64,000 nt of DNA, taken from the NCBI GenBank assembly GCA_037305845.1, contig CP147778.1, positions 3,264,001 through 3,328,000 of the forward strand, read 5' to 3'. The stretch comes from Candidatus Freyarchaeum deiterrae (GTDB taxonomy: Archaea; Asgardarchaeota; Jordiarchaeia; Jordiarchaeales; Jordiarchaeaceae). The position numbers were made by a program, and so were the translations under genes. Under the pieces are notes generated by a model that worked only from the letters and a program-made list of their open reading frames with translations, had not been told where the DNA came from and did not search any database. Shown here piece after piece: positions 1 to 64,000 of this stretch (its first letter is position 1; every line of letters starts with the position of its first letter).

Positions 1-1008
1 GCAATCAAAAATCGCCCTGAAATCGTTGAAATTATAAAGAACCCCGAATTAAATCCTATACTTTTTGACATGCTCCTAGCCCCCACCGACGGGCCGATAT
101 ATTGGGAGAGATCCTCTTGGAAACGGCTCAGAAAGATAAAAATCCCCACATTCATTGGCTCCGACTGGATGAAGGTGGGAATACACCTCAGGGGAGCCTT
201 CACCGCATACGAATCTATAAAGGCCCCCAAAAAAATGCTAATAGGACCACCGGGAATGACCAGACCCTGGAACGAGTACCACGATGTCATAGTAAGATGG
301 TACGACTACTGGCTAAAAGATATGGCGACCGGCATTATGGACGAATCTCCAATAAAAATCTTCTACATGGGAATAGATCAATGGAGAGAAGAAGACGAAT
401 GGCCCCCCGCAGTAACTCAGTGGAAGAAATACTATCTCCACGACGAGAGAACCATGGACACACACCCGCCTGGGCCGGATGAAAAACCAGAGAGCTACGT
501 ATACGAACCCTTAAACCAAATGAGAAGAGGATTGGTCTTATACAGTGCTAGATACCATACCCCCATCCTCGACAAGGAAGTGAAAATAGCTGGTCCCATA
601 GCCCTCAATCTTTACGCCTCATCTACAGACACGGATTCAGATTGGATAATCCGATTGGAGGACATAAACCCAGACGGAACCAAAAGAGTTCTAACCCGAG
701 GGTGGCTGAAAGCCTCCCACAGAGACCTAGACAGGATAAAGTCTAAACCCTGTCAACCCTTCCATCCCCATAACAAAGTAATCCCCATAAAGTCCGACAA
801 AATCTATCAGTACCAAATCGAAATATGGCCCACGGCCAACGTTTTCAAAGCCGGACACAAAATAGGCCTAGAGATAAGTAGTGATGACGGAGAAGCAGGC
901 GACTTCAGCTCAACCATTTTTACCCACCTCCTAAGCGGCAGAAAAATGACAAACACCATATTCCACAACCCCCATTACCCCTCGCACCTACTACTACCCA
1001 TAATATAA
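1..1008 (+). CDS. CocE/NonD-family (X-Pro dipeptidyl peptidase-like) hydrolase, C-terminal part; 5' end outside window
   Basis: Frame is open from base 1. Motifs 'IKIPTFIGSDW', 'WYDYWLK', 'W..EDEWPP', 'IAGPIALNLYASS..TDSDW', 'F.AGHKI.LEISS' match the PepX_C domain. Confidence 0.88.
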   Translation, partial: AIKNRPEIVEIIKNPELNPILFDMLLAPTDGPIYWERSSWKRLRKIKIPTFIGSDWMKVGIHLRGAFTAYESIKAPKKMLIGPPGMTRPWNEYHDVIVRWYDYWLKDMATGIMDESPIKIFYMGIDQWREEDEWPPAVTQWKKYYLHDERTMDTHPPGPDEKPESYVYEPLNQMRRGLVLYSARYHTPILDKEVKIAGPIALNLYASSTDTDSDWIIRLEDINPDGTKRVLTRGWLKASHRDLDRIKSKPCQPFHPHNKVIPIKSDKIYQYQIEIWPTANVFKAGHKIGLEISSDDGEAGDFSSTIFTHLLSGRKMTNTIFHNPHYPSHLLLPII

Positions 1009-1220
1009 AGCACCCAAAAACTGGTCAACGGTCAAGACTAGTCAATGCTTCTCGATTAATCCTTACTTTCTTTATTTTTCATTCTTCAGAAATGCAAGCA
1101 CCAGTATATCTGGTATAGAATATCTATCCTATAAAAAAATAGATTCCGATCCAATAATCCTTAATAATACTATTTCGTTTTTATTTTACAGGTTCACGGA
1201 ACGAGTGTGAGGACGGAACT

Positions 1221-1667
1221 ATGACTATACAACCAGAGAATAGACACGCATTTCAAGCAACCGTTGTTTGGGATAGGGAAACAGGGGGAGACATAACCAT
1301 CGAAGATTTCCCCGAAATCAAGATCGACAGCCCAACAGAGTGGGGTGGACGGAGCAGATCCTACTGCCCAGACCAGCTCTTCGTTTCCTCCGTTGCTGGA
1401 TGCCTTCTTGAAACATTCCTCTCAATAAAGAAGAAAATGAGAATAAATCTTTTACATCTTAAAGTTCCCCTTCAGATGACTATAAGGCAGGCAAGGGACG
1501 GCTGGCACATCCAGGAAATAGAGGGAAAAATTGAAGCAACTGTTGGGAAAGGTGAGAAAGAAAAGGGAGAAACATGCGCCCAACTGGCTGAAGAATACTG
1601 CCACTTAATTCGACTAATAAAAAAGGCAGCATCAACAAAAATAATCTACGATGTAACCGAAACTTAA
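1221..1667 (+). CDS. OsmC/Ohr family protein
   Basis: 'DSPTEWGG....CPDQLF.SSVAGC' and a second Cys in 'AEEYC'. Confidence 0.85.
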   Translation: MTIQPENRHAFQATVVWDRETGGDITIEDFPEIKIDSPTEWGGRSRSYCPDQLFVSSVAGCLLETFLSIKKKMRINLLHLKVPLQMTIRQARDGWHIQEIEGKIEATVGKGEKEKGETCAQLAEEYCHLIRLIKKAASTKIIYDVTET

Positions 1668-1699
1668 CCAAAACACCAACCGCACACTGACGCGTTCCT

Positions 1700-2263
1700 T
1701 TACTTTTCGGCTCTAACAATACCCTTCTCAATAGCAGTCTGCATCAGATTCTCCACAGCCGTACGAATATACTCCTCTTTTTTAGCACCCGTAATAACCA
1801 GCTTACCAGTAGTAAAAAGAAGAATCACAACCTTAGGCTCCCTCATGCGGTAAATCAAACCCGGAAACTGCTCCGGCTCATAAATCACATCTGGGAGCGC
1901 GTAAGCCGCAAGCTCCAAATTAAGCTCAGCCCCAAGGCTAGCGCTCGCCACGATATTCTGAATCTCAATCTCCGGCGTAATATTATCACCCAAAACCGCA
2001 CTCTGCTGAAGCTCCTCAACAATCTTATTCACCGCCACATAAACCTCCTTAACACTCTTCGCCCCTGTGCAAACCATCCTTCCTGAGCTGAAGATTAGTG
2101 TCGCGGTTTTTGGTTTTTCTAGTCGGTAGACTAGTCCTGGGAATTGTTCTGGGTCGTATTCTGATTTGAGGTTTGACGACGCGATTTTTACGAGTTCGAT
2201 TCTCTGGTTTATTTTTACCGATGCGACTACATTTTCAATATGTATGAACTGGATTTTCGGCAT
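1700..2263 (-). CDS. tbp: TATA-box-binding protein
   Basis: Two direct repeats 'NVVAS...YDPEQFPGLVYR...LIFSSGRMVCTG' and 'NIVAS...YEPEQFPGLIYR...LLFTTGKLVITG'. Confidence 0.98.
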   Translation of the reverse strand: MPKIQFIHIENVVASVKINQRIELVKIASSNLKSEYDPEQFPGLVYRLEKPKTATLIFSSGRMVCTGAKSVKEVYVAVNKIVEELQQSAVLGDNITPEIEIQNIVASASLGAELNLELAAYALPDVIYEPEQFPGLIYRMREPKVVILLFTTGKLVITGAKKEEYIRTAVENLMQTAIEKGIVRAEK

Positions 2264-2879
2264 AGTATGGTCTATCCCCTGTGTGCTTACTTTATTTTAA
2301 CGCCCTTTTTTTGAGATTTGATTATGTTTTTATTAATCTTGATTTTTTGCGGGTTTCGTTAGTGGAATGATTTTTGCTTATAAATGTTTTTTTGCTTATA
2401 AATAGTACGCTCCCCTTTTAAATATATATTGCTGTTGAATGAGGGGCTCAGTTTATTCTTTGCAGCATATGTGTAGGGCTGATGCGGTGCCTGCTAGTGT
2501 TACACCGATCAACTCAACAATAGTCATTACGTTTGTAACTTTCTGAACTGTACATATATTTCAGCGTAGCCACGGAAACCAATCCAGATACGGAGGCTTC
2601 TGCTCTAAACCCGCAATAGGGGGACTATCCATATTTGAAATATTGGCAATCGCAGAAGCTATATTAAGAATCTTCATTTGAGCCGCATTCATCGTCACAG
2701 TCGTAAGAAATATACGAGAGGATAAAATAGATTAGCTGAGTATTTTACCACTTTTTCGAGCTTTTCCCCAATTATTTGCTGAAAATTATCAAAAAATAAT
2801 TAATTCTAATTTAGAGTGATGCTTTTACTGTAAGAAAAACAATAAATATCTTGGGGTTGAAAATATTATATAGTGAAGG

Positions 2880-3515
2880 GTGATGAGCGAGATAACTGTT
2901 GCAATCACGGGAATATCCCTCTTTCTTTACGCTTTTAAGCTATGTGAATACTTTGAGATAGAGGCAGAAAAAGCGATAAAAAGGAGTAAAGATTTGGTGC
3001 GGTGGTACGAGGACTCAGAAACAAACTGGGAGAATAAAGATTCGGAGATTGAAGATGCAATAAAAAGCCAAAAAAAAGTAATTAAATTTTACATTTCCCC
3101 CAAGTCGCTTTCAATGCGTGGCAGAAGAACCCTCATAAATGGTAGAATACTATGGATTTATTTACCGATAGTATTACTGCTTCTTTCTTTCGGATTTGCG
3201 ATTTGGCAAACTTATTTAATGAGCAACGTTGCACTGCAACTCTTTCCATTATCAGATTTAATCTGGGAATCTAGGTTCATTTGGTTATCCAACCTAGTCT
3301 GGTTGTCATATCCACTGGGCGTGGTTCTACCTGTTATTGGAGCAGCCATAGGTATGTCAGGTCGCCCAACAACCAATTACCTTAACGTTAAGGATAAATA
3401 CAATTCTCATAAGCAAACAATCCCACAACCGCACAACCTGAAAAAGGCCGAACCAAAGCTAAAGACGAAAAATAAGAAGAAAGAGAAAAAAGAGGAAACA
3501 AAAACTATCATCTAA
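2880..3515 (+). CDS. Hypothetical membrane protein with Lys-rich C-terminal tail
   Basis: About 3 hydrophobic segments; basic tail KKAEPKLKTKNKKKEKKEE. Confidence 0.6.
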   Translation: MMSEITVAITGISLFLYAFKLCEYFEIEAEKAIKRSKDLVRWYEDSETNWENKDSEIEDAIKSQKKVIKFYISPKSLSMRGRRTLINGRILWIYLPIVLLLLSFGFAIWQTYLMSNVALQLFPLSDLIWESRFIWLSNLVWLSYPLGVVLPVIGAAIGMSGRPTTNYLNVKDKYNSHKQTIPQPHNLKKAEPKLKTKNKKKEKKEETKTII

Positions 3516-3591
3516 ACCTGCGAATAGTGTAGCCTAACTTGAAAAAGTAATTGGCCTCAAAATAAGGGGAGAGTAGCAAATTTCAGATAGG

Positions 3592-3978
3592 TTAACGCTT
3601 GATGGCTATTGCTTCAATTTCTACACTAACATCTCTTGGCAAACGGGCAGCCTCTATAGCGGCTCTAGCAGGGGGGCTTTCTTTGAAGAATTCTGCAAAC
3701 TTTTGATTCATTTCAGAGAACTTGTCCATGTCTTTGATGAAAACCGTGCACTTAACAACGTCTTTTAAGCTTGCTCCAGCCGCTTCGAGTATCGCTTGAA
3801 GATTCTTTAGTACCTGTTCAGTTTGTTGACCAATAGTGCCTTCAACCATTTTCCCAGTCTTGGGATCGAGAGGTAGTTGGCCTGAAACAAAGATTAAATT
3901 TCCAGCGATAATTCCTTGGGAGTAAGGACCAACTGGTGTTGGTGCTTTATCCGTTTTAATAACTTTCTTTTCAACCAT
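3592..3978 (-). CDS. ridA: RidA/YjgF family reactive-intermediate deaminase
   Basis: 'AP.PVGPYSQ', 'SGQLP', 'PARA..E..RLP....EIEAIA'. Confidence 0.95.
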
Positions 3979-4092
3979 TTTATATCAACTCAGTAATATG
4001 CGGTTTCCAGTAAGATGCACCATATCAAAGAGTTAGACGGATTATTGACTTTAAATTATTTCAAAAATTAGTTTTAATCTTTTCTTTCATTT

Positions 4093-4602
4093 TCACTTGA
4101 GACCTTTTTTGTATTTCTGGGCTAGTTCTGCATAGGTTTTGGCACCTTGTGTTATACTTTTTGCCTCGATATCTTTTAGTTCTCTTATCTTTTTTGCTGG
4201 GATTCCCGCAACCATTACTCTGGGGTCGACTTTTGTGTTTTCTAGGACAACTGCGCCCATGGCTACTATTGTGCGTTCGCCTATTTCTGCTCCGGAAAAT
4301 ACTATGGCTCCGGTTCCTATTAGTGCACCGTTACCTATCTTGCAGCCGTGAACCACGGCAGAGTGTCCGATTAGAACCTCGTCGCCGATTATCGTTTCCG
4401 TACCTCCATGTAATGCACAGTTATCCTCAATTGCGGTTAATCTTCCAATCCTTATGGGTGCAAAATCAGCTCTTATTACGGTTCCGTACCAGACGCTACT
4501 CTTCTCTCCTATCTCCACATCTCCGATAATTGTTGCTGTGGGAGCAATAAAAGCAGTTGGATGAACCTTGGGTCGTTTGCCATCAAACTCAACTAAGGGC
4601 AT
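4093..4602 (-). CDS. Gamma carbonic anhydrase / hexapeptide-repeat family protein
   Basis: 'P.VHPTAFIAPTATIIGDVEIG', 'LH', 'IGH.AVVHGC' His ligands; start MPLVEF follows a GAGGAGG SD. Confidence 0.92.
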   Translation of the reverse strand: MPLVEFDGKRPKVHPTAFIAPTATIIGDVEIGEKSSVWYGTVIRADFAPIRIGRLTAIEDNCALHGGTETIIGDEVLIGHSAVVHGCKIGNGALIGTGAIVFSGAEIGERTIVAMGAVVLENTKVDPRVMVAGIPAKKIRELKDIEAKSITQGAKTYAELAQKYKKGLK

Positions 4603-4766
4603 AGTTCTTCCTCCTCGAAATATCAAAAACGTGTAACTTATCGTCTAGTCCGCTCCTTAATAAGGATTCACGTCTGCAAATCGAAAGACAGCGAAATGTT
4701 TCAGAATAGAGCGATGGGGAACTTTATGAAAAGGCTGTGTGCTAGGGAGTTCTAGTTTTTGGTGGT

Positions 4767-5309
4767 TTATTTCATTTTGGAGAACTGCGGGTTGTATTCT
4801 AGGATTTTTTCGACGGCCCATCTTGCGAGGTCTCCAGTTACATTGTGGCATTCGAAATTCTCTTTTTTTTCCTGCCACATTTTCATGTATTCCATTCCTG
4901 CTTTCGGGTTGGTGAATCTGTATGATTTTCCCCAGTGGTGGAACTGAACCTCTTGGCACGTTATGTGGCTATACTTCTCCTGCATCTTTTTGCCGACCTC
5001 TGCGACTACACCGTTGACATTGAACATCTTCATAATGTCCTTCGCTAGTAGTTCCTTTGTGAAGCCGAAACTGTAGCTTATCGCCATAGCAGCTCCAGCC
5101 ATGGCGCCGCAGGTTCCAATAGCCATGTTGCCGGTTCCACCCGTTAAACCTATGCTAGCCTTCCAAATCTCGTTAACCGCTGAGTCATTCTCGTAGCCCA
5201 GGGTGTCCATAACAGCGGCAAAAACAGTGGGGGCGCATGCACGCCACTTGAGCAAATAATCGTATCCACGACGGTAGGCCTCATCAAGAATCTTTTTATC
5301 TATTGCCAT
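4767..5309 (-). CDS. C-GCAxxG-C-C family putative redox protein
   Basis: 'AC', 'GTCGAMAGA', 'ITC', 'EC' Cys pattern. Confidence 0.85.
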   Translation of the reverse strand: MAIDKKILDEAYRRGYDYLLKWRACAPTVFAAVMDTLGYENDSAVNEIWKASIGLTGGTGNMAIGTCGAMAGAAMAISYSFGFTKELLAKDIMKMFNVNGVVAEVGKKMQEKYSHITCQEVQFHHWGKSYRFTNPKAGMEYMKMWQEKKENFECHNVTGDLARWAVEKILEYNPQFSKMK

Positions 5310-5572
5310 TTTATTGGTCAAAAATTAATCCTCCTATTCTCTCTCTTAATGCCCTAATCTATAGTGATTTATAAAGCTTTTTTTGGCCTTCGAAGTTTTT
5401 ATCCAACTCGGACCCATAAACTAAAAGCTGCAAAATGAAGGTGCTTAAACACCCGACGCTAATTTTTGTAATGCCAAACATTTATTATAATGGCTTGATT
5501 TAAATTTATAGTAGATACGTGATGCAAGGTAGTGGGATTCTTAAATCTATGAATTTTTGAAGGTGCTTATTT

Positions 5573-6865
5573 ATGGAGCTTATCTGCTCTGGTATGCGCG
5601 AATTGGATGTCCTGCTTGGTGGAGGCTTTATAAAAGATTCCCCTGTTTTACTTTTAACTGAAAGCGGCTCTATGGGGGAGCTTCTCTCTCTACAGATTGC
5701 CAATAACCGGATTCAAGAGGGAGACTATGGCCTCATATTTGATTTGGATTTTCCTCCGATAAGGATTAGAGAGTGGTCCAAGTCCTTCAACTGGAATTTG
5801 CAGAACTTTGAGAATGAGGAACGCCTCTTCATAGTGGACGGCTTCACAAATCTATACAGTCAGTTACCCACCGATGAAAAACATGTTGTGGAGAATCCCC
5901 GTGATCTTGTTTATCTTGACTCCTACCTTCACGATTTAACGCCCCTTTTTGAGGAGCACAAAAAAAAGCTCTTTGGTATTTTCTTCCTAAGCAATACTTT
6001 TCTAACAAAGGGGCAACAGCTTGACAAAATAATAAACCTGGTCTACAAAAACCGAATAACTTTAAGCCAGTACGGAACATCTATGTTCGTTTTTGATAAG
6101 GGTATGATGGACGAAAAAACTCTGAGCACGCTTGAACACGCGTTCGACTACGTGATAGAACTAAAAGTTGTAGAACAAGAAAATAGATTTCAAAAGTACC
6201 TTAGAGTCGTAAAATCCCCCTTAATAAGTTATATAAATGACATGGTTCCATATGAGATTGGCCCCAATGGAATCAGTCTGAGAACGGAGATCGTCAGGGA
6301 ATTTGAAAGCCTGAAACAAAACGCAAAAATGATGCAGGACGGTGTAATCGAGCTTCTAGGTATCAGAATGCTATTTTTCCCTGCCGAAGTACTACCCCAG
6401 ATTTCCAAAACGCTGTTCGACAGGTATGGCTATGAAGCAGGATACGAACTAGTTCGCTCATTGGGCAAAGAGTTTGCGCAAAAAACTTTTAGAGAGTTTG
6501 CAGATGTGTTCAAGGTAACCAGTGTAGAAGAGGCCGCTTCATTTTACGCCCAAATCTCAACACTTATGGGATTTGGAGAAGTAATAATCTCGGAGTTCAA
6601 CCTTGAAAAAGGGGTCGTGGGATTACGAATGCCAAATTCAGCGATATGTACCTATTTAAAAAATCTGGGTAAAAATACGGGAGCCTTCGCCGAGGGCGTG
6701 ATAACAGGAGTCGCAGAGCTTTTCTTGGGACCTAAGAGCAAGTGTGAAGAGGTCAAGTGCTTAGCAAAGGGCGATGAATACTGCGAATACCTCGTAACCT
6801 TCCCGCCGGAGGCGGTCTCAAATATAAGAAGTAAACCGAGAAACCACTTTCAATCATTACCTTAA
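5573..6865 (+). CDS. RAD55/KaiC-like ATPase domain (degenerate Walker A) fused to a C-terminal V4R domain
   Basis: N-terminal 'SG...LD.LLGGG' and 'LEHAFDYVIELK...KYLRVVK'; C-terminal 'GFG', 'CEEVKCLAKGDEYCEY'. Confidence 0.85.
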   Translation: MELICSGMRELDVLLGGGFIKDSPVLLLTESGSMGELLSLQIANNRIQEGDYGLIFDLDFPPIRIREWSKSFNWNLQNFENEERLFIVDGFTNLYSQLPTDEKHVVENPRDLVYLDSYLHDLTPLFEEHKKKLFGIFFLSNTFLTKGQQLDKIINLVYKNRITLSQYGTSMFVFDKGMMDEKTLSTLEHAFDYVIELKVVEQENRFQKYLRVVKSPLISYINDMVPYEIGPNGISLRTEIVREFESLKQNAKMMQDGVIELLGIRMLFFPAEVLPQISKTLFDRYGYEAGYELVRSLGKEFAQKTFREFADVFKVTSVEEAASFYAQISTLMGFGEVIISEFNLEKGVVGLRMPNSAICTYLKNLGKNTGAFAEGVITGVAELFLGPKSKCEEVKCLAKGDEYCEYLVTFPPEAVSNIRSKPRNHFQSLP

Positions 6866-6977
6866 ATAAATATAGCTGATCCAAAATCACGTTAGAATTG
6901 ATTTTTCCGAGTTTCCGCTAAACTTATATGTAGCTTTTATTCCCTGTTTCTAATCTTAAAAAGTAGAGGGAACGCAC

Positions 6978-7841
6978 TTGGATTTTATAGATGCTCATAC
7001 GCACATTGTTCCTGCTAGGTTTTTTACCGAGGATTTACTCAAAACTGTTGCAAACTTAATGCGCGTTGACCCGGAGTTCTATAGAGGTATCTCAAAAGAT
7101 CCGGGGAATCTCATAAAATACATGGATGAACAATCAATAAAAGCGATTGTGATAATGTCCTACACCGCACCTGATGTGATGGGGTTTGGAGACGAGCAGG
7201 TGGATGAGGTCGCTGAATACGTAAAGGATCACCGGGACAGGCTGCTTCAATTTGGGTCTGTGCACCCACGTTTTACAAAAAATCCTTTGCCAAGACTGGA
7301 GGAAATGTATAGTAAATACGAGATAAGGGGATTGAAGCTGCACACGGTGCATCAGCTCGTTAAACCCAATGCCTATCGCCCCGAAGAAGGAAACCTGAAA
7401 AGCTTGGAACAAATATATCAGTTCGCAAGCGACCATGAACTCCCGATGCTTATACACACGGGAACTAGTATGTTTCCCAAGGCGCGAAACAAGTACGGGG
7501 ACCCCATCTTCATAGACGAGCTGCCTCTCGACTTTCCCAAAATGAGAATAATCATGAGCCACGGAGGCAGACCGATATGGATGGAAACTGCTTTCTATCT
7601 CCTCAGAAGGCATAAACAAATTTTATTCGATATCTCAAGCATCCCCCCACCTCGCTTACTTGATTATTTCCCACGATTCGAAATGGTAGCAGACAGAGCC
7701 ATATTCGGAAGCGACTGGCCAGGACCGGGAGTGCAGAGCATCCATGAGAATATACAAGAATTCCTGAAGCTACCTCTATCTGAAGAAGTGAAAATGAAAG
7801 TAGGCTACAAGAATGCGGCAAAACTATTCAACATAAAATAA
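6978..7841 (+). CDS. Amidohydrolase 2 family protein
   Basis: 'IDAHTH', 'GLKLH', 'IHTG', 'SHGG', 'FGSDWP'. Confidence 0.92.
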   Translation: MDFIDAHTHIVPARFFTEDLLKTVANLMRVDPEFYRGISKDPGNLIKYMDEQSIKAIVIMSYTAPDVMGFGDEQVDEVAEYVKDHRDRLLQFGSVHPRFTKNPLPRLEEMYSKYEIRGLKLHTVHQLVKPNAYRPEEGNLKSLEQIYQFASDHELPMLIHTGTSMFPKARNKYGDPIFIDELPLDFPKMRIIMSHGGRPIWMETAFYLLRRHKQILFDISSIPPPRLLDYFPRFEMVADRAIFGSDWPGPGVQSIHENIQEFLKLPLSEEVKMKVGYKNAAKLFNIK

Positions 7842-7950
7842 GCTTTTAAAGGTCAAGACTTCATTTTTTTTCATTTGCATCTGTAGTTTGCGTCACAGAT
7901 TCGTCAAATGTGGATTATGCATTGAGTAGGTTTAATTGACCGCTGTTGTA

Positions 7951-8865
7951 CTAAAGGTTTATTGCCCCGCAGCATGGGCACTCCTTGTCAATCGTAAATA
8001 CACGTTTTTTACAATATGGGCAAATGGTTTCTCTTGGGACCATCGACTTCCAAATTCCGTCAAGTCTCTGCTTAGTCTCCGGTTTTACCTCATCACGTCT
8101 AAAATTGTGGGATTCAACTTTTTCTGAGGAAGTAGAAGAACCTGTTGCTTCGATTTCCACGAGTGGTAGCTTTGACCCCTGCTGGGGTGCCGTTAACGTT
8201 TCTGGGATTTCGGTTACCATTGACGCCTCTTGGGATGCTGCCCCTGTGTTTGGCGCGGTTTTCAATTTAGCTAAGGGAATTGTAATTTGCGTATACTCTG
8301 GTTCTGCCACCATGTTCGATATTGGAGTTGGTGTTGCTTTACGTTGAGCGTTAATAATTTGCCATCTTAATGAAAACATTTCTCTTATGGCTCTGTCAGA
8401 AATCAGTATCCCTGCTTCTGGTGCTCTTAAGTTTAAGGCTCTGGCTTTTCCGAGAGTTTCCCCTATTTCTTTTTTGACGTTTTCGGGCAGATCCTTGAAC
8501 TGTATTATAGTTGTTCCCAGTTGGCCGTGAGGCATAAAAATAATATAGTTTTTTGTTTTTTCGAAGGAATACTTCACAATTTTATCTAAGGCGAGTTCCA
8601 TGTAGAATGCGCGATGCTTACTCTTGGAAGCGGGAAAAACAGGTACCATAATACCTGTGTAAACTCGGCTGTTGGTGAATTCGGTTATCAGGAATACTCG
8701 GGATTCCGAGATGATGAAAGTAGCGGGGAACCCTTTCTGAAAGCCTAAAGCTTTCCTCCTGGCATATCTTTTCCCAGTCCATAAGTCTATAGGTTCACTC
8801 CAATTCACAAAAACTCTAACGTCATATTTTCCCAAAATTTTCTCTTCGGATTCCAAGCTGACCAC
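7951..8865 (-). CDS. Hypothetical protein: possible PH/GRAM-like N-domain, low-complexity linker, C-terminal zinc ribbon
   Basis: C-terminal CPYC-x10-CPCC; beta-rich N-terminus 'ATFIISESRVFL'. Confidence 0.6.
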   Translation of the reverse strand: MVSLESEEKILGKYDVRVFVNWSEPIDLWTGKRYARRKALGFQKGFPATFIISESRVFLITEFTNSRVYTGIMVPVFPASKSKHRAFYMELALDKIVKYSFEKTKNYIIFMPHGQLGTTIIQFKDLPENVKKEIGETLGKARALNLRAPEAGILISDRAIREMFSLRWQIINAQRKATPTPISNMVAEPEYTQITIPLAKLKTAPNTGAASQEASMVTEIPETLTAPQQGSKLPLVEIEATGSSTSSEKVESHNFRRDEVKPETKQRLDGIWKSMVPRETICPYCKKRVFTIDKECPCCGAINL

Positions 8866-9268
8866 CGCAATTTGAATAAACTATTCTACTATAGTATATT
8901 AATCTTTTTGGAACTCTCCCAATTGAATTTTATGATATTAATTACCCAATTTTGGGAAGTGCCTTATGAATTTTTTTTGAGTAAATTCGATACACCCCAA
9001 AAAGCAATTCATCAACATGTAAAGATAAGTAATCTTGTCTGATTGACATTTATCAAATATAATTCAGAAAACATGTGCCGAATATTCAGGTTAGAGAGCC
9101 TAAATAGATGAGCCGAAAAACGATTATTATCAAAAATTTAAAATTCAATCAAGATTTTAGCTTTCATCCAACAATCTGCTTTTGAGCTTGGATGCATCAT
9201 ACTTTCCAATAGATATTATCGTGAATAGCGAATATAATTGGTTTAATACTTCTTAAGGAGTTTATAGT

Positions 9269-9502
9269 TTACTTCTTGAGTCTCTCCGAAAATAGTATAT
9301 GACCATCAAAAGAATAATGGCAGTCAGTACAATACGGTATATAACAAACGAATCCATTCATGTCTCTGCAATAAACACTGATATTCTTGCCATTACAACT
9401 GGGACATATAAGACATGTTAACTCCTTTTTATCTTCTAACATTTTTAACCGCTGAATTTTGTGATTTTGATTTTTCACAATCTCCATTTTTAATTTATGC
9501 AT
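9269..9502 (-). CDS. Small zinc-ribbon protein
   Basis: CPSC...CTDC; ATG at 9502 downstream of GAGGT. Confidence 0.5.
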   Translation of the reverse strand: MHKLKMEIVKNQNHKIQRLKMLEDKKELTCLICPSCNGKNISVYCRDMNGFVCYIPYCTDCHYSFDGHILFSERLKK

Positions 9503-10054
9503 ATTCCCATACCAACCTCGCAAGGGAGATTAGGGACGGTTTCTATGCTATCTTTACTCTAAAAAGGTCATTCAGTCTCTCCCGACCTCTTTGATGTACT
9601 ACTCGAGTGATATATACTGTATCAGGATTGTAAGCTTGCTTATTATTCCAGTCCCTAAGTCCTGCCGAGACTAAAGATTTATGGTGAGGCTGTCCCGAAT
9701 TAGATTCTGTTTCTTATAACTTAGGCCCTAAGCTATACCCTTATCTACCAACTCCCTTGAGTTAATTTAATGTTAAAAATAAAAATATATAAATTTTTTG
9801 CTATAAATGTGTTTAAACTGACATAAAGTAGATTACAAGCATAAACAGGGCAAGAATAAAAATTCCATTGAATAAATTAAATTAAAACACATTCTAGAAC
9901 AATCAGCGATTATACCACATTTGAAATTAAATCTCAAGTAAACCCGCGAAGCAGAACATTACAATTAAAAGCCCAATGGTGAACAAAGTTCTTTGGTTGA
10001 TGACCCGAAAAGCCGAGCAAAAAGGAAGTTTACCCTAGAAGTTGCTCATTCTTC

Positions 10055-10618
10055 TTATTTAGGTTTGAAATTCTTCCCAATACTCCAAGCTGGACCAACG
10101 AGTTCCCCAATCTTCCAGTAGTTCCTGTCCAGCACGGAGAACACAATGGGGTTTATCTTCTTGATATCCGGTCGGCCGTCGGTTAAGTATCGATCCTCCG
10201 AGTAGGCTGCAACAATCTCCCCGATGAAAACCTCGTCAGCGGAAAGTTCCAGAGTCTGGACTAGTTTGCACTCCATATTAATTGGGCATTCCTTGATCAT
10301 GGGTGCAGTTTTGAGTTTCCCGTAGAAGGTTTCAAAAAGCTTGGATTTATCCACTTTGCCTCCAGAAACTAAACCGCAGTAATCTGTGATTTTAGCCATT
10401 TCCACGGAAGGAATATTGACACTGAAAGTTTTGTTTTCCTTAATTCCCGGGTTAGTATAATGAGCTTTATTCAGGGCTACCGAGATAAGAAGAGGGCTTA
10501 TATTTACCATTCCGCAAAAAGCAACAGTCAGATAATTCGGTTTACCACTCACGTTCGCCCCAATCAGAGTGGTAGGCATAGGATAAAAATATTTGGTACC
10601 AATTTCCTTTTTTTCCAT
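10055..10618 (-). CDS. Flavin reductase-like (flavoredoxin) family protein
   Basis: 'YPMP..LIGA', 'F.VNIPS', 'CGLVSG...DK', 'APMIKECPINMEC', 'FIGEIV'. Confidence 0.92.
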   Translation of the reverse strand: MEKKEIGTKYFYPMPTTLIGANVSGKPNYLTVAFCGMVNISPLLISVALNKAHYTNPGIKENKTFSVNIPSVEMAKITDYCGLVSGGKVDKSKLFETFYGKLKTAPMIKECPINMECKLVQTLELSADEVFIGEIVAAYSEDRYLTDGRPDIKKINPIVFSVLDRNYWKIGELVGPAWSIGKNFKPK

Positions 10619-10852
10619 AGTTTTCTCCTCCATGACAATACGCTGTTTTTCAATTTGTAAACAAGTCTGAGATAACGCTTTCTTATATATTGATTTCGGA
10701 AAGTGGCGAAAAACACTAAGTGAAAAAGAATACGACAGAGGAGAATCTGTTACTATTTCACATTCTTTTAAACCAAATTTTAGTCACAACTTTCAAATTA
10801 CAAAGCTCAGAGCGCACTTCGTACCCTCCAAAAATATCTCCAAGAGAGTTCG

Positions 10853-11026
10853 TTAACAATGATCCTCTTCATGATGTTCATGACGTTCATGATATTCTTC
10901 ATGATGTTCTTCAAACTCTCCTTCTCTGTGACTTTTTTTACCTTTTTTTGAAAGCTTTGGTTTAATACCCAATTTTTTTCCTCCCATTTCTACGTCTTTC
11001 ATCACTTTTTTGGTCTCATCTGCCAT
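10853..11026 (-). CDS. 57-aa Lys-rich / His-Glu-rich small protein (not in ORF track)
   Basis: Manual translation gives MADETKKVMKDVEMGGKKLGIKPKLSKKGKKSHREGEFEEHHEEYHERHEHHEEDHC*; GGGGT SD upstream; resembles the N-terminus of 11215-11610. Confidence 0.7.
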   Translation of the reverse strand: MADETKKVMKDVEMGGKKLGIKPKLSKKGKKSHREGEFEEHHEEYHERHEHHEEDHC

Positions 11027-11214
11027 TCGATTAACCCCATGTAACGCCGTCTATTTGATATTCGATGCAAATAAAAAGAGAAAAAAAAGTAAGGGAGAGG
11101 CAGATTGACGCAGAATTTTTTAATCTCATATTTTTTAGACTCACTCTACGGTACAAATAGAGCATTACTTAACGCGCTTATACTAACCTAAAATATCTTT
11201 AAGAAAGCTCATTA

Positions 11215-11610
11215 CTAATATTCACTGTCTTCACTTTCTGTCTCTTCCTCGTCACTAGTTTCTGTCTCTTCTTTTTCTCTGCGTTCTTTTTGTGCTTGTT
11301 CCCTTCCCCGCTTCAACCCTTCACTATATGCTTTATCTGCTTTTTCTTTAAGTTCTTTTTCTCTCTTTTCTCTTTCTGCTTCTTCTCTGCCTCTCTTCAA
11401 CCCTTCTTCGTACGCTTTGTCTTCCCTTTTTTCATCTTTTTCTCTCTCTCTTTCTTTCTCTATTTCTCTATGTTCTCTGTGTTCTATTTCTCCGTATCCT
11501 CTGTATTCTCTTGGTCTGTGTGCTTTTTTACGCTTTTTAATGCCCAACTCTTTTTTTACTTCTTTTTTAATTATTCCTTTTACTATTTTTTCCGCTTCTT
11601 TACCTGCCAT
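11215..11610 (-). CDS. Highly charged helical protein with internal repeat
   Basis: Two copies of DKAY(E/S)EGLKRGRE(E/Q)A; acidic tail; GGAGTGG SD. Confidence 0.7.
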   Translation of the reverse strand: MAGKEAEKIVKGIIKKEVKKELGIKKRKKAHRPREYRGYGEIEHREHREIEKEREREKDEKREDKAYEEGLKRGREEAEREKREKELKEKADKAYSEGLKRGREQAQKERREKEETETSDEEETESEDSEY

Positions 11611-11886
11611 TCAACCCACTCCGAGGGTGTTTTTAATTATGAGAGATGTATCTTAAATAGTTTCTCGTTTTCAGAGGTTGTGAGAAGAGTTGGTTTTTAG
11701 TTATGGAGAAACCACCTTAACCCTTCAAAAACAGTTTTGAGCCAGTCTGTCCACGCTCCTCTAAATAATTAGAGAAAGAGCTTTATAACAATAGCAGATA
11801 TAACTCGTAATAAGTATAGTTTTTGATCGGCGCATTATTTTTTGTGGAATTGGAAACCTAACAATATTTTTTTTGAGGGCCTAAAA

Positions 11887-12801
11887 ATGTCCAATAAAGT
11901 GTTAACCTTAACCGGGTCTGATGAACTGCTTCATCAACCAGATAATAGACTGAAATGGAGAGAATCGTACTACTTCAACTGGGTGGATGCTGAAGACAAT
12001 GTATCCGGTTTTACAACCATCGGCATACTGCCCAACGAGAAGAAGAGAGAATTCGTATTCCTTCTCTTCATAGACGATGAAATTGAGATACACTACCTGG
12101 AACCGCCTCTTGAAAAATACGAGAAGGACATCAACGAAAGTCTAACAGACAACAGCCTCACCTACCAAATGGTTGAGCCACTTCAAACCTGGAAAATACT
12201 ATACATGTGTCCGAAACTCGAATTCAATCTGAGTTTCAAAACAAGATTTCCAACCTATGATTTTGGAAAAGACTCCTCCGCTTCCTGGCACGGCCACTTC
12301 GAAGCCTCAGGAAAAGTGAAAGGCTACATCAAGTTCGAAAACGGAACAAAGAGGAATATCATCGGATTCGGTCAACGCGACAAAAGCTGGGGCTACAGAG
12401 ACTGGCACGAGTTCGACAAATGGTACGCAACCCACATCCAATTCAAAGACTGGACCTGCGCATTCCGAAAGGATTACCGAGGAAACCGAGCAGCCCTCTC
12501 AGGCTACATAGCTACAAAGAAGGGAACCACACCCATAGCAAAAGCCGAGATAGAAACCGTCAACGACAATGACCCGTTCCAAACCCCACTCACGTCAACA
12601 TACCACATAACCGATACCAAAGGAAAAACCTTAACAGCTAAGTCAAGATTACTGGGAAAAAAAACCTATCTACGCTTCGCAAGAAACTTCTCCGAAGGAT
12701 ACACCGAACTCTTCGAACAAATGGTAATAATAGAATCAGAAGAAACCGGAGAAGTTGGAACCGGCATGACGGAATACCTGAGAACCATAAAGTCGAAATA
12801 A
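11887..12801 (+). CDS. AttH/CrtC/tocopherol-cyclase-like beta-barrel protein
   Basis: 'WRESYYFN', 'HFEASG.V.G.I', 'G.GQRDKSWG.RDW'. Confidence 0.7.
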   Translation: MSNKVLTLTGSDELLHQPDNRLKWRESYYFNWVDAEDNVSGFTTIGILPNEKKREFVFLLFIDDEIEIHYLEPPLEKYEKDINESLTDNSLTYQMVEPLQTWKILYMCPKLEFNLSFKTRFPTYDFGKDSSASWHGHFEASGKVKGYIKFENGTKRNIIGFGQRDKSWGYRDWHEFDKWYATHIQFKDWTCAFRKDYRGNRAALSGYIATKKGTTPIAKAEIETVNDNDPFQTPLTSTYHITDTKGKTLTAKSRLLGKKTYLRFARNFSEGYTELFEQMVIIESEETGEVGTGMTEYLRTIKSK

Positions 12802-12850
12802 CCACTCTAAACGAATCTTTTACAAAAAAAGTAAATTAAAAAAAAGAATT

Positions 12851-12870
12851 ACTCCGCGAATCGCGGAGCT
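12851..12870 (-). terminator. GC hairpin followed by U-tracts, downstream of ABC permease 1
   Basis: ACTCCGCGAATCGCGGAGC inverted repeat with A-runs on the + strand immediately before it. Confidence 0.65.
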
Positions 12871-12916
12871 TTAACTAAGATACTTCTTTCACGCAATCAG
12901 AGTGCGATACCGCTGT

Positions 12917-13960
12917 TTACTTCTTGCTAGTTCGGAAAGATAGCCCTCCTAGCGCTACCATTACTAACGCGAATGCCCCGAGTATAGTTAAGTCCAACCA
13001 CATTGGATTAACCATGTTTCCGAATATTAGTGCCTGGGCTATGTTAGCCGAATTCATAAATCCGAATGATGACACTGTGCCGCCCATTATAACTCCTCTT
13101 AAGGCGTCAACGGCGTAACTTAATGGGTTGACGAGGTTTAATCCCTGGAACCAGGATGGAATACCGTTTATCGGTAGTAATGTTGGAATTAATTGTGTCC
13201 CTTTAGTTTGGATATAGTATAGTATTTGGACCACGGGGGACAAACCGGGTATCGGTAGTATTATTCCCCAAGCCTGATAGGCTAGTACCGAGAACCAGGC
13301 TGGCAGGGCTTGTACTGGGAACATTGCTCCACTGGAGAAGAATAGAGGTAGGTTAATCAAGTTTACTATTAAGCCGAATGATTCAAAGGTTTTCATTCTT
13401 GAAGCAATAATTAAACTCATGCTCACGAAACTGATAGTTATTAAAAACATAATTGGTAGGCATTCTAGAAATTGAGTGGGGCTAATGTTAACGCCAAAGA
13501 GGAATGCTAGAAATAGAATAATTATTCCCTGAATTAATGCGTCGGTTGCTCCGCCAAGCATCTTTCCTGCGAACACCGAAACCCTTTTGAGAGGCGCAAT
13601 AAGCATTTCCTTCAAAAAACCAAATTGCCGGTCAAAGAGTGCTGAAATTCCTAGAAAAACACCCGAGAACATAAGAGCTTGTGACACGATGCCTGGAAAA
13701 AGATAGTCTATGTAGTTTACGCCACCTGACTGAGAGAAGAAGCCTGCAAATCCTAAACCGAATAGTATTAACCATACCAGAGGAGAAATAACAGCAGTAA
13801 TTATACGTGACCTATCACGCGTATACCTTTTTACTTCTCTCAGCCATATTGCGTACAAACCACCCAGCTCGGCAGTTATCCCTTCGCTCGTTTTTTCTTC
13901 TTTCGTCGCTTCTACTGCTTCTTCTTTCATTTTCACTTTACTCTTTTTTTCTTTCTTCAT
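12917..13960 (-). CDS. ABC-2 type exporter permease (DrrB-like)
   Basis: 'REVKRY.RDR', 'DRQFGFLKEMLIAP', 'NPLSYAVDALR'. Confidence 0.93.
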   Translation of the reverse strand: MKKEKKSKVKMKEEAVEATKEEKTSEGITAELGGLYAIWLREVKRYTRDRSRIITAVISPLVWLILFGLGFAGFFSQSGGVNYIDYLFPGIVSQALMFSGVFLGISALFDRQFGFLKEMLIAPLKRVSVFAGKMLGGATDALIQGIIILFLAFLFGVNISPTQFLECLPIMFLITISFVSMSLIIASRMKTFESFGLIVNLINLPLFFSSGAMFPVQALPAWFSVLAYQAWGIILPIPGLSPVVQILYYIQTKGTQLIPTLLPINGIPSWFQGLNLVNPLSYAVDALRGVIMGGTVSSFGFMNSANIAQALIFGNMVNPMWLDLTILGAFALVMVALGGLSFRTSKK

Positions 13961-13983
13961 TTTTATATCACCTTCTTTCGCAA

Positions 13984-14967
13984 TTATCTCCTTCTCGCCA
14001 TTTTTGCAAACATTCTTCCATACATAGCTGGTCCTTCTTCGCGGATTTCCCTTCCAGTATAGAAGAGGAATACATCGTTAAGTGTAGGTTCATGGAGTAT
14101 CAGTGATTCTATATCAACGCCTTGCTCTTTAGCTTCGACAGCGATAGATGATATATGTCTCTCACCATTCTCGACAGTTATCATTACCGAGTCCGCTGTG
14201 TTCTTCACGTTTTTCACAAAATCCTGTCCCGATACCATATCAGCCAATTTTTTAACCGACTTGGTTTTCACGATAATCACATCTCCACCAAGCTGTTTTT
14301 TCAACTCTGTCGGGTTTCCCTCAGCCTTTATTTCGCCCAGATCTATAATCGCCAGTCTATTGCAAAGCCTGTCGGCTTCGTCCATGTAGTGGGTGGTTAT
14401 AATTATGGTCATTTTCTCCTGCTTGGCCAGTTCATCTATGTAGTCCCATATCTTCGCACGAGTCTGGGGGTCGAGCCCGATTGTGGGTTCGTCAAGGAAC
14501 AGAACTCTCGGTCTGTGAACAAGGCCTCGCGCGATTTCGAGGCGTCTACGCATTCCTCCAGAGTATGTTCTCACAAGACTTTTTGCTCTGTCAGTAAGTT
14601 CCACAAGCTTTAGAGCCTCATCTATCCTCGGCTTTGCAACTTTTTTTGGAATATGATATAGCCTTGCATGTATTTCCATGTTCTCGCGGCCGGTTAGCTG
14701 GTCATCTATAGCCGGATCTTGGAAAACTACTCCTATTGATTTCCTTACCTGGTTCTGCTGCTTAACAACATCGTAGCCATTCACAAATGCCTCGCCTGAA
14801 GTGGGATATAACATACAGCTCAGCATGTTGAGTATGGTTGTTTTACCCGCTCCGTTCGGACCAAGTAAGCCGAATATTTCACCTTCATCAATACTAAGGT
14901 TTACTCCATTTACCGCAACCAATTCTCCATATTTTTTCACAAGGTTATGTGCCTCAATAATGTGCAT
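13984..14967 (-). CDS. ABC exporter ATP-binding subunit (DrrA-like)
   Basis: GPNGAGKT, YSGGM, LFLDEPT, TTHYM, C-terminal 'EPTLNDVFL'. Confidence 0.95.
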   Translation of the reverse strand: MHIIEAHNLVKKYGELVAVNGVNLSIDEGEIFGLLGPNGAGKTTILNMLSCMLYPTSGEAFVNGYDVVKQQNQVRKSIGVVFQDPAIDDQLTGRENMEIHARLYHIPKKVAKPRIDEALKLVELTDRAKSLVRTYSGGMRRRLEIARGLVHRPRVLFLDEPTIGLDPQTRAKIWDYIDELAKQEKMTIIITTHYMDEADRLCNRLAIIDLGEIKAEGNPTELKKQLGGDVIIVKTKSVKKLADMVSGQDFVKNVKNTADSVMITVENGERHISSIAVEAKEQGVDIESLILHEPTLNDVFLFYTGREIREEGPAMYGRMFAKMARRR

Positions 14968-15063
14968 AGATTCAACTCCAATTAATTTTGTTTTAGTTCC
15001 AAAATTTATTGATTTTTACAACGTCTTCTTAGGTTTCATTTTTCTTCCGAAAAAATTCTTCAT

Positions 15064-15609
15064 TTAACTTTCAATGAGCCTCCTAACTATATCTTCAATC
15101 TTCATAGCAGTCTCTTCTAGAGTCTTCTTAGCCTCCTCGGCGGCTTCTTCTGAGTATTCCTGTTTCAGCCTGCCCAGTAACCTGAAAATCACATCATCTA
15201 GTTTTTGCATAGCTATAAATATCCCTGTGGACCTCTCAGAAAAAATTTCAAGCCAGGGAGCCTCCATAAAGTGGGATATACTCTTGAATTGCCTCACGCG
15301 CTCAATCATCGCCTCCTTGATTTTGGTTAAATCCTCCAACAAGGTCTTCCCTTGCTCCGTCAAGGCGTAGCGCTTCATCCCAGTATCCACCGCGTCCTCC
15401 TTTATGAAACCCTTTTCCTCAAGCCAGGAGAGCAGCGGATAGATGGAGCCGGGGCTCGGCCTCCATTGTCCGTTCGTCTGCCTTTCTATCTCCGACATTA
15501 TCTCAGAGCCTGACATAGGCTTCTCGTTGAGGAGCTTTAGGATCTGGTGGCGGAGGAAACCCTTAGGAACCATTGCCATACTCTTCGTCAAACGTTTCGG
15601 GCTTGACAT
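15064..15609 (-). CDS. PadR family transcriptional regulator
   Basis: 'IL.LL.EKPMSG.EI', 'W.PSPGSIYPLL..LE..G.I', 'Y.LT.QG'. Confidence 0.93.
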   Translation of the reverse strand: MSSPKRLTKSMAMVPKGFLRHQILKLLNEKPMSGSEIMSEIERQTNGQWRPSPGSIYPLLSWLEEKGFIKEDAVDTGMKRYALTEQGKTLLEDLTKIKEAMIERVRQFKSISHFMEAPWLEIFSERSTGIFIAMQKLDDVIFRLLGRLKQEYSEEAAEEAKKTLEETAMKIEDIVRRLIES

Positions 15610-15641
15610 CTCAAATCAAATCTCTATTATTATTTATATCG

Positions 15642-15657
15642 ATGTCGATATCGACAT
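15642..15657. promoter_or_regulatory. Candidate PadR operator, perfect palindrome ATGTCGATATCGACAT
   Basis: ATGT-N8-ACAT form, lying between a TATA-like TTTATAA (~15668-15674, minus strand) and the padR start. Confidence 0.75.
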
Positions 15658-15765
15658 TGACTTTTCCTTATAAAACTTTCCCTTAACGTTTAGGACTTAG
15701 AACCATAATATCGAAATAACACTCTAAATAAATCTTCCCCAAAAAAATAAATTAAAAAAAGAATC

Positions 15766-15786
15766 AACTCCGCGGATTGCGGAGTT
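15766..15786 (-). terminator. GC hairpin followed by U-tracts, downstream of ABC permease 2
   Basis: AACTCCGCGGATTGCGGAGTT; paralogous to 12851-12870. Confidence 0.65.
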
Positions 15787-15831
15787 TCACTTTGGGGTAT
15801 GCTTTAAGGCGCTCATATGCTATGAGGCGGT

Positions 15832-16791
15832 CTACTTTCTGGTTCTGAATGAGAATGCGCCCAGTGCTAGCATTAATGCTGCGAATCCTGCAACTATAAT
15901 TATGTCTAACCAGATTGGATAAAGATTGTTTCCGAATATTAGTGAGCGGAGTATGTCAGACTGAAGAGTTGCCGGTGTGAAAGATATCACTGTGTTGCCG
16001 AGTATAATTCCTCTTAGGGCGTCGACAGCGTAAGTTAATGGGTTAAACATATTCAATACTTGGAACCATGCTGGAATACTGTTTGTCGGTACAATTACTC
16101 CAGTGTAATTGTAGATCACTATTGGTAACCATTGAGGTGTGTTGCTTACCGGGAATAATGCGCCGCTTGAAAAGAAGAGAGGTAGGTTAACCAAGTTAAC
16201 TATTAAGCCGAATGATTCAAAACTTCTCATTCTCGAAGCGATAATTATACTCATGCTCACGAAACCAATGGTTGTTAATAGCATAATTGGTAGACAGGAT
16301 AGGAATGTAACGGGGCTAATCGTGACTCCAAAGATGAATGATAGCAAGAGGACAATTGATCCCTGAATTAATGCATCGGTAGCTCCACCAAACATCTTAC
16401 CTGAGAACACTGAAATCCTTCTGATTGGCGCAATAAGCATTTCCTTCAAAAAGCCGAATTGCCGGTCATAGATTACCGAGATTCCCAGAAAAACAGACGT
16501 AAAAAGAAGAGACTGACACACTATGCCCGGAAAAATAAAGTTTACATAGTTGATGCCGCCTGACTGTCTGAAGAAACCAGCAAATCCTACACCGAATAGT
16601 ATCAGCCATACTAGAGGAGAGGTAATCGCAGTAACTATACGAGACCTATCCCGAAAATACCTTTTTATTTCCCTTAAGAATACCGCGTACATACCACGCA
16701 GCTCAGCACGTGTCTCTCCCCCAATCTTTTCTTCTTTCACCACTTCTACTTCTTCTTCCATTTTCACTTTGCTCTTTTTTTCTTTCTTCAA
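15832..16791 (-). CDS. ABC-2 type exporter permease, paralog 2 (TTG start)
   Basis: Same motifs as 12917-13960; identical MKKEKKSKVKM N-terminus. Confidence 0.93.
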   Translation of the reverse strand: MKKEKKSKVKMEEEVEVVKEEKIGGETRAELRGMYAVFLREIKRYFRDRSRIVTAITSPLVWLILFGVGFAGFFRQSGGINYVNFIFPGIVCQSLLFTSVFLGISVIYDRQFGFLKEMLIAPIRRISVFSGKMFGGATDALIQGSIVLLLSFIFGVTISPVTFLSCLPIMLLTTIGFVSMSIIIASRMRSFESFGLIVNLVNLPLFFSSGALFPVSNTPQWLPIVIYNYTGVIVPTNSIPAWFQVLNMFNPLTYAVDALRGIILGNTVISFTPATLQSDILRSLIFGNNLYPIWLDIIIVAGFAALMLALGAFSFRTRK

Positions 16792-16812
16792 TTTTATCTC
16801 CTCCTTTCATCT

Positions 16813-17802
16813 TTATCTCATGGGCCTCCCTGCTTTTGCTGCCCACATTGCTTTTGACGCACCTGGGCCCTCTTCACGGATTTCTTTTCCAGTATGGAAA
16901 AGGAACACATCGTTAAGTGTAGGTTCATGGAGTGTTACTGCTTCGATGTCAATGCCCTCATCTCTCGCCTCACAAGCCACAGCTGTTAAATGCTCCTCGC
17001 CATTCTCGACGCTTATTTTTACCGAGTCGGTTGTTTTATTGACATTTTTCACAAAATCCAGTTTAGACGCCATATCGGCCATTTTATTAATTGACTTTGT
17101 TTTCACGGTGATCACGTCTCCGCCGAGCTGTTTTTTCAGTTCTGCTGGGGTTCCTTCGGCCTTTATTTCGCCCTGGTCTATAATCGCAATTCTGTTACAA
17201 AGCCGGTCGGCTTCATCCATGTAGTGGGTGGTTATAATTATGGTCATTTTCTCCTGTTTGGACAGCGCGTCTATGTAATCCCATATCTTCGCACGGGTTT
17301 GAGGGTCAAGCCCGATTGTGGGTTCGTCAAGGAACAGAACTCTTGGTCTGTGTACGAGGCCTCGCGCAATTTCGAGGCGTCTCCGCATTCCACCGGAGTA
17401 GGTTTTCACAAGACTTTTCGACCTATCGGTAAGTTCTACAAGCTTTAGAGCCTCGTCTATCCTCTGCTTCGCAACTTTACTTGGAACATTGTATAACATT
17501 GAGTGTATCTCCATGTTCTCGCGGCCGGTTAGGTTCTCGTCTATGGCTGGATCCTGGAAAACTACGCCTATTGATTTCCTTACCTGGTTCTGCTGCTTAA
17601 TAACGTCGAAGCCATTCACGTACGCCTCGCCAGATGTAGGAGTTAGCATGCAGCTTAACATAGACAGTATCGTTGTTTTCCCTGCTCCATTTGGACCAAG
17701 CAAGCCATATATTTCGCCTTCACTAATCTTAATGTTTACTCCCTTTACAGCAACCAATTCACCATATTTTTTCACAAGATTATGAGTCTCTACAATGTCC
17801 AT
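16813..17802 (-). CDS. ABC exporter ATP-binding subunit, paralog 2
   Basis: Walker A/B and signature motif; start MDIVETHN chosen by paralogy. Confidence 0.94.
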   Translation of the reverse strand: MDIVETHNLVKKYGELVAVKGVNIKISEGEIYGLLGPNGAGKTTILSMLSCMLTPTSGEAYVNGFDVIKQQNQVRKSIGVVFQDPAIDENLTGRENMEIHSMLYNVPSKVAKQRIDEALKLVELTDRSKSLVKTYSGGMRRRLEIARGLVHRPRVLFLDEPTIGLDPQTRAKIWDYIDALSKQEKMTIIITTHYMDEADRLCNRIAIIDQGEIKAEGTPAELKKQLGGDVITVKTKSINKMADMASKLDFVKNVNKTTDSVKISVENGEEHLTAVACEARDEGIDIEAVTLHEPTLNDVFLFHTGKEIREEGPGASKAMWAAKAGRPMR

Positions 17803-18155
17803 AGAAATCACTATCATCAATTTGTTATTCTTTTTCAAATTCTACAAGTGATGCATTTAAACCTTTTTCGAATTTGACTCAACCCATCCCCTAAAGATAA
17901 ATGAAACCGTTAAATAAACTAGGTTTCAAGTCATCCTCCGTAAATATAAAATTCTAATAACAGCAAATCCCTATAAATTTTACCTAATCAAAAATTTAAA
18001 ATGGTAATGCGATGAGCATTTGCAGAAAAATAAGTCAATGACAAGGCTCCGTTCCAAACCCCACTAACTGAAACATATAACATAACTAATGTCAAAGGCT
18101 ACACCCTTGCAATCAAGTCAAGACTAGAGAAGAAAAAATATTTGCTCTTTCTCCA

Positions 18156-19151
18156 TCATCGTCCAGGCCTCCCATATCCGAACGTTGCTCTCGTAAATGA
18201 CATTTGTGAACCAGCTGCCTCTTCGCGAATTTCGGTTCCGGTATAGAAGAGGAATACATCTTCAAGCGTAGGTTCATGAATTGTTACTGATTTAATATCA
18301 ATGCCTTGGTCACTCGCTGCACAAGCTACATCAGTGAGATGCGTCTCGCCATTCTCAACGTTCAGCTTTACTTCATCAGATGTTTTATTAACATTTTTCA
18401 CAAAATCCAGTTTAGATGCCATATCAACCATTTTATTAATCGACTTGGTTCTCACAGTGATTATATCTCCGCCGAGCCGTTTTTTCAGCTCTTCGGGGGT
18501 CCCTTCGGCCTTTATTTCGCCCATGTCCATAATCGCAATTCTGTTACAAAGCCGGTCGGCTTCATCCATGTAGTGGGTGGTTATAATTATGGTCATTTTC
18601 TCATTTTTGGCCAAGTTATCGATGTAGTCCCATATTTTCGACCGGGTTTGAGGGTCGAGCCCGATTGTGGGTTCGTCGAGGAATAGAACTTTTGGTCTGT
18701 GTACGAGGCCTCGTGCGATTTCGAGGCGTCTCCGCATTCCACCGGAGTAGGTTTTCACAAGACTTTTCGACCTATCGGTAAGTTCTACAAGCTTTAGAGC
18801 CTCGCCTATCCTCTGCTTCGCAACTTTGCCAGGAACATTATAGAGCATAGCGTGTATTTCCAAATTCTCGCGACCGGTTAAGTTCTCATCAACAGCGGGG
18901 TCCTGAAAAACTATTCCTATCGATCGTCTAACTCGTTCTGATTGCGTCACAACATTATAGCCGTTCACATAAGCCTCACCAGAGGTGGGGAGTAGCATAC
19001 AGGAGAGAATGGATAATGTCGTTGTTTTGCCTGCTCCGTTCGGACCAATCAAGCCGAATATTTCTCCTTCACTAACCTTAATGTCTATTCCTTTAACCGC
19101 AATCAAGTCTCCGTACTTTTTCACTAGCTTGCGAGTCTCTATAACATACAT
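18156..19151 (-). CDS. ABC exporter ATP-binding subunit, paralog 3 (no permease directly downstream)
   Basis: Walker A/B and signature motif intact. Confidence 0.94.
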   Translation of the reverse strand: MYVIETRKLVKKYGDLIAVKGIDIKVSEGEIFGLIGPNGAGKTTTLSILSCMLLPTSGEAYVNGYNVVTQSERVRRSIGIVFQDPAVDENLTGRENLEIHAMLYNVPGKVAKQRIGEALKLVELTDRSKSLVKTYSGGMRRRLEIARGLVHRPKVLFLDEPTIGLDPQTRSKIWDYIDNLAKNEKMTIIITTHYMDEADRLCNRIAIMDMGEIKAEGTPEELKKRLGGDIITVRTKSINKMVDMASKLDFVKNVNKTSDEVKLNVENGETHLTDVACAASDQGIDIKSVTIHEPTLEDVFLFYTGTEIREEAAGSQMSFTRATFGYGRPGR

Positions 19152-19735
19152 GTATCCTCACTTCCATCATTTATTGAAAATCTTCAAATCTTTTTTCAGC
19201 TTTTCTCAGAGCCTATGATAATAGTTTAGTAATGCCTTCAAGAAGTTTGGAGAGCCGCGTCCTCCTTCATTCTTGTTTATGTAGCCCCTAATAACGGCTT
19301 AACTTTTAAATCAACTGATACCCCAACTCTCCTCCTCAAGTTTCCAGTATAGTTAATAGCATTAACTAGCTTAATCATATAAACTTTATCCAGTCTAAAT
19401 TAGAAAGAATACAGTTGAACATTGGTTGAAATCAGCAATTCCCTGTTGTCCCTAGATTTACTATTTACTTTTAATAATAAGCTACATTGGAAGGAAATAT
19501 TCCACCAAAATCTGTGAAATAATTTATGCAATTAGAGTAGTCAGATTGTTAATTTAGTAAACAGATTATGGTTATACAAAATGGTAGACGATTTGCTGAC
19601 GAATCTTATTTGGAGATTTCACGACTTTCTTCCATATTTTGACTTCTTTAAATTATTACAAAAATTTTTGGAAACAAATGAAGAAAAAATATTTTTTTTG
19701 ATTTATTCTAAATTTTTGTTCCTTACAGGCCTTTT

Positions 19736-20839
19736 TTAGAACTTGAACTGATATTGATCCAAGCCCAATTCTTTTCTCATGATTAAAATGTCCTTCTGAA
19801 TGCTTGGTACGATAGGTATACCCTTCTTATTTCTCTCTTTCTGCTTCTCGTACTCCTTTTCACCAGCAGTGTAAATACGGGTCTCTCCGGGGGCTTTCTT
19901 GGAGTTTCTTAATTCTCTCACGATGCTTCCCGCAGTCTTCTTGAACTCGTCGAGAGGTGTGAAGCTGGACACGTTTATCGCTAGGAAGAAATGCCCTAGT
20001 CTGTAAGGGGTCTTCTTATCCTTATCTCCCGCTGACAGCCCCCTCAGGTAAGGGCCGCCTCCAAAAGCTGCGGAGAGAATCTCAACCAGTGTGGAGTATC
20101 CGTAGCCCTTGTGTCCCCCTGTTGTCTCACCCGCACCACCCAGAGGCAGAAGGGCAGCGGTGCCTGCAATGAAACCCTTAAGGATAGCCTTGGTATCAGT
20201 GAGCTGTTCACCGTTGGCACCAATAACTAATCCTTCGGAAGTGGGCTCATCAGCCCTATCCAAAACCTCGATCTTTCCTCTCTGAGTGATAGATGTCGCA
20301 CAATCAATGAGGAACGGAAACTGCTCATCAGTAGGACAACCGAATGTTAGAGGATTTGTTCCCAATAATGGTTCTACTCCGAATGTTGGAGCCACAGATG
20401 GTCTAGCGTTAGTAACAGCCATTCCGACCATTCCCTCCTTAACAGCCATCATAGCATAGTAGCCCGCTACACCAAAGTGATTAGAGTTCCTTACAGCCAC
20501 CGCGCCGGTACCGTACTTCTTCGCCTTCTCAATAGCCATTTGCATGGAGTGATGCGCTACCACTTGTCCCATACCATTACCTCCGTCCACCAGAGCATTT
20601 GTGGAGCCATCTTTAACTACGCTAATTTTTGTAACTGGAAGCTGTTTACCATCCTTGATGCGGTCATAATACATTTTCAACCTCTGAATACCGTGGGACT
20701 CAACACCCCACAAGTCAGAGGTGATCAAAACCTCCGCACAGATATCGGCATCCTTACGCGGGACACCCAATCCCACGAAAACATCTAGCATGAAGTTACG
20801 AAGAGTTTTAACATCAATATTAACAACCTTGTCACTCAT
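19736..20839 (-). CDS. Ldh_2 family oxidoreductase (malate / L-sulfolactate dehydrogenase type)
   Basis: 'G..SHG..RL', 'NSNHFG.AGYY', 'GTNPL', 'GGHKGYG'. Confidence 0.92.
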   Translation of the reverse strand: MSDKVVNIDVKTLRNFMLDVFVGLGVPRKDADICAEVLITSDLWGVESHGIQRLKMYYDRIKDGKQLPVTKISVVKDGSTNALVDGGNGMGQVVAHHSMQMAIEKAKKYGTGAVAVRNSNHFGVAGYYAMMAVKEGMVGMAVTNARPSVAPTFGVEPLLGTNPLTFGCPTDEQFPFLIDCATSITQRGKIEVLDRADEPTSEGLVIGANGEQLTDTKAILKGFIAGTAALLPLGGAGETTGGHKGYGYSTLVEILSAAFGGGPYLRGLSAGDKDKKTPYRLGHFFLAINVSSFTPLDEFKKTAGSIVRELRNSKKAPGETRIYTAGEKEYEKQKERNKKGIPIVPSIQKDILIMRKELGLDQYQFKF

Positions 20840-21029
20840 TAGAAACATCTCCCTCTAGTCTTTGCAACCTTTTCTACTTAAACTTTTACTCAAAAAAAAT
20901 ATGAAAACCATTTTTTGAATTCAACTATTAGACTCGATTACAGTGAAAATAAGCCCTAGAACTATTTAGAATATGCAAAACCTTTATACCAAATTCCATA
21001 AATTATATTTAAATTAGGAGACCGAACTT

Positions 21030-21467
21030 ATGAAGTTAAAAAGTAAGGATTTTGAACATGAAGGAATGATACCCTCAAGGTTCACATGTGACGGCGAGGA
21101 CGTTTCACCGCACCTGGAGTGGAGTGAGGTACCAGCGGGAACCAAGAGCTTCGCGTTAATTGTAGACGATCCCGATGCCCCCGTGGGACTCTGGGTTCAC
21201 TGGTTGATGTGCGACATCCCTCCAAAGGTGAAAGAGATTCCGCAAAGAAGCGTACCAAGAGGAGCAAGGCAGGTCCAAAACGATTTCGGAAAACCACAAT
21301 ACGGTGGTCCATGTCCACCCAGCGGTATACATAGATACTTCTTTAAGCTCTACGCATTGAATGTCGAAAAATTGGAAGGTGCCAACGATAAGAAAAGCTT
21401 CTACAAGAAAGTAGAGGCGAATAAGATAGGCGAAGCAGTTCTAATGGGAAAGTATAAACGAAAATAA
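21030..21467 (+). CDS. YbhB/YbcL (PEBP/RKIP-like) protein
   Basis: 'DDPDAP...WVHW', 'YGGPCPP.G.HRY.F.LYAL'. Confidence 0.95.
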   Translation: MKLKSKDFEHEGMIPSRFTCDGEDVSPHLEWSEVPAGTKSFALIVDDPDAPVGLWVHWLMCDIPPKVKEIPQRSVPRGARQVQNDFGKPQYGGPCPPSGIHRYFFKLYALNVEKLEGANDKKSFYKKVEANKIGEAVLMGKYKRK

Positions 21468-22050
21468 TCTATTAACTAGAACTCAAATGTTTATCAATCC
21501 GTGTGAATAGTACTGAAAAAAACCCGAACTTTTCAAAATCCTTTTTATTTTTAATTTGGAAGGGTAAGCATTTTGGTTCACCGGTTCTAGTTTATTTAAC
21601 TGATTTTTGAACTAATGAAATTCTCTGAAGATAATAATGTCGTTATTATGACTAGCTTATATTTACTGTTAATTAATCGGTAGAGAATGTGCTAAATTGG
21701 TTATTCTTATCCAATTTTGTATAGTTTGCAGACTTTAAAGATGTGGAAATATTTTCCATAACTCTTTTCAAGAGGATTTCGAATTCATTGGTGGGTAATG
21801 AGAAAATATTGGAAAACCCGCAGAGAAATTGAAAATCTTTGCGAATTTTGCGAAAAGTGTGGCACTTTAACCATAAATATTATAAACTATAACTTCCTAA
21901 TAACGAAATTGACAACGACACGAAACTCAATAAAATAATTGAGAAAGAGATTTATACGCATGAAAAAGGTGACCCCTACCCGTATAATCTTCTTACCAAA
22001 ACGGCAATTGCGGGGAAACATAATAATTTAAATATATGTGGTTAACGCCC

Positions 22051-22752
22051 ATGACTGAATCCAAAACTGTGAACAAACTAGAAAAAGAATGCATCATAGA
22101 AGGGCAGTTCGATAGCCCAACTGCAATAGGCTTCATAAAAGCTGCAATCACCGAGATCGCGAAGATATACGGTCCCATTTTCAACCGGACGGTCGCCGGG
22201 TACGCACTGGATTTTGAGTCAAGGATGCTTAAAGAGAATCCACCAGAAAACATACAGGGACTAGAGGCAGTAATAACCTACATCGTGGCTAATCTAAACC
22301 GTTACCCCATGGGACACTGCGCCCTGACCTATGGTCTCTTAAAATCGGAGAACAGGTTTGAGGGAGGAACTGGAACCCGAAGGGCCGCATATGGTGCTAT
22401 TAAAGCCATACTCGAGTCCACTGGTATGCTGAAAAGTTTAGTTGGAACTACTAAAAATGCATACGAAGCGCTCAAAGCGTTGCCTGTTAAACAAATTAAA
22501 CAGGTCACTCGATATCATTACATTAGAAATGAAGAGAAAAACGAAGTAATACCGATATACTCTAATTGTCCATACAAGGACAGTTGCCTAGCTTTAGTGG
22601 ATGAAGGAATATCACGTATAATCGGAGGCTTTCATTGCACACTTCTAAACTGTGCATTGGCTACTGTAGAAATCGTCACAAAAGAACACTTCGACTACGC
22701 GCTAGAAGAATTCGACAAACCTGATTGCAGAGGAAGAATATTCGAGGCTTGA
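22051..22752 (+). CDS. Cys-rich V4R/H-NOX-clan-like protein, paralog 1
   Basis: 'YP.GHCAL.YG', 'YSNCPYKDSC', 'GGFHC', 'EEFDKPDCRGRIFE' are conserved across the three paralogs; the fold call is inference. Confidence 0.6.
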   Translation: MTESKTVNKLEKECIIEGQFDSPTAIGFIKAAITEIAKIYGPIFNRTVAGYALDFESRMLKENPPENIQGLEAVITYIVANLNRYPMGHCALTYGLLKSENRFEGGTGTRRAAYGAIKAILESTGMLKSLVGTTKNAYEALKALPVKQIKQVTRYHYIRNEEKNEVIPIYSNCPYKDSCLALVDEGISRIIGGFHCTLLNCALATVEIVTKEHFDYALEEFDKPDCRGRIFEA

Positions 22753-23076
22753 ACACAAACGCAACTTTGCTGCATTCCTTCCTTTTTCCTTAATTTTTTA
22801 CTCACAAAGAGGGGGCTGAACGATTTTTCTGATTTTTGTGAGTTAAGCTTTATTTAAAAATTTTTGAAAATATTTTTAGTACATAAATTTTATAAAATAT
22901 AACAAACTAATAATAAATAACCACAATGACAAAACCTTAAGTATAATATATTGAGTCAAGTGATTCAAAAGAATTAATAAGGCGATTTATACCCAATTAT
23001 AATACTATAGTTTCTGCGACTGAAACGACAATTGTGAGGAAGTACAATATTTTGAAAATAGATAGGGTGGATTTTC

Positions 23077-23853
23077 ATGACTAAATCTGAAGATTATTCC
23101 AAATCTAAAAATTTGCCTAATTCTGAAAATGAATTCAAAATAAAGGGAGAAATCGATCACAAACTTATCGTATTGATGTCAAAAGCGATTATTCAGGAAA
23201 ACGCAAAGCTTTACGGTCCTGTTTACCCGCGGCTAGTTTCTGAGTACGCGCTCAAGTTTGAGTCCGAGAAACTAAAAGAGACGACACCCGAAAACATTCA
23301 GGGACTAGAGGCAGTAACGAACTACATCATAAAAAATCTGGACCGGTACCCCCAAGGGAACTGTGCCCTAGTCTACGGTATTGAGAAATCGGAAAGTCGG
23401 CTTCAGGGATACTCGGGAACAGCAGCATCAAGGAGAGCTTCCTATAGCCTCCTAAAAAAAATGATCGAGGGCATGGGCCTAGTAAAAGCTTCAGTTTTAA
23501 TGAATGAACATATATTAGAAATAGAAAAAGCGTATTTTACTAAACTTCTTGGTGCTAACTTCGCAGATGTAGAATTTGCTGTTAACAAAGCTAAAGACAA
23601 AAAGGTTCAACGGATGAAATATATTAGAGTTGAAGGAAAAAATGAAGCAATCTTAGAATACTCTAATTGTCAATACAAGGACGCCTGCTTGGCTGTAGTG
23701 AAAGAGGGAATAAAACGCCCGATCGGAGGTTTTCAGTGCGAACAGCTATTTCTCGATAATGTTCGCATAGATATCATTACAGGAAAACACTTCGACTACG
23801 TGCTGGATGAATTCAACAAGCCCGATTGTAGAGGAAGATTATTCGAGGCCTAA
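23077..23853 (+). CDS. Cys-rich V4R/H-NOX-clan-like protein, paralog 2 (divergent, central insertion)
   Basis: Same motifs, with extra segment 'NEHILEIEKAYFTKLLGANFADVEF'. Confidence 0.6.
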   Translation: MTKSEDYSKSKNLPNSENEFKIKGEIDHKLIVLMSKAIIQENAKLYGPVYPRLVSEYALKFESEKLKETTPENIQGLEAVTNYIIKNLDRYPQGNCALVYGIEKSESRLQGYSGTAASRRASYSLLKKMIEGMGLVKASVLMNEHILEIEKAYFTKLLGANFADVEFAVNKAKDKKVQRMKYIRVEGKNEAILEYSNCQYKDACLAVVKEGIKRPIGGFQCEQLFLDNVRIDIITGKHFDYVLDEFNKPDCRGRLFEA

Positions 23854-24174
23854 ACCCAAAATCATCTCTTTATCACATCCATCCTTTTTCTTAGATTTTC
23901 CCTTCCAAGTGGGGATTGAACGATTTTATGGTTTTCCATGGACTCGGTTCTATTTAGGAAATTTTTTGAAACTATTTTTCAACAGTAAATTTTATAAAAA
24001 AATAAAACTCTAATAATAAGTGACCACAATGACAAAATCTCGGTAAAGCGTATTGAGATATGCAGCTCATAAGAATTAAAAAATAGCTTATACCCAACTA
24101 TACCATGGTCTAAATAAAGGAAACGACAACTGTGAGGAAATATACTAACTTAAAAATAAATTAGGTAGATTGCC

Positions 24175-24882
24175 ATGAATAAACCTGAAAATGCATCTAA
24201 ACTTGAAAAGGAATGCATCATAGAAGGAGAGTTCGATATCAGAGTTTCTATATTTCTTGCAAAAGCGGCGATAGAGGAGATCGCGAAGATGTACGGCCCC
24301 ATTTTCACACGGATGGCCACCCAGTACGCACTGGAGTTCGAGTCGAAAAAGCTCAAAGAGAAGCCACCCGAAAACATCCAGGGACTGGATGCAACAACAA
24401 ACTACATCATAGCAAATCTGAACCGGTACCCCACAGGGCAATGTGCCCTAGTCTACGGTCTCAATAGAGCAGAAAGCAATCTGCAGGGCTTCTCTTCGTC
24501 AGGGGCCAAAAGAGGAGCCTATAAAGCTATGAAAACCATGTTTGAGCACACTGGTATGCTAAACAAATTAGTTGGAACTACTGAAGACGCATACGATGCA
24601 CTCAAAGCGTTGCCCGTTAAAGAAATGAAACAGGTTACTCGATATCACTATATAAGAATGGAAGGAAAAAATGGATTAAACGTAATATATTCTAATTGTC
24701 CGGCCAAGGACGCCTGCAAGGCTTTGGTGGACGAGGGAATATCACGCATGATTGGAGGTATGCACTGCATACTTCTAAACTGCGCCTTGGCTGCAATAGA
24801 AATCATTACGAGAAACCCCTTCGATTACGCGATGGAAGAATTCGACAAACCCGATTGCAGAGGAAGAATATTCGAGGTCTAA
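24175..24882 (+). CDS. Cys-rich V4R/H-NOX-clan-like protein, paralog 3
   Basis: Same motifs; closest to paralog 1. Confidence 0.6.
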   Translation: MNKPENASKLEKECIIEGEFDIRVSIFLAKAAIEEIAKMYGPIFTRMATQYALEFESKKLKEKPPENIQGLDATTNYIIANLNRYPTGQCALVYGLNRAESNLQGFSSSGAKRGAYKAMKTMFEHTGMLNKLVGTTEDAYDALKALPVKEMKQVTRYHYIRMEGKNGLNVIYSNCPAKDACKALVDEGISRMIGGMHCILLNCALAAIEIITRNPFDYAMEEFDKPDCRGRIFEV

Positions 24883-25113
24883 ACGCAAAAGAATCTTTTT
24901 CTGTTCCTTCTTTTTTTTTACCTTAATTTCCTATAAAGCATTTTTGGGTCTCTTGTAAACATAGTCCACATTTTCTCGTTTGTCTCCAAATTTTAAGGCA
25001 TTAAAGATATGGTTGACTGCCGACATTTAAACGATAGTAGGTAAATTTTTAGCGTAGTTCTGAAATATTTTTTTAAAGATATTAGAATGGAAAAATTGAA
25101 GGTGGATTGTTTA

Positions 25114-26790
25114 ATGTCTGCTGAACTGAGGAGTAGGAAGGTTTATGGTCAGGCTGAAGGTTTCATGGCGAGGACTCTGCTTAAAGCTTGCGGCTTTACC
25201 GACGAGGAAATAAATCAACCACTGGTGGCTGTGGTTAACAGCTGGACCAATATCGTACCTGGACACGTGCACCTTAATACAGTGGCGGACGCTGTTGAAG
25301 CAGGAATAAGAATGGCCGGGGGCACCCCACTTCAATTCCACACAATTGCGGCTTGTGACGGCATCGCCATGGGACACGAGGGCATGCGATACCCTCTTCC
25401 TAGTAGAGATTTGATAGCGGCTTCTATAGAGATGATGGTGGAAGCGCACAAACTCGACGCCATGGTTCTAATAGGCTCATGTGACAAGATAGTCCCAGGA
25501 ATGTTAATGGCGGCGGGTTACCTCGACATTCCATCCATTATCGTTAACGGAGGACCCATGCTAGCCGGGTGTTACAGGGGAGAGAAAATAACCGGGAGAA
25601 GAGCTTTAGAAATGCAATTCCTAAGTGTTATGCTAGGTCCATCCCCTGAGATAGAGAAGCAATCGAGAGAAATATCTGAGGTTGTGGTACCGGGTTGCGG
25701 CTCCTGTCAGGGTATGTACACCGCAAACACCATGGGATGCCTAACCGAAACTCTGGGAATGTCGTTAACCGGTTCTGCTACCATTCCTGCGGTTGATGCT
25801 CGAAGATTGAGGGTAGCTAAACATTCTGGGATGCAAATAATGAAACTTATAGAACAGGACATTCGACCCCATGATATAATGACCTACGAAGCATTCGAAA
25901 ACGCTATTCGAATAGACATGGCACTAGGTGGTTCAACAAACACTGTGCTTCATCTACCCGCGATTGCCTCCCAGGTAAATGTAGACCTGCCCCTAGAATT
26001 ATTCGATAAAATCGGGAAGGAAACTCCCCACCTCTGCAACATGGACCCCAGCGGACCCTACACAGTGCAGGAGCTAGACGAGGCTGGCGGAATACCCGCA
26101 GTGCTCAAAGAATTAGGAGACGATATTCATAGAGATGCACTGACAGTTACTGGAAAAACTATCGGAGAAAACATAAAAGACGCCGTGGTGACGAACAAAG
26201 AAGTAATTAGACCGAAAGATAACCCGGTCCACGAAGAGGGAGGACTCGCCATCCTAAAAGGAACACTAGCACCTAATGGTGCGGTGGTCAAACAGGCTGG
26301 TGTAGATCCAGGTATGCTAAAGTTCGAAGGCAAGGCCAGAGTCTTTGACGCCGAAGAAGACGCTCAAGCAGCAATCATGGGCCGGAAAATAAATTCTGGA
26401 GAAGTCATAGTGATAAGATACGAGGGACCGAAGGGAGGACCGGGAATGAAAGAAATGCTCAAACCCACCGCCGCACTAATAGGAACAGGACTCGGAAACA
26501 GCGTCGCGCTGGTCACAGACGGCAGATTCTCAGGAGCCACCAGAGGACCATGCATCGGACACGTAGACCCTGAAGCCATGGAAGGAGGACCCATAGCACT
26601 GGTAAAAGAGGGGGATATCATCTCAATAGACATACCAAACCGCAAACTCGACCTAAAGGTTCCCAAGGAAGAATTGCAAAAACGATTGAAGCAATGGAAA
26701 CCCCCAGAACCCAAAGTAAAAAAAGGAGTACTAAACGTCTACTCAAAAATCGTCAAACCAACCTCCAAAGGTGCGGGATTCCTGTATTAA
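25114..26790 (+). CDS. ilvD: Dihydroxy-acid dehydratase
   Basis: '[11 protein letters not shown]', 'CDKIVPG', '[12 protein letters not shown]', 'GGSTN', '[13 protein letters not shown]', 'TDGRFSG'. Confidence 0.95.
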
Positions 26791-26999
26791 ACACCTCTTT
26801 TAAAAAACAGTTGCCCGTAGAGTAACAACATTACCTTTTTTTTACTTACTAAACTTAGTCATTCCTTAGTTAATCTTACTTGTGAATGCGAGTGTAAGAC
26901 CAGTGGACAGCGTTGGGAGCATTGCTCTGGATAGAGTATTAAATCGGTCGGATGAATCACTATTAGAATAAATGGCAATGAAAGTTTTAGCAAATGAAT

Positions 27000-27980
27000 T
27001 CATATCCTGGATTTAGAGATTTCCTGTTCACTCATTGGTGCCACAGTTATCTTTCTTGTGGGTTTTAGTCTTCCATATTTTACCAAAACCTCGTCTCCTT
27101 CGGCGTCAGAGTATGCCGCTGTTAATCTTGCGGCAAATTCTATTGCTTTATTTAACTTTTTGTCTTGAAGAATTGTTAAGGGACTCCCACAATCAGGGAC
27201 TTCAAACACATAGTCTGTTTTGTTCTTCAATCTGAGAAGGATTCTATTTTCCGCCTCATTTCTTCCAACTATAGATTTATTTTCGTCGAGTCTAAAATGC
27301 CTTCCAAATTTTAGAAGTTCTACATCATGTAGGGTGACTCTCTTCTTGTGCTTGAACAAATCTCTTACTTTGTTTGCAAATTCTTTATACGTTAATAAGC
27401 AGCCTCCAGAGGGGCAGGGATAATCGGCTATTTCTAATTTTTTAGCCAGAGCTATCTGTGGTTTTCTGCTTCTTCCTCTAATATCTAAGAGCTGGTTTCT
27501 GTCAACCCAGCCCATTTTCTCTGCTTCTGTTTCCGGCAATAATTTTGCGGATAACGGTCTAACAATTTTGCCGTCAAGTCCGGCTTCCCTTTCTATGATT
27601 TTCAATGTTTTATAATGCTGACTCATCGGTCTTTCATCAAGAACCTCTCCGGTAAAAATAAATTGGGCTCCTATTTCTTCAGCGTACTCTTTCGCCTTTT
27701 TTAACATGAAAATTCTGCAATCTACACAGGGGTTCATCCCTGAACCGTAGCCAAATTTTGGTTTCCTTAATATCTTTAAGTAGTCCTCTCCCTTGTACAT
27801 CGTTTTTAGTGGGATTTTAAATTTTTTAGCGGATTCAAGAGCGTAGCACTTTCCCCCTTGGTCACATAAACAGAATGGTGATGAGAATTTGAGTGCTACA
27901 ACATCTATACCTTGATCCAGAATCAGTTTAACCGCTAGGGTTGAGTCCAGTCCACCGGAGAGTAATGCTACTGCTTTCAT
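27000..27980 (-). CDS. ThiI/MnmA-like PP-loop tRNA thiouridylase with C-terminal NFACT-R-like domain
   Basis: 'LLSGGLDS', 'NPCVDCR', 'TGEVL.ERPMSQ', 'P.GGCLLT', 'GRHFR...IVGRN'. Confidence 0.85.
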   Translation of the reverse strand: MKAVALLSGGLDSTLAVKLILDQGIDVVALKFSSPFCLCDQGGKCYALESAKKFKIPLKTMYKGEDYLKILRKPKFGYGSGMNPCVDCRIFMLKKAKEYAEEIGAQFIFTGEVLDERPMSQHYKTLKIIEREAGLDGKIVRPLSAKLLPETEAEKMGWVDRNQLLDIRGRSRKPQIALAKKLEIADYPCPSGGCLLTYKEFANKVRDLFKHKKRVTLHDVELLKFGRHFRLDENKSIVGRNEAENRILLRLKNKTDYVFEVPDCGSPLTILQDKKLNKAIEFAARLTAAYSDAEGDEVLVKYGRLKPTRKITVAPMSEQEISKSRI

Positions 27981-28235
27981 TTCTATTCTCTCAAAATTTC
28001 AGTCATATTTTATGCACATATTAGCGACGGATAAACGTGGCTGCTCCTTTTTAAAAAGATAATCATCTTCTCTTTTTGGTTCAATTATTCAACTTTTAAG
28101 CGGCTTCTCTTTTGTTGAATTGCTTACAGTCTTATGTATACTAAAAAATATAATTGAAACCCAGGTATTTACCTTTTGAAAATAGTGATAAGTTCGCCTG
28201 GGTTCCCAGTATCAGTTTCACGATTACGGTATCCT

Positions 28236-28604
28236 TTAGAAGCTCAGAACAGCGTCCGCGTCTAACAATAGATCGTTCAGCGTCGCTGCGCCCACAACTT
28301 TAGAATCTTTAACGAATGAGCCTTTGTCTATTCCTAGTAGCATGCAGCTCTGCTCACAAACCTGAAGCTTCACGCCGGCCTTTATTGCTTGATTCATTAC
28401 ATCCTTGAGTGAAGGGAAGCTTCCGAGCTTTATTTTCTCCGCTTCGCCCTTTTTGACTACTGTGACCCCTTTGATGACAAAGTATATGGTTGCGTCAACG
28501 CCCATAGCGGCTGCTGTCGCGCCGAGAATGAATGGAGCGTACAATCTCTCAGGTGTATCCGTTCCGCTGGTCTGAACATACAAGATTTTTTGCTTTTCCG
28601 CCAT
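28236..28604 (-). CDS. DsrE/DsrF-like sulfur relay / peroxiredoxin family protein
   Basis: 'APF.LG.TAAAMG', 'GVKLQVCEQS', 'VGAATL'. Confidence 0.85.
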   Translation of the reverse strand: MAEKQKILYVQTSGTDTPERLYAPFILGATAAAMGVDATIYFVIKGVTVVKKGEAEKIKLGSFPSLKDVMNQAIKAGVKLQVCEQSCMLLGIDKGSFVKDSKVVGAATLNDLLLDADAVLSF

Positions 28605-28621
28605 TTTTTTCTCCTCCATTT

Positions 28622-28830
28622 ATTTGTTTTTTTATGAAAATATGAACTGGTTATGTCTCTTCTAGTGTCGGTTGGTTCCTGTCCGAGCCTTCTGACTGGA
28701 CTATTAATATCCTCCTCCGCAGCGTGGTCGTTTACTGTAACCTACAATATTTCATCAGTGGAAATCTTGTCAATCTCCATCCGGGTTCTAAATACTGGCT
28801 CAGGACAACGGAAACCAGTATAATTTAGTA
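28622..28830 (-). pseudogene. tusA: TusA/SirA sulfur-carrier pseudogene
   Basis: Manual translation gives LNYTGFRCPEPVFRTRMEIDKISTDEIL*VTVNDHAAEEDI...; CPxP motif; TAG at 28742-28744; no in-frame start; shifted C-terminus (VHIFIKK in another frame). Confidence 0.8.
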
Positions 28831-28887
28831 TATTCTGTTTGGTTTTATACTATAAGCTTTTTCTACCTCCTATTTTACATTGTTCAA

Positions 28888-29481
28888 TTATCTTGAAAGC
28901 TGAAAGATTCCTATCTCTCCGAATAAATTTGGAAATATTCTTACCATCCTATTTTTTCTTATAAAAGCCGAATTCTCGATTTTAATGCTTCTCTTATTAC
29001 AAAATTCGATAAAGTCTAAAATGCTCAGAAAGTGCAGGTTCGGTGTATCATACCACTGATAAGGAAGCGCAGGGGTCACCGGAACCCTTCCTCCAAAAAA
29101 TATTTTGAATCTAGTATCCCAGTAACAAAAATTTGGGAAACCGACAATAGTTTTTTCAGCTACTCGCATGGCTTCCTTTAATACAAAACCTGGTTTTTTC
29201 ACTTGCTGAAGACTCTGATTTAGTATGGTATAATTAAAGGACTTATCTGGATATTCAGACAGTCCGGTGTCAATATCCTGTTGAAACACGCTTAGCCCCC
29301 GACTCACACATTCATGGATTTTCTGTTCGTCGATATCTATTCCTTGACCATGAACCTGCTTCACTTTTGTAAGAATAGACAATAACTCTCCGTCACCGCA
29401 GCCAAGGTCCAATACAGATGAATGCTTTGGGATCCATCCAAGAATGATTCCGTGTTCTAATTTAGTATAATCACGTGTCAT
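28888..29481 (-). CDS. metW: Methionine biosynthesis protein MetW
   Basis: 'VLDLGCGDG', 'ILNQSLQ', 'FPNF', '[12 protein letters not shown]'; overlaps the metX end. Confidence 0.93.
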
Positions 29482-30628
29482 TTTTACCAGATACCTCGCA
29501 CCCGTTTAACACGGTTTTTAAGAAATGTTTGATTAGATGTGTTTCTTCCTCGACTTCCAAAAGGAATGCATCATGGCCGTAGGTGGAGTTAATCTCGCAA
29601 TACGTAGCGTCCACCCCTGCCAACTTGCAAGCCTTCACAATTTCTTGGGATTGATATGCTGGATACAGCCAGTCTGATTTGAACGCTATAACGAGAACCT
29701 TGGCTTTTAATCCCTTGAAAATTTCATTGATATTTTTCCCGTTTAAAATATTGAAGTAATCGTTAGCTTTAGTGATGTAGAGATAGGAGTTGGCATCAAA
29801 CCTTCTAACAAAGCTATCTCCTCTGTACTTCAGATATCCTTCTACTTCAAAGTCAGTTCCAAATTTAAACGGCTGTTTGTCAACCGTAAATCGCCTGCCG
29901 AATTTCTCAGTCATTGAAGTATCGCTCATATAAGTTATGTGCCCTACCATTCTGGCTACAGATAACCCTTTGGCTGGTGGTGAATGTCCGTAGTAATTGC
30001 CGTTTTTCCAATCGGGGTCAGCCATAATTGCCTGTCGGCCCACTTCATTGAATGCGATTTGTTGAGGAGTGTGCTTCAAAGTTGTCGCAATGGGGATCGC
30101 GGAGAGTATTCTATCGGGATAAGAAACCATCCACTGTAAAACCTGCATTCCTCCCATTGATCCACCGACTACCGTCAAGAGCTTTTCAATTCCCAGATGG
30201 TCTATCAAGTGACGCTGCGCGTTTACCATATCTTTAATAGTTACTATTGGGAATTCGAGCGCATACGGTTTATTAGTTTTCGGATTTAATGTGGACGGAC
30301 CTGTTGAGCCCTTGCAACCTCCTATCACATTTGAACAAATAACAAAATATTTCTCCGTGTCCAAACCCTTACCAGGCCCTATCATCACATCCCACCACCC
30401 CTGATTTTTATCCCCCTCATGAAATCCTGCTGCATGAGCATCTCCAGAGAAGGCGTGTAGGACTAGGACTGCGTTAGATTTTTGCTCATTGAGTTTGCCG
30501 TATGTCTCGTAAGCCAGAGTGATTGGACCAAGCTTTTCTCCAGATTCAAGAGCTAATTCGTTTGGCGGATTTGCAAATGTAAAATACTTCGTCTCCACGG
30601 TTTCTACACTTTCGCTACATTCAGTCAT
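29471..30628 (-). CDS. metX: Homoserine O-acetyltransferase
   Basis: 'HAFSGD', 'GGSMGG', 'FDANSY', 'GHDAFL'. Confidence 0.96.
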
Positions 30629-30686
30629 TATTTATCACCACACAGGAATGCAACAAAAAAATTATGCAGTGCTGCTGCCAGTGATT

Positions 30687-32009
<1,323 letters not shown>

Positions 32010-32318
32010 TTACGCCATTTCTAAATAACCAAGTTATAAGCAAATTAATATTACCTCTATTTATATTTTTCGTATATTTTTATACTTCAGAGTAATAAAT
32101 ATAAGACAATTGAAAAAACCAATCTGATTTTTAGGCCCACTTCAAGCCCCCAACCTCGTATTAACCTCCGAAAAAAAGATAAAAATTGTTTATAGCGAAT
32201 CTTTCAGAGATTATGGCTTACCACAAAAAGTTCACGTAAGTTTAGCGTCTTATTTATATCGTAGTTTTTTCTATTTTATTAATGTAGAACAAGCATTCTA
32301 AGGGGCTAGAGCGTTTTT

Positions 32319-33476
32319 ATGGAGAATCTGGAAAAAATAAAAAGAATGTTAGTGGATTTCTTCAGCCTGGTTTCCCGTTACATAATTGAAATTTACCAAG
32401 TTATTGAAGGAAAGTCCGAGCTTTCTAAAAGTAAACCTGAGAATTATACTTATGGTCAACTTGTCGAAAAATCTAGAAGCTAGGAAAGGTCGACGTTTGC
32501 ATACCTTTACTTCATTGAGGACTTCATAAAGGGAGTTGTCAAGTGGTTTGAGTTCTTTTCCGGTTTGGTTAGTGCGCTAGGCACCAGAGACTATTACCGC
32601 ATTTTATACAGAAAAATCAAACTAGAGGAAGTTATCGACAGTTCCAGAATAGATATAACCTTCCTAAAATTTCAAGTAAAAAGCGTTTTTAACATTAGTT
32701 TTCAAGATCTGAAATCAATTAACACTTCACTATTGGAGAGTTCAAAAAGCGTAAAGGAAAATATTGCTTATTTAGGCTCCGAGTCATTCGAAAGGTTTAT
32801 TGAGGCGGTGGAAAAACAAGCTCGAGGCTGGCTAGACATACATGATGAAATATACCGCTCCCTTCAATCCATCATCGAAGGAACAGACGAACCTAAGAGC
32901 ATAGAAACACTTACCATGGTTATTAATAAGTGTATTAATTTCTCTGAAAAAATTATTGATACACAGAAGTTCATAAAAATTCCAGAACAGGTCTGGGAAA
33001 ACTACATGGCGGACGATTTCATGGATCTCTTTGAGAGATTCAGCGAACTCAAAGAGGATGTAATCAAATTCCAAGAATACCGTACAAAAATGTTTGAACA
33101 TGCCGGTAAATGTTTTCTCCAAATTTTAACCATGCTCTGGGGCACTGAAGAGCTAGCTCGAAAAAAGTTAGAATCACTTGTAAACTCCGAAACAAACGTT
33201 AATGATTTAATACCCGAAAATTTCTCTCTTAAAGACTTGGCATTCGGACTAAGCCTCGCACTCATTGAGTGGGACCAGGCATCAATTGCTTCTCGGGAAT
33301 TAGACAGAAAAAAAGGCGCAATTGACACAATAGCCAATTACATCATAACTGATGATAAACCAAACTGGTACACGGAAACCATAAAGAGAATTGAAATAAG
33401 AAATAAATATGGGGGAGAAATTTATGAAAGAATGTTACAAATTCAAAGCGCAGTCCAAGAAATGATGACCCGTTAA
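32319..33476 (+). pseudogene. All-helical unknown protein, paralog of 33837-35048, interrupted by an in-frame TAG at 32481
   Basis: MENLEKIKRMLVDFF...EKSRS*ERSTFAY... continues in frame into the 32565 ORF and aligns to MGSPEKITSILNDFF...RIRKYV. Confidence 0.75.
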
Positions 33477-33836
33477 AACCTTCAAATCAAATCCTTTTCG
33501 TGTATAATCTTTTGCTCCCGTTTTCTCAATGAAAATAAAACATTAAAACTAAAAGTATGATTCCCGTTATTGGACTGAATAATATATTTTATTTTTGTAC
33601 TTAACCAAGTCGCCATATATGTACTGAAAAACGACTAGTTGTTATTGCATTTTACTAGTATCTTGTACACTAATTATTAGAAAAGCTGAAGAAAATTTGA
33701 CTTTTCTGATTATTTTGATATAAAAAAGTAAATCCACTGTTCAAATGTTAAATATTATTTGGTTTTCATATAAAAACATAACAAATTTATATAACTTTGA
33801 TACATTACTTAATTACCAAATATGAAGGCTTTTTTT

Positions 33837-35048
33837 ATGGGGAGCCCAGAAAAAATAACTAGCATATTAAATGACTTCTTCGACCTAACTTTTAAATCCA
33901 TAGTTGAGTTACACCAAAAAGATGGAGGAAGATTTGGGCTTCGCGAGAGTGAACTTAAAGAGTATAAGTACGATCAACTTGGTGTAAGAATTAGAAAGTA
34001 TGTTGAAGCGGAGTTAACATACATTTCCTTTCTTGAGGAATACGCGAAGATGGTTTCGAAGTGGCTTGAAACATTTTCGTATTTAGTTGATATGCTAGGC
34101 TCTAGAGAGTACAACAGAATTTTATCGAGAGAAGTCGAACTCTGGGAAGTCATTAACCCTTCAGCTTTAGATATTACCTTTCTAAAATTTATGGTTAAAA
34201 CTTTTTTAAATCCAAACTTTTCAGATCTTGAAACAATATGCGGACTAGTTTTGGAGAAATCAAAAAAAGCTGTAGAAGAGGTCAACCACCATAACCCCGC
34301 GTCGTCTAAAAAGTTTATTGAATTGATAAAAAATCAGAGCAGAGACTGGCTTGTAATAAATGAAGAGGTGCAAATCTGCCTTCAATCTATCCCTCAGGTA
34401 GAGGATAAATCCCAAATCCTTTTCACGCTTACTATGATTGCTCAGAAGTTTATCCTTTTCTTTGAAAAAATAACTGAGACAAAAAAAGCCATAAAGGATT
34501 CAGACGAGAATTGGAAAAATTTTGTAGAAGGCGGTTTCATTGAATTCCTCGAACATTTCAAAAAAATCAAAGATGACATAATTGAATTATTTGAATGCTT
34601 GATAAAAACACATGAACACCTCCTCAGCTGCTCTCTTCACATTTTATCCGCACTCTGGGGAAGAGAAGTTGCTCAATCTAAAATGGAAGATTTTGTAAAA
34701 TCTAAAATACCAGTCGAAGGCCTGATGCCCAAAAATTTTTCCATAAAAGACCTAGCATTCGGACTGGCTTTGGCTCGCTCAGAATTGGGTCAGGCGCATC
34801 TGGCATCTCAGGGATTAGAAGAAAAAAGAATAGCAATTGAGATAGTAGGAAATTATTTACCCAAGAATAAGGGCATCCAAGACTTCCGAAATAGAATCAC
34901 TAGGCTCTTAGAGATGAGAGAAAAATACCTATTCAAAATTAACGACATGATAATAGATGTGCAAAAATTAATCCAGCAAAATGAATCTGAAAAACCTATT
35001 TTTGGAAGAGAACTCTCCTTAAACACTTTTTCTGACTCTGAAAAATAA
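33837..35048 (+). CDS. All-helical protein of unknown function
   Basis: Shares 'DITFLKF.VK', 'LWG.E.A', 'P.NFS.KDLAFGL.LA' with the upstream paralog. Confidence 0.75.
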   Translation: MGSPEKITSILNDFFDLTFKSIVELHQKDGGRFGLRESELKEYKYDQLGVRIRKYVEAELTYISFLEEYAKMVSKWLETFSYLVDMLGSREYNRILSREVELWEVINPSALDITFLKFMVKTFLNPNFSDLETICGLVLEKSKKAVEEVNHHNPASSKKFIELIKNQSRDWLVINEEVQICLQSIPQVEDKSQILFTLTMIAQKFILFFEKITETKKAIKDSDENWKNFVEGGFIEFLEHFKKIKDDIIELFECLIKTHEHLLSCSLHILSALWGREVAQSKMEDFVKSKIPVEGLMPKNFSIKDLAFGLALARSELGQAHLASQGLEEKRIAIEIVGNYLPKNKGIQDFRNRITRLLEMREKYLFKINDMIIDVQKLIQQNESEKPIFGRELSLNTFSDSEK

Positions 35049-35150
35049 AAACATTATCAAAGAATAAAGAATGAGTAACAGTTAAAAAACTGAAAAACAA
35101 GCTGGTTGCATAAGAAGAAGGTTTTCTTAAAATTTGGGAGGTTGATTAAA

Positions 35151-36593
35151 ATGGTTTTGAGAACCGTAGAAGAGTATATAAACGGTTTGAAGGATAACCG
35201 AGAAGTCTGGATACTTGGAGAAAAAGTAGATGATGTAACAACACACCCCATGCTGAAAGTAGGTGTTGAAACCGCGGCCCTAGATTATAAAATGGCTGAA
35301 GATCCAAATTACCGAGACCTCGCAGTAGCAGAACACCCCGAAACCGGTGAACCAATAAGTAGGCACTATCACATTCCTAAAACTGCGGAAGATCTACTAA
35401 AAAGGCACGAGTTAATAATAACCGCAACCAGACTCGGCGACGGCGTAATACCCTTCACTAAAGACATAGGCGGTGACGCTTTAAACGCAGCGATGATAAC
35501 CGCCCAGATGATGGGAAAAGAGGAATACCTTGAGAGAATCACAGAATACTACGAACATGTAAGAAAGAAAGATTTGAGTGTAGTCTGCGGAATGACCGAC
35601 GTTAAAGGAGACCGAAGCCTCCACCCCTCCTCACCGAACCAGACACACCCCGACTTTTACGTCCACGTAGTGGATAAAAACGATGAAGGAATAACCGTTA
35701 GAGGTGCAAAAATACATATAACAGCCGCAGCTTACTCCGACGAAATTCTAGTCCTACCGTGCAGAGTCATGAGGGAAGACGACAAAGATTACGCATTATC
35801 CTTCGCGGTTCCAGCGAACGCCAAGGGGCTAAAACAAATATGCCACCCTATGAGGTACGAATTAAGCTCACTGGAATTCCCTATCGATACGCCAGCAAGA
35901 AATCACACTGAGTCACTAATAATATTTGACGACGTGTTCATACCTTGGGAAAGAGTCTTTCTATGTGGCGAATGGCAATACGCGGGAATTATGGCGTACA
36001 ACTTTGCCTACTCCCATAGGCACACTGCATCCTGCTATAGAATAGCCATGACCGAAATACAACTCGGATTAGCTGTAGCTATAGCCGAATATAACGGAAT
36101 AGACCAAATCTCCCACGTTCGAGAAAAGATAACGGATATGATAATCTATCTGGAAATGCTGAAGTCTCTGGCTAAAGCTTCTTGCAGCGATCCTGTGATA
36201 CACGGTGGAATAGCAATACCCAATCCCGTTATTACCAACTTAGCGAAATATCACTTCGCTGATAATTACCACAACTTTGTGAAATCTGTACAAGACCTAA
36301 GTGGAGGAATACTCACCACCGCACCGACCTACAAAGACTACGAAAACCCAGAGTTAAAGGATTATCTTGATAAGTATCTGGGAGGCAAAAAGGGATTACC
36401 CACAGAGGACAGACTAAAAATACTGCAAGCACTAAGAATCGCGTTTGCTTCAGACCAAGGAGGCCAGATAGAAGTTCTAGCGATACACGCCGAAGGTTCA
36501 CTCCAGGCCCAAAGAATGATAATCTATGGTGAGTATCTAAACCAGCTCCAAGAATACAAAGAAAGAGCCAAAAAAATCGCAGGTGTAAAGTAA
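35151..36593 (+). CDS. 4-hydroxybutyryl-CoA dehydratase / HpaB family protein, paralog 1
   Basis: 'MTDVKGDRS', 'HPDFYVHVV', 'GI.VRGAK.H.T', 'FDDVFIPWERVFLCGE', 'HAEGS..AQ'. Confidence 0.88.
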   Translation: MVLRTVEEYINGLKDNREVWILGEKVDDVTTHPMLKVGVETAALDYKMAEDPNYRDLAVAEHPETGEPISRHYHIPKTAEDLLKRHELIITATRLGDGVIPFTKDIGGDALNAAMITAQMMGKEEYLERITEYYEHVRKKDLSVVCGMTDVKGDRSLHPSSPNQTHPDFYVHVVDKNDEGITVRGAKIHITAAAYSDEILVLPCRVMREDDKDYALSFAVPANAKGLKQICHPMRYELSSLEFPIDTPARNHTESLIIFDDVFIPWERVFLCGEWQYAGIMAYNFAYSHRHTASCYRIAMTEIQLGLAVAIAEYNGIDQISHVREKITDMIIYLEMLKSLAKASCSDPVIHGGIAIPNPVITNLAKYHFADNYHNFVKSVQDLSGGILTTAPTYKDYENPELKDYLDKYLGGKKGLPTEDRLKILQALRIAFASDQGGQIEVLAIHAEGSLQAQRMIIYGEYLNQLQEYKERAKKIAGVK

Positions 36594-36800
36594 AATGAAT
36601 ATGTGTGATACACAGTTCAATGAATGCAAGTGCTAAGCTGGTTAAGTCCGGTTCCCTAGTGATAATTGCAAGGGGAGAAAATCCTGAAACAAGGTAGCCG
36701 AGGGTCTGAGGGACTGGACATTAAATTACCTCAGAAAAAATCGTAATACAAAATAGCTCATAACAACAGTTTCCATCCCACAACCGCCTCTTCAAAAACA
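36594..36800 (+). pseudogene. Decayed 5' fragment of the DUF362 gene (relic of tandem duplication)
   Basis: Nucleotide similarity to 38358-38570 (GTTCCCTAGTGATAAT, AAGGGGAGAA, GACATTAAA, CCTCAGAAAAAA, CCCACAACC) with indels. Confidence 0.8.
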
Positions 36801-36926
36801 TATTTTGGGGTGGAGAACTCTCCCTTACTCTTTTTTGACTCAAAAATTAAAAATGCGTAACAGTTAAAAACCAGAAAACGAAATAATTGCGCAAAGAGGT
36901 TTTTTATTTTTGGGAGGATGATTAAA

Positions 36927-38357
36927 ATGGTTTTAAGAACAGTAGAAGAATATCTAAGAGCCTTAAGGGATGGACGAGAAGTCTGGATAGTTGGAGAAAA
37001 AGTAGAGGATGTAACAACCCACCCCATGATGAAAGTAGGTGTTGAAACCGCTGCCATAGATTATAAAATGGCGGAGGATCCGAAGTACCGAGACCTAGCG
37101 GTGGCAGAAAATCCAGAAACAGGCGAACCGATAAGTAGACACTATCTCATTCCCAGAAACGCGGAAGACTTACTAAAAAGACACGAGTTAATAATAACTG
37201 CAACTAGACTCGGCGACGGAATAATACCCTTCACCAAGGATGTCGCCGGCGACAGCCTAAACGCAGTAACGATTACCAACGAGTTAATGAAAAATGAGGA
37301 ATACATAGAGAGAATCACAGAATACTATGAACATGTTAGAACTAAAGATTTGAGTGTTGCCTGCGCGATGACCGATGTTAAAGGAGACCGAAGCCTCCAC
37401 CCCTCCTCACCGGATCAAACGCACCCTGACTTCTACGTTCACGTAGTGGATAAAAACGATGAGGGAATAACAGTTAGAGGCGCGAAGATTCATATAACGG
37501 GCGCAGCGTACAGCGACGAAATTCTAATCCTGCCATGCAGAGCCATGAGAAAAGACGATTCAGATTACGCCGTAGCCTTCGCTGTTCCCGCGAATGCCAA
37601 GGGATTAAAACAGATATGCCACCCTCTGAGGTATCAGCAAAGCCCGCTGGAGTTCCCTGTTGATATGCCTATAAGAGCGCATACCGAGTCAATGATAGTC
37701 TTCGACGATGTGTTTGTACCTTGGGAAAGAGTCTTTCTCTGCGGCGAATGGCAATACGCAGGTGCAATGGCATACAACTTCTCATACTCCCACAGACACA
37801 CTGCAGCCTGCTACAGGATAGCCATGACCGAAATACTACTCGGATTAGCTGTAGCTATAGCAGAGTATAACGGAATAGACCAAATCTCCCATGTTCGAGA
37901 AAAAATGACGGACTTAATAATCTATCTGGAAACGCTGAATTCTCTGGCAAGAGCTTCTTGCAGCGATCCCGTGATGCACGGCGGATTAGCAATACCCAAC
38001 CCCACTATCAGCAACTTAGCAAAATATCACTTTGCCGAAAATTACCACAAATTCGTGAAAGATATAGAAGACCTATGCGGAGGCATATACACCACGGCAC
38101 CCACCTACCAAGACTACCAAAACCCGGACATAAGAGACTACATAGAAAAATATCTAGGCGGCAAAAAGGGATTACCCACAGAGGATAGATTAAAAATAGT
38201 ACAAGCACTAAGAATCGGGCTAACCTCAGACGTCGAAGTTTTAGCATTACATGCCGAAGGTTCACTCCAGGCCCAGAGAATGGTAATCTACGGTGAGTCT
38301 CTGAACAAGCTCCAAGAATACAAGGAAACAGCTAAAAGAATCGCAGGAATAAAGTAA
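36927..38357 (+). CDS. 4-hydroxybutyryl-CoA dehydratase / HpaB family protein, paralog 2
   Basis: Highly similar to paralog 1. Confidence 0.88.
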   Translation: MVLRTVEEYLRALRDGREVWIVGEKVEDVTTHPMMKVGVETAAIDYKMAEDPKYRDLAVAENPETGEPISRHYLIPRNAEDLLKRHELIITATRLGDGIIPFTKDVAGDSLNAVTITNELMKNEEYIERITEYYEHVRTKDLSVACAMTDVKGDRSLHPSSPDQTHPDFYVHVVDKNDEGITVRGAKIHITGAAYSDEILILPCRAMRKDDSDYAVAFAVPANAKGLKQICHPLRYQQSPLEFPVDMPIRAHTESMIVFDDVFVPWERVFLCGEWQYAGAMAYNFSYSHRHTAACYRIAMTEILLGLAVAIAEYNGIDQISHVREKMTDLIIYLETLNSLARASCSDPVMHGGLAIPNPTISNLAKYHFAENYHKFVKDIEDLCGGIYTTAPTYQDYQNPDIRDYIEKYLGGKKGLPTEDRLKIVQALRIGLTSDVEVLALHAEGSLQAQRMVIYGESLNKLQEYKETAKRIAGIK

Positions 38358-38368
38358 AACTGATAGTT

Positions 38369-39190
38369 ATGGTTAGCAGCTCAATGAATACCCCAAGCGT
38401 TAAAACAACCCAGTCTAGTTCCCTAGTGATAATCGTAAGGGGAGAAGACCCCGAAACAATGGTAACAAAGGGTCTCGGGGAACTAGACATTAAAATCCCT
38501 CAGAAAAAAATAGTGATAAAACCCAACCTCATAGCCAACAATCCCTACCCCACAACCACCTCATCGAAAACCGTAGAAGCCATCATCAAAAACCTCAAAA
38601 AATTCGAAAAAGAAATCATCATCGCAGAAGGGGCGGGATGGACCGATACCTTCGAAGCATATCGAGACCTAGGATACCAAGAAATCGCCAAAAGGCATGG
38701 AGCAAAACTGGTCGACCTAAACACAGACAAGTACGAAATAGTGAAAAATCCCAAGGCTCTGGTGCTAAACGAATACGAGCTTCCCCTAACACTGAAGGAC
38801 TCCTACCTAGTGTCAGCCGCCGTTCTCAAAGTACACTCCCAAGTTGGTGTTACGCTCTCCATCAAAAACATGCTTGGCGCATCCATCGATGGACACAAGG
38901 GTAGATTTCACCGGCGAGGAATAAACGAAAGCATAGTCGACATAAACCTCTACAAAGCCCCAAACCTAGCCATAATAGACGGCAGAGAAGCAAATGTGAA
39001 AGGAGAACTCGGAGGAGAAGTCCAAACATTCGATTTAATGATATTCTCCCAAGACCCAGTAGCAGCAGACGCGGTTGGAGCAAAAATACTAGGAGTAGAC
39101 CCACTATCCGTGAAATACCTGAGACTAGCACAGGAAAAAGAGTTAGGCACAGCTGACCTAGGAAAAATAGAGGTTAGAGAATTAGAATAA
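38369..39190 (+). CDS. DUF362 family protein
   Basis: 'VIKPNL', 'IIAEG', 'LKVH..GVTLS.KN.LG', 'IIDG', 'DPVA.D'. Confidence 0.9.
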   Translation: MVSSSMNTPSVKTTQSSSLVIIVRGEDPETMVTKGLGELDIKIPQKKIVIKPNLIANNPYPTTTSSKTVEAIIKNLKKFEKEIIIAEGAGWTDTFEAYRDLGYQEIAKRHGAKLVDLNTDKYEIVKNPKALVLNEYELPLTLKDSYLVSAAVLKVHSQVGVTLSIKNMLGASIDGHKGRFHRRGINESIVDINLYKAPNLAIIDGREANVKGELGGEVQTFDLMIFSQDPVAADAVGAKILGVDPLSVKYLRLAQEKELGTADLGKIEVRELE

Positions 39191-39452
39191 GTCGCCCCAC
39201 TTTCCCAAAACTAACCTCATCTAAACTTCTCAACTTTTTAAGAGTTTTAAAGTGTAACATGAAGGACATGTATTCCCAAATAAGACTTTGTTAATGACAG
39301 TGAGTTCCCATATAGACCGATTTTTCGAGTTAGTAATAGAAGTCGAAAGGGGAGCCTTAAAAAGAAGATTCTGGTAAATACGCGAACATAAAACATAAAA
39401 ATGGATTTTGTACATCCCATAAATTATACGAACTTCTACATGGTGATGAAGC

Positions 39453-39824
39453 ATGATATACGAGATTCGGGCCTATACCATCAGGCCAGGGAAGATGGAG
39501 GAGTTCCTAGCCTTCTTCAATAGAGAAGGGTCCAGTATAGGAGGAACCATTAAGACTCATGGACAGCTGATTGGTCATTGGCAAACCGTTAGAAGGTTCT
39601 TGGTGGATGTTGTTGGTACAGAATTCAAAGAGGAAGATCAGAAGGAGGCTTCCAACGAAGTTGTATACATGTTAGCCTTCAAAGACATGGCTCAACGCAC
39701 CGAATTCTGGAAGAGCTTTGGGAACGACAAAAGATGGCAAAAGGAAAGACCCACGTTTACCAGCCTAGTCTCAAAAATGGACATCAAAATCCTCAATCCA
39801 ACAAAAGTCTCTCCCCTTAAGTAG
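39453..39824 (+). CDS. NIPSNAP family protein
   Basis: 'IYE.R.YTI.PGK', 'G.W', 'R...W..F..D..W', 'L.P...SP'. Confidence 0.88.
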   Translation: MIYEIRAYTIRPGKMEEFLAFFNREGSSIGGTIKTHGQLIGHWQTVRRFLVDVVGTEFKEEDQKEASNEVVYMLAFKDMAQRTEFWKSFGNDKRWQKERPTFTSLVSKMDIKILNPTKVSPLK

Positions 39825-39889
39825 AAAGGGGTGATTACTTGAAGGCCGCCCTTCTTTATAACTACAGATAGAAATCAGGAGGGAAAAAA

Positions 39890-40687
39890 ACGAAATTAGA
39901 AGGAAAGGTAGCCCTCATTGCGGGGGCTGGATCCATAAGGGAAGTTTCTGGATTACCAGGGATCGGAAGAGCGACGGCGATCCTTTTTGCCCAGGAAGGT
40001 GCCAAGGTTGTTGCTGCCGATATTAGGCCTAGGGCCGGGGAGAAGACAGTGGACATGATTCGGGAGAAGGGCGGGGAAGCCGTCTTTGTCCAAGGGGATG
40101 TCACGAAGGCGGAGGATGCAAAGCGGATGGTGGAGTCGACGGTTTCCACTTATGGTAAGTTGGACATCCTCCTCAACAATGTCGGCATTGGCCTCGGAGG
40201 CAGTGTTGTGGACACCAGTGAAGAGGATTGGGACCGCGTAATCACCATAAACCTGAAGGGAATTTTCCTCGTATCCAAGTATGCCATCCCCCACATGATA
40301 AAAAACGGAGGCGGATCCATAATTAACACCTCCTCAGTAGCAGGAATGAGGTCCCACCAAATGTCAGCCTATTCCACCTCCAAGGCAGGCGTGATCGCTC
40401 TCACAAGATGCATGGCTCTGGACTTTGCTAGATGTGGAATCAGAGTTAACTGTATTGCTCCCGGAACAATGGACACGCCCATGGTTGCTCCCATCACGGA
40501 TGAAAGGCGCCGAAAAGGCTTATGTGAGATCATTCCCTTGGGGCGTATGGGCCTAGCCCAAGATGTCGCTTATGGAGCCCTTTACCTAGCCTCAGACGAG
40601 GCATCCTACTTAACAGGGACCACTCTGGTGATCGATGGAGGATTAAGTGCCTCCTACCACAGCCGCGCGCCCTCCCCGCGTCCATAG
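39890..40687 (+). CDS. SDR oxidoreductase; N-terminus extends to an ACG codon at 39890
   Basis: Upstream in-frame KLEGKVALIAGAGS..PGIGRA Rossmann motif; NNVG, YSTSK, NCIAPG; AGGAGG SD before the ACG. Confidence 0.85.
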   Translation, partial: TKLEGKVALIAGAGSIREVSGLPGIGRATAILFAQEGAKVVAADIRPRAGEKTVDMIREKGGEAVFVQGDVTKAEDAKRMVESTVSTYGKLDILLNNVGIGLGGSVVDTSEEDWDRVITINLKGIFLVSKYAIPHMIKNGGGSIINTSSVAGMRSHQMSAYSTSKAGVIALTRCMALDFARCGIRVNCIAPGTMDTPMVAPITDERRRKGLCEIIPLGRMGLAQDVAYGALYLASDEASYLTGTTLVIDGGLSASYHSRAPSPRP

Positions 40688-40920
40688 AAGCACATGCTGT
40701 CTTGTACCTAAATTATGTGTTGAAGCCTTTGGTACTGCAAATATTTAGTTTTTTATTTTTTAAGTTATTCCCTCCTTCCCCCCTTGCGTTCCCCCTTTCT
40801 CCCTTTTGTTTTTTGTTTGTGTTTTTTCTTTTTTGTGAGCTTCAATTTGGGTGTTTGTTTAATTGTGGTTTTAAGGGTGGTGTGGGGCTTGTGTATTTAT
40901 GTTTGGGTTTAATGTTTGTT

Positions 40921-41475
40921 TTAGTTGATTTTTAGTCGTAGTTTGGTTATGTCTTCTTTGAGTTCGTAGTTTATTTTCATGCTGGTGAATAGCTCTGATA
41001 TTAGGTCCTTGATGAAGTTTTTCATGACTTCGTGGTGTGTGAGTAGTAAGTATTCTCCTTTGGTGTTTTTAGTCAGTTTGAATAGGTTGCAGGCTTCGAG
41101 TCTTTCTAGGACTTCTACTGGGTTTAGTCCTTGGAATTGTTCGGCGTGGCTTTTGGCTATGTTTTTGCAGAGTTCCCGGTAGTCTTCTTCTAGGTATGAG
41201 CCGTATATTAGTTCTAGGAGTATGATTAGTCGGTCTATGTCGATTATTACGTGTTCCCCTTCTGCGAGTAGTTTTAAGTAGTATTCGAGTGATTTCCAAC
41301 TTTGGCCGCCTCCTAGGAATTTCTCTAGGCTGGAGTAGAACCTGATGGCTTTTCTAATAATCTCGCTTACTGAGACTTCTTGTTTCTGGCTGAGCTCGCT
41401 TATCAGGTTCTCTGTTTCTTCGTCGACGGCGAATGTGATCCTCTGGGGTATACTCTTTCTGCCTTCATTTTTCAT
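40921..41475 (-). CDS. CopG/ribbon-helix-helix regulator with C-terminal effector domain
   Basis: 'RITFAVDEE...L.Q.Q.VSVSEIIRKAI'; transcribed divergently from amtB-glnK. Confidence 0.85.
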   Translation of the reverse strand: MKNEGRKSIPQRITFAVDEETENLISELSQKQEVSVSEIIRKAIRFYSSLEKFLGGGQSWKSLEYYLKLLAEGEHVIIDIDRLIILLELIYGSYLEEDYRELCKNIAKSHAEQFQGLNPVEVLERLEACNLFKLTKNTKGEYLLLTHHEVMKNFIKDLISELFTSMKINYELKEDITKLRLKIN

Positions 41476-41541
41476 AAAGTAGTCCTTAGAAACGTCCTAT
41501 ATAAATTGTTTCTAGGTTTTTGGCGGAATAGTCGCTATTTT

Positions 41542-41562
41542 TTTTCATAAGTTTTATGAAAA
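41542..41562. promoter_or_regulatory. Inverted repeat TTTTCATAA-GTT-TTATGAAAA between the RHH regulator and amtB
   Basis: Perfect 9-bp arms located between the two divergent TATA-like boxes. Confidence 0.55.
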
Positions 41563-41641
41563 GTTGTGAATACTTCTTAACAATATTTATAAGTATTATT
41601 ATTATGATATTTGTTTAAAAAAATATTTAATGGTGATTTTG

Positions 41642-43120
41642 ATGGCTATAATGGATGGAGATACTGCATTCGTACTGGTCTCATCGGCACTAGTAATGTT
41701 AATGACCCCCGGATTAGCCTACTTTTACGGTGGGCTGCTCAGAAAAAAGAATATACTAAGCATGTTACTCTGGTGCATTACTGCACTAGCCGTGGGAAGT
41801 ATACTATGGGTTCTTTATGGTTACAGTTTAGCTTTCAATCCGTTCAGCGATCCCAGTATGCTCGGGTTATCCGCTGCAGGCCTGTTGGGATGGGCTCAAG
41901 CCTCTGGTATTGATTTAACACCCCTTGCATTATACTTAGCTGCCAATCCTTTCAGCTTCACCTTCATGTTTGGGTCAGCACCCTTCATAGGTGGGCTGGG
42001 ATGGGTTCTGTTCAACTACGTTGATTTAACGCCCTTTGTGCTCTACTCAGCAACTATCCCTCACCTGAGCTACGCGATTTTCCAGTGTATGTTCGCCTGC
42101 ATAACCGTAGCTTTAATTTTTGGAGCCTTTGCGGAACGTGTTAAGTTCAGTTCTTTCCTAATCTTCATGGTGGTATGGTTCACAGTGGTTTACTGCCCCG
42201 TCGCCCACTGGGTGTGGTCCACTGGAGGATGGCTTAGAGGTCCAGCATGGCTTGTTGATGGTTATCTCAACACTTGGCTCACCGGAATGATCACGCCATT
42301 GGTTCCGGCCGAATTGAGTTCATTGATACCTCAATTTGTAACCCAAATTATGGGCAATATACCGTTAGGCATCTTAGACTTCGCTGGTGGAACTGTGGTT
42401 CACATAAATGCTGGGTTTGCTGCTCTAGCGGCTGGCATAGTTGCAGGTAAACGTAAAGGCTTTGGAAAGGAATCTATGCTTCCTCACAATACAACCTACG
42501 TCGTTTTAGGAACAGCGTTACTCTGGTTCGGGTGGTTCGGTTTTAACTCGGGAAGCGCTCTTGCAGCAAACGGCCTAGCAGCCAGTGCTTTCGTGGTAAC
42601 AAATACCTCAGCCGCAGCCGCAGCCGTGTCCTGGTTAGCAATATCGTGGATAGCTAGAGGTAGACCAAGTGTTATTGGAATGTGTACCGGAGCTGTCGTG
42701 GGACTCGTAGCAATAACGCCCGCCAGCGGCTTTGTGAACGTTCCAAGCGCTATCATCATAGGTCTAGTGGCTTCACCACTCTCTTACGGAGCAATCAAGC
42801 TCAAAGACAGAGTACACTTGGATGATTCACTTGATGTCTGGGCCTGCCACGGTGTAGGCGGAGTATGGGGCGCTTTAGCCACAGGATTATTCGCCACAAT
42901 AACTGTGAACTCTGGTGGATCTAACGGACTGTTCTTCGGGAACCCAATGCAACTCATGATTCAAGCGTTCAGCGTGGTCGTGGTAGCGAGCTTCTCTTTC
43001 GTGGTTTCGGTGATCATACTGAAAATCATAGACAAAACTATAGGTCTGAGAGTCACGCCTACTGAGGAAGCCATAGGACTGGATATATCGCAACAAATCG
43101 AAGAAGGCTACGGGGGCTAA
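41642..43120 (+). CDS. amtB: Ammonium transporter
   Basis: 'LMTPGLA.FYGG', 'FQ.MFA', 'DFAGGTVVH', 'WFGWFGFN', 'DDSLDV...HG'. Confidence 0.97.
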   Translation: MAIMDGDTAFVLVSSALVMLMTPGLAYFYGGLLRKKNILSMLLWCITALAVGSILWVLYGYSLAFNPFSDPSMLGLSAAGLLGWAQASGIDLTPLALYLAANPFSFTFMFGSAPFIGGLGWVLFNYVDLTPFVLYSATIPHLSYAIFQCMFACITVALIFGAFAERVKFSSFLIFMVVWFTVVYCPVAHWVWSTGGWLRGPAWLVDGYLNTWLTGMITPLVPAELSSLIPQFVTQIMGNIPLGILDFAGGTVVHINAGFAALAAGIVAGKRKGFGKESMLPHNTTYVVLGTALLWFGWFGFNSGSALAANGLAASAFVVTNTSAAAAAVSWLAISWIARGRPSVIGMCTGAVVGLVAITPASGFVNVPSAIIIGLVASPLSYGAIKLKDRVHLDDSLDVWACHGVGGVWGALATGLFATITVNSGGSNGLFFGNPMQLMIQAFSVVVVASFSFVVSVIILKIIDKTIGLRVTPTEEAIGLDISQQIEEGYGG

Positions 43121-43123
43121 ACT

Positions 43124-43495
43124 GTGAAGAAAATTGAGGCAATAATAAGACCGGAGAAGCTTAACGACGTGAAAGACGCCTTAGCCGAAGCCGGCTTCGC
43201 AGGATTAACAGTCACAAACGTTAGAGGCAGAGGCAGACAGAAGGGTCTGGAGTTCGACGTTAGAGGCAGAAAGATGAGAGTTGATCTACTGAACAAAGTC
43301 AAGATAGAGGTCGTATGCAAGGACAAACAAGAGGACAAAGTTATTTCAACGATAATTGAGAGTGCTAGGACTGGCGAAATAGGAGACGGAATGATATTCG
43401 TGAGCATAATAGAAGACGTGATAAGAGTAAGGACAGGTGAAAAAGGAGAAAAAGCAATATCCGGAGAAAAAGAAAAAGCAGAAAAGGAAAAATAA
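43124..43495 (+). CDS. glnK: P-II nitrogen regulator
   Basis: 'KKIEAIIRP.KL', 'G.GRQKG', 'RTGEIGDG.IF', 'RVRTGE'; directly follows amtB. Confidence 0.95.
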   Translation: MKKIEAIIRPEKLNDVKDALAEAGFAGLTVTNVRGRGRQKGLEFDVRGRKMRVDLLNKVKIEVVCKDKQEDKVISTIIESARTGEIGDGMIFVSIIEDVIRVRTGEKGEKAISGEKEKAEKEK

Positions 43496-43811
43496 TACCT
43501 TTCACCTTTAACCACCAAAAATGCATCCCACCTCCCTTTTTATTTATACACCTTTAGTATATGAGTTAAGAAAAATACAAGTTTTGTTGTCAAAAAAATT
43601 TAAGAATGTATTGAAATTTGTCTAGTTGGTTTCTTGTTGTCACTATCTTCAAAAATAATGATAATCACTATTTTTTTCCACCATAGGATTGACAATTTAA
43701 TTTATAAGAATTTCACTCTGAATATCTAGTTAATAACTTGGAAATTTTGTAAAATAATAATCTCATCAAAACATTTGGAATAGGAAATTTGGTAATAGTG
43801 AGGTATGAAAA

Positions 43812-44630
43812 ATGATATTGGAGCACAAGGTAATTGTTATTACAGGTTCAACCCGGGGCATAGGTCTAGCCGTTGCTGAAGCATGTGCTAAGGAGGGTGC
43901 CCAAATAGTAATCTGTTCGCGTCACGAATCGGCTGTCAAACAAACAATCAAAGCGTTCAAACAACAGGGCTACAGCGTGTCTGGAATCAAAGTTGATGTA
44001 TCCGTTCCGGGCGACATTGAAAAGCTACTTCAACACGCTGTCGAAACTTGGGGGCGGGTAGACGTTTGGGTAAACAATGCTGGATTATCGGGCGGCATCC
44101 AGACTCTTGATGCTATGAGCGAGGAGGAAATCACTTCTATTGTTAACGTGAATCTCACAGCTATGCTACAAGCGTGCCGGATCATCATTCCCTATTTCAT
44201 CCAGCATGATGGAGGTACAATAATCAATTTGAGTGGTAGGGGCGGACGCCTTGAGGAATCTCCATATATGGTCGTCTACGCAGCCACTAAAGCCGCAGTT
44301 TCCAGTCTCACCAAAAGCCTGGCGAAAGAGAATAAAGGCAAACCGATTTCGATTCACGCGGTCATACCCGGGATGGTGGAAACGGACTTTTACAAAGACA
44401 TAAAGGTCAGCTCCAATCTAGAAGAAATGGCTGAGGGCACCCCTTACGCGTTAAAGGCCTTCTCCGTGCCCTCAAACGTCGTAGGAAACTTCTTTGTAAA
44501 GATTGCGGCGCAAAAACCAGGAGAAGTGACCGGCAAGATTTACAGAATACTGGGCGGTCGACGTTTGATGAGAGGCATTGGTTTAATGATGTATTACCGG
44601 TCAACGGGCAAGGTCAAGGGTAGAATGTGA
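43812..44630 (+). CDS. SDR oxidoreductase
   Basis: 'TGSTRGIG', 'NNAG', 'YAATK'. Confidence 0.92.
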   Translation: MILEHKVIVITGSTRGIGLAVAEACAKEGAQIVICSRHESAVKQTIKAFKQQGYSVSGIKVDVSVPGDIEKLLQHAVETWGRVDVWVNNAGLSGGIQTLDAMSEEEITSIVNVNLTAMLQACRIIIPYFIQHDGGTIINLSGRGGRLEESPYMVVYAATKAAVSSLTKSLAKENKGKPISIHAVIPGMVETDFYKDIKVSSNLEEMAEGTPYALKAFSVPSNVVGNFFVKIAAQKPGEVTGKIYRILGGRRLMRGIGLMMYYRSTGKVKGRM

Positions 44631-44662
44631 TGAGCTAAATTGTATTTCCAAGCTTGATTCTC

Positions 44663-44693
44663 AAAAATAAAAAAGAGAGGCGCGGATAGCGCC
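44663..44693 (-). terminator. GC hairpin plus U-tract downstream of the 946-aa surface protein gene
   Basis: Minus strand reads GGCGC-TATCC-GCGCC-TCTCTTTTTTATTTTT. Confidence 0.55.
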
Positions 44694-44760
44694 GCTCACC
44701 AGAATATTTAGGAAGCTTTTAATTTGCTTTGCGTTCTATTGCTGGCGATATGTGTGTGTT

Positions 44761-47601
44761 TTAGCTGCTACCAATGAAGAGGGCTCCTTTTCCAATGGCA
44801 AGAGCAATTGATGAGTTTCCTCTCTGGATAGTTAGAGTGACTCTTCCGAGTGCACCCTCACCAACGTATACATCCAGATTCCCTGTCTTCAAGTGTTTTA
44901 CAATGTTCCATGATGCTGACTGGCCGCTTATCTCTATTTTGATAGTGTTCTCGGAGAGGTGTAGGTCACCTTTTCCGATGAATAATTGTCCACTGATTTG
45001 CAGTGCTCCCATGCCAGTAAATACTTCTTCAACTGGTACCTTTGCTCCCAGCATAAAGTAGGAGAATCCCGAAACCTCTACCGTAACGGTTTTCGACGCT
45101 GTGTTCACCACACTGGGTAATTCAACCCACTTCATGTTTTGTTCGTCCCATTGGAAAACTGTAAGGTTCTGCTCACTGACACCAGCCGGAACCTCGTCAT
45201 CGGTGTAATGGAATACCAAAGTTGCATTGATGGACTCGTTTGATTCAGCCCTAATGTAGTTCAGTGGAATGACTCCTTTTGGAAGAGTGGCACTTGGAGG
45301 CGGTGAGTTTCCCCAAGTATTCAAGGTTGTTGGAACGGGTGTTGTTCCCGAAATCTCAACACCAGCCTCCTCAACTGCATTTACTAGAAAGTTTCCGTCG
45401 ACATATGCGGTATTATGAGTAGTGCTGTTCAATGGTGTTCCTAAGAGGTTTCCTCCAAAGAGAATTGGTGACCAGTATGCAACTAGAGTCGGCGGTGGTA
45501 ATGCTAAGTTGGCAGTGGTTATAGCTCTGAGTGTGTAGGTCATTGTCACAGAACTACCGCTTGCGATATCCATTTTCATAAAGTTTGAGCCACTAACTAG
45601 TTCAAACGCGTCTTGTGGATACCAGTCAAAGGCATAAATTGTCTGATCGGTTAAACCAAGATTCTTCACTTTAACGCTGACAGAGACCTCGTCTCCAGGA
45701 TTGACATTGACTGTCTCAGGAGTCTTTTCAAACTCGATGTAAATGGCGTTAGATGGACGAACACCGGGCATAAGCACTGGACTTGGTTGAGGCATCAAAG
45801 AAGCTACTCCATTATTGTAGAATATTTGAGAGCTGGCGATACTTTCAGGACCGAGTCCTGTGTGTACTGAGCCAAGTAATGGTAAATCGTATCTCATTGT
45901 CTGATTCCCTACAATAGAAGATCCTGCTGGAATATCTCCTAAGAACATTTGAAATTGACTAGAAAGAGATGTGGTAATAGTAGGTATAGTAATATTTGAA
46001 TCAATAATTCCTCCAGCTAGTGGAATGATAGGAGGACTGGATGCAGTTACATTTGTTGCAGTCTGTGTGCCCACGTTTCTGATAGTATAGATGCCTGAAA
46101 AAACATCGTTGGGATTCAGAACCCATTTTGAATAGTCTACGGAAACGATAATATTAGGCCCGGGTATACCTACGTTATAAGAGAACTGCGAAATTATACC
46201 AAAGTTTACTAGTCCATTCGAAGCTCTACGCCAATTATACACCGACGAAAACTGTGTCGTACCTATGGAATTTGCAACAACATTGAACGCTAGTGTCTCA
46301 TTTTGTCCCACGTCTATCTCATCGAAATAGAAGGACACCCCGCTGCTAGGATAAGGCAATCCACTTGAGAAATACATAATATTCGTGTTATAACAGTAGA
46401 CATTGCCGCTGATGTTAAAAGCGTTGGAGGTTCCCACGTTTCTTATGGTGAGATAAAGTGTGCCGTTGTCCCCCGGGTTCATGTTCCAGTTTGACATATC
46501 GTAGTATACAACTATGTATGGAACACCGGTCTCCAAAGTATATGTAATGTTGAAATTATCGGCGTTCACGTCGGAATATGCATTGTAGCTGAATAATGGT
46601 TGGGTATAACCTCCCATTATTGAACCAGGGTAAAATCCGGTGAGGCTTGTAACATTGCTGTTTACTGGGGGATACAGGTTGATTGTTACTGGGCTTTTTA
46701 TTGTCTCGTTACTTGGCGCAAAGAGTGAGCCTAGAGTGTAACTATATGTATTTCCGTTCACGCTTGTCTGATTTTCAAGAACCGAGCCAACCTGTACCAG
46801 TGCATTCCAAGTCAGTTGTGGTGGGTATACATTGAAATTGTAAGCCATGGTATCAAATAGTGCGATGTATTTTTCGTTAGATGATTCTTGGGCAATGCTT
46901 TGAGCTAGAGTGCCTTCCGGAAGAAGTGATTCAAGATAATTATATGTAGTTACTGAATCATTTAGAGAAGTCATCAATAAGTAACCAATGGTTATGTTAC
47001 CTCCCATAGGAGCAGGATATGGAATGCTTGTGAACTGTGCAGTTAACTCTCTGAAACTCAATCCGAGGGATGCAAGCTTCTCTATTAATGCCTGAGATAT
47101 TTGTTGCGCTGTCTGGTTACAAGCAGTAATATTTGAACCAACCATCTCAACCATCACTAAGCCTACTGTCTCATTAATCACAGATATACCAAATGGTCCA
47201 GAAACTAGGCTTCCTGTCATTGGCGCGAAGAGATACGAGGTGTGAGGAGCAGTAGCATTAACACCCTCCTCCTGAACTTGTACTTGTATACCTGCATAAG
47301 CGTATACTACACCTGGAAAGCTCGAGAGGTCTGGAAGACCGAAGAATGATCCGTTAAATGTGGAGGCTGCTGCGACGTCTGCGGAGTTATCAATGGCAGA
47401 TAAGTAAACCGTCAATTGCTGTGATACTAGATTTCCAAACACTGGCTGATCAAGGGCTGTCTGTAGTGTTGTTGATGTTGTTGAATCATTTGTTGGGGCT
47501 ACTGGTAGTGCGAGAGTGTTAGCATTGTGGAATAGAGGTATGAGTGTTACCAGCAATAAAACAGTCATCACTGCGATTGCAATTTTTTTCCTTCCCGTCA
47601 A
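44761..47601 (-). CDS. Large secreted surface glycoprotein with three CARDB/Ig-like repeats
   Basis: Signal peptide; repeats 'NPGD....LTIRNVGT..A.N', 'NPND....YTIRNVGT..A.N', 'NPGD....VKVKNLG'; many N-x-S/T sequons; C-terminal 'L.VFQWDE...W...PS.V......V.V...GFS.F'. Confidence 0.8.
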   Translation of the reverse strand: MTGRKKIAIAVMTVLLLVTLIPLFHNANTLALPVAPTNDSTTSTTLQTALDQPVFGNLVSQQLTVYLSAIDNSADVAAASTFNGSFFGLPDLSSFPGVVYAYAGIQVQVQEEGVNATAPHTSYLFAPMTGSLVSGPFGISVINETVGLVMVEMVGSNITACNQTAQQISQALIEKLASLGLSFRELTAQFTSIPYPAPMGGNITIGYLLMTSLNDSVTTYNYLESLLPEGTLAQSIAQESSNEKYIALFDTMAYNFNVYPPQLTWNALVQVGSVLENQTSVNGNTYSYTLGSLFAPSNETIKSPVTINLYPPVNSNVTSLTGFYPGSIMGGYTQPLFSYNAYSDVNADNFNITYTLETGVPYIVVYYDMSNWNMNPGDNGTLYLTIRNVGTSNAFNISGNVYCYNTNIMYFSSGLPYPSSGVSFYFDEIDVGQNETLAFNVVANSIGTTQFSSVYNWRRASNGLVNFGIISQFSYNVGIPGPNIIVSVDYSKWVLNPNDVFSGIYTIRNVGTQTATNVTASSPPIIPLAGGIIDSNITIPTITTSLSSQFQMFLGDIPAGSSIVGNQTMRYDLPLLGSVHTGLGPESIASSQIFYNNGVASLMPQPSPVLMPGVRPSNAIYIEFEKTPETVNVNPGDEVSVSVKVKNLGLTDQTIYAFDWYPQDAFELVSGSNFMKMDIASGSSVTMTYTLRAITTANLALPPPTLVAYWSPILFGGNLLGTPLNSTTHNTAYVDGNFLVNAVEEAGVEISGTTPVPTTLNTWGNSPPPSATLPKGVIPLNYIRAESNESINATLVFHYTDDEVPAGVSEQNLTVFQWDEQNMKWVELPSVVNTASKTVTVEVSGFSYFMLGAKVPVEEVFTGMGALQISGQLFIGKGDLHLSENTIKIEISGQSASWNIVKHLKTGNLDVYVGEGALGRVTLTIQRGNSSIALAIGKGALFIGSS

Positions 47602-48142
47602 AAGTATTTTCCCTTCTCATGGTTTTTTTAGGCGACTAACTCGCCGAGCATAACTCATTTAAAGCTTATATAAATGAGATGATTGCGGCAAAAACTGAGC
47701 CCTCTAAAACTAATCTAGAAGAATAAAATCAGTTATAATGGCGCGTTAAGTATTAATGTTAAAAGAAGGCAGTTTATTTTTGCTACGTTTTTTTCGTTAC
47801 GCCCTTAGCTACTTTACTGATTCTCTTTTTTCGAAGTTAATACGATATAGAGGTCTTCATCTCCACCAGTAAATAATGGATTTTGTTAGAGACCAGAAAA
47901 CGTCAGCTGCGGAAATTCATGAATACGAAAACATAACTCGAAAATCCTTAAAGAATTAACGAGAATCAGAGAGCTAATAGAAAAATCTGGAAAATTGAAA
48001 AGCATAAAAGTTAAATTGTTTTCAAAATATTTTTTGTAATGATGATCGCTTTTTTGTCGCGTAAATAGTCGCTGTTTTCTAATTGCCCCGCTCGATGTGC
48101 TTCCAAACTACCGAGTTTCTGCGTTTTCAGCTAAAAGCGATT

Positions 48143-48694
48143 CTATTTTAGTTTTCCGAGGAGTTCTTTTAGTTGCTCTTGCACATTTTCTTGTTCTGCT
48201 CTCTGGTTCAGATACTTGAAGTCAATTTTATTTCTAAGACTAAGCATTATGGACATTGCGTCCTCGATGTCCTGTGGGGAGCCATAAATTAGCTTGGCAA
48301 TAATCGTATCCTCCGGCGAGGCTGCCCACCCGTTTAAGCCCAGCAGTTTCGTCTTCCTGCGATTTTCCAGTGCCTTTGAATCAAGACGAGTGTAAACTCC
48401 TTTCGCATCTACTCTGAGCGGGGATTTCGTATCAAACACAGAAAAATGGCTCCTCTCTTTTAGCGAGGAAACGATTTCATTTTCTAACACATCCAAGCCG
48501 TGCTTCTTAAAAGCTGAAACTAGCTTGGCTATGGATTCCTTCTCGGAGGGTTTAATGTTAATCACGACGTCTAGGTCAGCAGTTGATCTAAGCCTACCAT
48601 AGGCTATCACTACGAAACCGCCGATGATAACATATTCCAAGCCTGCATCACTCAGCGCCAAAAGGGCTCTTTTCACAAAATTCTCAAAGCTCAT
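48143..48694 (-). CDS. Nucleotidyltransferase-fold (DUF6036/AbiEii-like) putative toxin
   Basis: 'YVIIGG..V.AYG..R.T.DLDVV', 'SPEDTI.AKL', 'D.ED', 'D..YL'. Confidence 0.8.
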   Translation of the reverse strand: MSFENFVKRALLALSDAGLEYVIIGGFVVIAYGRLRSTADLDVVINIKPSEKESIAKLVSAFKKHGLDVLENEIVSSLKERSHFSVFDTKSPLRVDAKGVYTRLDSKALENRRKTKLLGLNGWAASPEDTIIAKLIYGSPQDIEDAMSIMLSLRNKIDFKYLNQRAEQENVQEQLKELLGKLK

Positions 48695-48905
48695 TTCGAT
48701 CACGCTCTAATAGAATATGCCTAAGAATCTCTACAAGCTCCTCATGCGTTTTGTCTGGATACTCTTCTTTTAGACGTTCAAGCTGAACCTTGATAATAAA
48801 ATCTGTAAGCCAACCGGCTATTCTTACCGGATCCGCACCCAACTCTTTGGTTCTCTTTATATCCATTTTAATCTTCTTAAGCCGACGCTCATCAGGAAAC
48901 CACAT
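48684..48905 (-). CDS. Small protein overlapping the NTase start; putative antitoxin/partner
   Basis: Overlapping reading frames; 'LKEEYPD.T.EEL' typical of partners of this NTase type. Confidence 0.6.
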   Translation of the reverse strand: MWFPDERRLKKIKMDIKRTKELGADPVRIAGWLTDFIIKVQLERLKEEYPDKTHEELVEILRHILLERDRNEL

Positions 48906-49118
48906 TCTACAACACCCTTATCTGCAGCTTATTATTATCTAAATAGACAATCCAAAGTTTTTATACTTTTCAACTCACTTGATAGTCTTGTCTTGTTGTG
49001 TTTCTCGATTTAGTTATCTTCTTTCACCGCTCTGTGATTTGCGTTAACTTTATTAGTTTTTCGAATAAGCTAATATGTATAATTATTGCGAATAGATAAC
49101 TTTAAGGAGGGATTTTTC

Positions 49119-49874
49119 GTGATTAGGGTAGATGGATTAAAGGATAAGGTTGCTATAGTTACTGGAGCTAGTCAGGGGATTGGTAGAGAGATTGCTTTGC
49201 ATCTAGCAAAGAACGGTGTAAAAGTTGTTGTAGCCGACATTACAGATAAAATGTCAGATGTCGTAAATGAAATAAAGACAGCAAAGAGTCAAGGATTAGC
49301 TGTTAAATGTGATGTCTCAAAAAAAGAAGAAGTAGAAGACATGGTGGATAAAACCGTAAAGAAATTCGGCAGAGTTGACATCCTAGTCAACAACGCGGGA
49401 ATATACCCGTCCAAACCATTTGTGGAAATGACAGAACAAGACTGGGACAGAGTTATAAATATAAACCTGAAAGGAGATTTCAACTGCGCAAAAGCCGTTG
49501 TTCCAAAGATGATCAGCCAGAAATATGGGAAAATAATAAACATAGCCTCCATCGCTGGCTCCACGGTTGGCTTTCAGAATCTCGCACACTACTCCGCGAG
49601 TAAAGCAGGAATAGCCGGTTTCACCAAAGCACTAGCACTCGAATTAGCCCAATACGGAATAAACGTTAACGCCATCGCCCCAGGGCCCATTGAAACACCT
49701 GGAACTAAAACTGAGGATAAAGTACTTTATGAGCAGACAAGAATGGGAATACCGATGGGCAGATGGGGGCAACCCGAAGACATTGCAAACCTAGTATTAT
49801 ACTTAGCTAGCAACGAGTCAAGCTTCATAACTGGACAATGCATCGTTATAGACGGTGGTTTCACGGTGCAATAA
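49119..49874 (+). CDS. FabG-like SDR oxidoreductase
   Basis: 'TGASQGIG', 'NNAGI', 'YSASK', 'NAIAPG'; GTG start after AAGGAGG. Confidence 0.93.
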   Translation: MIRVDGLKDKVAIVTGASQGIGREIALHLAKNGVKVVVADITDKMSDVVNEIKTAKSQGLAVKCDVSKKEEVEDMVDKTVKKFGRVDILVNNAGIYPSKPFVEMTEQDWDRVININLKGDFNCAKAVVPKMISQKYGKIINIASIAGSTVGFQNLAHYSASKAGIAGFTKALALELAQYGINVNAIAPGPIETPGTKTEDKVLYEQTRMGIPMGRWGQPEDIANLVLYLASNESSFITGQCIVIDGGFTVQ

Positions 49875-50141
49875 TTACTCCAAAATAGTAATCACCATTT
49901 TCAATTAGCGGAACACGGATACCTCAGTTAAGAGTTAAATTAGGCAGTTTATTTAGGAGTACTAAATTTATCAAGCCGCCTCAAGCCATTTTTTATACGA
50001 CTTAATCATTCTAAACAGCGGCTTTAATCGGCTTTCATCAAATACCATTACTTGTGAAGTGAATAGATTTTCTTTTCCTGACCATTTTCAACTCTTACTA
50101 AAAGTCCAACAATTCCCTCTAAAATTCAATTCTCAATTAAT

Positions 50142-50330
50142 CTATTCTGATTCAACGGTTACTGTGTAAATTGTACCTTTCTTACCGCAATTAGGACAAA
50201 CCGCATTCTTTATGTCAGTTATCACCATCAAATATCTTCTGCCACACCATCTGCAGTAAACTTTACTTGTCACCAAACCTGACACCTCCGCTATCAGAAT
50301 AGATAAGCCAAATTTCTTCCTCATCCGCAT
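50142..50330 (-). CDS. Small zinc-ribbon protein
   Basis: CRWC-x15-CPNC. Confidence 0.5.
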   Translation of the reverse strand: MRMRKKFGLSILIAEVSGLVTSKVYCRWCGRRYLMVITDIKNAVCPNCGKKGTIYTVTVESE

Positions 50331-50516
50331 TTTCAGGTTTTTAAGCCCAACTTACAAAACAGTTTAAGAGTTAAAACTCTCTTCCATTCTATAAACCTAT
50401 TCCACAATTTAGGGTAGAGCCATCCCACATTTAAATTGTACACTAATTTTTGGGGAAATCCTCATTTTTTTATCTTGAGAGAATACATTCGTTTGCCCGT
50501 TATGCTCTAATTGTAA

Positions 50517-50762
50517 TTATTCAGATGACAAGTTTTCCAGCTCCTTTTCTAATGCCTTTTTATTGAACCCCAATATTATCTTTCCATTTATTTCAGTCTG
50601 GGGAACATCCAAACGCCCCGTCTTTTGGAACAGTTCTTTCGCCGCTTCCTCGTCGCATGACAGGTCCACATCCTCAAACTCGACACCCTTCTGTCTCAGT
50701 AACTCCTTCACCATCTTACAGTAGGGACACGCCGGCGTCGAATAAACTTTGACTTTTGCCAT
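50517..50762 (-). CDS. Glutaredoxin (NrdH/YruB-like)
   Basis: 'VYSTP.CPYC', 'VP', 'I.GF'. Confidence 0.95.
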   Translation of the reverse strand: MAKVKVYSTPACPYCKMVKELLRQKGVEFEDVDLSCDEEAAKELFQKTGRLDVPQTEINGKIILGFNKKALEKELENLSSE

Positions 50763-50918
50763 ACTATCAAATCCTACATTCCTCTAGAAATAATTTTCCA
50801 AAATGATAACCTTTAAATGTTTTTACATTATGCCTCAATAAGAATTAATTAATAAACCGTTAACCTAGAAATATTATAAAACCCTATTTAAGTAAGAAGA
50901 ATCTGGAACGTTTTAAAA

Positions 50919-51626
50919 ATGTCACTCATAAGCAAGAGCCGGATTAGAGATGCGAGTAGAGCCGCAATTGTTGCAGGGGTGGCGATGTTTCTTGGCTTTT
51001 TCGTTTATTATTATTTTCTTTTCACCTGGAGTTATAGCCAGTTATCCCTTTTTATAATTGTATTTTCTCGTATTTTTCCTTCTTTTCCGCCCTTTGTTAG
51101 CTATGGCTATACTCTATTTTTGGCAAATATAGATAATAATGCAGTTTCCTTCGCGACGACTCACATGTTTACTGTAACTGCATACTCGTTACTCATCTCT
51201 CTTCCTTTCATTTTCGCCACAATGATATTGGCAGTTGGAACCAATATGCTGAGGAAAAAGGAGAACGTGAGGAGGTTCGCATGGATTTTGGGGATTCTAG
51301 ATGTTCTTGCCGTACTTACCTTTTCTCTAACTGGAATGTACCCAACTTTTGTAAATCTAAAACCACCAATCTTTCTTGGGCTTTTGTTTTTAGTAATCAT
51401 TTCAGCGGGAGGAGTTTTAATAGCCAGTTCTGCAATATTGTTTCCCAGACGTTCGCTAGAAAAGTATAATCGGGAAAAAGACTCTATGAGTTGGGAGGAG
51501 CGTACGCTTGCGCAAAACCACCCATATTATCCTAGCGATACTACAGTTACTGTGGCTCTTCTACTTTTCGTGGCTCTTGTGATTTTAATAATTATCTATT
51601 TTGGCACTTACGCAATGGGAGGATAA
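50919..51626 (+). CDS. Hypothetical integral membrane protein
   Basis: About 5-6 hydrophobic segments. Confidence 0.65.
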   Translation: MSLISKSRIRDASRAAIVAGVAMFLGFFVYYYFLFTWSYSQLSLFIIVFSRIFPSFPPFVSYGYTLFLANIDNNAVSFATTHMFTVTAYSLLISLPFIFATMILAVGTNMLRKKENVRRFAWILGILDVLAVLTFSLTGMYPTFVNLKPPIFLGLLFLVIISAGGVLIASSAILFPRRSLEKYNREKDSMSWEERTLAQNHPYYPSDTTVTVALLLFVALVILIIIYFGTYAMGG

Positions 51627-51843
51627 CCCGCGTACGTGAAATTCTTAATTCTATATTCAAGCTAAAATTGTACTGGCACTCTCAAATCTAGAACTCTTAC
51701 TCCACAGGAATCGCAAGGCTGTCCCGGCACCTGCTTCCAACACACCTTTCCGCATATTAAATAATTTCAATAATTTAATCCACATTTTGGCGGGAATATC
51801 ACGATAGAGAAAAAAAAGAAAATAAGAGAAGGAAGGGAGAGGG

Positions 51844-52623
51844 TTACACGATTTGTTCTCCGCAGTTCCAGCAGAACTTCGCCTTTCCTTCAACTTTTTT
51901 CCCGCAGTTAGGACACCTTTTTTTACTCTGAAACTTCTCCGGCGCAATAATGATGAACCCTGACATTACGACTGCCAGAATACCTCCGATTAGTGCAACC
52001 ATGCTTGTCAAACTGAATCCACCTATAGCTTGAAGAGCGTTAAAGCTGTTAAGCAAAAGCAGCTCAGCTATGAATGTTGAATCAAAGCTACCAATCAGTA
52101 AACCTCTTGATACAACGAGATCCAGAATGCTTGTCGATCCCATAACTGGGAAGGCAATGTAAAGCCCGAGCAGGAATAACTCTGCTACAAGAATAATGTA
52201 GACCAGCCAGAGACCGACGACATTTATTCTTCTGTTCTCGAATCTTGGTTCTATAGTATGTGTCCAGAGTTCTACTATTCCTAAGGTGGAGAATTCCCAC
52301 ACAAATGCTAGAACTGTGAAGGTGTATCCATGTCCCGCTACCGTTTCAAAGATAAAAAAAAGCAAACAAACTATGGTTACAATGATCCAGGGGGCTAATT
52401 TTTGGGCAAGACTCTTCTTTTTAGGTGTTCCGAGGTCCTTTATTGTGTTTTTGACAATTCTGGCTTCAGGTATTCTCCCCTTCTGGTCCTCAAGGGCGTC
52501 CATTATGTGCGACTTGAGAGTTTTGAGTACTTCCTGTCTACGCGTCTTGCTTACGTCGGTCATGCTCTTATCGACTTTTTTCAGGTAATTCTCTATCATG
52601 GTTTCGGCTTCTTTGCTCGCCAC
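51844..52623 (-). CDS. HAAS-domain membrane protein with C-terminal zinc ribbon
   Basis: 'IENYL..V...M......R.EVL..LKSHI.DA...I..LG.P'; ~4-5 TM segments; CPNC...CWNC. Confidence 0.8.
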   Translation of the reverse strand: MASKEAETMIENYLKKVDKSMTDVSKTRRQEVLKTLKSHIMDALEDQKGRIPEARIVKNTIKDLGTPKKKSLAQKLAPWIIVTIVCLLFFIFETVAGHGYTFTVLAFVWEFSTLGIVELWTHTIEPRFENRRINVVGLWLVYIILVAELFLLGLYIAFPVMGSTSILDLVVSRGLLIGSFDSTFIAELLLLNSFNALQAIGGFSLTSMVALIGGILAVVMSGFIIIAPEKFQSKKRCPNCGKKVEGKAKFCWNCGEQIV

Positions 52624-52989
52624 TTATTTCACCTCTTTCTCTTTCAAGATTAGAGAATTTATCAGGGTCGTAAAGTTTCTCCATTCTTCCCTCAGCCCTG
52701 CGAGCACCTGTCTTCCGGTATCAGTGATTGCATAGTATTTTCTGGGATGCCCCTGTTCGAACTCCGCCCATCTTGACTCTATCAGATTGTTATACGCAAG
52801 TCTCTGCAGTATGGGATATATGGTACTTGAGCTGACAGGAATGCTGCCCTCTTTGAGGCGATTTATCAGAGCGTAGCCATGGACTTCATTTTCCTCAACA
52901 CTGGCTAGAACAGCGAGTTCAAGAATTCCCTTCCTCAGTTGCCTTTTCCAGTTCTCAACTAGGTCCTGAGGGATAGATTTTTTAGACAT
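52624..52989 (-). CDS. PadR family regulator (short subfamily)
   Basis: 'QLRKGILELAVL', 'HGY', 'TIYPIL.RL', 'PRKYY.IT..G'. Confidence 0.93.
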   Translation of the reverse strand: MSKKSIPQDLVENWKRQLRKGILELAVLASVEENEVHGYALINRLKEGSIPVSSSTIYPILQRLAYNNLIESRWAEFEQGHPRKYYAITDTGRQVLAGLREEWRNFTTLINSLILKEKEVK

Positions 52990-53003
52990 TTTTAAACACC
53001 TAA

Positions 53004-53054
53004 CGACATATTATGTATTACGATATATTATAAGAATATGTCGCATTACGATGT
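53004..53054. promoter_or_regulatory. Candidate operator array upstream of padR-HAAS
   Basis: Inverted repeat CGACATATT (53004) / AATATGTCG (53035); direct repeat ATTACGAT twice. Confidence 0.55.
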
Positions 53055-53279
53055 ATTTAAATCTTTTCACCAAAACCCACACCCTTCAGAACCATAATTC
53101 AAAGACTTCAGAAAAAAGAGCAACTCAATAGAAAAAAATGCATAGCAAAACCCACTTCCCCTACTTGCATCTATTTTAAACTCTAATGATTTATGGAAAG
53201 TTTAAGTTAACATAAAAATTTATAAATTTTAAAGATAACATTATTATACTCTCTTATATCGAACTTGAGGTAAACTCAA

Positions 53280-54770
53280 ATGAGTAAATCCAAATCCAAA
53301 ACTAAAGTTGAAGGCGAATACCATGTTTACAGACGGCGCTGGGCGGTTTTAGCCTCTTATTGTCTAGTCTTCTTCACAGCACAACTTCTATGGATTGAAT
53401 TTACTGCAATAACACAAACAGTGAGTTTCGCTTACGGGCCTTTCGCAGACCAGAGTTTAATCTCGCTCTTAACCATAGAAGGTCCCCTAGTGTCATTCGT
53501 GCTTTCCTTCCCGTTCGGAGCAGCCATTGATAAGTGGGGGTGGAAGAACCCCCTAGGAGTGACAGCAGTATCCCTCGCGGTGATAGGGATTTTGAGGTCT
53601 TTCGCACCAACCCTCTTAATTCTCCTAATTAGCCAAATAGCAATAACAACCGTGGGTCTTTTCGCGTTTAACGGTATATCAAAACTCACAACTCAGTGGT
53701 TTCCGTTCCATGAAGGGGCAACAGCTCAAGGAATAGGGACGCTATCCCAATTTGTCGGTCTAATGGTTCCCCTAGCTCTTTCACCTGTACTAGTAAACAT
53801 GTTAGGTAATCCACTACTGAATCCCTTTGAAAGCCTAAGAGAAACTAGTCTAATTTACGGCTTTATCGCGGTCGCGGTCGCTGTAATATTCTTTGCAGTT
53901 GCCAGAGAGAGGCCCCCAAAGCCACCAGAACAGAGAGTGGAGGAAGAGACGGTATCCCTGAGGAAGGGTTTCTCACGAATACTAAGAGTAGGGCAATTCT
54001 GGGTGCTATCCGCAGTTTTCTTATGCGGGTTCGCAATTTACTTGGGTTTAACAACCTGGATAACGAATATAATTTCCTCGAATGAACCCACCTTCCAGAA
54101 ATTCTTAGAGCTATACTCCGCACAAACAAACCCTTATGCTGTACCGTTCCTACTTTCCCAATCACAGGTTCAGGGTGGATTAGTAGCGGCTCTAATCACT
54201 CTCGGCGGAATCCTCGGCTGCTTGGTTCTACCTGCCATATCCGATAGGATAAACAGAAGGAAAATCTTTATGGCAATCGCAGCAATCCCCGCATTTATCC
54301 TTGTTTACATTATAGGAATGACCAATACCAGTGTAATGTTGACAATACCCGGGGTAAATATATCAATTTCAGTCGTAATGATAGCAGCGTTCCTTCTCGG
54401 ATTCTTCCTACTCTCCGCTTTACCAGTCGCTTTCCAGATGGCTATGGAAACAAAGGCAATCGGCCCCATGTTAGCCGGTCTAGCCGTAGGAGGACTGTTC
54501 ACCTTCGGAAACCTAGGCGGCACTATAGGTCCCCTCGTCATGCAATTCTTCCAAACCTCTTCTCTAACCAATACTTTGTCACAGTTACTCTACTGGCAAA
54601 ACTACATAACAATAATCAGCCAAGCCTGGTGGTTTACTCTAATCCCCAGTACCCCCATTGTTCTACCAGGATCCTTCTACATGGCTATACTCTTCATAGT
54701 GATAGTAGGACTGGCAGCAATTGCAGCGGTTGCACTTCTCAAAGATACTCACGCCGAAACAAAAACCTAA
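53280..54770 (+). CDS. MFS transporter
   Basis: 'Y.RRW.VL', 'G..IDKWG.K', 'SDRINRRK'; ~12 TM segments. Confidence 0.92.
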   Translation: MSKSKSKTKVEGEYHVYRRRWAVLASYCLVFFTAQLLWIEFTAITQTVSFAYGPFADQSLISLLTIEGPLVSFVLSFPFGAAIDKWGWKNPLGVTAVSLAVIGILRSFAPTLLILLISQIAITTVGLFAFNGISKLTTQWFPFHEGATAQGIGTLSQFVGLMVPLALSPVLVNMLGNPLLNPFESLRETSLIYGFIAVAVAVIFFAVARERPPKPPEQRVEEETVSLRKGFSRILRVGQFWVLSAVFLCGFAIYLGLTTWITNIISSNEPTFQKFLELYSAQTNPYAVPFLLSQSQVQGGLVAALITLGGILGCLVLPAISDRINRRKIFMAIAAIPAFILVYIIGMTNTSVMLTIPGVNISISVVMIAAFLLGFFLLSALPVAFQMAMETKAIGPMLAGLAVGGLFTFGNLGGTIGPLVMQFFQTSSLTNTLSQLLYWQNYITIISQAWWFTLIPSTPIVLPGSFYMAILFIVIVGLAAIAAVALLKDTHAETKT

Positions 54771-54846
54771 ACCCCCCCAGCAACAAAAAACATCTCCTCC
54801 CTTTTTTTTATTCTAAAGCCAATAAAACTAGTTCCTTCACACATTT

Positions 54847-55515
54847 TCATGCGTTACTCTGTTTTTTTCTACCCACAATCGTGTACATTATTCCTCCCCT
54901 GACATCTTCGATGCTGAAATGCTCTTTTTCTAACAATTGTTTCATCTCGCTGAGGGAACGCCATTTACGCGTTTGGAAATGTCCTCTTGCGTGCTTTAAT
55001 CCAGCCCTAAGAGCAAAAGAAACAAAAAACAAATTGGTTTTCCATTTTGGATATTCACTGTTCGAGTCTCTAACTATAAAAATACCCTCTTCTTTCAACA
55101 CTCGGTGTATCTCTTTGATGCCTTTTTTCAAGTCTCCCCACTCATGCACGCTGTCCAGACTCACTATAACATCCACATTTTCATCAGCTAGAGGAATTTT
55201 CTCAGCAGACCCAATTTTTACGCCGAAATCTTTAATTCCCCACTCCGCAGCCTTGTTTTTCGCGATTTCCAACATGCTATCAGAAGGATCCATACAAATA
55301 ATTTTGTAACGATTCTTTATCTTCTTAATTTCGAAGGAGAGCAGTCCTGGCCCGCTACCTAAATCTAAAACAGTCAATTTATCATTAGGTTTGTATTTCT
55401 CAACGTATTCAACTATCTCACGTGCGAATGGTTCGTATACTCTTTTAGTAACTTTGCTTCTTCTCTTAAAGTAGAGTTCTGCTCTTTCTTTTGTCCATTG
55501 GTGTTCTTCTCCCAT
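54847..55515 (-). CDS. Class I SAM-dependent methyltransferase
   Basis: 'VLDLGSGPG', 'GSAE.IPL.D..VDVIVS', 'EIHRVLK.EG'. Confidence 0.92.
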   Translation of the reverse strand: MGEEHQWTKERAELYFKRRSKVTKRVYEPFAREIVEYVEKYKPNDKLTVLDLGSGPGLLSFEIKKIKNRYKIICMDPSDSMLEIAKNKAAEWGIKDFGVKIGSAEKIPLADENVDVIVSLDSVHEWGDLKKGIKEIHRVLKEEGIFIVRDSNSEYPKWKTNLFFVSFALRAGLKHARGHFQTRKWRSLSEMKQLLEKEHFSIEDVRGGIMYTIVGRKKQSNA

Positions 55516-56052
55516 TATTAATCCTCCTCAGGGGTAGGCGAAGGCAATCAATTAATTTTTGTTATCGAAGTTTCTTGTGGTATATGAAAATAATGTGAAA
55601 AGGTTATATTTATTATGTTATGCAATGGTAAGGATGATTCGTTTTCAAAAAATGGGCTGGAAACTTGGGTATAGGTAGTTCATTTAAAGGATGAGTTTTT
55701 ACCGGTTTTGATTTCCCTAATATTTGCCAACTTTTATATTAACTAACTTCGAGAGCGTACGCTCTGCCATTTTTGCCACTTATAAAGTTCTTTACTAAAA
55801 ATATGTGAATATAGTGCAGTTGCAATTAACTCTTATAATTTATAACATAATTCAGCGGAAAAATAATAAAAAATAATAACAAGTTTTATTAAATAGATAA
55901 ACAACAAACAAAACAATAAAGGAAAATACACGACAAAATCAACAAATATGGTAAAAACATTTTTAAATAAAAAAGGCGCCAAATCTCTCAGGAAGGGTTC
56001 CAATTATATAAACTATGGAGGGCTAAGAAAAACAGTCAGCAGGAGATAGTTT

Positions 56053-59000
56053 ATGAAAAAGAGGGGAATACTAGTAATCATAATGATTCTTCTTCTAACA
56101 ATTTCGACACTTGTTGTACTTTCCGCATCAAACTCGAACTTTTCACCAATATTCCTAAACTCCCCCCAAAATAACATAGGAATAAGCACAAAATCATACA
56201 GCGGAAGCGGAACCCAGTTAAACGCAACACTCTACATAACAAACACTTACAATAATACACCGAATGCCACAAACACAATCTCCAATATATATGTTCCATC
56301 CCCTAGCGGTTGGGAAATCCTCAGGTCAAATCTGACTCTTTCTAATATTACTGCCCCAAATACAACCCTAGCATCGAATTACACCACTACTAACGCTACT
56401 TTGGATCTTAGCAATTTAACTGCGATGTCATTCCAACTGACAAACAATGCCTATCTGGACAATATCAGCGCTCAATTGAATGCAACTAATCCACCACCCA
56501 CTGCGAACTTTTATGTTTACAGTGCAGCCAATAACGGTGGGAAACCAATACCACTGCTTTTGATTGCATCCAACACTAGTGGTATTTCAATTCCAAGTGG
56601 AAATACTTGGGTTAATGCTAGCTTCGGACATCAATTTTTGAATATTTCGACAACATATAACAACACCTTTTTCATAGGCATTTGGCAGAGTTCGGGCCCT
56701 AAGGCTCCTCTGTGGAATGCTGTACAAGAATCTTCACCCCCTGGGAATGGATATGTTTACAATAATACTGGCTCAAGTTGGGTAGAAGTCCAAAATTATG
56801 ACTGTCAACTCGTAGTTAACGTTAGTGCAAGTAATAATACGCCAGCTGATAGTGCCTTCCCCTCAGAGATAGGATTAACCATTAACGGTTCACCGGTTCA
56901 GAATAGCAGTAAGGGTAACGGAGTATGGATTAATAGTACCGCAACTTCTGGCACAAATGGGTACGTTTTTTATGATGTGAATTCAACTTGGATGTCTACT
57001 GTGAGTTTCTCTTACATTTGGAATATTACTATGAGCAGGAATGCATCTGTTAGTGCACTCACTAATTTTTATGTTAGCCTTAATACTGGTGCTTCTTGGA
57101 ATATTACTGTGAATGCTGCTGGTAGTGACGGCTTCCCGCTGACCAATGGTGCTAATCACATAAACATCACAGGGACTCCCTCAGACTGGAATTTTACAAA
57201 TTCGATGGTTTATAACGTGTCTGGCAGCCAGTGGATTAATCTTGATTCTCGCCCACCTGATAATATCAGTTTCACTGCCGGTAATGGTACTTGGATTGTG
57301 AACTGCACAGCTCCTAACTATGTTTCCAGCATAGGCTTTTGGGTTGGTGGGGTTCCGGTTGCAAACGCGACCCTATACGACAACCTTAATATTACGGTGA
57401 ACTTTGCTGCCTTGGTTAACGGTTCCGCTAACCTAAGCATCTACGATTCATTTCAGATTCTGAATCATACGGAGGTAAAAACTGTAACTTCTTCTTCAAG
57501 CACTTGGTTTACTTGGAATGTTAGTAATAATGCCACTTCCACTGGACCATATAATGTAACCATCAGTTTTAAGGATGGATCGGTAGTCGGATACAATGAA
57601 ACATCTCTTTTGATTGTGCCTCTAACGAATACTTCTCTCGCCGTGACCAGTTATCCGCCCAACGTTGAGTACCCTGGCCCTGTTCCCATAACTCTTTACT
57701 ATAACAATACGGATAACAATAGCGGTGTAGCGGGGGCAACTATCACTGCCTATTTCACAAACTCAACATCCGCAACGATTCAGGGGCTTATCACTGATTA
57801 TGGAAACGGCACTTACAGTCTTAATTTAAATTTCAGTACAGACATTGGCATCCTTAGCGTGAAGTTCAATGCTAGCAATGTAAGACTCTTCAACTCGAGT
57901 GTTTCCAGTCCAATCCAGGTTAACTATACGCAGGCATTGGTTAGTATTCAGCAGTTGAGTACACCTTCAAGTGTTCCACTTGGTACCAGCTTGGTGGTTG
58001 AGGCTCAGCTATTGTATAATTCCAGCGGTCTTCCTGTTGCTGTTGGTGAGACTGTTTATTTCAATTTTTCAGTGAGATTTGGTGACAATTCAAGCACAAT
58101 TCTTCCAAGTAGTGGCCCAACTAATAGTACGGGTTGGGCAAAAGGTACTATTCAGGTGCCAAGTAATGCTGTTGAGCTAAATGTCACTGCTTATTACATC
58201 GGTAAAACTACCGTTTCTGGAGCAACAAGTTCTACGAACTCCGTTACTTTAACAAGTGCTCCGGTTAACCCCCCGGATACTGGTTTAGCTGCGTTGATGT
58301 TTCTTATTCTGACGCAGCAGAATCAGAACTCTCTGCTTTATCCTATTCTGGGGGTTGTAATCGGCTCTGTAGTAGCGGTTTTCGTGATAACTGATAGAGC
58401 GCGTAGGAAACACGAGGTTCCTCTAAAGGCTTTGGCTAGTCTTGAGAATATTATTGTGGATCACATTCTCAGCGGCGTCACAATTTGGGCTTTTGACTTC
58501 TTAAAGATGGAACAGGACGCAGTTCTGGTTTCTGGTTTCATGTCAGCGGTCAAGTCCTTCTTGGGAGAGATGAAGAAGGGCGGTCTGAGGAAATTGGAGA
58601 CAGAGTTTGGAACATTCATTAGAGAGGATGGAGAACTTCTGACCGTTACTTGTATCACAAGTGGTAGCACTCAAGAGGAAGAGAAATGGATCAGAGAAAA
58701 GCTGCACAGCTTCGTGGCAACTGCCGAGCAGCAAAACTGGGACAGACTCGTGAACTGGAGTGGCGAAGTTTCACACTTCAGATCGAAATTCTTGAAGACC
58801 CTGTCATCGTTGATCGATTTAGAGAAGGCGGAGCAGCTTCAGAGAGAGAAGGTTCTAAAAATACTTAAGGAAAGAGAGCGTCTTCAGGCGGAGCTCAATA
58901 ATCTGGGTTCAAAGCTGGAAACTCTTAACCAGCAACTCTCCGGAGGGATAATTGGCGAAGGGGAGTTTGAAGCTCGGAGGACCGAGATAGAACCGAAGTA

Positions 59001-59268
59001 CGACAAAATTCAGATGGACTACGTCCGTGCCAGTATCCTTCTATCAAAGATACCCTACACACTAGAAACTGTGTGGGAGACACCGAAAACCCATGAGGAA
59101 ATAGAAAAGATAAGGGACAAATTCATTGAAATCACCATGGAGATAGATTCGCTGCAAAGGAAAGAGCAAATAGGCCGCATAAGTTCCAAAGAATTAAAAC
59201 ATAAAGAAAATCTTAGGAAGGAGCTAACGGCTCTCATAGAAAAACTGGATAAAAGGCAAGCAGAATAA
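56053..59268 (+). CDS. Single-pass surface glycoprotein with cytoplasmic longin-like domain and helical hairpins
   Basis: Signal peptide; ~730-aa N/S/T-rich beta ectodomain; TM 'LLYPILGVVIGSVVAVFVIT'; then 'NIIV.H..SG..IW.FDF....D..LVSGF.SAV.SF..E'; charged helical C-terminus. Confidence 0.75.
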   Translation: MKKRGILVIIMILLLTISTLVVLSASNSNFSPIFLNSPQNNIGISTKSYSGSGTQLNATLYITNTYNNTPNATNTISNIYVPSPSGWEILRSNLTLSNITAPNTTLASNYTTTNATLDLSNLTAMSFQLTNNAYLDNISAQLNATNPPPTANFYVYSAANNGGKPIPLLLIASNTSGISIPSGNTWVNASFGHQFLNISTTYNNTFFIGIWQSSGPKAPLWNAVQESSPPGNGYVYNNTGSSWVEVQNYDCQLVVNVSASNNTPADSAFPSEIGLTINGSPVQNSSKGNGVWINSTATSGTNGYVFYDVNSTWMSTVSFSYIWNITMSRNASVSALTNFYVSLNTGASWNITVNAAGSDGFPLTNGANHINITGTPSDWNFTNSMVYNVSGSQWINLDSRPPDNISFTAGNGTWIVNCTAPNYVSSIGFWVGGVPVANATLYDNLNITVNFAALVNGSANLSIYDSFQILNHTEVKTVTSSSSTWFTWNVSNNATSTGPYNVTISFKDGSVVGYNETSLLIVPLTNTSLAVTSYPPNVEYPGPVPITLYYNNTDNNSGVAGATITAYFTNSTSATIQGLITDYGNGTYSLNLNFSTDIGILSVKFNASNVRLFNSSVSSPIQVNYTQALVSIQQLSTPSSVPLGTSLVVEAQLLYNSSGLPVAVGETVYFNFSVRFGDNSSTILPSSGPTNSTGWAKGTIQVPSNAVELNVTAYYIGKTTVSGATSSTNSVTLTSAPVNPPDTGLAALMFLILTQQNQNSLLYPILGVVIGSVVAVFVITDRARRKHEVPLKALASLENIIVDHILSGVTIWAFDFLKMEQDAVLVSGFMSAVKSFLGEMKKGGLRKLETEFGTFIREDGELLTVTCITSGSTQEEEKWIREKLHSFVATAEQQNWDRLVNWSGEVSHFRSKFLKTLSSLIDLEKAEQLQREKVLKILKERERLQAELNNLGSKLETLNQQLSGGIIGEGEFEARRTEIEPKYDKIQMDYVRASILLSKIPYTLETVWETPKTHEEIEKIRDKFIEITMEIDSLQRKEQIGRISSKELKHKENLRKELTALIEKLDKRQAE

Positions 59269-59348
59269 TTAAGCCTTTTCTAACTTAATTTCTAATTTTT
59301 CTTCTTTTTTGAGAATGTATCTTCTTGTATTAAAGCTAGTAGTTATTT

Positions 59349-60779
59349 TCAGGTATTCATTATTTTCGGGCCGAATGGGCAGGAAACATCAGGTCCCAGC
59401 CAGTCTCCACCAGTTATGTACGCAGTGTATCTGCAACCGCCGCATATACTCTTGTATGTGCATTTTTTACAAGCACCTTTTAGCTCCTTTCGGTTTCTTA
59501 TGTAATTTAGTACTTCGTTGTGCATCCAGATCTCTTCCAAGCTCTGTTCAAGAAGGTTTCCCAATTTTATTGGGGCGGGGACACAGGGAAGCAGGTCTCC
59601 AGAAGCGGTGAGCCCCGCGTAGGTTAAGCCGGTCGAGCATCCACTAAAGCCTGCTGCAAGCTTTCTCACAATTTTGGAAACTTCAAGTCCAAATTTATCT
59701 TGAAACATTTTTTCGTGTCCTGATAAAGCTTCACTCACTGTGAGGATTTCACCATTTGAACGCTCGTGACATAGACGAGCATAGTAGGTCATTCCCCGAG
59801 CATAACACTGAATACCAAACCCGTTAACCACGCTTTCATGAAATTTTTTGTATATCGCTTCAAGTGCTCTTATCTTCTCCTTAGGCTTCACGTCAAGGTA
59901 CATTGCGTCGCATCCACGACCAGCAGGTATAAGCCGATTCAAATAGAATCTGGTCACACCAAGTTTCTCCGCCAAATCCATGGTCTCTTCCACCTCGTTA
60001 ACATTCTCACTGTACAGAGTCATGGTGGTGGCCAGCTCGTCAAAGCCCACAGAGGCGCAATTTCTTATTCCCTGAATCGTGGCTTCAAAGCTCCCGGGCC
60101 TGTTTCTCAGGAAATCATGAGTCGCAGGTCTCGCGCCGTCTAAACCTATTTCTACCCGTTTAATACCTGTCTCAGCCAGTCTTTTCGCTGTCTCAGGAGT
60201 CATCATGGTACCATTGGATGCTATTGTGCAAAGCATGCCGCAGTCGTATGCTCTTTTAATCACGTCGAAGATGTCCTTGCGTAGTAGCGGTTCTCCTCCA
60301 GAAAAGGTGAGTATAGCTACTCCTGCGTCGCTCATGTTGTCTACAACCTTGAAGGCTTGAGAAGTAGTTAATTCAGGATGTGAGGAAGCTGGTGAGGAGT
60401 CTTGATGGCAGTGAAGGCAGTTGAGGTTGCATCTATTAGTGAAATTCCAAACAATAGTTATTGGGGCACCGCAGGGCTGTGGATCCCTTAATCCAAAATT
60501 CGCAACACCCTTCACCACGCTGAGCATACACTTACGGATTAGCGAATCTTCCAGCAACCGTTTCACGGTGTTACTATCAATTCCCAGACGGAAGAATATT
60601 AGGCGAATTAGGGGCCTTAGAGCCGTTGATGTTAACAAGCAACTTTCACAGACTGAGTGCCCATTTTTTGAATATTCGTCAAAGACTGAAAGTAATCGTT
60701 CCTGCCCACATTTCTCACAATTACCTGTCAAATAGTGTGAAAGAGCTTTCCAAACAGGGTTAAAAACACTATATTTCAT
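59349..60779 (-). CDS. Radical SAM/SPASM protein with N-terminal CxxC...CxxC extension
   Basis: 'WNFTNRCNLNCLHC', 'FSGGEPL', SPASM 'GC...G.LLPC...C..C....C.GCR..A...C'. Confidence 0.92.
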   Translation of the reverse strand: MKYSVFNPVWKALSHYLTGNCEKCGQERLLSVFDEYSKNGHSVCESCLLTSTALRPLIRLIFFRLGIDSNTVKRLLEDSLIRKCMLSVVKGVANFGLRDPQPCGAPITIVWNFTNRCNLNCLHCHQDSSPASSHPELTTSQAFKVVDNMSDAGVAILTFSGGEPLLRKDIFDVIKRAYDCGMLCTIASNGTMMTPETAKRLAETGIKRVEIGLDGARPATHDFLRNRPGSFEATIQGIRNCASVGFDELATTMTLYSENVNEVEETMDLAEKLGVTRFYLNRLIPAGRGCDAMYLDVKPKEKIRALEAIYKKFHESVVNGFGIQCYARGMTYYARLCHERSNGEILTVSEALSGHEKMFQDKFGLEVSKIVRKLAAGFSGCSTGLTYAGLTASGDLLPCVPAPIKLGNLLEQSLEEIWMHNEVLNYIRNRKELKGACKKCTYKSICGGCRYTAYITGGDWLGPDVSCPFGPKIMNT

Positions 60780-61032
60780 GTTTATTTCTGTCCCCTTAAA
60801 TTAAGCCTTTGAGGGCGTGAAAATGATTCCAGGTAGACTTGTTACAATTTTTTAGGAGAATTAAAACATTTCTATTACGGCTGGACCGCTATCCTTGTAA
60901 CGCTAGCTCTTTCTCTGCAATCCGTAGAATCTATATTTTCCAATTAATCTTCTTAGAATCAGAAATTTTAGGGACTGCAATCACAAATCAGTATTCGATA
61001 TGGGAATAGTTGGCCTGTTACTGCAATAGAAT

Positions 61033-61980
61033 TTATGTGCTTAAGTCGAGAGATAGGGTTTGTAAACATTTTGCTTCTACTAGATCCGATATCGCATTTT
61101 TGAGGATTCCCAACATTTTTTCTCTATTTTTCGGGTCGGTGGCAACTAATCCATATGCTTTTATTCCTATTTGTTTCTCGATTGCCTCTGGAGGGACTGC
61201 GTCTGGTAAATCCTGCTTGTTCGCTACTAATATGACGATTACATCTGGTTTCTCAGTTTTAACCATTTGTAATATTCCTTTAGTTTCCGTTAGGCTTTCA
61301 GCTTTTGAGTCGGTAACAAGTATTGCCACGTCGGCTCCCTCAAGAAAGGGTTGCCAGAGTTTCCTGTAACGAGGCTGGCCCGAAAAGTCCCAAAAAACAA
61401 GTCTCGTGTCCTTGGGTTCAAAATCGAACTCTTTGACATCCACTCCGACCGTTGGAACATAGGCGAAATTCGGTTCTTCTCCTATAATGAGTTTTAGGAG
61501 TGAAGTTTTTCCAACTCCCCCCCGACCGAGGATCGCCATTTTAAAGAAGGGAAACAAAATCTCATCCACCGTCTGTCCAAATTGCTCAAAAATATTTTCT
61601 ACGACTTTTTCCTCTGTCTCTTTATCTGTCTCCTTCTGTTCCACCGCATTCTCTACTTTCTCCACTTTTGAAGCCTTCTTAAGGAGTTTGAATTCTTTCT
61701 GTAATTTTATGAGTTTGTTTGAGACGTACATTTCGTCTTCGTTTTTGTCTGTACACAATAAGAAGATTACATCCTCAAAGAGGGAGTAAGCATATTTCAG
61801 GTTTTCAATACTTATACATTCGATTCTTTCGGTCTGGTCAATGTTTTGTATAAAGGCTGCTAACTCTTTAATAAAATGGGATACGAGTTCATGGTCAAGT
61901 TTAAGTTCTCCGTAAAACTTTTTGAAGAGCTCCGTTCCAGACTTTTCGAGAATGAATACTCCATATATCACTTTCCTCAC
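61033..61980 (-). CDS. Longin-like domain + Arf-like small GTPase fusion, copy 1
   Basis: G1 GRGGVGKTS, G2 PTVG, G3 WDFSGQ, 'RYRKLW', G4 NKQD; N-terminal 'IYGVFILEKSG..LF.KFY'. Confidence 0.85.
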   Translation of the reverse strand: MRKVIYGVFILEKSGTELFKKFYGELKLDHELVSHFIKELAAFIQNIDQTERIECISIENLKYAYSLFEDVIFLLCTDKNEDEMYVSNKLIKLQKEFKLLKKASKVEKVENAVEQKETDKETEEKVVENIFEQFGQTVDEILFPFFKMAILGRGGVGKTSLLKLIIGEEPNFAYVPTVGVDVKEFDFEPKDTRLVFWDFSGQPRYRKLWQPFLEGADVAILVTDSKAESLTETKGILQMVKTEKPDVIVILVANKQDLPDAVPPEAIEKQIGIKAYGLVATDPKNREKMLGILKNAISDLVEAKCLQTLSLDLST

Positions 61981-62066
61981 TTCCGAAAATTTTTAACATT
62001 TATTTGTAAGAGTTCCCTCTTTAGGGGCGGGGTAGTTGACCTGTTAGTGGCAATATAATTTATGTA

Positions 62067-63005
62067 TTAATGTTGGGCGGTTGTTGTTTTAGTTCTAGAT
62101 TCTATTATTTTGTTTATCGTTTCTTTGAGGATTTTCATCATTTTTTCAATGTAGTTTAGGTCGGTTGCAACTAATCCGTGCGCCTTTAGTCCTAAGTATT
62201 TTCCAACTTTTTCCGGAGGAATAGCGTCTGGTAAATCTTGCTTGTTCGCAATTAGTATGATGTTTACCTTCGGTTCTTCTTTCTTAATCAGTTGGTATAT
62301 TCTTTTGGTTTCCTCCAAGTTTTCCACAGTCGAATCGGTGACCAGCACGACAATGTCGGCTCCTTCGAGTAGGGGCTTCCAGAGTTTCCTGTAACGTTGC
62401 TGACCGGAAAAGTCCCAAAAAACAAGTCTCATGTTCTTTGATTCAAAGCCGAACTCTTTAACGTCCACTCCAACTGTTGGGATGTATGTGGGATCCTGCT
62501 CTTCGCCCATGATGAGTTTTCGGATAGTAGTTTTTCCAACCCCTCCCTGTCCCAGGATCACTATTTTAAGGTAGGGGAACAAAATCGCATCCATCTTATC
62601 CTCAAATCCTACTGAAGAATCCTCAGCCGGTATCACTGCATCTGGGTTGATTCCTTCTTTTTCCATGGCAGCCCTGACTGCAGCTGATCTCGGCATGCCC
62701 TTGTGAAGTTTAAGAAATTCCACTTGAACTTTTACTATTTTGTCAGTGAGATATATTTCGTCTTCCTTTTGATCCGAGCATATTACAGAAATCATATCCT
62801 CAAATATAGAGTAAACAAATTTCAGCTTTTCAAGATTCAGAGTACCGATTCTTTCGGTCTGGTCCATGTCTTGTACAAATGATGTTAATTCTGTTACAAA
62901 ACGGAATAAGCGATCTTGGTCAAAGTTGATATTTCCATAAAATTTTTGGTAAAAGTTTCTTCCAAACCTGTCGAATGTGAATACTCCATATATCACTTTT
63001 CTCAC
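62067..63005 (-). CDS. Longin-like domain + Arf-like small GTPase fusion, copy 2
   Basis: GQGGVGKTT, PTVG, WDFSGQ, NKQD; same N-domain. Confidence 0.85.
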   Translation of the reverse strand: MRKVIYGVFTFDRFGRNFYQKFYGNINFDQDRLFRFVTELTSFVQDMDQTERIGTLNLEKLKFVYSIFEDMISVICSDQKEDEIYLTDKIVKVQVEFLKLHKGMPRSAAVRAAMEKEGINPDAVIPAEDSSVGFEDKMDAILFPYLKIVILGQGGVGKTTIRKLIMGEEQDPTYIPTVGVDVKEFGFESKNMRLVFWDFSGQQRYRKLWKPLLEGADIVVLVTDSTVENLEETKRIYQLIKKEEPKVNIILIANKQDLPDAIPPEKVGKYLGLKAHGLVATDLNYIEKMMKILKETINKIIESRTKTTTAQH

Positions 63006-63044
63006 CTTCGAAAACTTTTAACATTTATTTATGAGCCCCCCTCT

Positions 63045-64000
63045 TTAGGGGTGAGTAGGTAACTTGTAGTCGGCAATTAATTCTTTTAGGTTCTGCTTTT
63101 TTGGAGCTTTGACTTTTTGGGATTTTGCTTCTGTTATGTCTTGTATCGTTTTTTTGAGAAGTTCTAGTATTTTTTTTCTGTTTTTTGGGTCGGTGGCGAC
63201 AAATCCGTGTGCTTTCATTCCCAAGTAATTTTCTATTGTCTCTGGAGGAGTTGCGTCCGGCAAATCCTGCTTGTTAGCTACTAATAAGATTTTTATGTCT
63301 GGTTTCTCCGCCTTAATCAGGTCTAATATCCCTTTAGTTTCCGCTAGGTTTTGAATTTTTGAGTCGGTGACTAGTATTGCTATGTCGGCTCCTTCAAGGA
63401 AGGGTTGCCAGAGTTTCCTGTAACGTTGCTGACCGGAAAAGTCCCAAAATACAAGCTTCATTTTCTTGGGTTCAAAATCGAATTCTTTAACGTCCACTCC
63501 AACCGTGGGACTATAAGTTGAATCCTGGTCTTCGCCCATAACTAGTTTTAGTAGCGAAGTTTTTCCAACTCCCCCCTGGCCGAGAATAGCCATTTTAAAG
63601 AAGGGGAATAAAATCTCATCCACGATAAGTTCAAATCTCCCGTAAGAATTCTCTCCGACTCTCTGCGCGATATCTTCATCTTCATCCTCCTGTTCTGTTT
63701 CATCCTCAGCCTTCCCTGCTTTCAATACGTTATCAATGGGTATGAATTCTTTCTGCAATTTTATGAGTTTGTTCGCTATGTACATTTCGTCATCGCTTTT
63801 ATCTATGCATAGCGCGAAGAGCTTAACATCATGAATGGAGTAGACAATTTTCAGGTCTTCAAAACTTAGAGTTTCAATTCTTTCACTGTGGTCAATTTTT
63901 TGTATATAGGCTGCAAAATCTCTCAGCAAACGGAGCGTTAGCTCGTTATCAAATTTAAGATCTTTGTAAAACTTCTGGAAGAGCACTTTTCCAGACCAAT
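63045..64000 (-). CDS. Longin-like domain + Arf-like small GTPase fusion, copy 3; 5' end outside window
   Basis: Frame open to the window edge (..WSGKVLFQKFY); GQGGVGKTS, WDFSGQ, NKQD. Confidence 0.85.
   Translation of the reverse strand, partial: WSGKVLFQKFYKDLKFDNELTLRLLRDFAAYIQKIDHSERIETLSFEDLKIVYSIHDVKLFALCIDKSDDEMYIANKLIKLQKEFIPIDNVLKAGKAEDETEQEDEDEDIAQRVGENSYGRFELIVDEILFPFFKMAILGQGGVGKTSLLKLVMGEDQDSTYSPTVGVDVKEFDFEPKKMKLVFWDFSGQQRYRKLWQPFLEGADIAILVTDSKIQNLAETKGILDLIKAEKPDIKILLVANKQDLPDATPPETIENYLGMKAHGFVATDPKNRKKILELLKKTIQDITEAKSQKVKAPKKQNLKELIADYKLPTHP

Follow-up and report, generated by a model that had tools for sequence, protein, structure and literature searches.

A predicted surface glycoprotein with a cytoplasmic longin domain and its fluid linkage to longin–Arf-like GTPase genes in a Freyarchaeia archaeon

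The 64,000-nt window analysed here (the whole stretch of DNA) encodes, at 56053..59268 on the + strand, a 1071-residue type I surface glycoprotein, called the receptor here for short, whose cytoplasmic tail consists of a longin domain and two helical hairpins. We favor, with moderate confidence, the reading of this protein as an adhesin-like surface glycoprotein whose tail serves as a scaffold. In this reading, three longin–GTPase genes lie close to its gene by accident, in a region that is rearranging and rich in signalling genes, and form no dedicated module with it. The preliminary description of this DNA had proposed a dedicated receptor–GTPase signalling locus and had named beforehand the loss of the adjacency in relatives as a finding that speaks against it, and the adjacency is indeed largely lost there. 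The locus does not identify the partner of the tail, and since the gene order is fluid and longin–GTPase fusions were already known, the value of the finding lies in the receptor family and not in this adjacency.

Results

Hydrophobic peaks in the receptor are limited to residues ~1-25, a signal peptide or signal anchor (56053..56127, +), and residues ~760-781, a single transmembrane helix with basic residues next to it (58330..58395, +). Residues 26-745 contain 55 sequons, compared with 23.4 expected from composition, and the cytoplasmic part contains 1, compared with 0.9 expected. Hydropathy and sequon distribution support a type I topology, and the open reading frame, signal peptide, single transmembrane helix, and sequon-rich ectodomain that had been noticed at the outset are all borne out. 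Sequon-rich surface proteins are not rare in this genome, as 43 proteins of >=600 residues have over 2.5 sequons per 100 residues; this and all other genome-wide counts refer to the 3,576,204-bp Freyarchaeia chromosome.

The receptor has no curated match in Pfam or NCBIfam, and the description of its ectodomain is based on AF2 models and structure searches. Residues ~101-260 (56353..56832, +) are predicted to form a lectin-like jelly-roll head (pLDDT 88), which in VIA searches matches the lectin-like region of Cwp84 (4ci7; Z 15.6, rmsd 2.4, 142 aligned) and phage baseplate or tail-tip chains (Z 14.3 and 14.1). The Atlas lead for the head, Lectin_like at 0.82, is weak, and PF18560 (Lectin_like) has no match anywhere in the genome, the head included. 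Behind the head, about three Ig/macroglobulin-like beta-sandwiches are predicted to form a stalk (residues ~420-735; 57310..58257, +), and members of the receptor family show weak Filamin and Invasin_D3 matches. A homology of the whole ectodomain to complement C3 was rejected, as the Foldseek TM score is under 0.25 at an rmsd of about 50, and the match reflects the repeated Ig-like domains. A head fold of this type on an Ig-like stalk recalls the Cwp84 lectin-like domain, phage receptor-binding jelly-rolls, and tip-and-stalk adhesins, but the identity to the Clostridioides protein Cwp84 is 10%, and the receptor lacks a protease domain and has a folded cytoplasmic tail. A jelly-roll fold, as modeled, would by itself be no proof of glycan binding by the head.

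The longin-like pattern that the preliminary description had seen in the cytoplasmic part was confirmed as a longin domain by AF2, Foldseek, and VIA (residues 796-922; 58438..58818, +). The model (pLDDT 88.5) has the element order E-E-H-E-E-E-H-H and shows the defining arrangement of the longin superfamily, a five-stranded beta-meander flanked by helix 1 on one side and by helices 2-3 on the opposite side. Longin domains make up every top Foldseek row and the first 12 rows of the VIA search. The VIA matches include the longins of SRalpha (Z 11.1, rmsd 2.3, 109 aligned), synbindin (Z 10.8), and Mon1-Ccz1 (Z 9.9), and the longins of AP sigma/mu, zeta-COP, Sec22, and VAMP7 are also among the best structural matches. 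An Atlas feature search of the tail returned unnamed archaeal clusters only, under 0.8, and the Atlas structure search gave TM scores under 0.5. Longins of the GAP class (NPRL2, FLCN, SMCR8) have a GP motif between strands 1 and 2 and an arginine finger (PMC12290439); in the alignment, this GP motif is absent from the receptor, whose turn is of the S-G-V/T-G-I type. The receptor tail has its fold in common with the longin platforms SRalpha-SRbeta, TRAPP C1/C4, Mon1-Ccz1, and Fuzzy-Inturned (PMC3747258), but those longins are soluble or peripheral, whereas here a glycoprotein that crosses the membrane once and has an ectodomain of 730 residues carries the longin as its tail.

The matches to adaptor and SNARE longins would fit a structural envelope or adhesion component in which the longin works without any GTPase, like those of adaptin sigma/mu or the SNAREs, and, in trafficking or anchoring, binds peptide motifs or folds back onto the coiled coil of the same protein. 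A longin followed by long helices recalls the longin SNAREs, though the anchor of the receptor is at the opposite end, and many of the large sequon-rich proteins of this genome have almost no tail. However, the structural matches lie within <1 Z unit of each other and include SRalpha, TRAPP, and Mon1-Ccz1, so the fold is unable to choose a function. In addition, helix 1 is strongly conserved and some paralogues (two in this genome) have almost no ectodomain, which argues for a binding job in the cytoplasm. We therefore regard a GTPase-free role as unlikely. The receptor is one of eight paralogues at five sites in this genome, and conservation among them is highest in the longin, at 56-70% identity compared with 30-56% for the full ectodomains.

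Behind the longin, the tail continues with helical hairpin 1 (residues 923-998; 58819..59046, +), which resembles the SHOCT/CdvA/steadiness-box class, and hairpin 2 (residues 1011-1070; 59083..59262, +), a degenerate repeat of the first (profile probability 47%). The profile of hairpin 1 matches that of the Asgard Vps23 steadiness box with a probability of 84.6% and a score of 30.7 over only 29 aligned columns; among the controls, 300 column shuffles scored at most 18.9 and 20.9, and a reversed profile scored 10.7. Its HMM also matches the Zn-ribbon-CdvA protein of this genome (E 2e-4). Two further surface proteins are matched as well, and their own hairpins hit the Vps23 box at 2e-13 and 1e-9. 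The tail could couple a surface protein to ESCRT-I-like membrane remodelling or sorting, with hairpin 1 in the role of a steadiness box and in a bundle with Vps23/Vps28 or CdvA-like hairpins; Vps23 and EAP30 protein genes lie side by side in this genome, and multidomain proteins in which parts of ESCRT-I are joined to longin or Ig-like domains have been published from Asgard archaea (PMC10936438). Against this stand the short alignment, the fact that generic SHOCT and GvpG models match the hairpin-1 motif too, and the direct HMM searches, in which Vps23 was not significant (rank 214 of 259) with the hairpin HMM and the receptors were not found at E 1 with the Vps23-box HMM; a Vps23_core or Mod_r match was also absent among the 25 listed families. 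What the receptor has in common with the ESCRT-I steadiness box and the CdvA hairpin (PMC10936438) is a Helix-G-x-I-x-x-x-E/D-Y/F-helix hairpin and a profile match above shuffled controls, but the likeness is weak, class-level, and common to SHOCT, and the receptor hairpin is on a membrane glycoprotein without a UEV or stalk domain. We consider an ESCRT-I coupling improbable.

Downstream of the receptor gene, a radical SAM/SPASM gene (59349..60779, −) is convergent with a stop-to-stop gap of 80 bp, and three tandem longin–GTPase genes follow on the same − strand: copy 1 (315 residues; 61033..61980), copy 2 (312 residues; 62067..63005), and copy 3 (329 residues; 63045..64034), whose start codon lies 34 nt past the window edge. 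The gene positions, and the profile matches and G motifs of all three proteins, agree with the initial description of three tandem genes for longin N-domains fused to Arf-like G domains on the opposite strand, with only the radical SAM gene in between. Copy 1 reaches 22.9 bits with Clat_adaptor_s (cut-off 22.5), besides Arf/Roc/Ras matches and a weak Fuz_longin_1 match, and by profile the N-terminal domains can be assigned to the longin superfamily. The G1-G4 motifs are intact in all three (G3 W-D-F-S-G-Q-x-x-x-R-x-x-W, G4 NKQD), and the best PDB sequence matches of the longin–GTPases are Arf6/Arf1 (E 1e-17). They cluster apart from the Rab-like, Rag-like, and MglA-like proteins of the genome in a tree built without eukaryotic or labelled references. 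The N-terminal amphipathic membrane helix of the Arf family is absent, and a longin domain and an acidic linker are found at the N-terminus. This fusion architecture was already known from Asgard archaea (PMC10933270; PMC11914678; bioRxiv 2020.10.19.343400), in which the Arf groups ArfL/ArfR have also been described (bioRxiv 2024.02.28.582541); what differs here is a tandem, genus-level expansion with a diverged longin helix 1. Among ten distant relatives, a small sample, no fusion of a transmembrane segment with a longin–GTPase was found.

The nearest longin–GTPase gene lies 1765 bp from the receptor stop codon. In these GTPases, a longin takes the place of the membrane helix of eukaryotic Arfs, so that an anchor provided in trans would be of use to them. 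The receptor longin might accordingly pair with the N-terminal longin of a neighbour GTPase, recruit it to the membrane, and alter its nucleotide state, a receptor-to-Arf switch. Consistent with this, the two longins are genuine and distant relatives of each other (profile match 89.8%), the GTPase motifs are intact, and both families are expanded in one genus. The adjacency is also mildly unusual in this genome: 0.54% of the genes lie within 2 kb of a longin–GTPase, and the post hoc chance that at least one of the five receptor sites does so is about 2.6%, or about 15% at 15 kb. However, the receptor and GTPase genes are convergent and separately transcribed, and 5 of the 8 receptor paralogues lie 130-219 kb from any longin–GTPase; the other three flank one 23-kb region holding five small GTPase genes. 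The promoter/terminator scan used a bacterial consensus and is uninformative here.

In close relatives, the receptor and the GTPases are each found at the site without the other. L064, whose radical SAM and methyltransferase proteins are 90% and 89% identical, has the three GTPase genes, the radical SAM gene, and the methyltransferase gene in this order, with no receptor between the last two, and in L062, a receptor orthologue and the radical SAM gene are accompanied by a second receptor, and the 14.7 kb downstream hold no GTPase gene. In G005, receptor orthologue and nearest longin–GTPase are still 15 kb apart, with about ten unrelated genes between them. The sister family has a single intact receptor and no GTPase gene in the flanks examined, and in G006 the GTPase matches are about 0.5-0.7 Mb off or on another contig. 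The contigs of several relatives were too short to inform the comparison (G001, G002). As the adjacency is not kept in L064, L062, G005, or the sister family, gene order does not support a receptor–GTPase unit. Asgard GTPases are, however, generally encoded outside the operons of their regulators (PMC10933270), and broken gene order thus cannot exclude binding. A second receptor copy behind a longin-TackOD1 gene was considered as the true island member, an idea that the relatives weaken: the copy is present in G000, L061, and L063, but in G001, G003, and G005, OsmC directly follows the longin-TackOD1 gene.

Longins dimerize via helix 1 and strand 3 (PMC3747258), and helix 1 of the receptor carries the motif L-x-S-G-F-x-S-A-x-x-S-F. 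In the alignment, the G of this motif is kept in 24/25 receptor rows and the A in 21/26, and both are also kept in 13 soluble longins of this genome, whereas in the tandem-GTPase clade they are mostly replaced by Q/H/R and E/D. With the small-residue motif lost in the GTPase longins, a pairing with the three neighbours appears less likely. When the receptor tail (residues 783-1007) was modelled together with GTPase copy 1, the complex scored 0.00 in two runs; as controls were not folded, it speaks neither for nor against binding. Taken with the gene order, the helix-1 divergence leaves the receptor-to-Arf switch at this locus a doubtful proposition.

Discussion

For the adhesin-like glycoprotein with a scaffold tail that we favor, the following mechanism can be proposed. 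The predicted lectin-like head, kept off the membrane by the Ig-like stalk, may bind a glycan or a surface, and the single transmembrane helix would pass on to the cell interior where the protein is located or that it has clustered. By analogy with known longin dimers, the longin could use helix 1 and strand 3 to pair with another copy, with a paralogue, possibly one of the two ectodomain-poor ones, or with a soluble longin that has the same helix-1 motif, and the hairpins may bundle the oligomer. A partner from the cytoplasm would dock on the surface formed in this way. This genome encodes roughly 30 small GTPases, and the likeliest partner is the G domain of one of them, which need not be one of the three neighbours. 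From what is generally known of longins, it is plausible that the tail is linked to some small GTPase.

A more far-reaching reading is a prokaryotic receptor family in which the lectin-like head senses a glycan, the tail with its longin and steadiness box brings Arf-like GTPases, perhaps the three neighbours, and ESCRT-I-type machinery to that site, and the ectodomain-less paralogues act as co-receptors or decoys. We judge this to be rather unlikely, but if true, such a glycan-sensing receptor family would represent a receptor-to-small-GTPase pathway in an archaeon. No regulator or membrane anchor of an Asgard small GTPase is known (PMC11914678, PMC10933270), and a glycoprotein that spans the membrane once and carries a longin on its cytoplasmic side makes a concrete candidate, testable with soluble domains. 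In the literature searched, we found no paper on this architecture; what this analysis newly adds are the predicted lectin-like head on an Ig-like stalk and the two predicted tail hairpins, the first of which resembles a steadiness box. The radical SAM/SPASM protein, which is of the AhbD/NirJ-like group and below every NCBIfam cut-off, gave no evidence of a role in a receptor–GTPase module, and its gene is the convergent neighbour of the receptor gene in several relatives as well.

Topology and folds of the receptor

The window covers positions 3,264,001-3,328,000 of a single contig of 3,576,204 bp. Gene calls bore out the coordinates given in a preliminary description, with the receptor gene at window 56053-59268 (plus strand). 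The signal peptide, single transmembrane helix and sequon-rich ectodomain claimed there were likewise recovered, as the 1071-aa protein has hydrophobic stretches only at its N-terminal start and at residues 760-781, with 55 sequons outside (23 expected) and one inside, and its type I topology is established from sequence. The ectodomain model (pLDDT 88) is almost entirely beta. In predicted structure, the part spanning residues ~101-260 resembles the Cwp84 lectin-like region (Z 15.6) as well as chains from phage baseplates or tail tips (Z about 14), and residues ~420-735 form about three Ig/macroglobulin-like sandwiches. An independent Atlas search also gave a weak lectin-like lead; Pfam Lectin_like did not match. 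The predicted folds share a head-on-stalk layout with adhesins, and the head may bind a glycan or surface. Elsewhere in the window (44761-47601, minus strand), a 946-aa secreted or surface protein carries CARDB and TRAP_beta-like Ig domains.

For the cytoplasmic tail, 59 relatives were identified among 1.84 billion representatives, and their alignment was used for an AlphaFold2 model (mean pLDDT 88.5). Residues 796-922 are modeled as a longin domain, as the preliminary description had suspected: the Foldseek check proposed there placed AP sigma, zeta-COP and SRalpha longins in the top rows, with weak E-values (best 1e-3) and a single consistent fold, and VIA-align ranked 12 longins first, led by SRalpha (Z 11.1, rmsd 2.3, 109 aligned). 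Two helical hairpins follow C-terminally. In 12 of 55 family members, hairpin 1 is matched by SHOCT, and a search of the source genome with this hairpin picks up a CdvA-like protein. Against a profile built from Vps23 steadiness boxes of Asgard archaea it reached 84.6% probability and a score of 30.7, above all 300 shuffles (≤20.9), which argues for a tail that couples to ESCRT-I; direct HMM searches in both directions gave nothing significant, so that the likeness is one of class level only, and we consider such coupling improbable.

A stronger steadiness-box case is provided by two large sequon-rich surface proteins of the source contig (345941-351013 and 3413988-3415961, both minus strand), whose tail hairpins closely fit the Vps23 profile (E 2e-13 and 1e-9); behind the hairpins, zinc ribbons and, at the C-terminus, a RING-like domain were recognized by eye. 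They are candidates for linking the cell surface to ubiquitin and ESCRT-I. Tails related to these, encoded at 364676-368650 and 3009707-3013444, share the RING-like end and lack the hairpin. At 2037217-2039507, three co-directional genes encode a 360-aa protein whose NPRL2-like start lacks G-P, a longin-GTPase of 282 aa whose homologues span Asgard groups, and a hairpin protein of 110 aa with a weak steadiness-box match (E 0.02); the first two genes are also neighbors in the sister family. The hairpin HMM of the receptor further matched the C-terminus of an IFT52_GIFT-domain protein (domain E 1e-13, hairpin E 4e-6) at 1992076-1993395.

The GTPases and their neighborhood

The three minus-strand genes (61033-61980, 62067-63005 and 63045-64034) encode longin and small GTPase fusions, as had been noted, the third (329 aa) starting 34 nt outside the window. 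They carry intact G1-G4 motifs, among them NKQD and a switch signature of Arf type, and Arf6 and Arf1 are their best matches among solved structures. Since the published ArfL group has no direct relationship to eukaryotic Arf (bioRxiv 2024.02.28.582541), "Arf-like" is a similarity label. The closest named homologues are from Freyarchaeota/Jordarchaeia, and the genes represent a genus-level expansion separate from the Rab-like, Rag-like and MglA-like proteins of the genome. Asgard longin-GTPase fusions have been published before (PMC10933270; PMC11914678; bioRxiv 2020.10.19.343400). The receptor gene and the radical SAM/SPASM gene converge; the product of the latter is AhbD/NirJ-like, below every NCBIfam cut-off.

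In the source genome, 0.54% of genes have a longin-GTPase within 2 kb, and the post hoc chance of at least one such adjacency for five receptor sites is about 2.6%, which makes it mildly unusual. A dedicated receptor-GTPase locus, as originally postulated, is not supported by comparison with relatives, which is descriptive rather than a statistical test, the genomes being kin and partly fragmented. For five paralogues, the nearest longin-GTPase is 130-219 kb away. A close relative has, on an 87-kb contig, the three GTPases and then KaiC, two-component genes and the radical SAM gene (90% identical), with the methyltransferase gene (89%) lying 278 bp farther along; this run contains no receptor, and about 12 kb away on its other side there is a different paralogue. 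In GCA_041862095.1, a second receptor comes after the orthologue and the radical SAM gene, and the 14.7 kb downstream are free of GTPase genes. In a related genome (G005), 15 kb with unrelated metabolic genes separate the orthologue from the nearest GTPase, and in another (G004) the same intervening genes are on a separate contig. In the sister family, the fetched flanks of the single intact receptor contain no GTPase, and the GTPases are located among housekeeping genes. The genes that do accompany the receptor are the radical SAM gene, convergent with it, and PadR/HAAS genes upstream. Gene order here is unstable, the locus claim carries no weight, and it is the receptor family that merits biochemistry. 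We give about an even chance to an adhesin-like surface glycoprotein with a scaffold tail, close to the GTPases by accident in a rearranging region.

Past the window (contig positions 3328264-3343156), the region goes on with an unassigned 302-aa gene and genes for a Rag-like GTPase, TackOD1-AsnC, KaiC-like ATPases, a Rab-like GTPase and a longin-like-TackOD1 fusion, along with two further receptor paralogues; content and order of this stretch differ among relatives.

Possible longin partners and the receptor family

Longin dimers form through strand 3 and helix 1, and the helix-1 face is also the GTPase docking site (PMC3747258). An S-G-F-x-S-A motif in helix 1 is almost invariant in receptor longins and occurs in 13 soluble longins of the source genome, whereas in the tandem-GTPase clade the G and A positions are mostly Q/H/R and E/D. 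Because of this shared motif, altered in that clade, the receptors more likely pair with each other or with soluble motif-bearing longins, and direct pairing with the three GTPases appears quite improbable. G-domain docking on a receptor dimer may be compatible with this argument. In the adhesin-like reading, the ectodomain would bind a glycan or surface, the longin domains would dimerize, and the tail would recruit a cytoplasmic partner, most likely a small GTPase; recruitment of an ESCRT-I-like partner would belong to the improbable coupling considered above, and a structural role without any GTPase is unlikely.

Eight paralogues, spread over five sites, are present in the source genome, and the longin domain is their best-conserved region (56-70% identity versus 30-56% for full ectodomains). 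In a quick tree, the orthologues of the window gene fall into a single clade (SH-aLRT 100). The longin-plus-hairpin form is present in all 11 genomes searched within the order; other Asgard groups gave only weaker, longin-level matches, some to large membrane proteins. Fusion of longin to many other domains is a known Asgard theme (PMC10936438), and in the openly searchable literature no paper combined longin, Asgard, transmembrane and signal peptide.

Two paralogues of 340 and 326 aa (548349-549371 and 3339244-3340224) nearly lack an ectodomain and keep signal/TM segments and the longin and hairpin tail; they are possible co-receptors or decoys. In the sister-family genome G006, immediately upstream of the intact receptor gene lie pieces of a second one that appears to be broken (L051:12533-15243). 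A conserved 270-290-aa gene, without a counterpart found in the source genome, follows the receptor on the same strand in three sister-family genomes (L051:8648-9529, L056:1476-2348, L057:2935-3756) and weakly matches DUF3786.

Follow-up and report, generated by a model that had tools for sequence, protein, structure and literature searches.

Fusions of a longin domain to a small GTPase are part of the described repertoire of Asgard archaea. As summarised in PMC4917890, ArfL GTPases of this group were described by Klinger et al. in 2016, the same account mentioning five longin fusions to Arf-like GTPases of Lokiarchaeum reported in that year. Tran et al. (PMC10933270) listed 26 roadblock or longin fusions in Prometheoarchaeum MK-D1 and modelled dimers of Asgard GTPase-roadblock/longin fusions. 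No biochemical or experimental work on an ArfL protein was found in the literature searched.

The DNA analysed here, a stretch of 64,000 nucleotides (the window) from Candidatus Freyarchaeum deiterrae, ends in three tandem genes, A, B and C, of this architecture. A first-pass annotation had judged the architecture not to be new in itself, as the fusions reported since 2016 bear out. Published Asgard ArfL proteins (such as NVM28342.1, NHI93165.1 and Lokiarch_05440/05490) fall in the same clade as the trio and share its N-terminal longin, its P-loop, its VTDS, ANKQDLP and G-(L/M)-V-A-(I/T)-(D/N) motifs, the short connector before the last strand and a minimal form of about 280-330 aa, whereas the trio represents a subfamily specific to Freyarchaeia, in which the linker is longer and often acidic. 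The MK-D1 fusions (PMC10933270) likewise combine a longin with a GTPase annotated as Arf, and their modelled dimers form through the platform domain; unlike the trio, they are classed by structure as Rag-like and lie mostly outside operons. ArfR/AArf proteins and eukaryotic Arf1, Arl and SRbeta, with the longins of AP sigma, zeta-COP and SRX, have the Ras-superfamily fold, several motifs and a sigma-type longin in common with the trio, which nevertheless occupies a different clade, has a different P-loop and carries neither amphipathic helix nor myristoylation site. Moreover, its longin is fused to the GTPase instead of sitting on a recruited coat. Some genuine AArfs carry longins too, so the missing amphipathic helix alone is not decisive against Arf. 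Rag/Gtr proteins also join a GTPase to a platform of the longin/roadblock superfamily and have no lipid anchor, but they form a separate clade and their platform is a C-terminal roadblock instead of an N-terminal longin.

A family profile recovered 204 proteins at E <=1e-30 among 50%-identity representatives, with a longin ahead of the G domain in 109 of the best 150 profile matches. The family was matched in 46 of the 61 Asgard genomes searched, usually two to eight times each, and f5, f18 and f23, in which ArfR is most abundant among the sampled families, gave no ArfL match. By appearance, ArfL and ArfR are largely complementary across the sampled families: those three have many ArfR matches and no ArfL match, f1, f3 and f7 have ArfL matches and lack ArfR at the thresholds used, and f9 and f19 have both. 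The genome of the window contains two further longin-ArfL genes (C1:328504 and C1:2037562) and two stand-alone ArfL genes. Four other profile matches (P0080, P0092, P0126 and P0137) are 570-665 aa long, with three or four G domains per chain.

Three tandem genes and their domains

The host genome is a single contig of 3,576,204 bp with 40.7% GC; close homologues of the trio carry the names Freyarchaeota or Jordarchaeaceae, and the host is a Freyarchaeia Asgard archaeon. At the end of the window, three co-oriented, stop-free open reading frames on the minus strand (Table 1) each code for a longin, a linker that differs between copies and a G domain of the Ras superfamily, which confirms the three tandem longin-GTPase fusions first annotated here as three intact genes. 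Copy C is complete in the genome (C1:3327045-3328034). Translation probably starts at GTG codons 9 nt downstream of the called starts, at 61971 (A), 62996 (B) and 64025 (C), since ATG takes this place in orthologues and the GTG closely follows a ribosome-binding site of GGTGAG type; the products would then measure 312, 309 and 326 aa, respectively. Pairwise protein identity between the copies is 51-62%. The B-to-A spacer is homologous to the spacers preceding internal copies in two other arrays and ends in an A/T-rich stretch and a GGTGAG-type ribosome-binding site. The C-to-B spacer is shorter, as the reading frame of copy C continues into the ancestral spacer. This copy, whose linker is acidic (net -9), gains a C-terminal extension of about 14 aa via a +1 shift, and its orthologue in the L003 array has the same; the shift is therefore not a sequencing error. 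A scan for sigma-70 promoters and terminators, with a model unsuited to archaea, stayed at chance level. In this genome, a profile made from the DNA ahead of the first copies matched the upstream region of the dispersed paralogue alone (E 0.003, with biased composition) and no KaiC gene, so that a shared promoter or leader is not confirmed.

Table 1. Features of the array and of the region upstream of it (window positions unless prefixed L001)
Feature	Position	Strand	Remarks
Copy A	61033-61980	-	third in transcription order; probable longin-ArfL fusion
Copy A, longin	~61971-61672	-	
Copy A, G domain	~61551-61078	-	
Spacer B-to-A	61981-62066	-	part of duplicated unit
Copy B	62067-63005	-	second in transcription order; probable longin-ArfL fusion
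Spacer C-to-B	63006-63044	-	short
Copy C	63045-64000, running on to window-equivalent 64034	-	first in transcription order; probable longin-ArfL fusion
Conserved wHTH-like gene, 302 aa	L001:8264-9172 (window-equivalent 64264-65172)	-	just upstream of array
Rag/Gtr-type GTPase, 372 aa	L001:9513-10631	-	between TackOD1-Lrp and wHTH genes, in this genome only
RasL gene	L001:15119-15646		7 kb upstream of array
GP-motif longin-like N-terminus fused to TackOD1	L001:17404-18840 (C1:3337404-3338840)	+	9 kb upstream of array

The N-terminal domain is a longin, with sigma-adaptins as its nearest solved relatives. In an AlphaFold2 model built from a 47-row family alignment, its topology is beta-beta-alpha-beta-beta-beta-alpha-alpha, the longin order with a strand first (E2-8, E14-19, H27-44, E50-55, E58-65, E68-75, H80-107, H117-139), at a pLDDT of about 70-88 per block over residues 1-100; the linker that follows is of low confidence, and the pTM of 0.57 gives no fixed arrangement of domains. 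The Pfam family PF01217 (Clat_adaptor_s) recognises copies A (22.9 bits against a cut-off of 22.5) and C (27.7 bits), with B below the cut-off; copy A has Arf, Ras and Roc matches as well. Compared with the PDB, the family profile matched AP-2, AP-3 and AP-4 sigma chains first (E 6e-6 to 2e-4), then mu chains, VAMP7, delta-COP and Mon1, and Atlas models gave TM values of 0.81 for Sybindin/Sedlin, 0.83 for Longin and 0.76 for the adaptor small chain. A single-sequence AlphaFold2 run on the N-domain produced a poor model (pLDDT 63) that was set aside as evidence; with it, a VIA structure search returned nothing above Z 4.9, and Foldseek gave weak matches with sigma-adaptins on top (E 4e-3, rmsd ~11). 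A roadblock/LC7 identity was rejected, as the chain opens with a strand and not a helix and no roadblock appeared among the profile matches in the PDB. The longin reminiscent of sigma-adaptin that had been recognised by eye is thus upheld by the predicted topology, the PDB profile and the Atlas comparison, and the structure prediction proposed at that stage, once run, returned a longin topology and not a roadblock.

The G domains are complete from G1 to G5, with PT(V/I)G, WDxxGQ (the Gln kept), R.LW, NKQD and a G5 of the form G(L/F)VAT; G149, G154, K155, T174, D195, G198, Q199 and N251-D254 are invariant in 47 family rows. The Arf-type motifs first read from the sequence (PTVG, WDxxGQ, R.LW, NKQD) are indeed present, the first as PT(V/I)G, whereas the G5 then called non-canonical turns out to be the normal form of the ArfL family, its Ala aligned with the G5 of Arf and MglA. 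The reported lack of a lipidation motif also stands: neither Gly2 nor CAAX nor a transmembrane segment was found in the A, B and C proteins, and an N-terminal amphipathic helix is absent from the trio, the N-terminus being a longin strand. The motif set as a whole is a mosaic with the P-loop GxGGVGKT. The GLxxAGK P-loop, which Asgard Rag proteins use as well, occurs in none of 43 ArfL-clade rows, against all 19 top-scoring Asgard Arf-like rows and all 18 eukaryotic Arfs. Taking an ArfL motif set that is our own reading of the ArfL rows in Table S3 of Vargova et al. and not a published definition, G..[GS]VGK is found in 40 and a VTDS-type motif in 32 of the 43 ArfL-clade rows, and both in 0/19 of the top Asgard Arf rows and 0/18 of the eukaryotic Arfs.

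Placement among Asgard GTPases

Similarity and structure searches tie Rab with Arf. The best PDB sequence match of the G domain is Rab6 (69 bits), with Arl3 next (62 bits); Pfam scores for Arf, Ras and Roc are near-tied and uninformative for family; and the fold search (Z ~20-21, rmsd ~2 A over 150-165 residues to Rab/Arf structures) was filled by the G domain when run on full-length proteins and gave no separation of Rab from Arf. A tree was therefore built from 101 G domains over 160 columns, comprising the trio with related proteins, the RasL, MglA and Rag proteins of the genome, 20 Asgard proteins that were the top Arf-scoring ones and mostly of ArfR type, and 18 eukaryotic Arfs, without eukaryotic Rab, Rag, Sar1 or SRbeta. 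The trio falls within a long-stemmed, Asgard-only ArfL clade of 43 rows (support 100/99, the bootstrap being not fully settled). This clade includes P0060, P0067, P0106 and P0166, close relatives, by anchors matched by eye, of NVM28342.1, NHI93165.1, Lokiarch_05490 and NVM28297.1, which are labelled 'ArfL, tree' in Table S3 of Vargova et al. (10.1101/2024.02.28.582541). An AU test rejects the grouping of the trio's subfamily with ArfR and eukaryotic Arf (p-AU 0.003); in this small tree of 160 columns, the whole ArfL clade as sister to ArfR+Arf is not rejected (p-AU 0.43). ArfL is excluded from the Arf clade in two large published analyses, those of Vargova et al. and of Zhu et al. (PMC11914678).

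Judged from sequence comparison, the three proteins are very probably Asgard ArfL GTPases. The earlier reading of the G domains as Arf-related fails, given their place in the ArfL clade, the AU test, the different P-loop and the two published exclusions; they group outside the Arf-related clade, and Arf-lineage membership of the trio is largely refuted. Given the ArfL placement, the likeness to Arf1-AP/COPI or SRbeta-SRalpha is structural, not ancestral. Two other assignments were rejected. A Rag/Gtr identity fails because there is no C-terminal roadblock, the protein stopping shortly after the last G-domain helix, and because mean identity to Rag rows is 19-23% and these rows are separate in the tree. 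A RasL or Rab-like identity was discarded as the 11 RasL rows of the genome group apart, in a clade supported at 100/99, in a tree with eukaryotic Rabs left outside.

Duplication history and gene neighbourhood

DNA repeats at 1025/1029-nt spacing and 70-79% identity mark a true tandem triplication and not a chance arrangement, and the homology of the internal spacers identifies the duplicated unit as gene plus spacer, roughly 1.03 kb. Copies at the same site number one in L079/L080 and in G007-G010, three in the window and in L008, and four in L003; in G007-G010, another copy lies upstream of the TackOD1 gene. The L003 and L008 arrays each contain a one-to-one orthologue of C and of B (100/100), the latter being their last copy; the remaining members differ. 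Head-to-tail arrays outside this genus were not found among the matches listed (best 150 of 218). What had been flagged as a notable triplicated array is thus real as a triplication but represents a variable-copy tandem expansion that two other Freyarchaeia contigs share. Identity between copies is 63-73% in the G domain, 40-55% in the longin and 23-37% in the linker, longins and linkers drifting faster than G domains. The array is under purifying selection: dN lies well below dS in all copies, most strongly in the G domain (dN 0.16-0.22 vs dS 0.57-0.92). An assembly artefact was rejected, the copies being just 70-79% identical in DNA and orthologous arrays occurring in independent samples, as were pseudogenes, given the lack of stops and dN below dS.

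Upstream of the array lie a conserved TackOD1-Lrp/AsnC gene and a gene for a coiled-coil-wHTH protein, and KaiC/GvpD-type ATPase genes flank the locus. The order TackOD1-Lrp, wHTH, ArfL recurs in L004, L008, L069-L072 and L079/L080, again with flanking KaiC/GvpD genes, and dispersed ArfL paralogues in four relatives also adjoin KaiC/GvpD-type genes. The window genome's dispersed paralogue at C1:328504 has no KaiC neighbour, Jordarchaeales orthologues are placed among housekeeping genes, and the linkage is seen within one genus only. TackOD1 and KaiC-type ATPases have been described as archaeal signal-transduction parts with unknown output (PMC5847659). The 302-aa wHTH-like protein has a helical N-part, a coiled coil and a C-terminal winged-HTH-like segment, without a Pfam match, and two to three paralogues in the genome. 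Together with the Rag/Gtr-type and RasL genes, the array brings three GTPase families within ~11 kb. Furthermore, the product of the GP-motif gene upstream carries the GP motif and preceding Arg of FLCN/NPRL2-type GAP longins, a motif described in PMC12290439, and is a candidate GAP. The genome encodes more than 20 other longin proteins. A gene related to this candidate sits directly upstream of the ArfL paralogue C1:2037562 (L075:8429-9508), and three further tandem GP-motif longin-like genes are found at C1:639090-642395 of G000, so that tandem expansion of such genes recurs in the genome.

Possible roles of the array

On balance, and with moderate confidence, the array is read as a lineage-specific tandem expansion of longin-bearing ArfL switches whose longin dimerises or docks, set in an archaeal signalling locus. 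Each protein would act as a soluble GTP/GDP switch, as family knowledge and the presence of the Mg-binding Thr, the switch II Gln and the guanine-specific NKQD suggest; lacking a lipid anchor and an amphipathic helix, it would reach membranes only through partners. The longin, on its flexible linker, may serve as a docking or dimerisation module, a weaker proposal than the switch role, and could pair with another longin, either in a sibling copy or among the more than 20 others in the genome. Such pairing would place regulators against the G domain, as in a Rag dimer, but with the platform at the opposite end. The likeness of the G domains and the divergence of longins and linkers suggest one chemistry with different partners, longin divergence possibly changing those partners, and the likely setting would be archaeal-type signal transduction with KaiC and TackOD1 genes, not coat recruitment. 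A complex prediction for C+B weakly supports longin-mediated dimerisation: it scored 0.36, the best control reaching 0.00, the runs agree on at least 85% of contacts, and the pLDDT of the partner is at least 72. The mark is passed by 58 of 80 solved and 2 of 110 mismatched pairs; passes at a score <=0.60 consist of 7 of the 80 solved pairs and both passing mismatches, a range in which, by the tool's rating, wrong calls outnumber right ones, and near relatives of a true partner pass too, so that hetero- and homodimers are not separable. Against docking through fixed partners, a copy number of 1 to 4 with differing paralogue sets argues against an obligatory heteromer, and synteny confined to one genus may be inherited gene order.

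That same variation in copy number (1, 3 or 4 at one site, with differing middle members), together with G domains 63-73% identical, would suit near-neutral birth-and-death or a dosage effect, in which largely redundant monomeric switches form an array without special meaning and each longin either works in cis on the G domain attached to it or binds a single partner common to all. We regard this as possible but rather unlikely, as each of the three arrays retains one-to-one orthologues of the C and B types (100/100), no copy is disrupted and dN stays well below dS throughout, and longins and linkers diverge faster than G domains. The conservation of the C and B types is also consistent with a Rag-like obligate heteromer, with C, B and A joined through their longins and holding different nucleotide states. 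Adjacent co-oriented genes with short spacers would fit it, as would the weak C+B prediction, and in MK-D1 an operon-encoded Rag-like pair was modelled as a heterodimer (PMC10933270). Such an assembly is nevertheless distinctly unlikely, since the site holds just one copy in close relatives, the catalytic motifs are alike in all three proteins and show no asymmetry, and the prediction cannot separate homo- from heterodimers. Least probable, and very unlikely, is a relic of an Arf-adaptor or SRbeta-SRalpha system at membranes, that is, Arf-lineage GTPases pre-fused to a sigma/zeta-like coat longin: the longin is nearest to AP sigma subunits, PT(V/I)G, R.LW and NKQD are shared with Arf, and a sister relation of the whole ArfL to ArfR+Arf survives in the small tree (p-AU 0.43), but the subfamily itself is excluded from ArfR+Arf (p 0.003), the Arf-type P-loop and amphipathic helix are missing, two large published trees put ArfL outside the Arf clade, and no member of the family turned up where ArfR is most abundant among the sampled Asgard families.

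The triplication is genuine but largely ordinary, and its architecture is known and widespread among Asgard archaea. It belongs to the ArfL side branch and for that reason has no bearing on the origin of Arf or of vesicle coats. Its importance is modest and its value practical. The ArfL family is spread over most Asgard lineages, and the three paralogues here, which are small, look soluble, have diverged naturally and lie in a closed genome beside candidate partners, offer a convenient test case for whether fused longins serve as dimerisation or GEF/GAP platforms in archaea. A bolder extension of the preferred switch model, unlikely as we rate it, has selective longin-mediated heterodimers, an N-terminal-longin mirror of the Rag dimer, wired to KaiC/GvpD ATPases, TackOD1 and the GP-motif longin as candidate GAP. 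If true, it would give the uncharacterised ArfL family its first set of partners and connect archaeal KaiC signalling with eukaryote-like GTPase switches.

Other genes were noted in the window. At 56053-59268 (+), a 1071-aa protein has a signal-like N-terminus, a large region rich in Asn, Ser and Thr, a transmembrane helix and, on the cytoplasmic side, a longin-like segment plus a coiled coil; it matches the ArfL longin profile weakly (E 0.0012, probability 19%). Its paralogues lie from L001:19244-20000 onward (C1:3339244 and C1:3340274), and no gene of this type was seen beside the array in relatives. A radical SAM/SPASM protein is encoded downstream of the array (59349-60779, -), with an orthologue near the L008 array too. 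Finally, three related ABC-type ATPase genes and two related permease-like genes at 12917-19151 (-) form another local tandem expansion.
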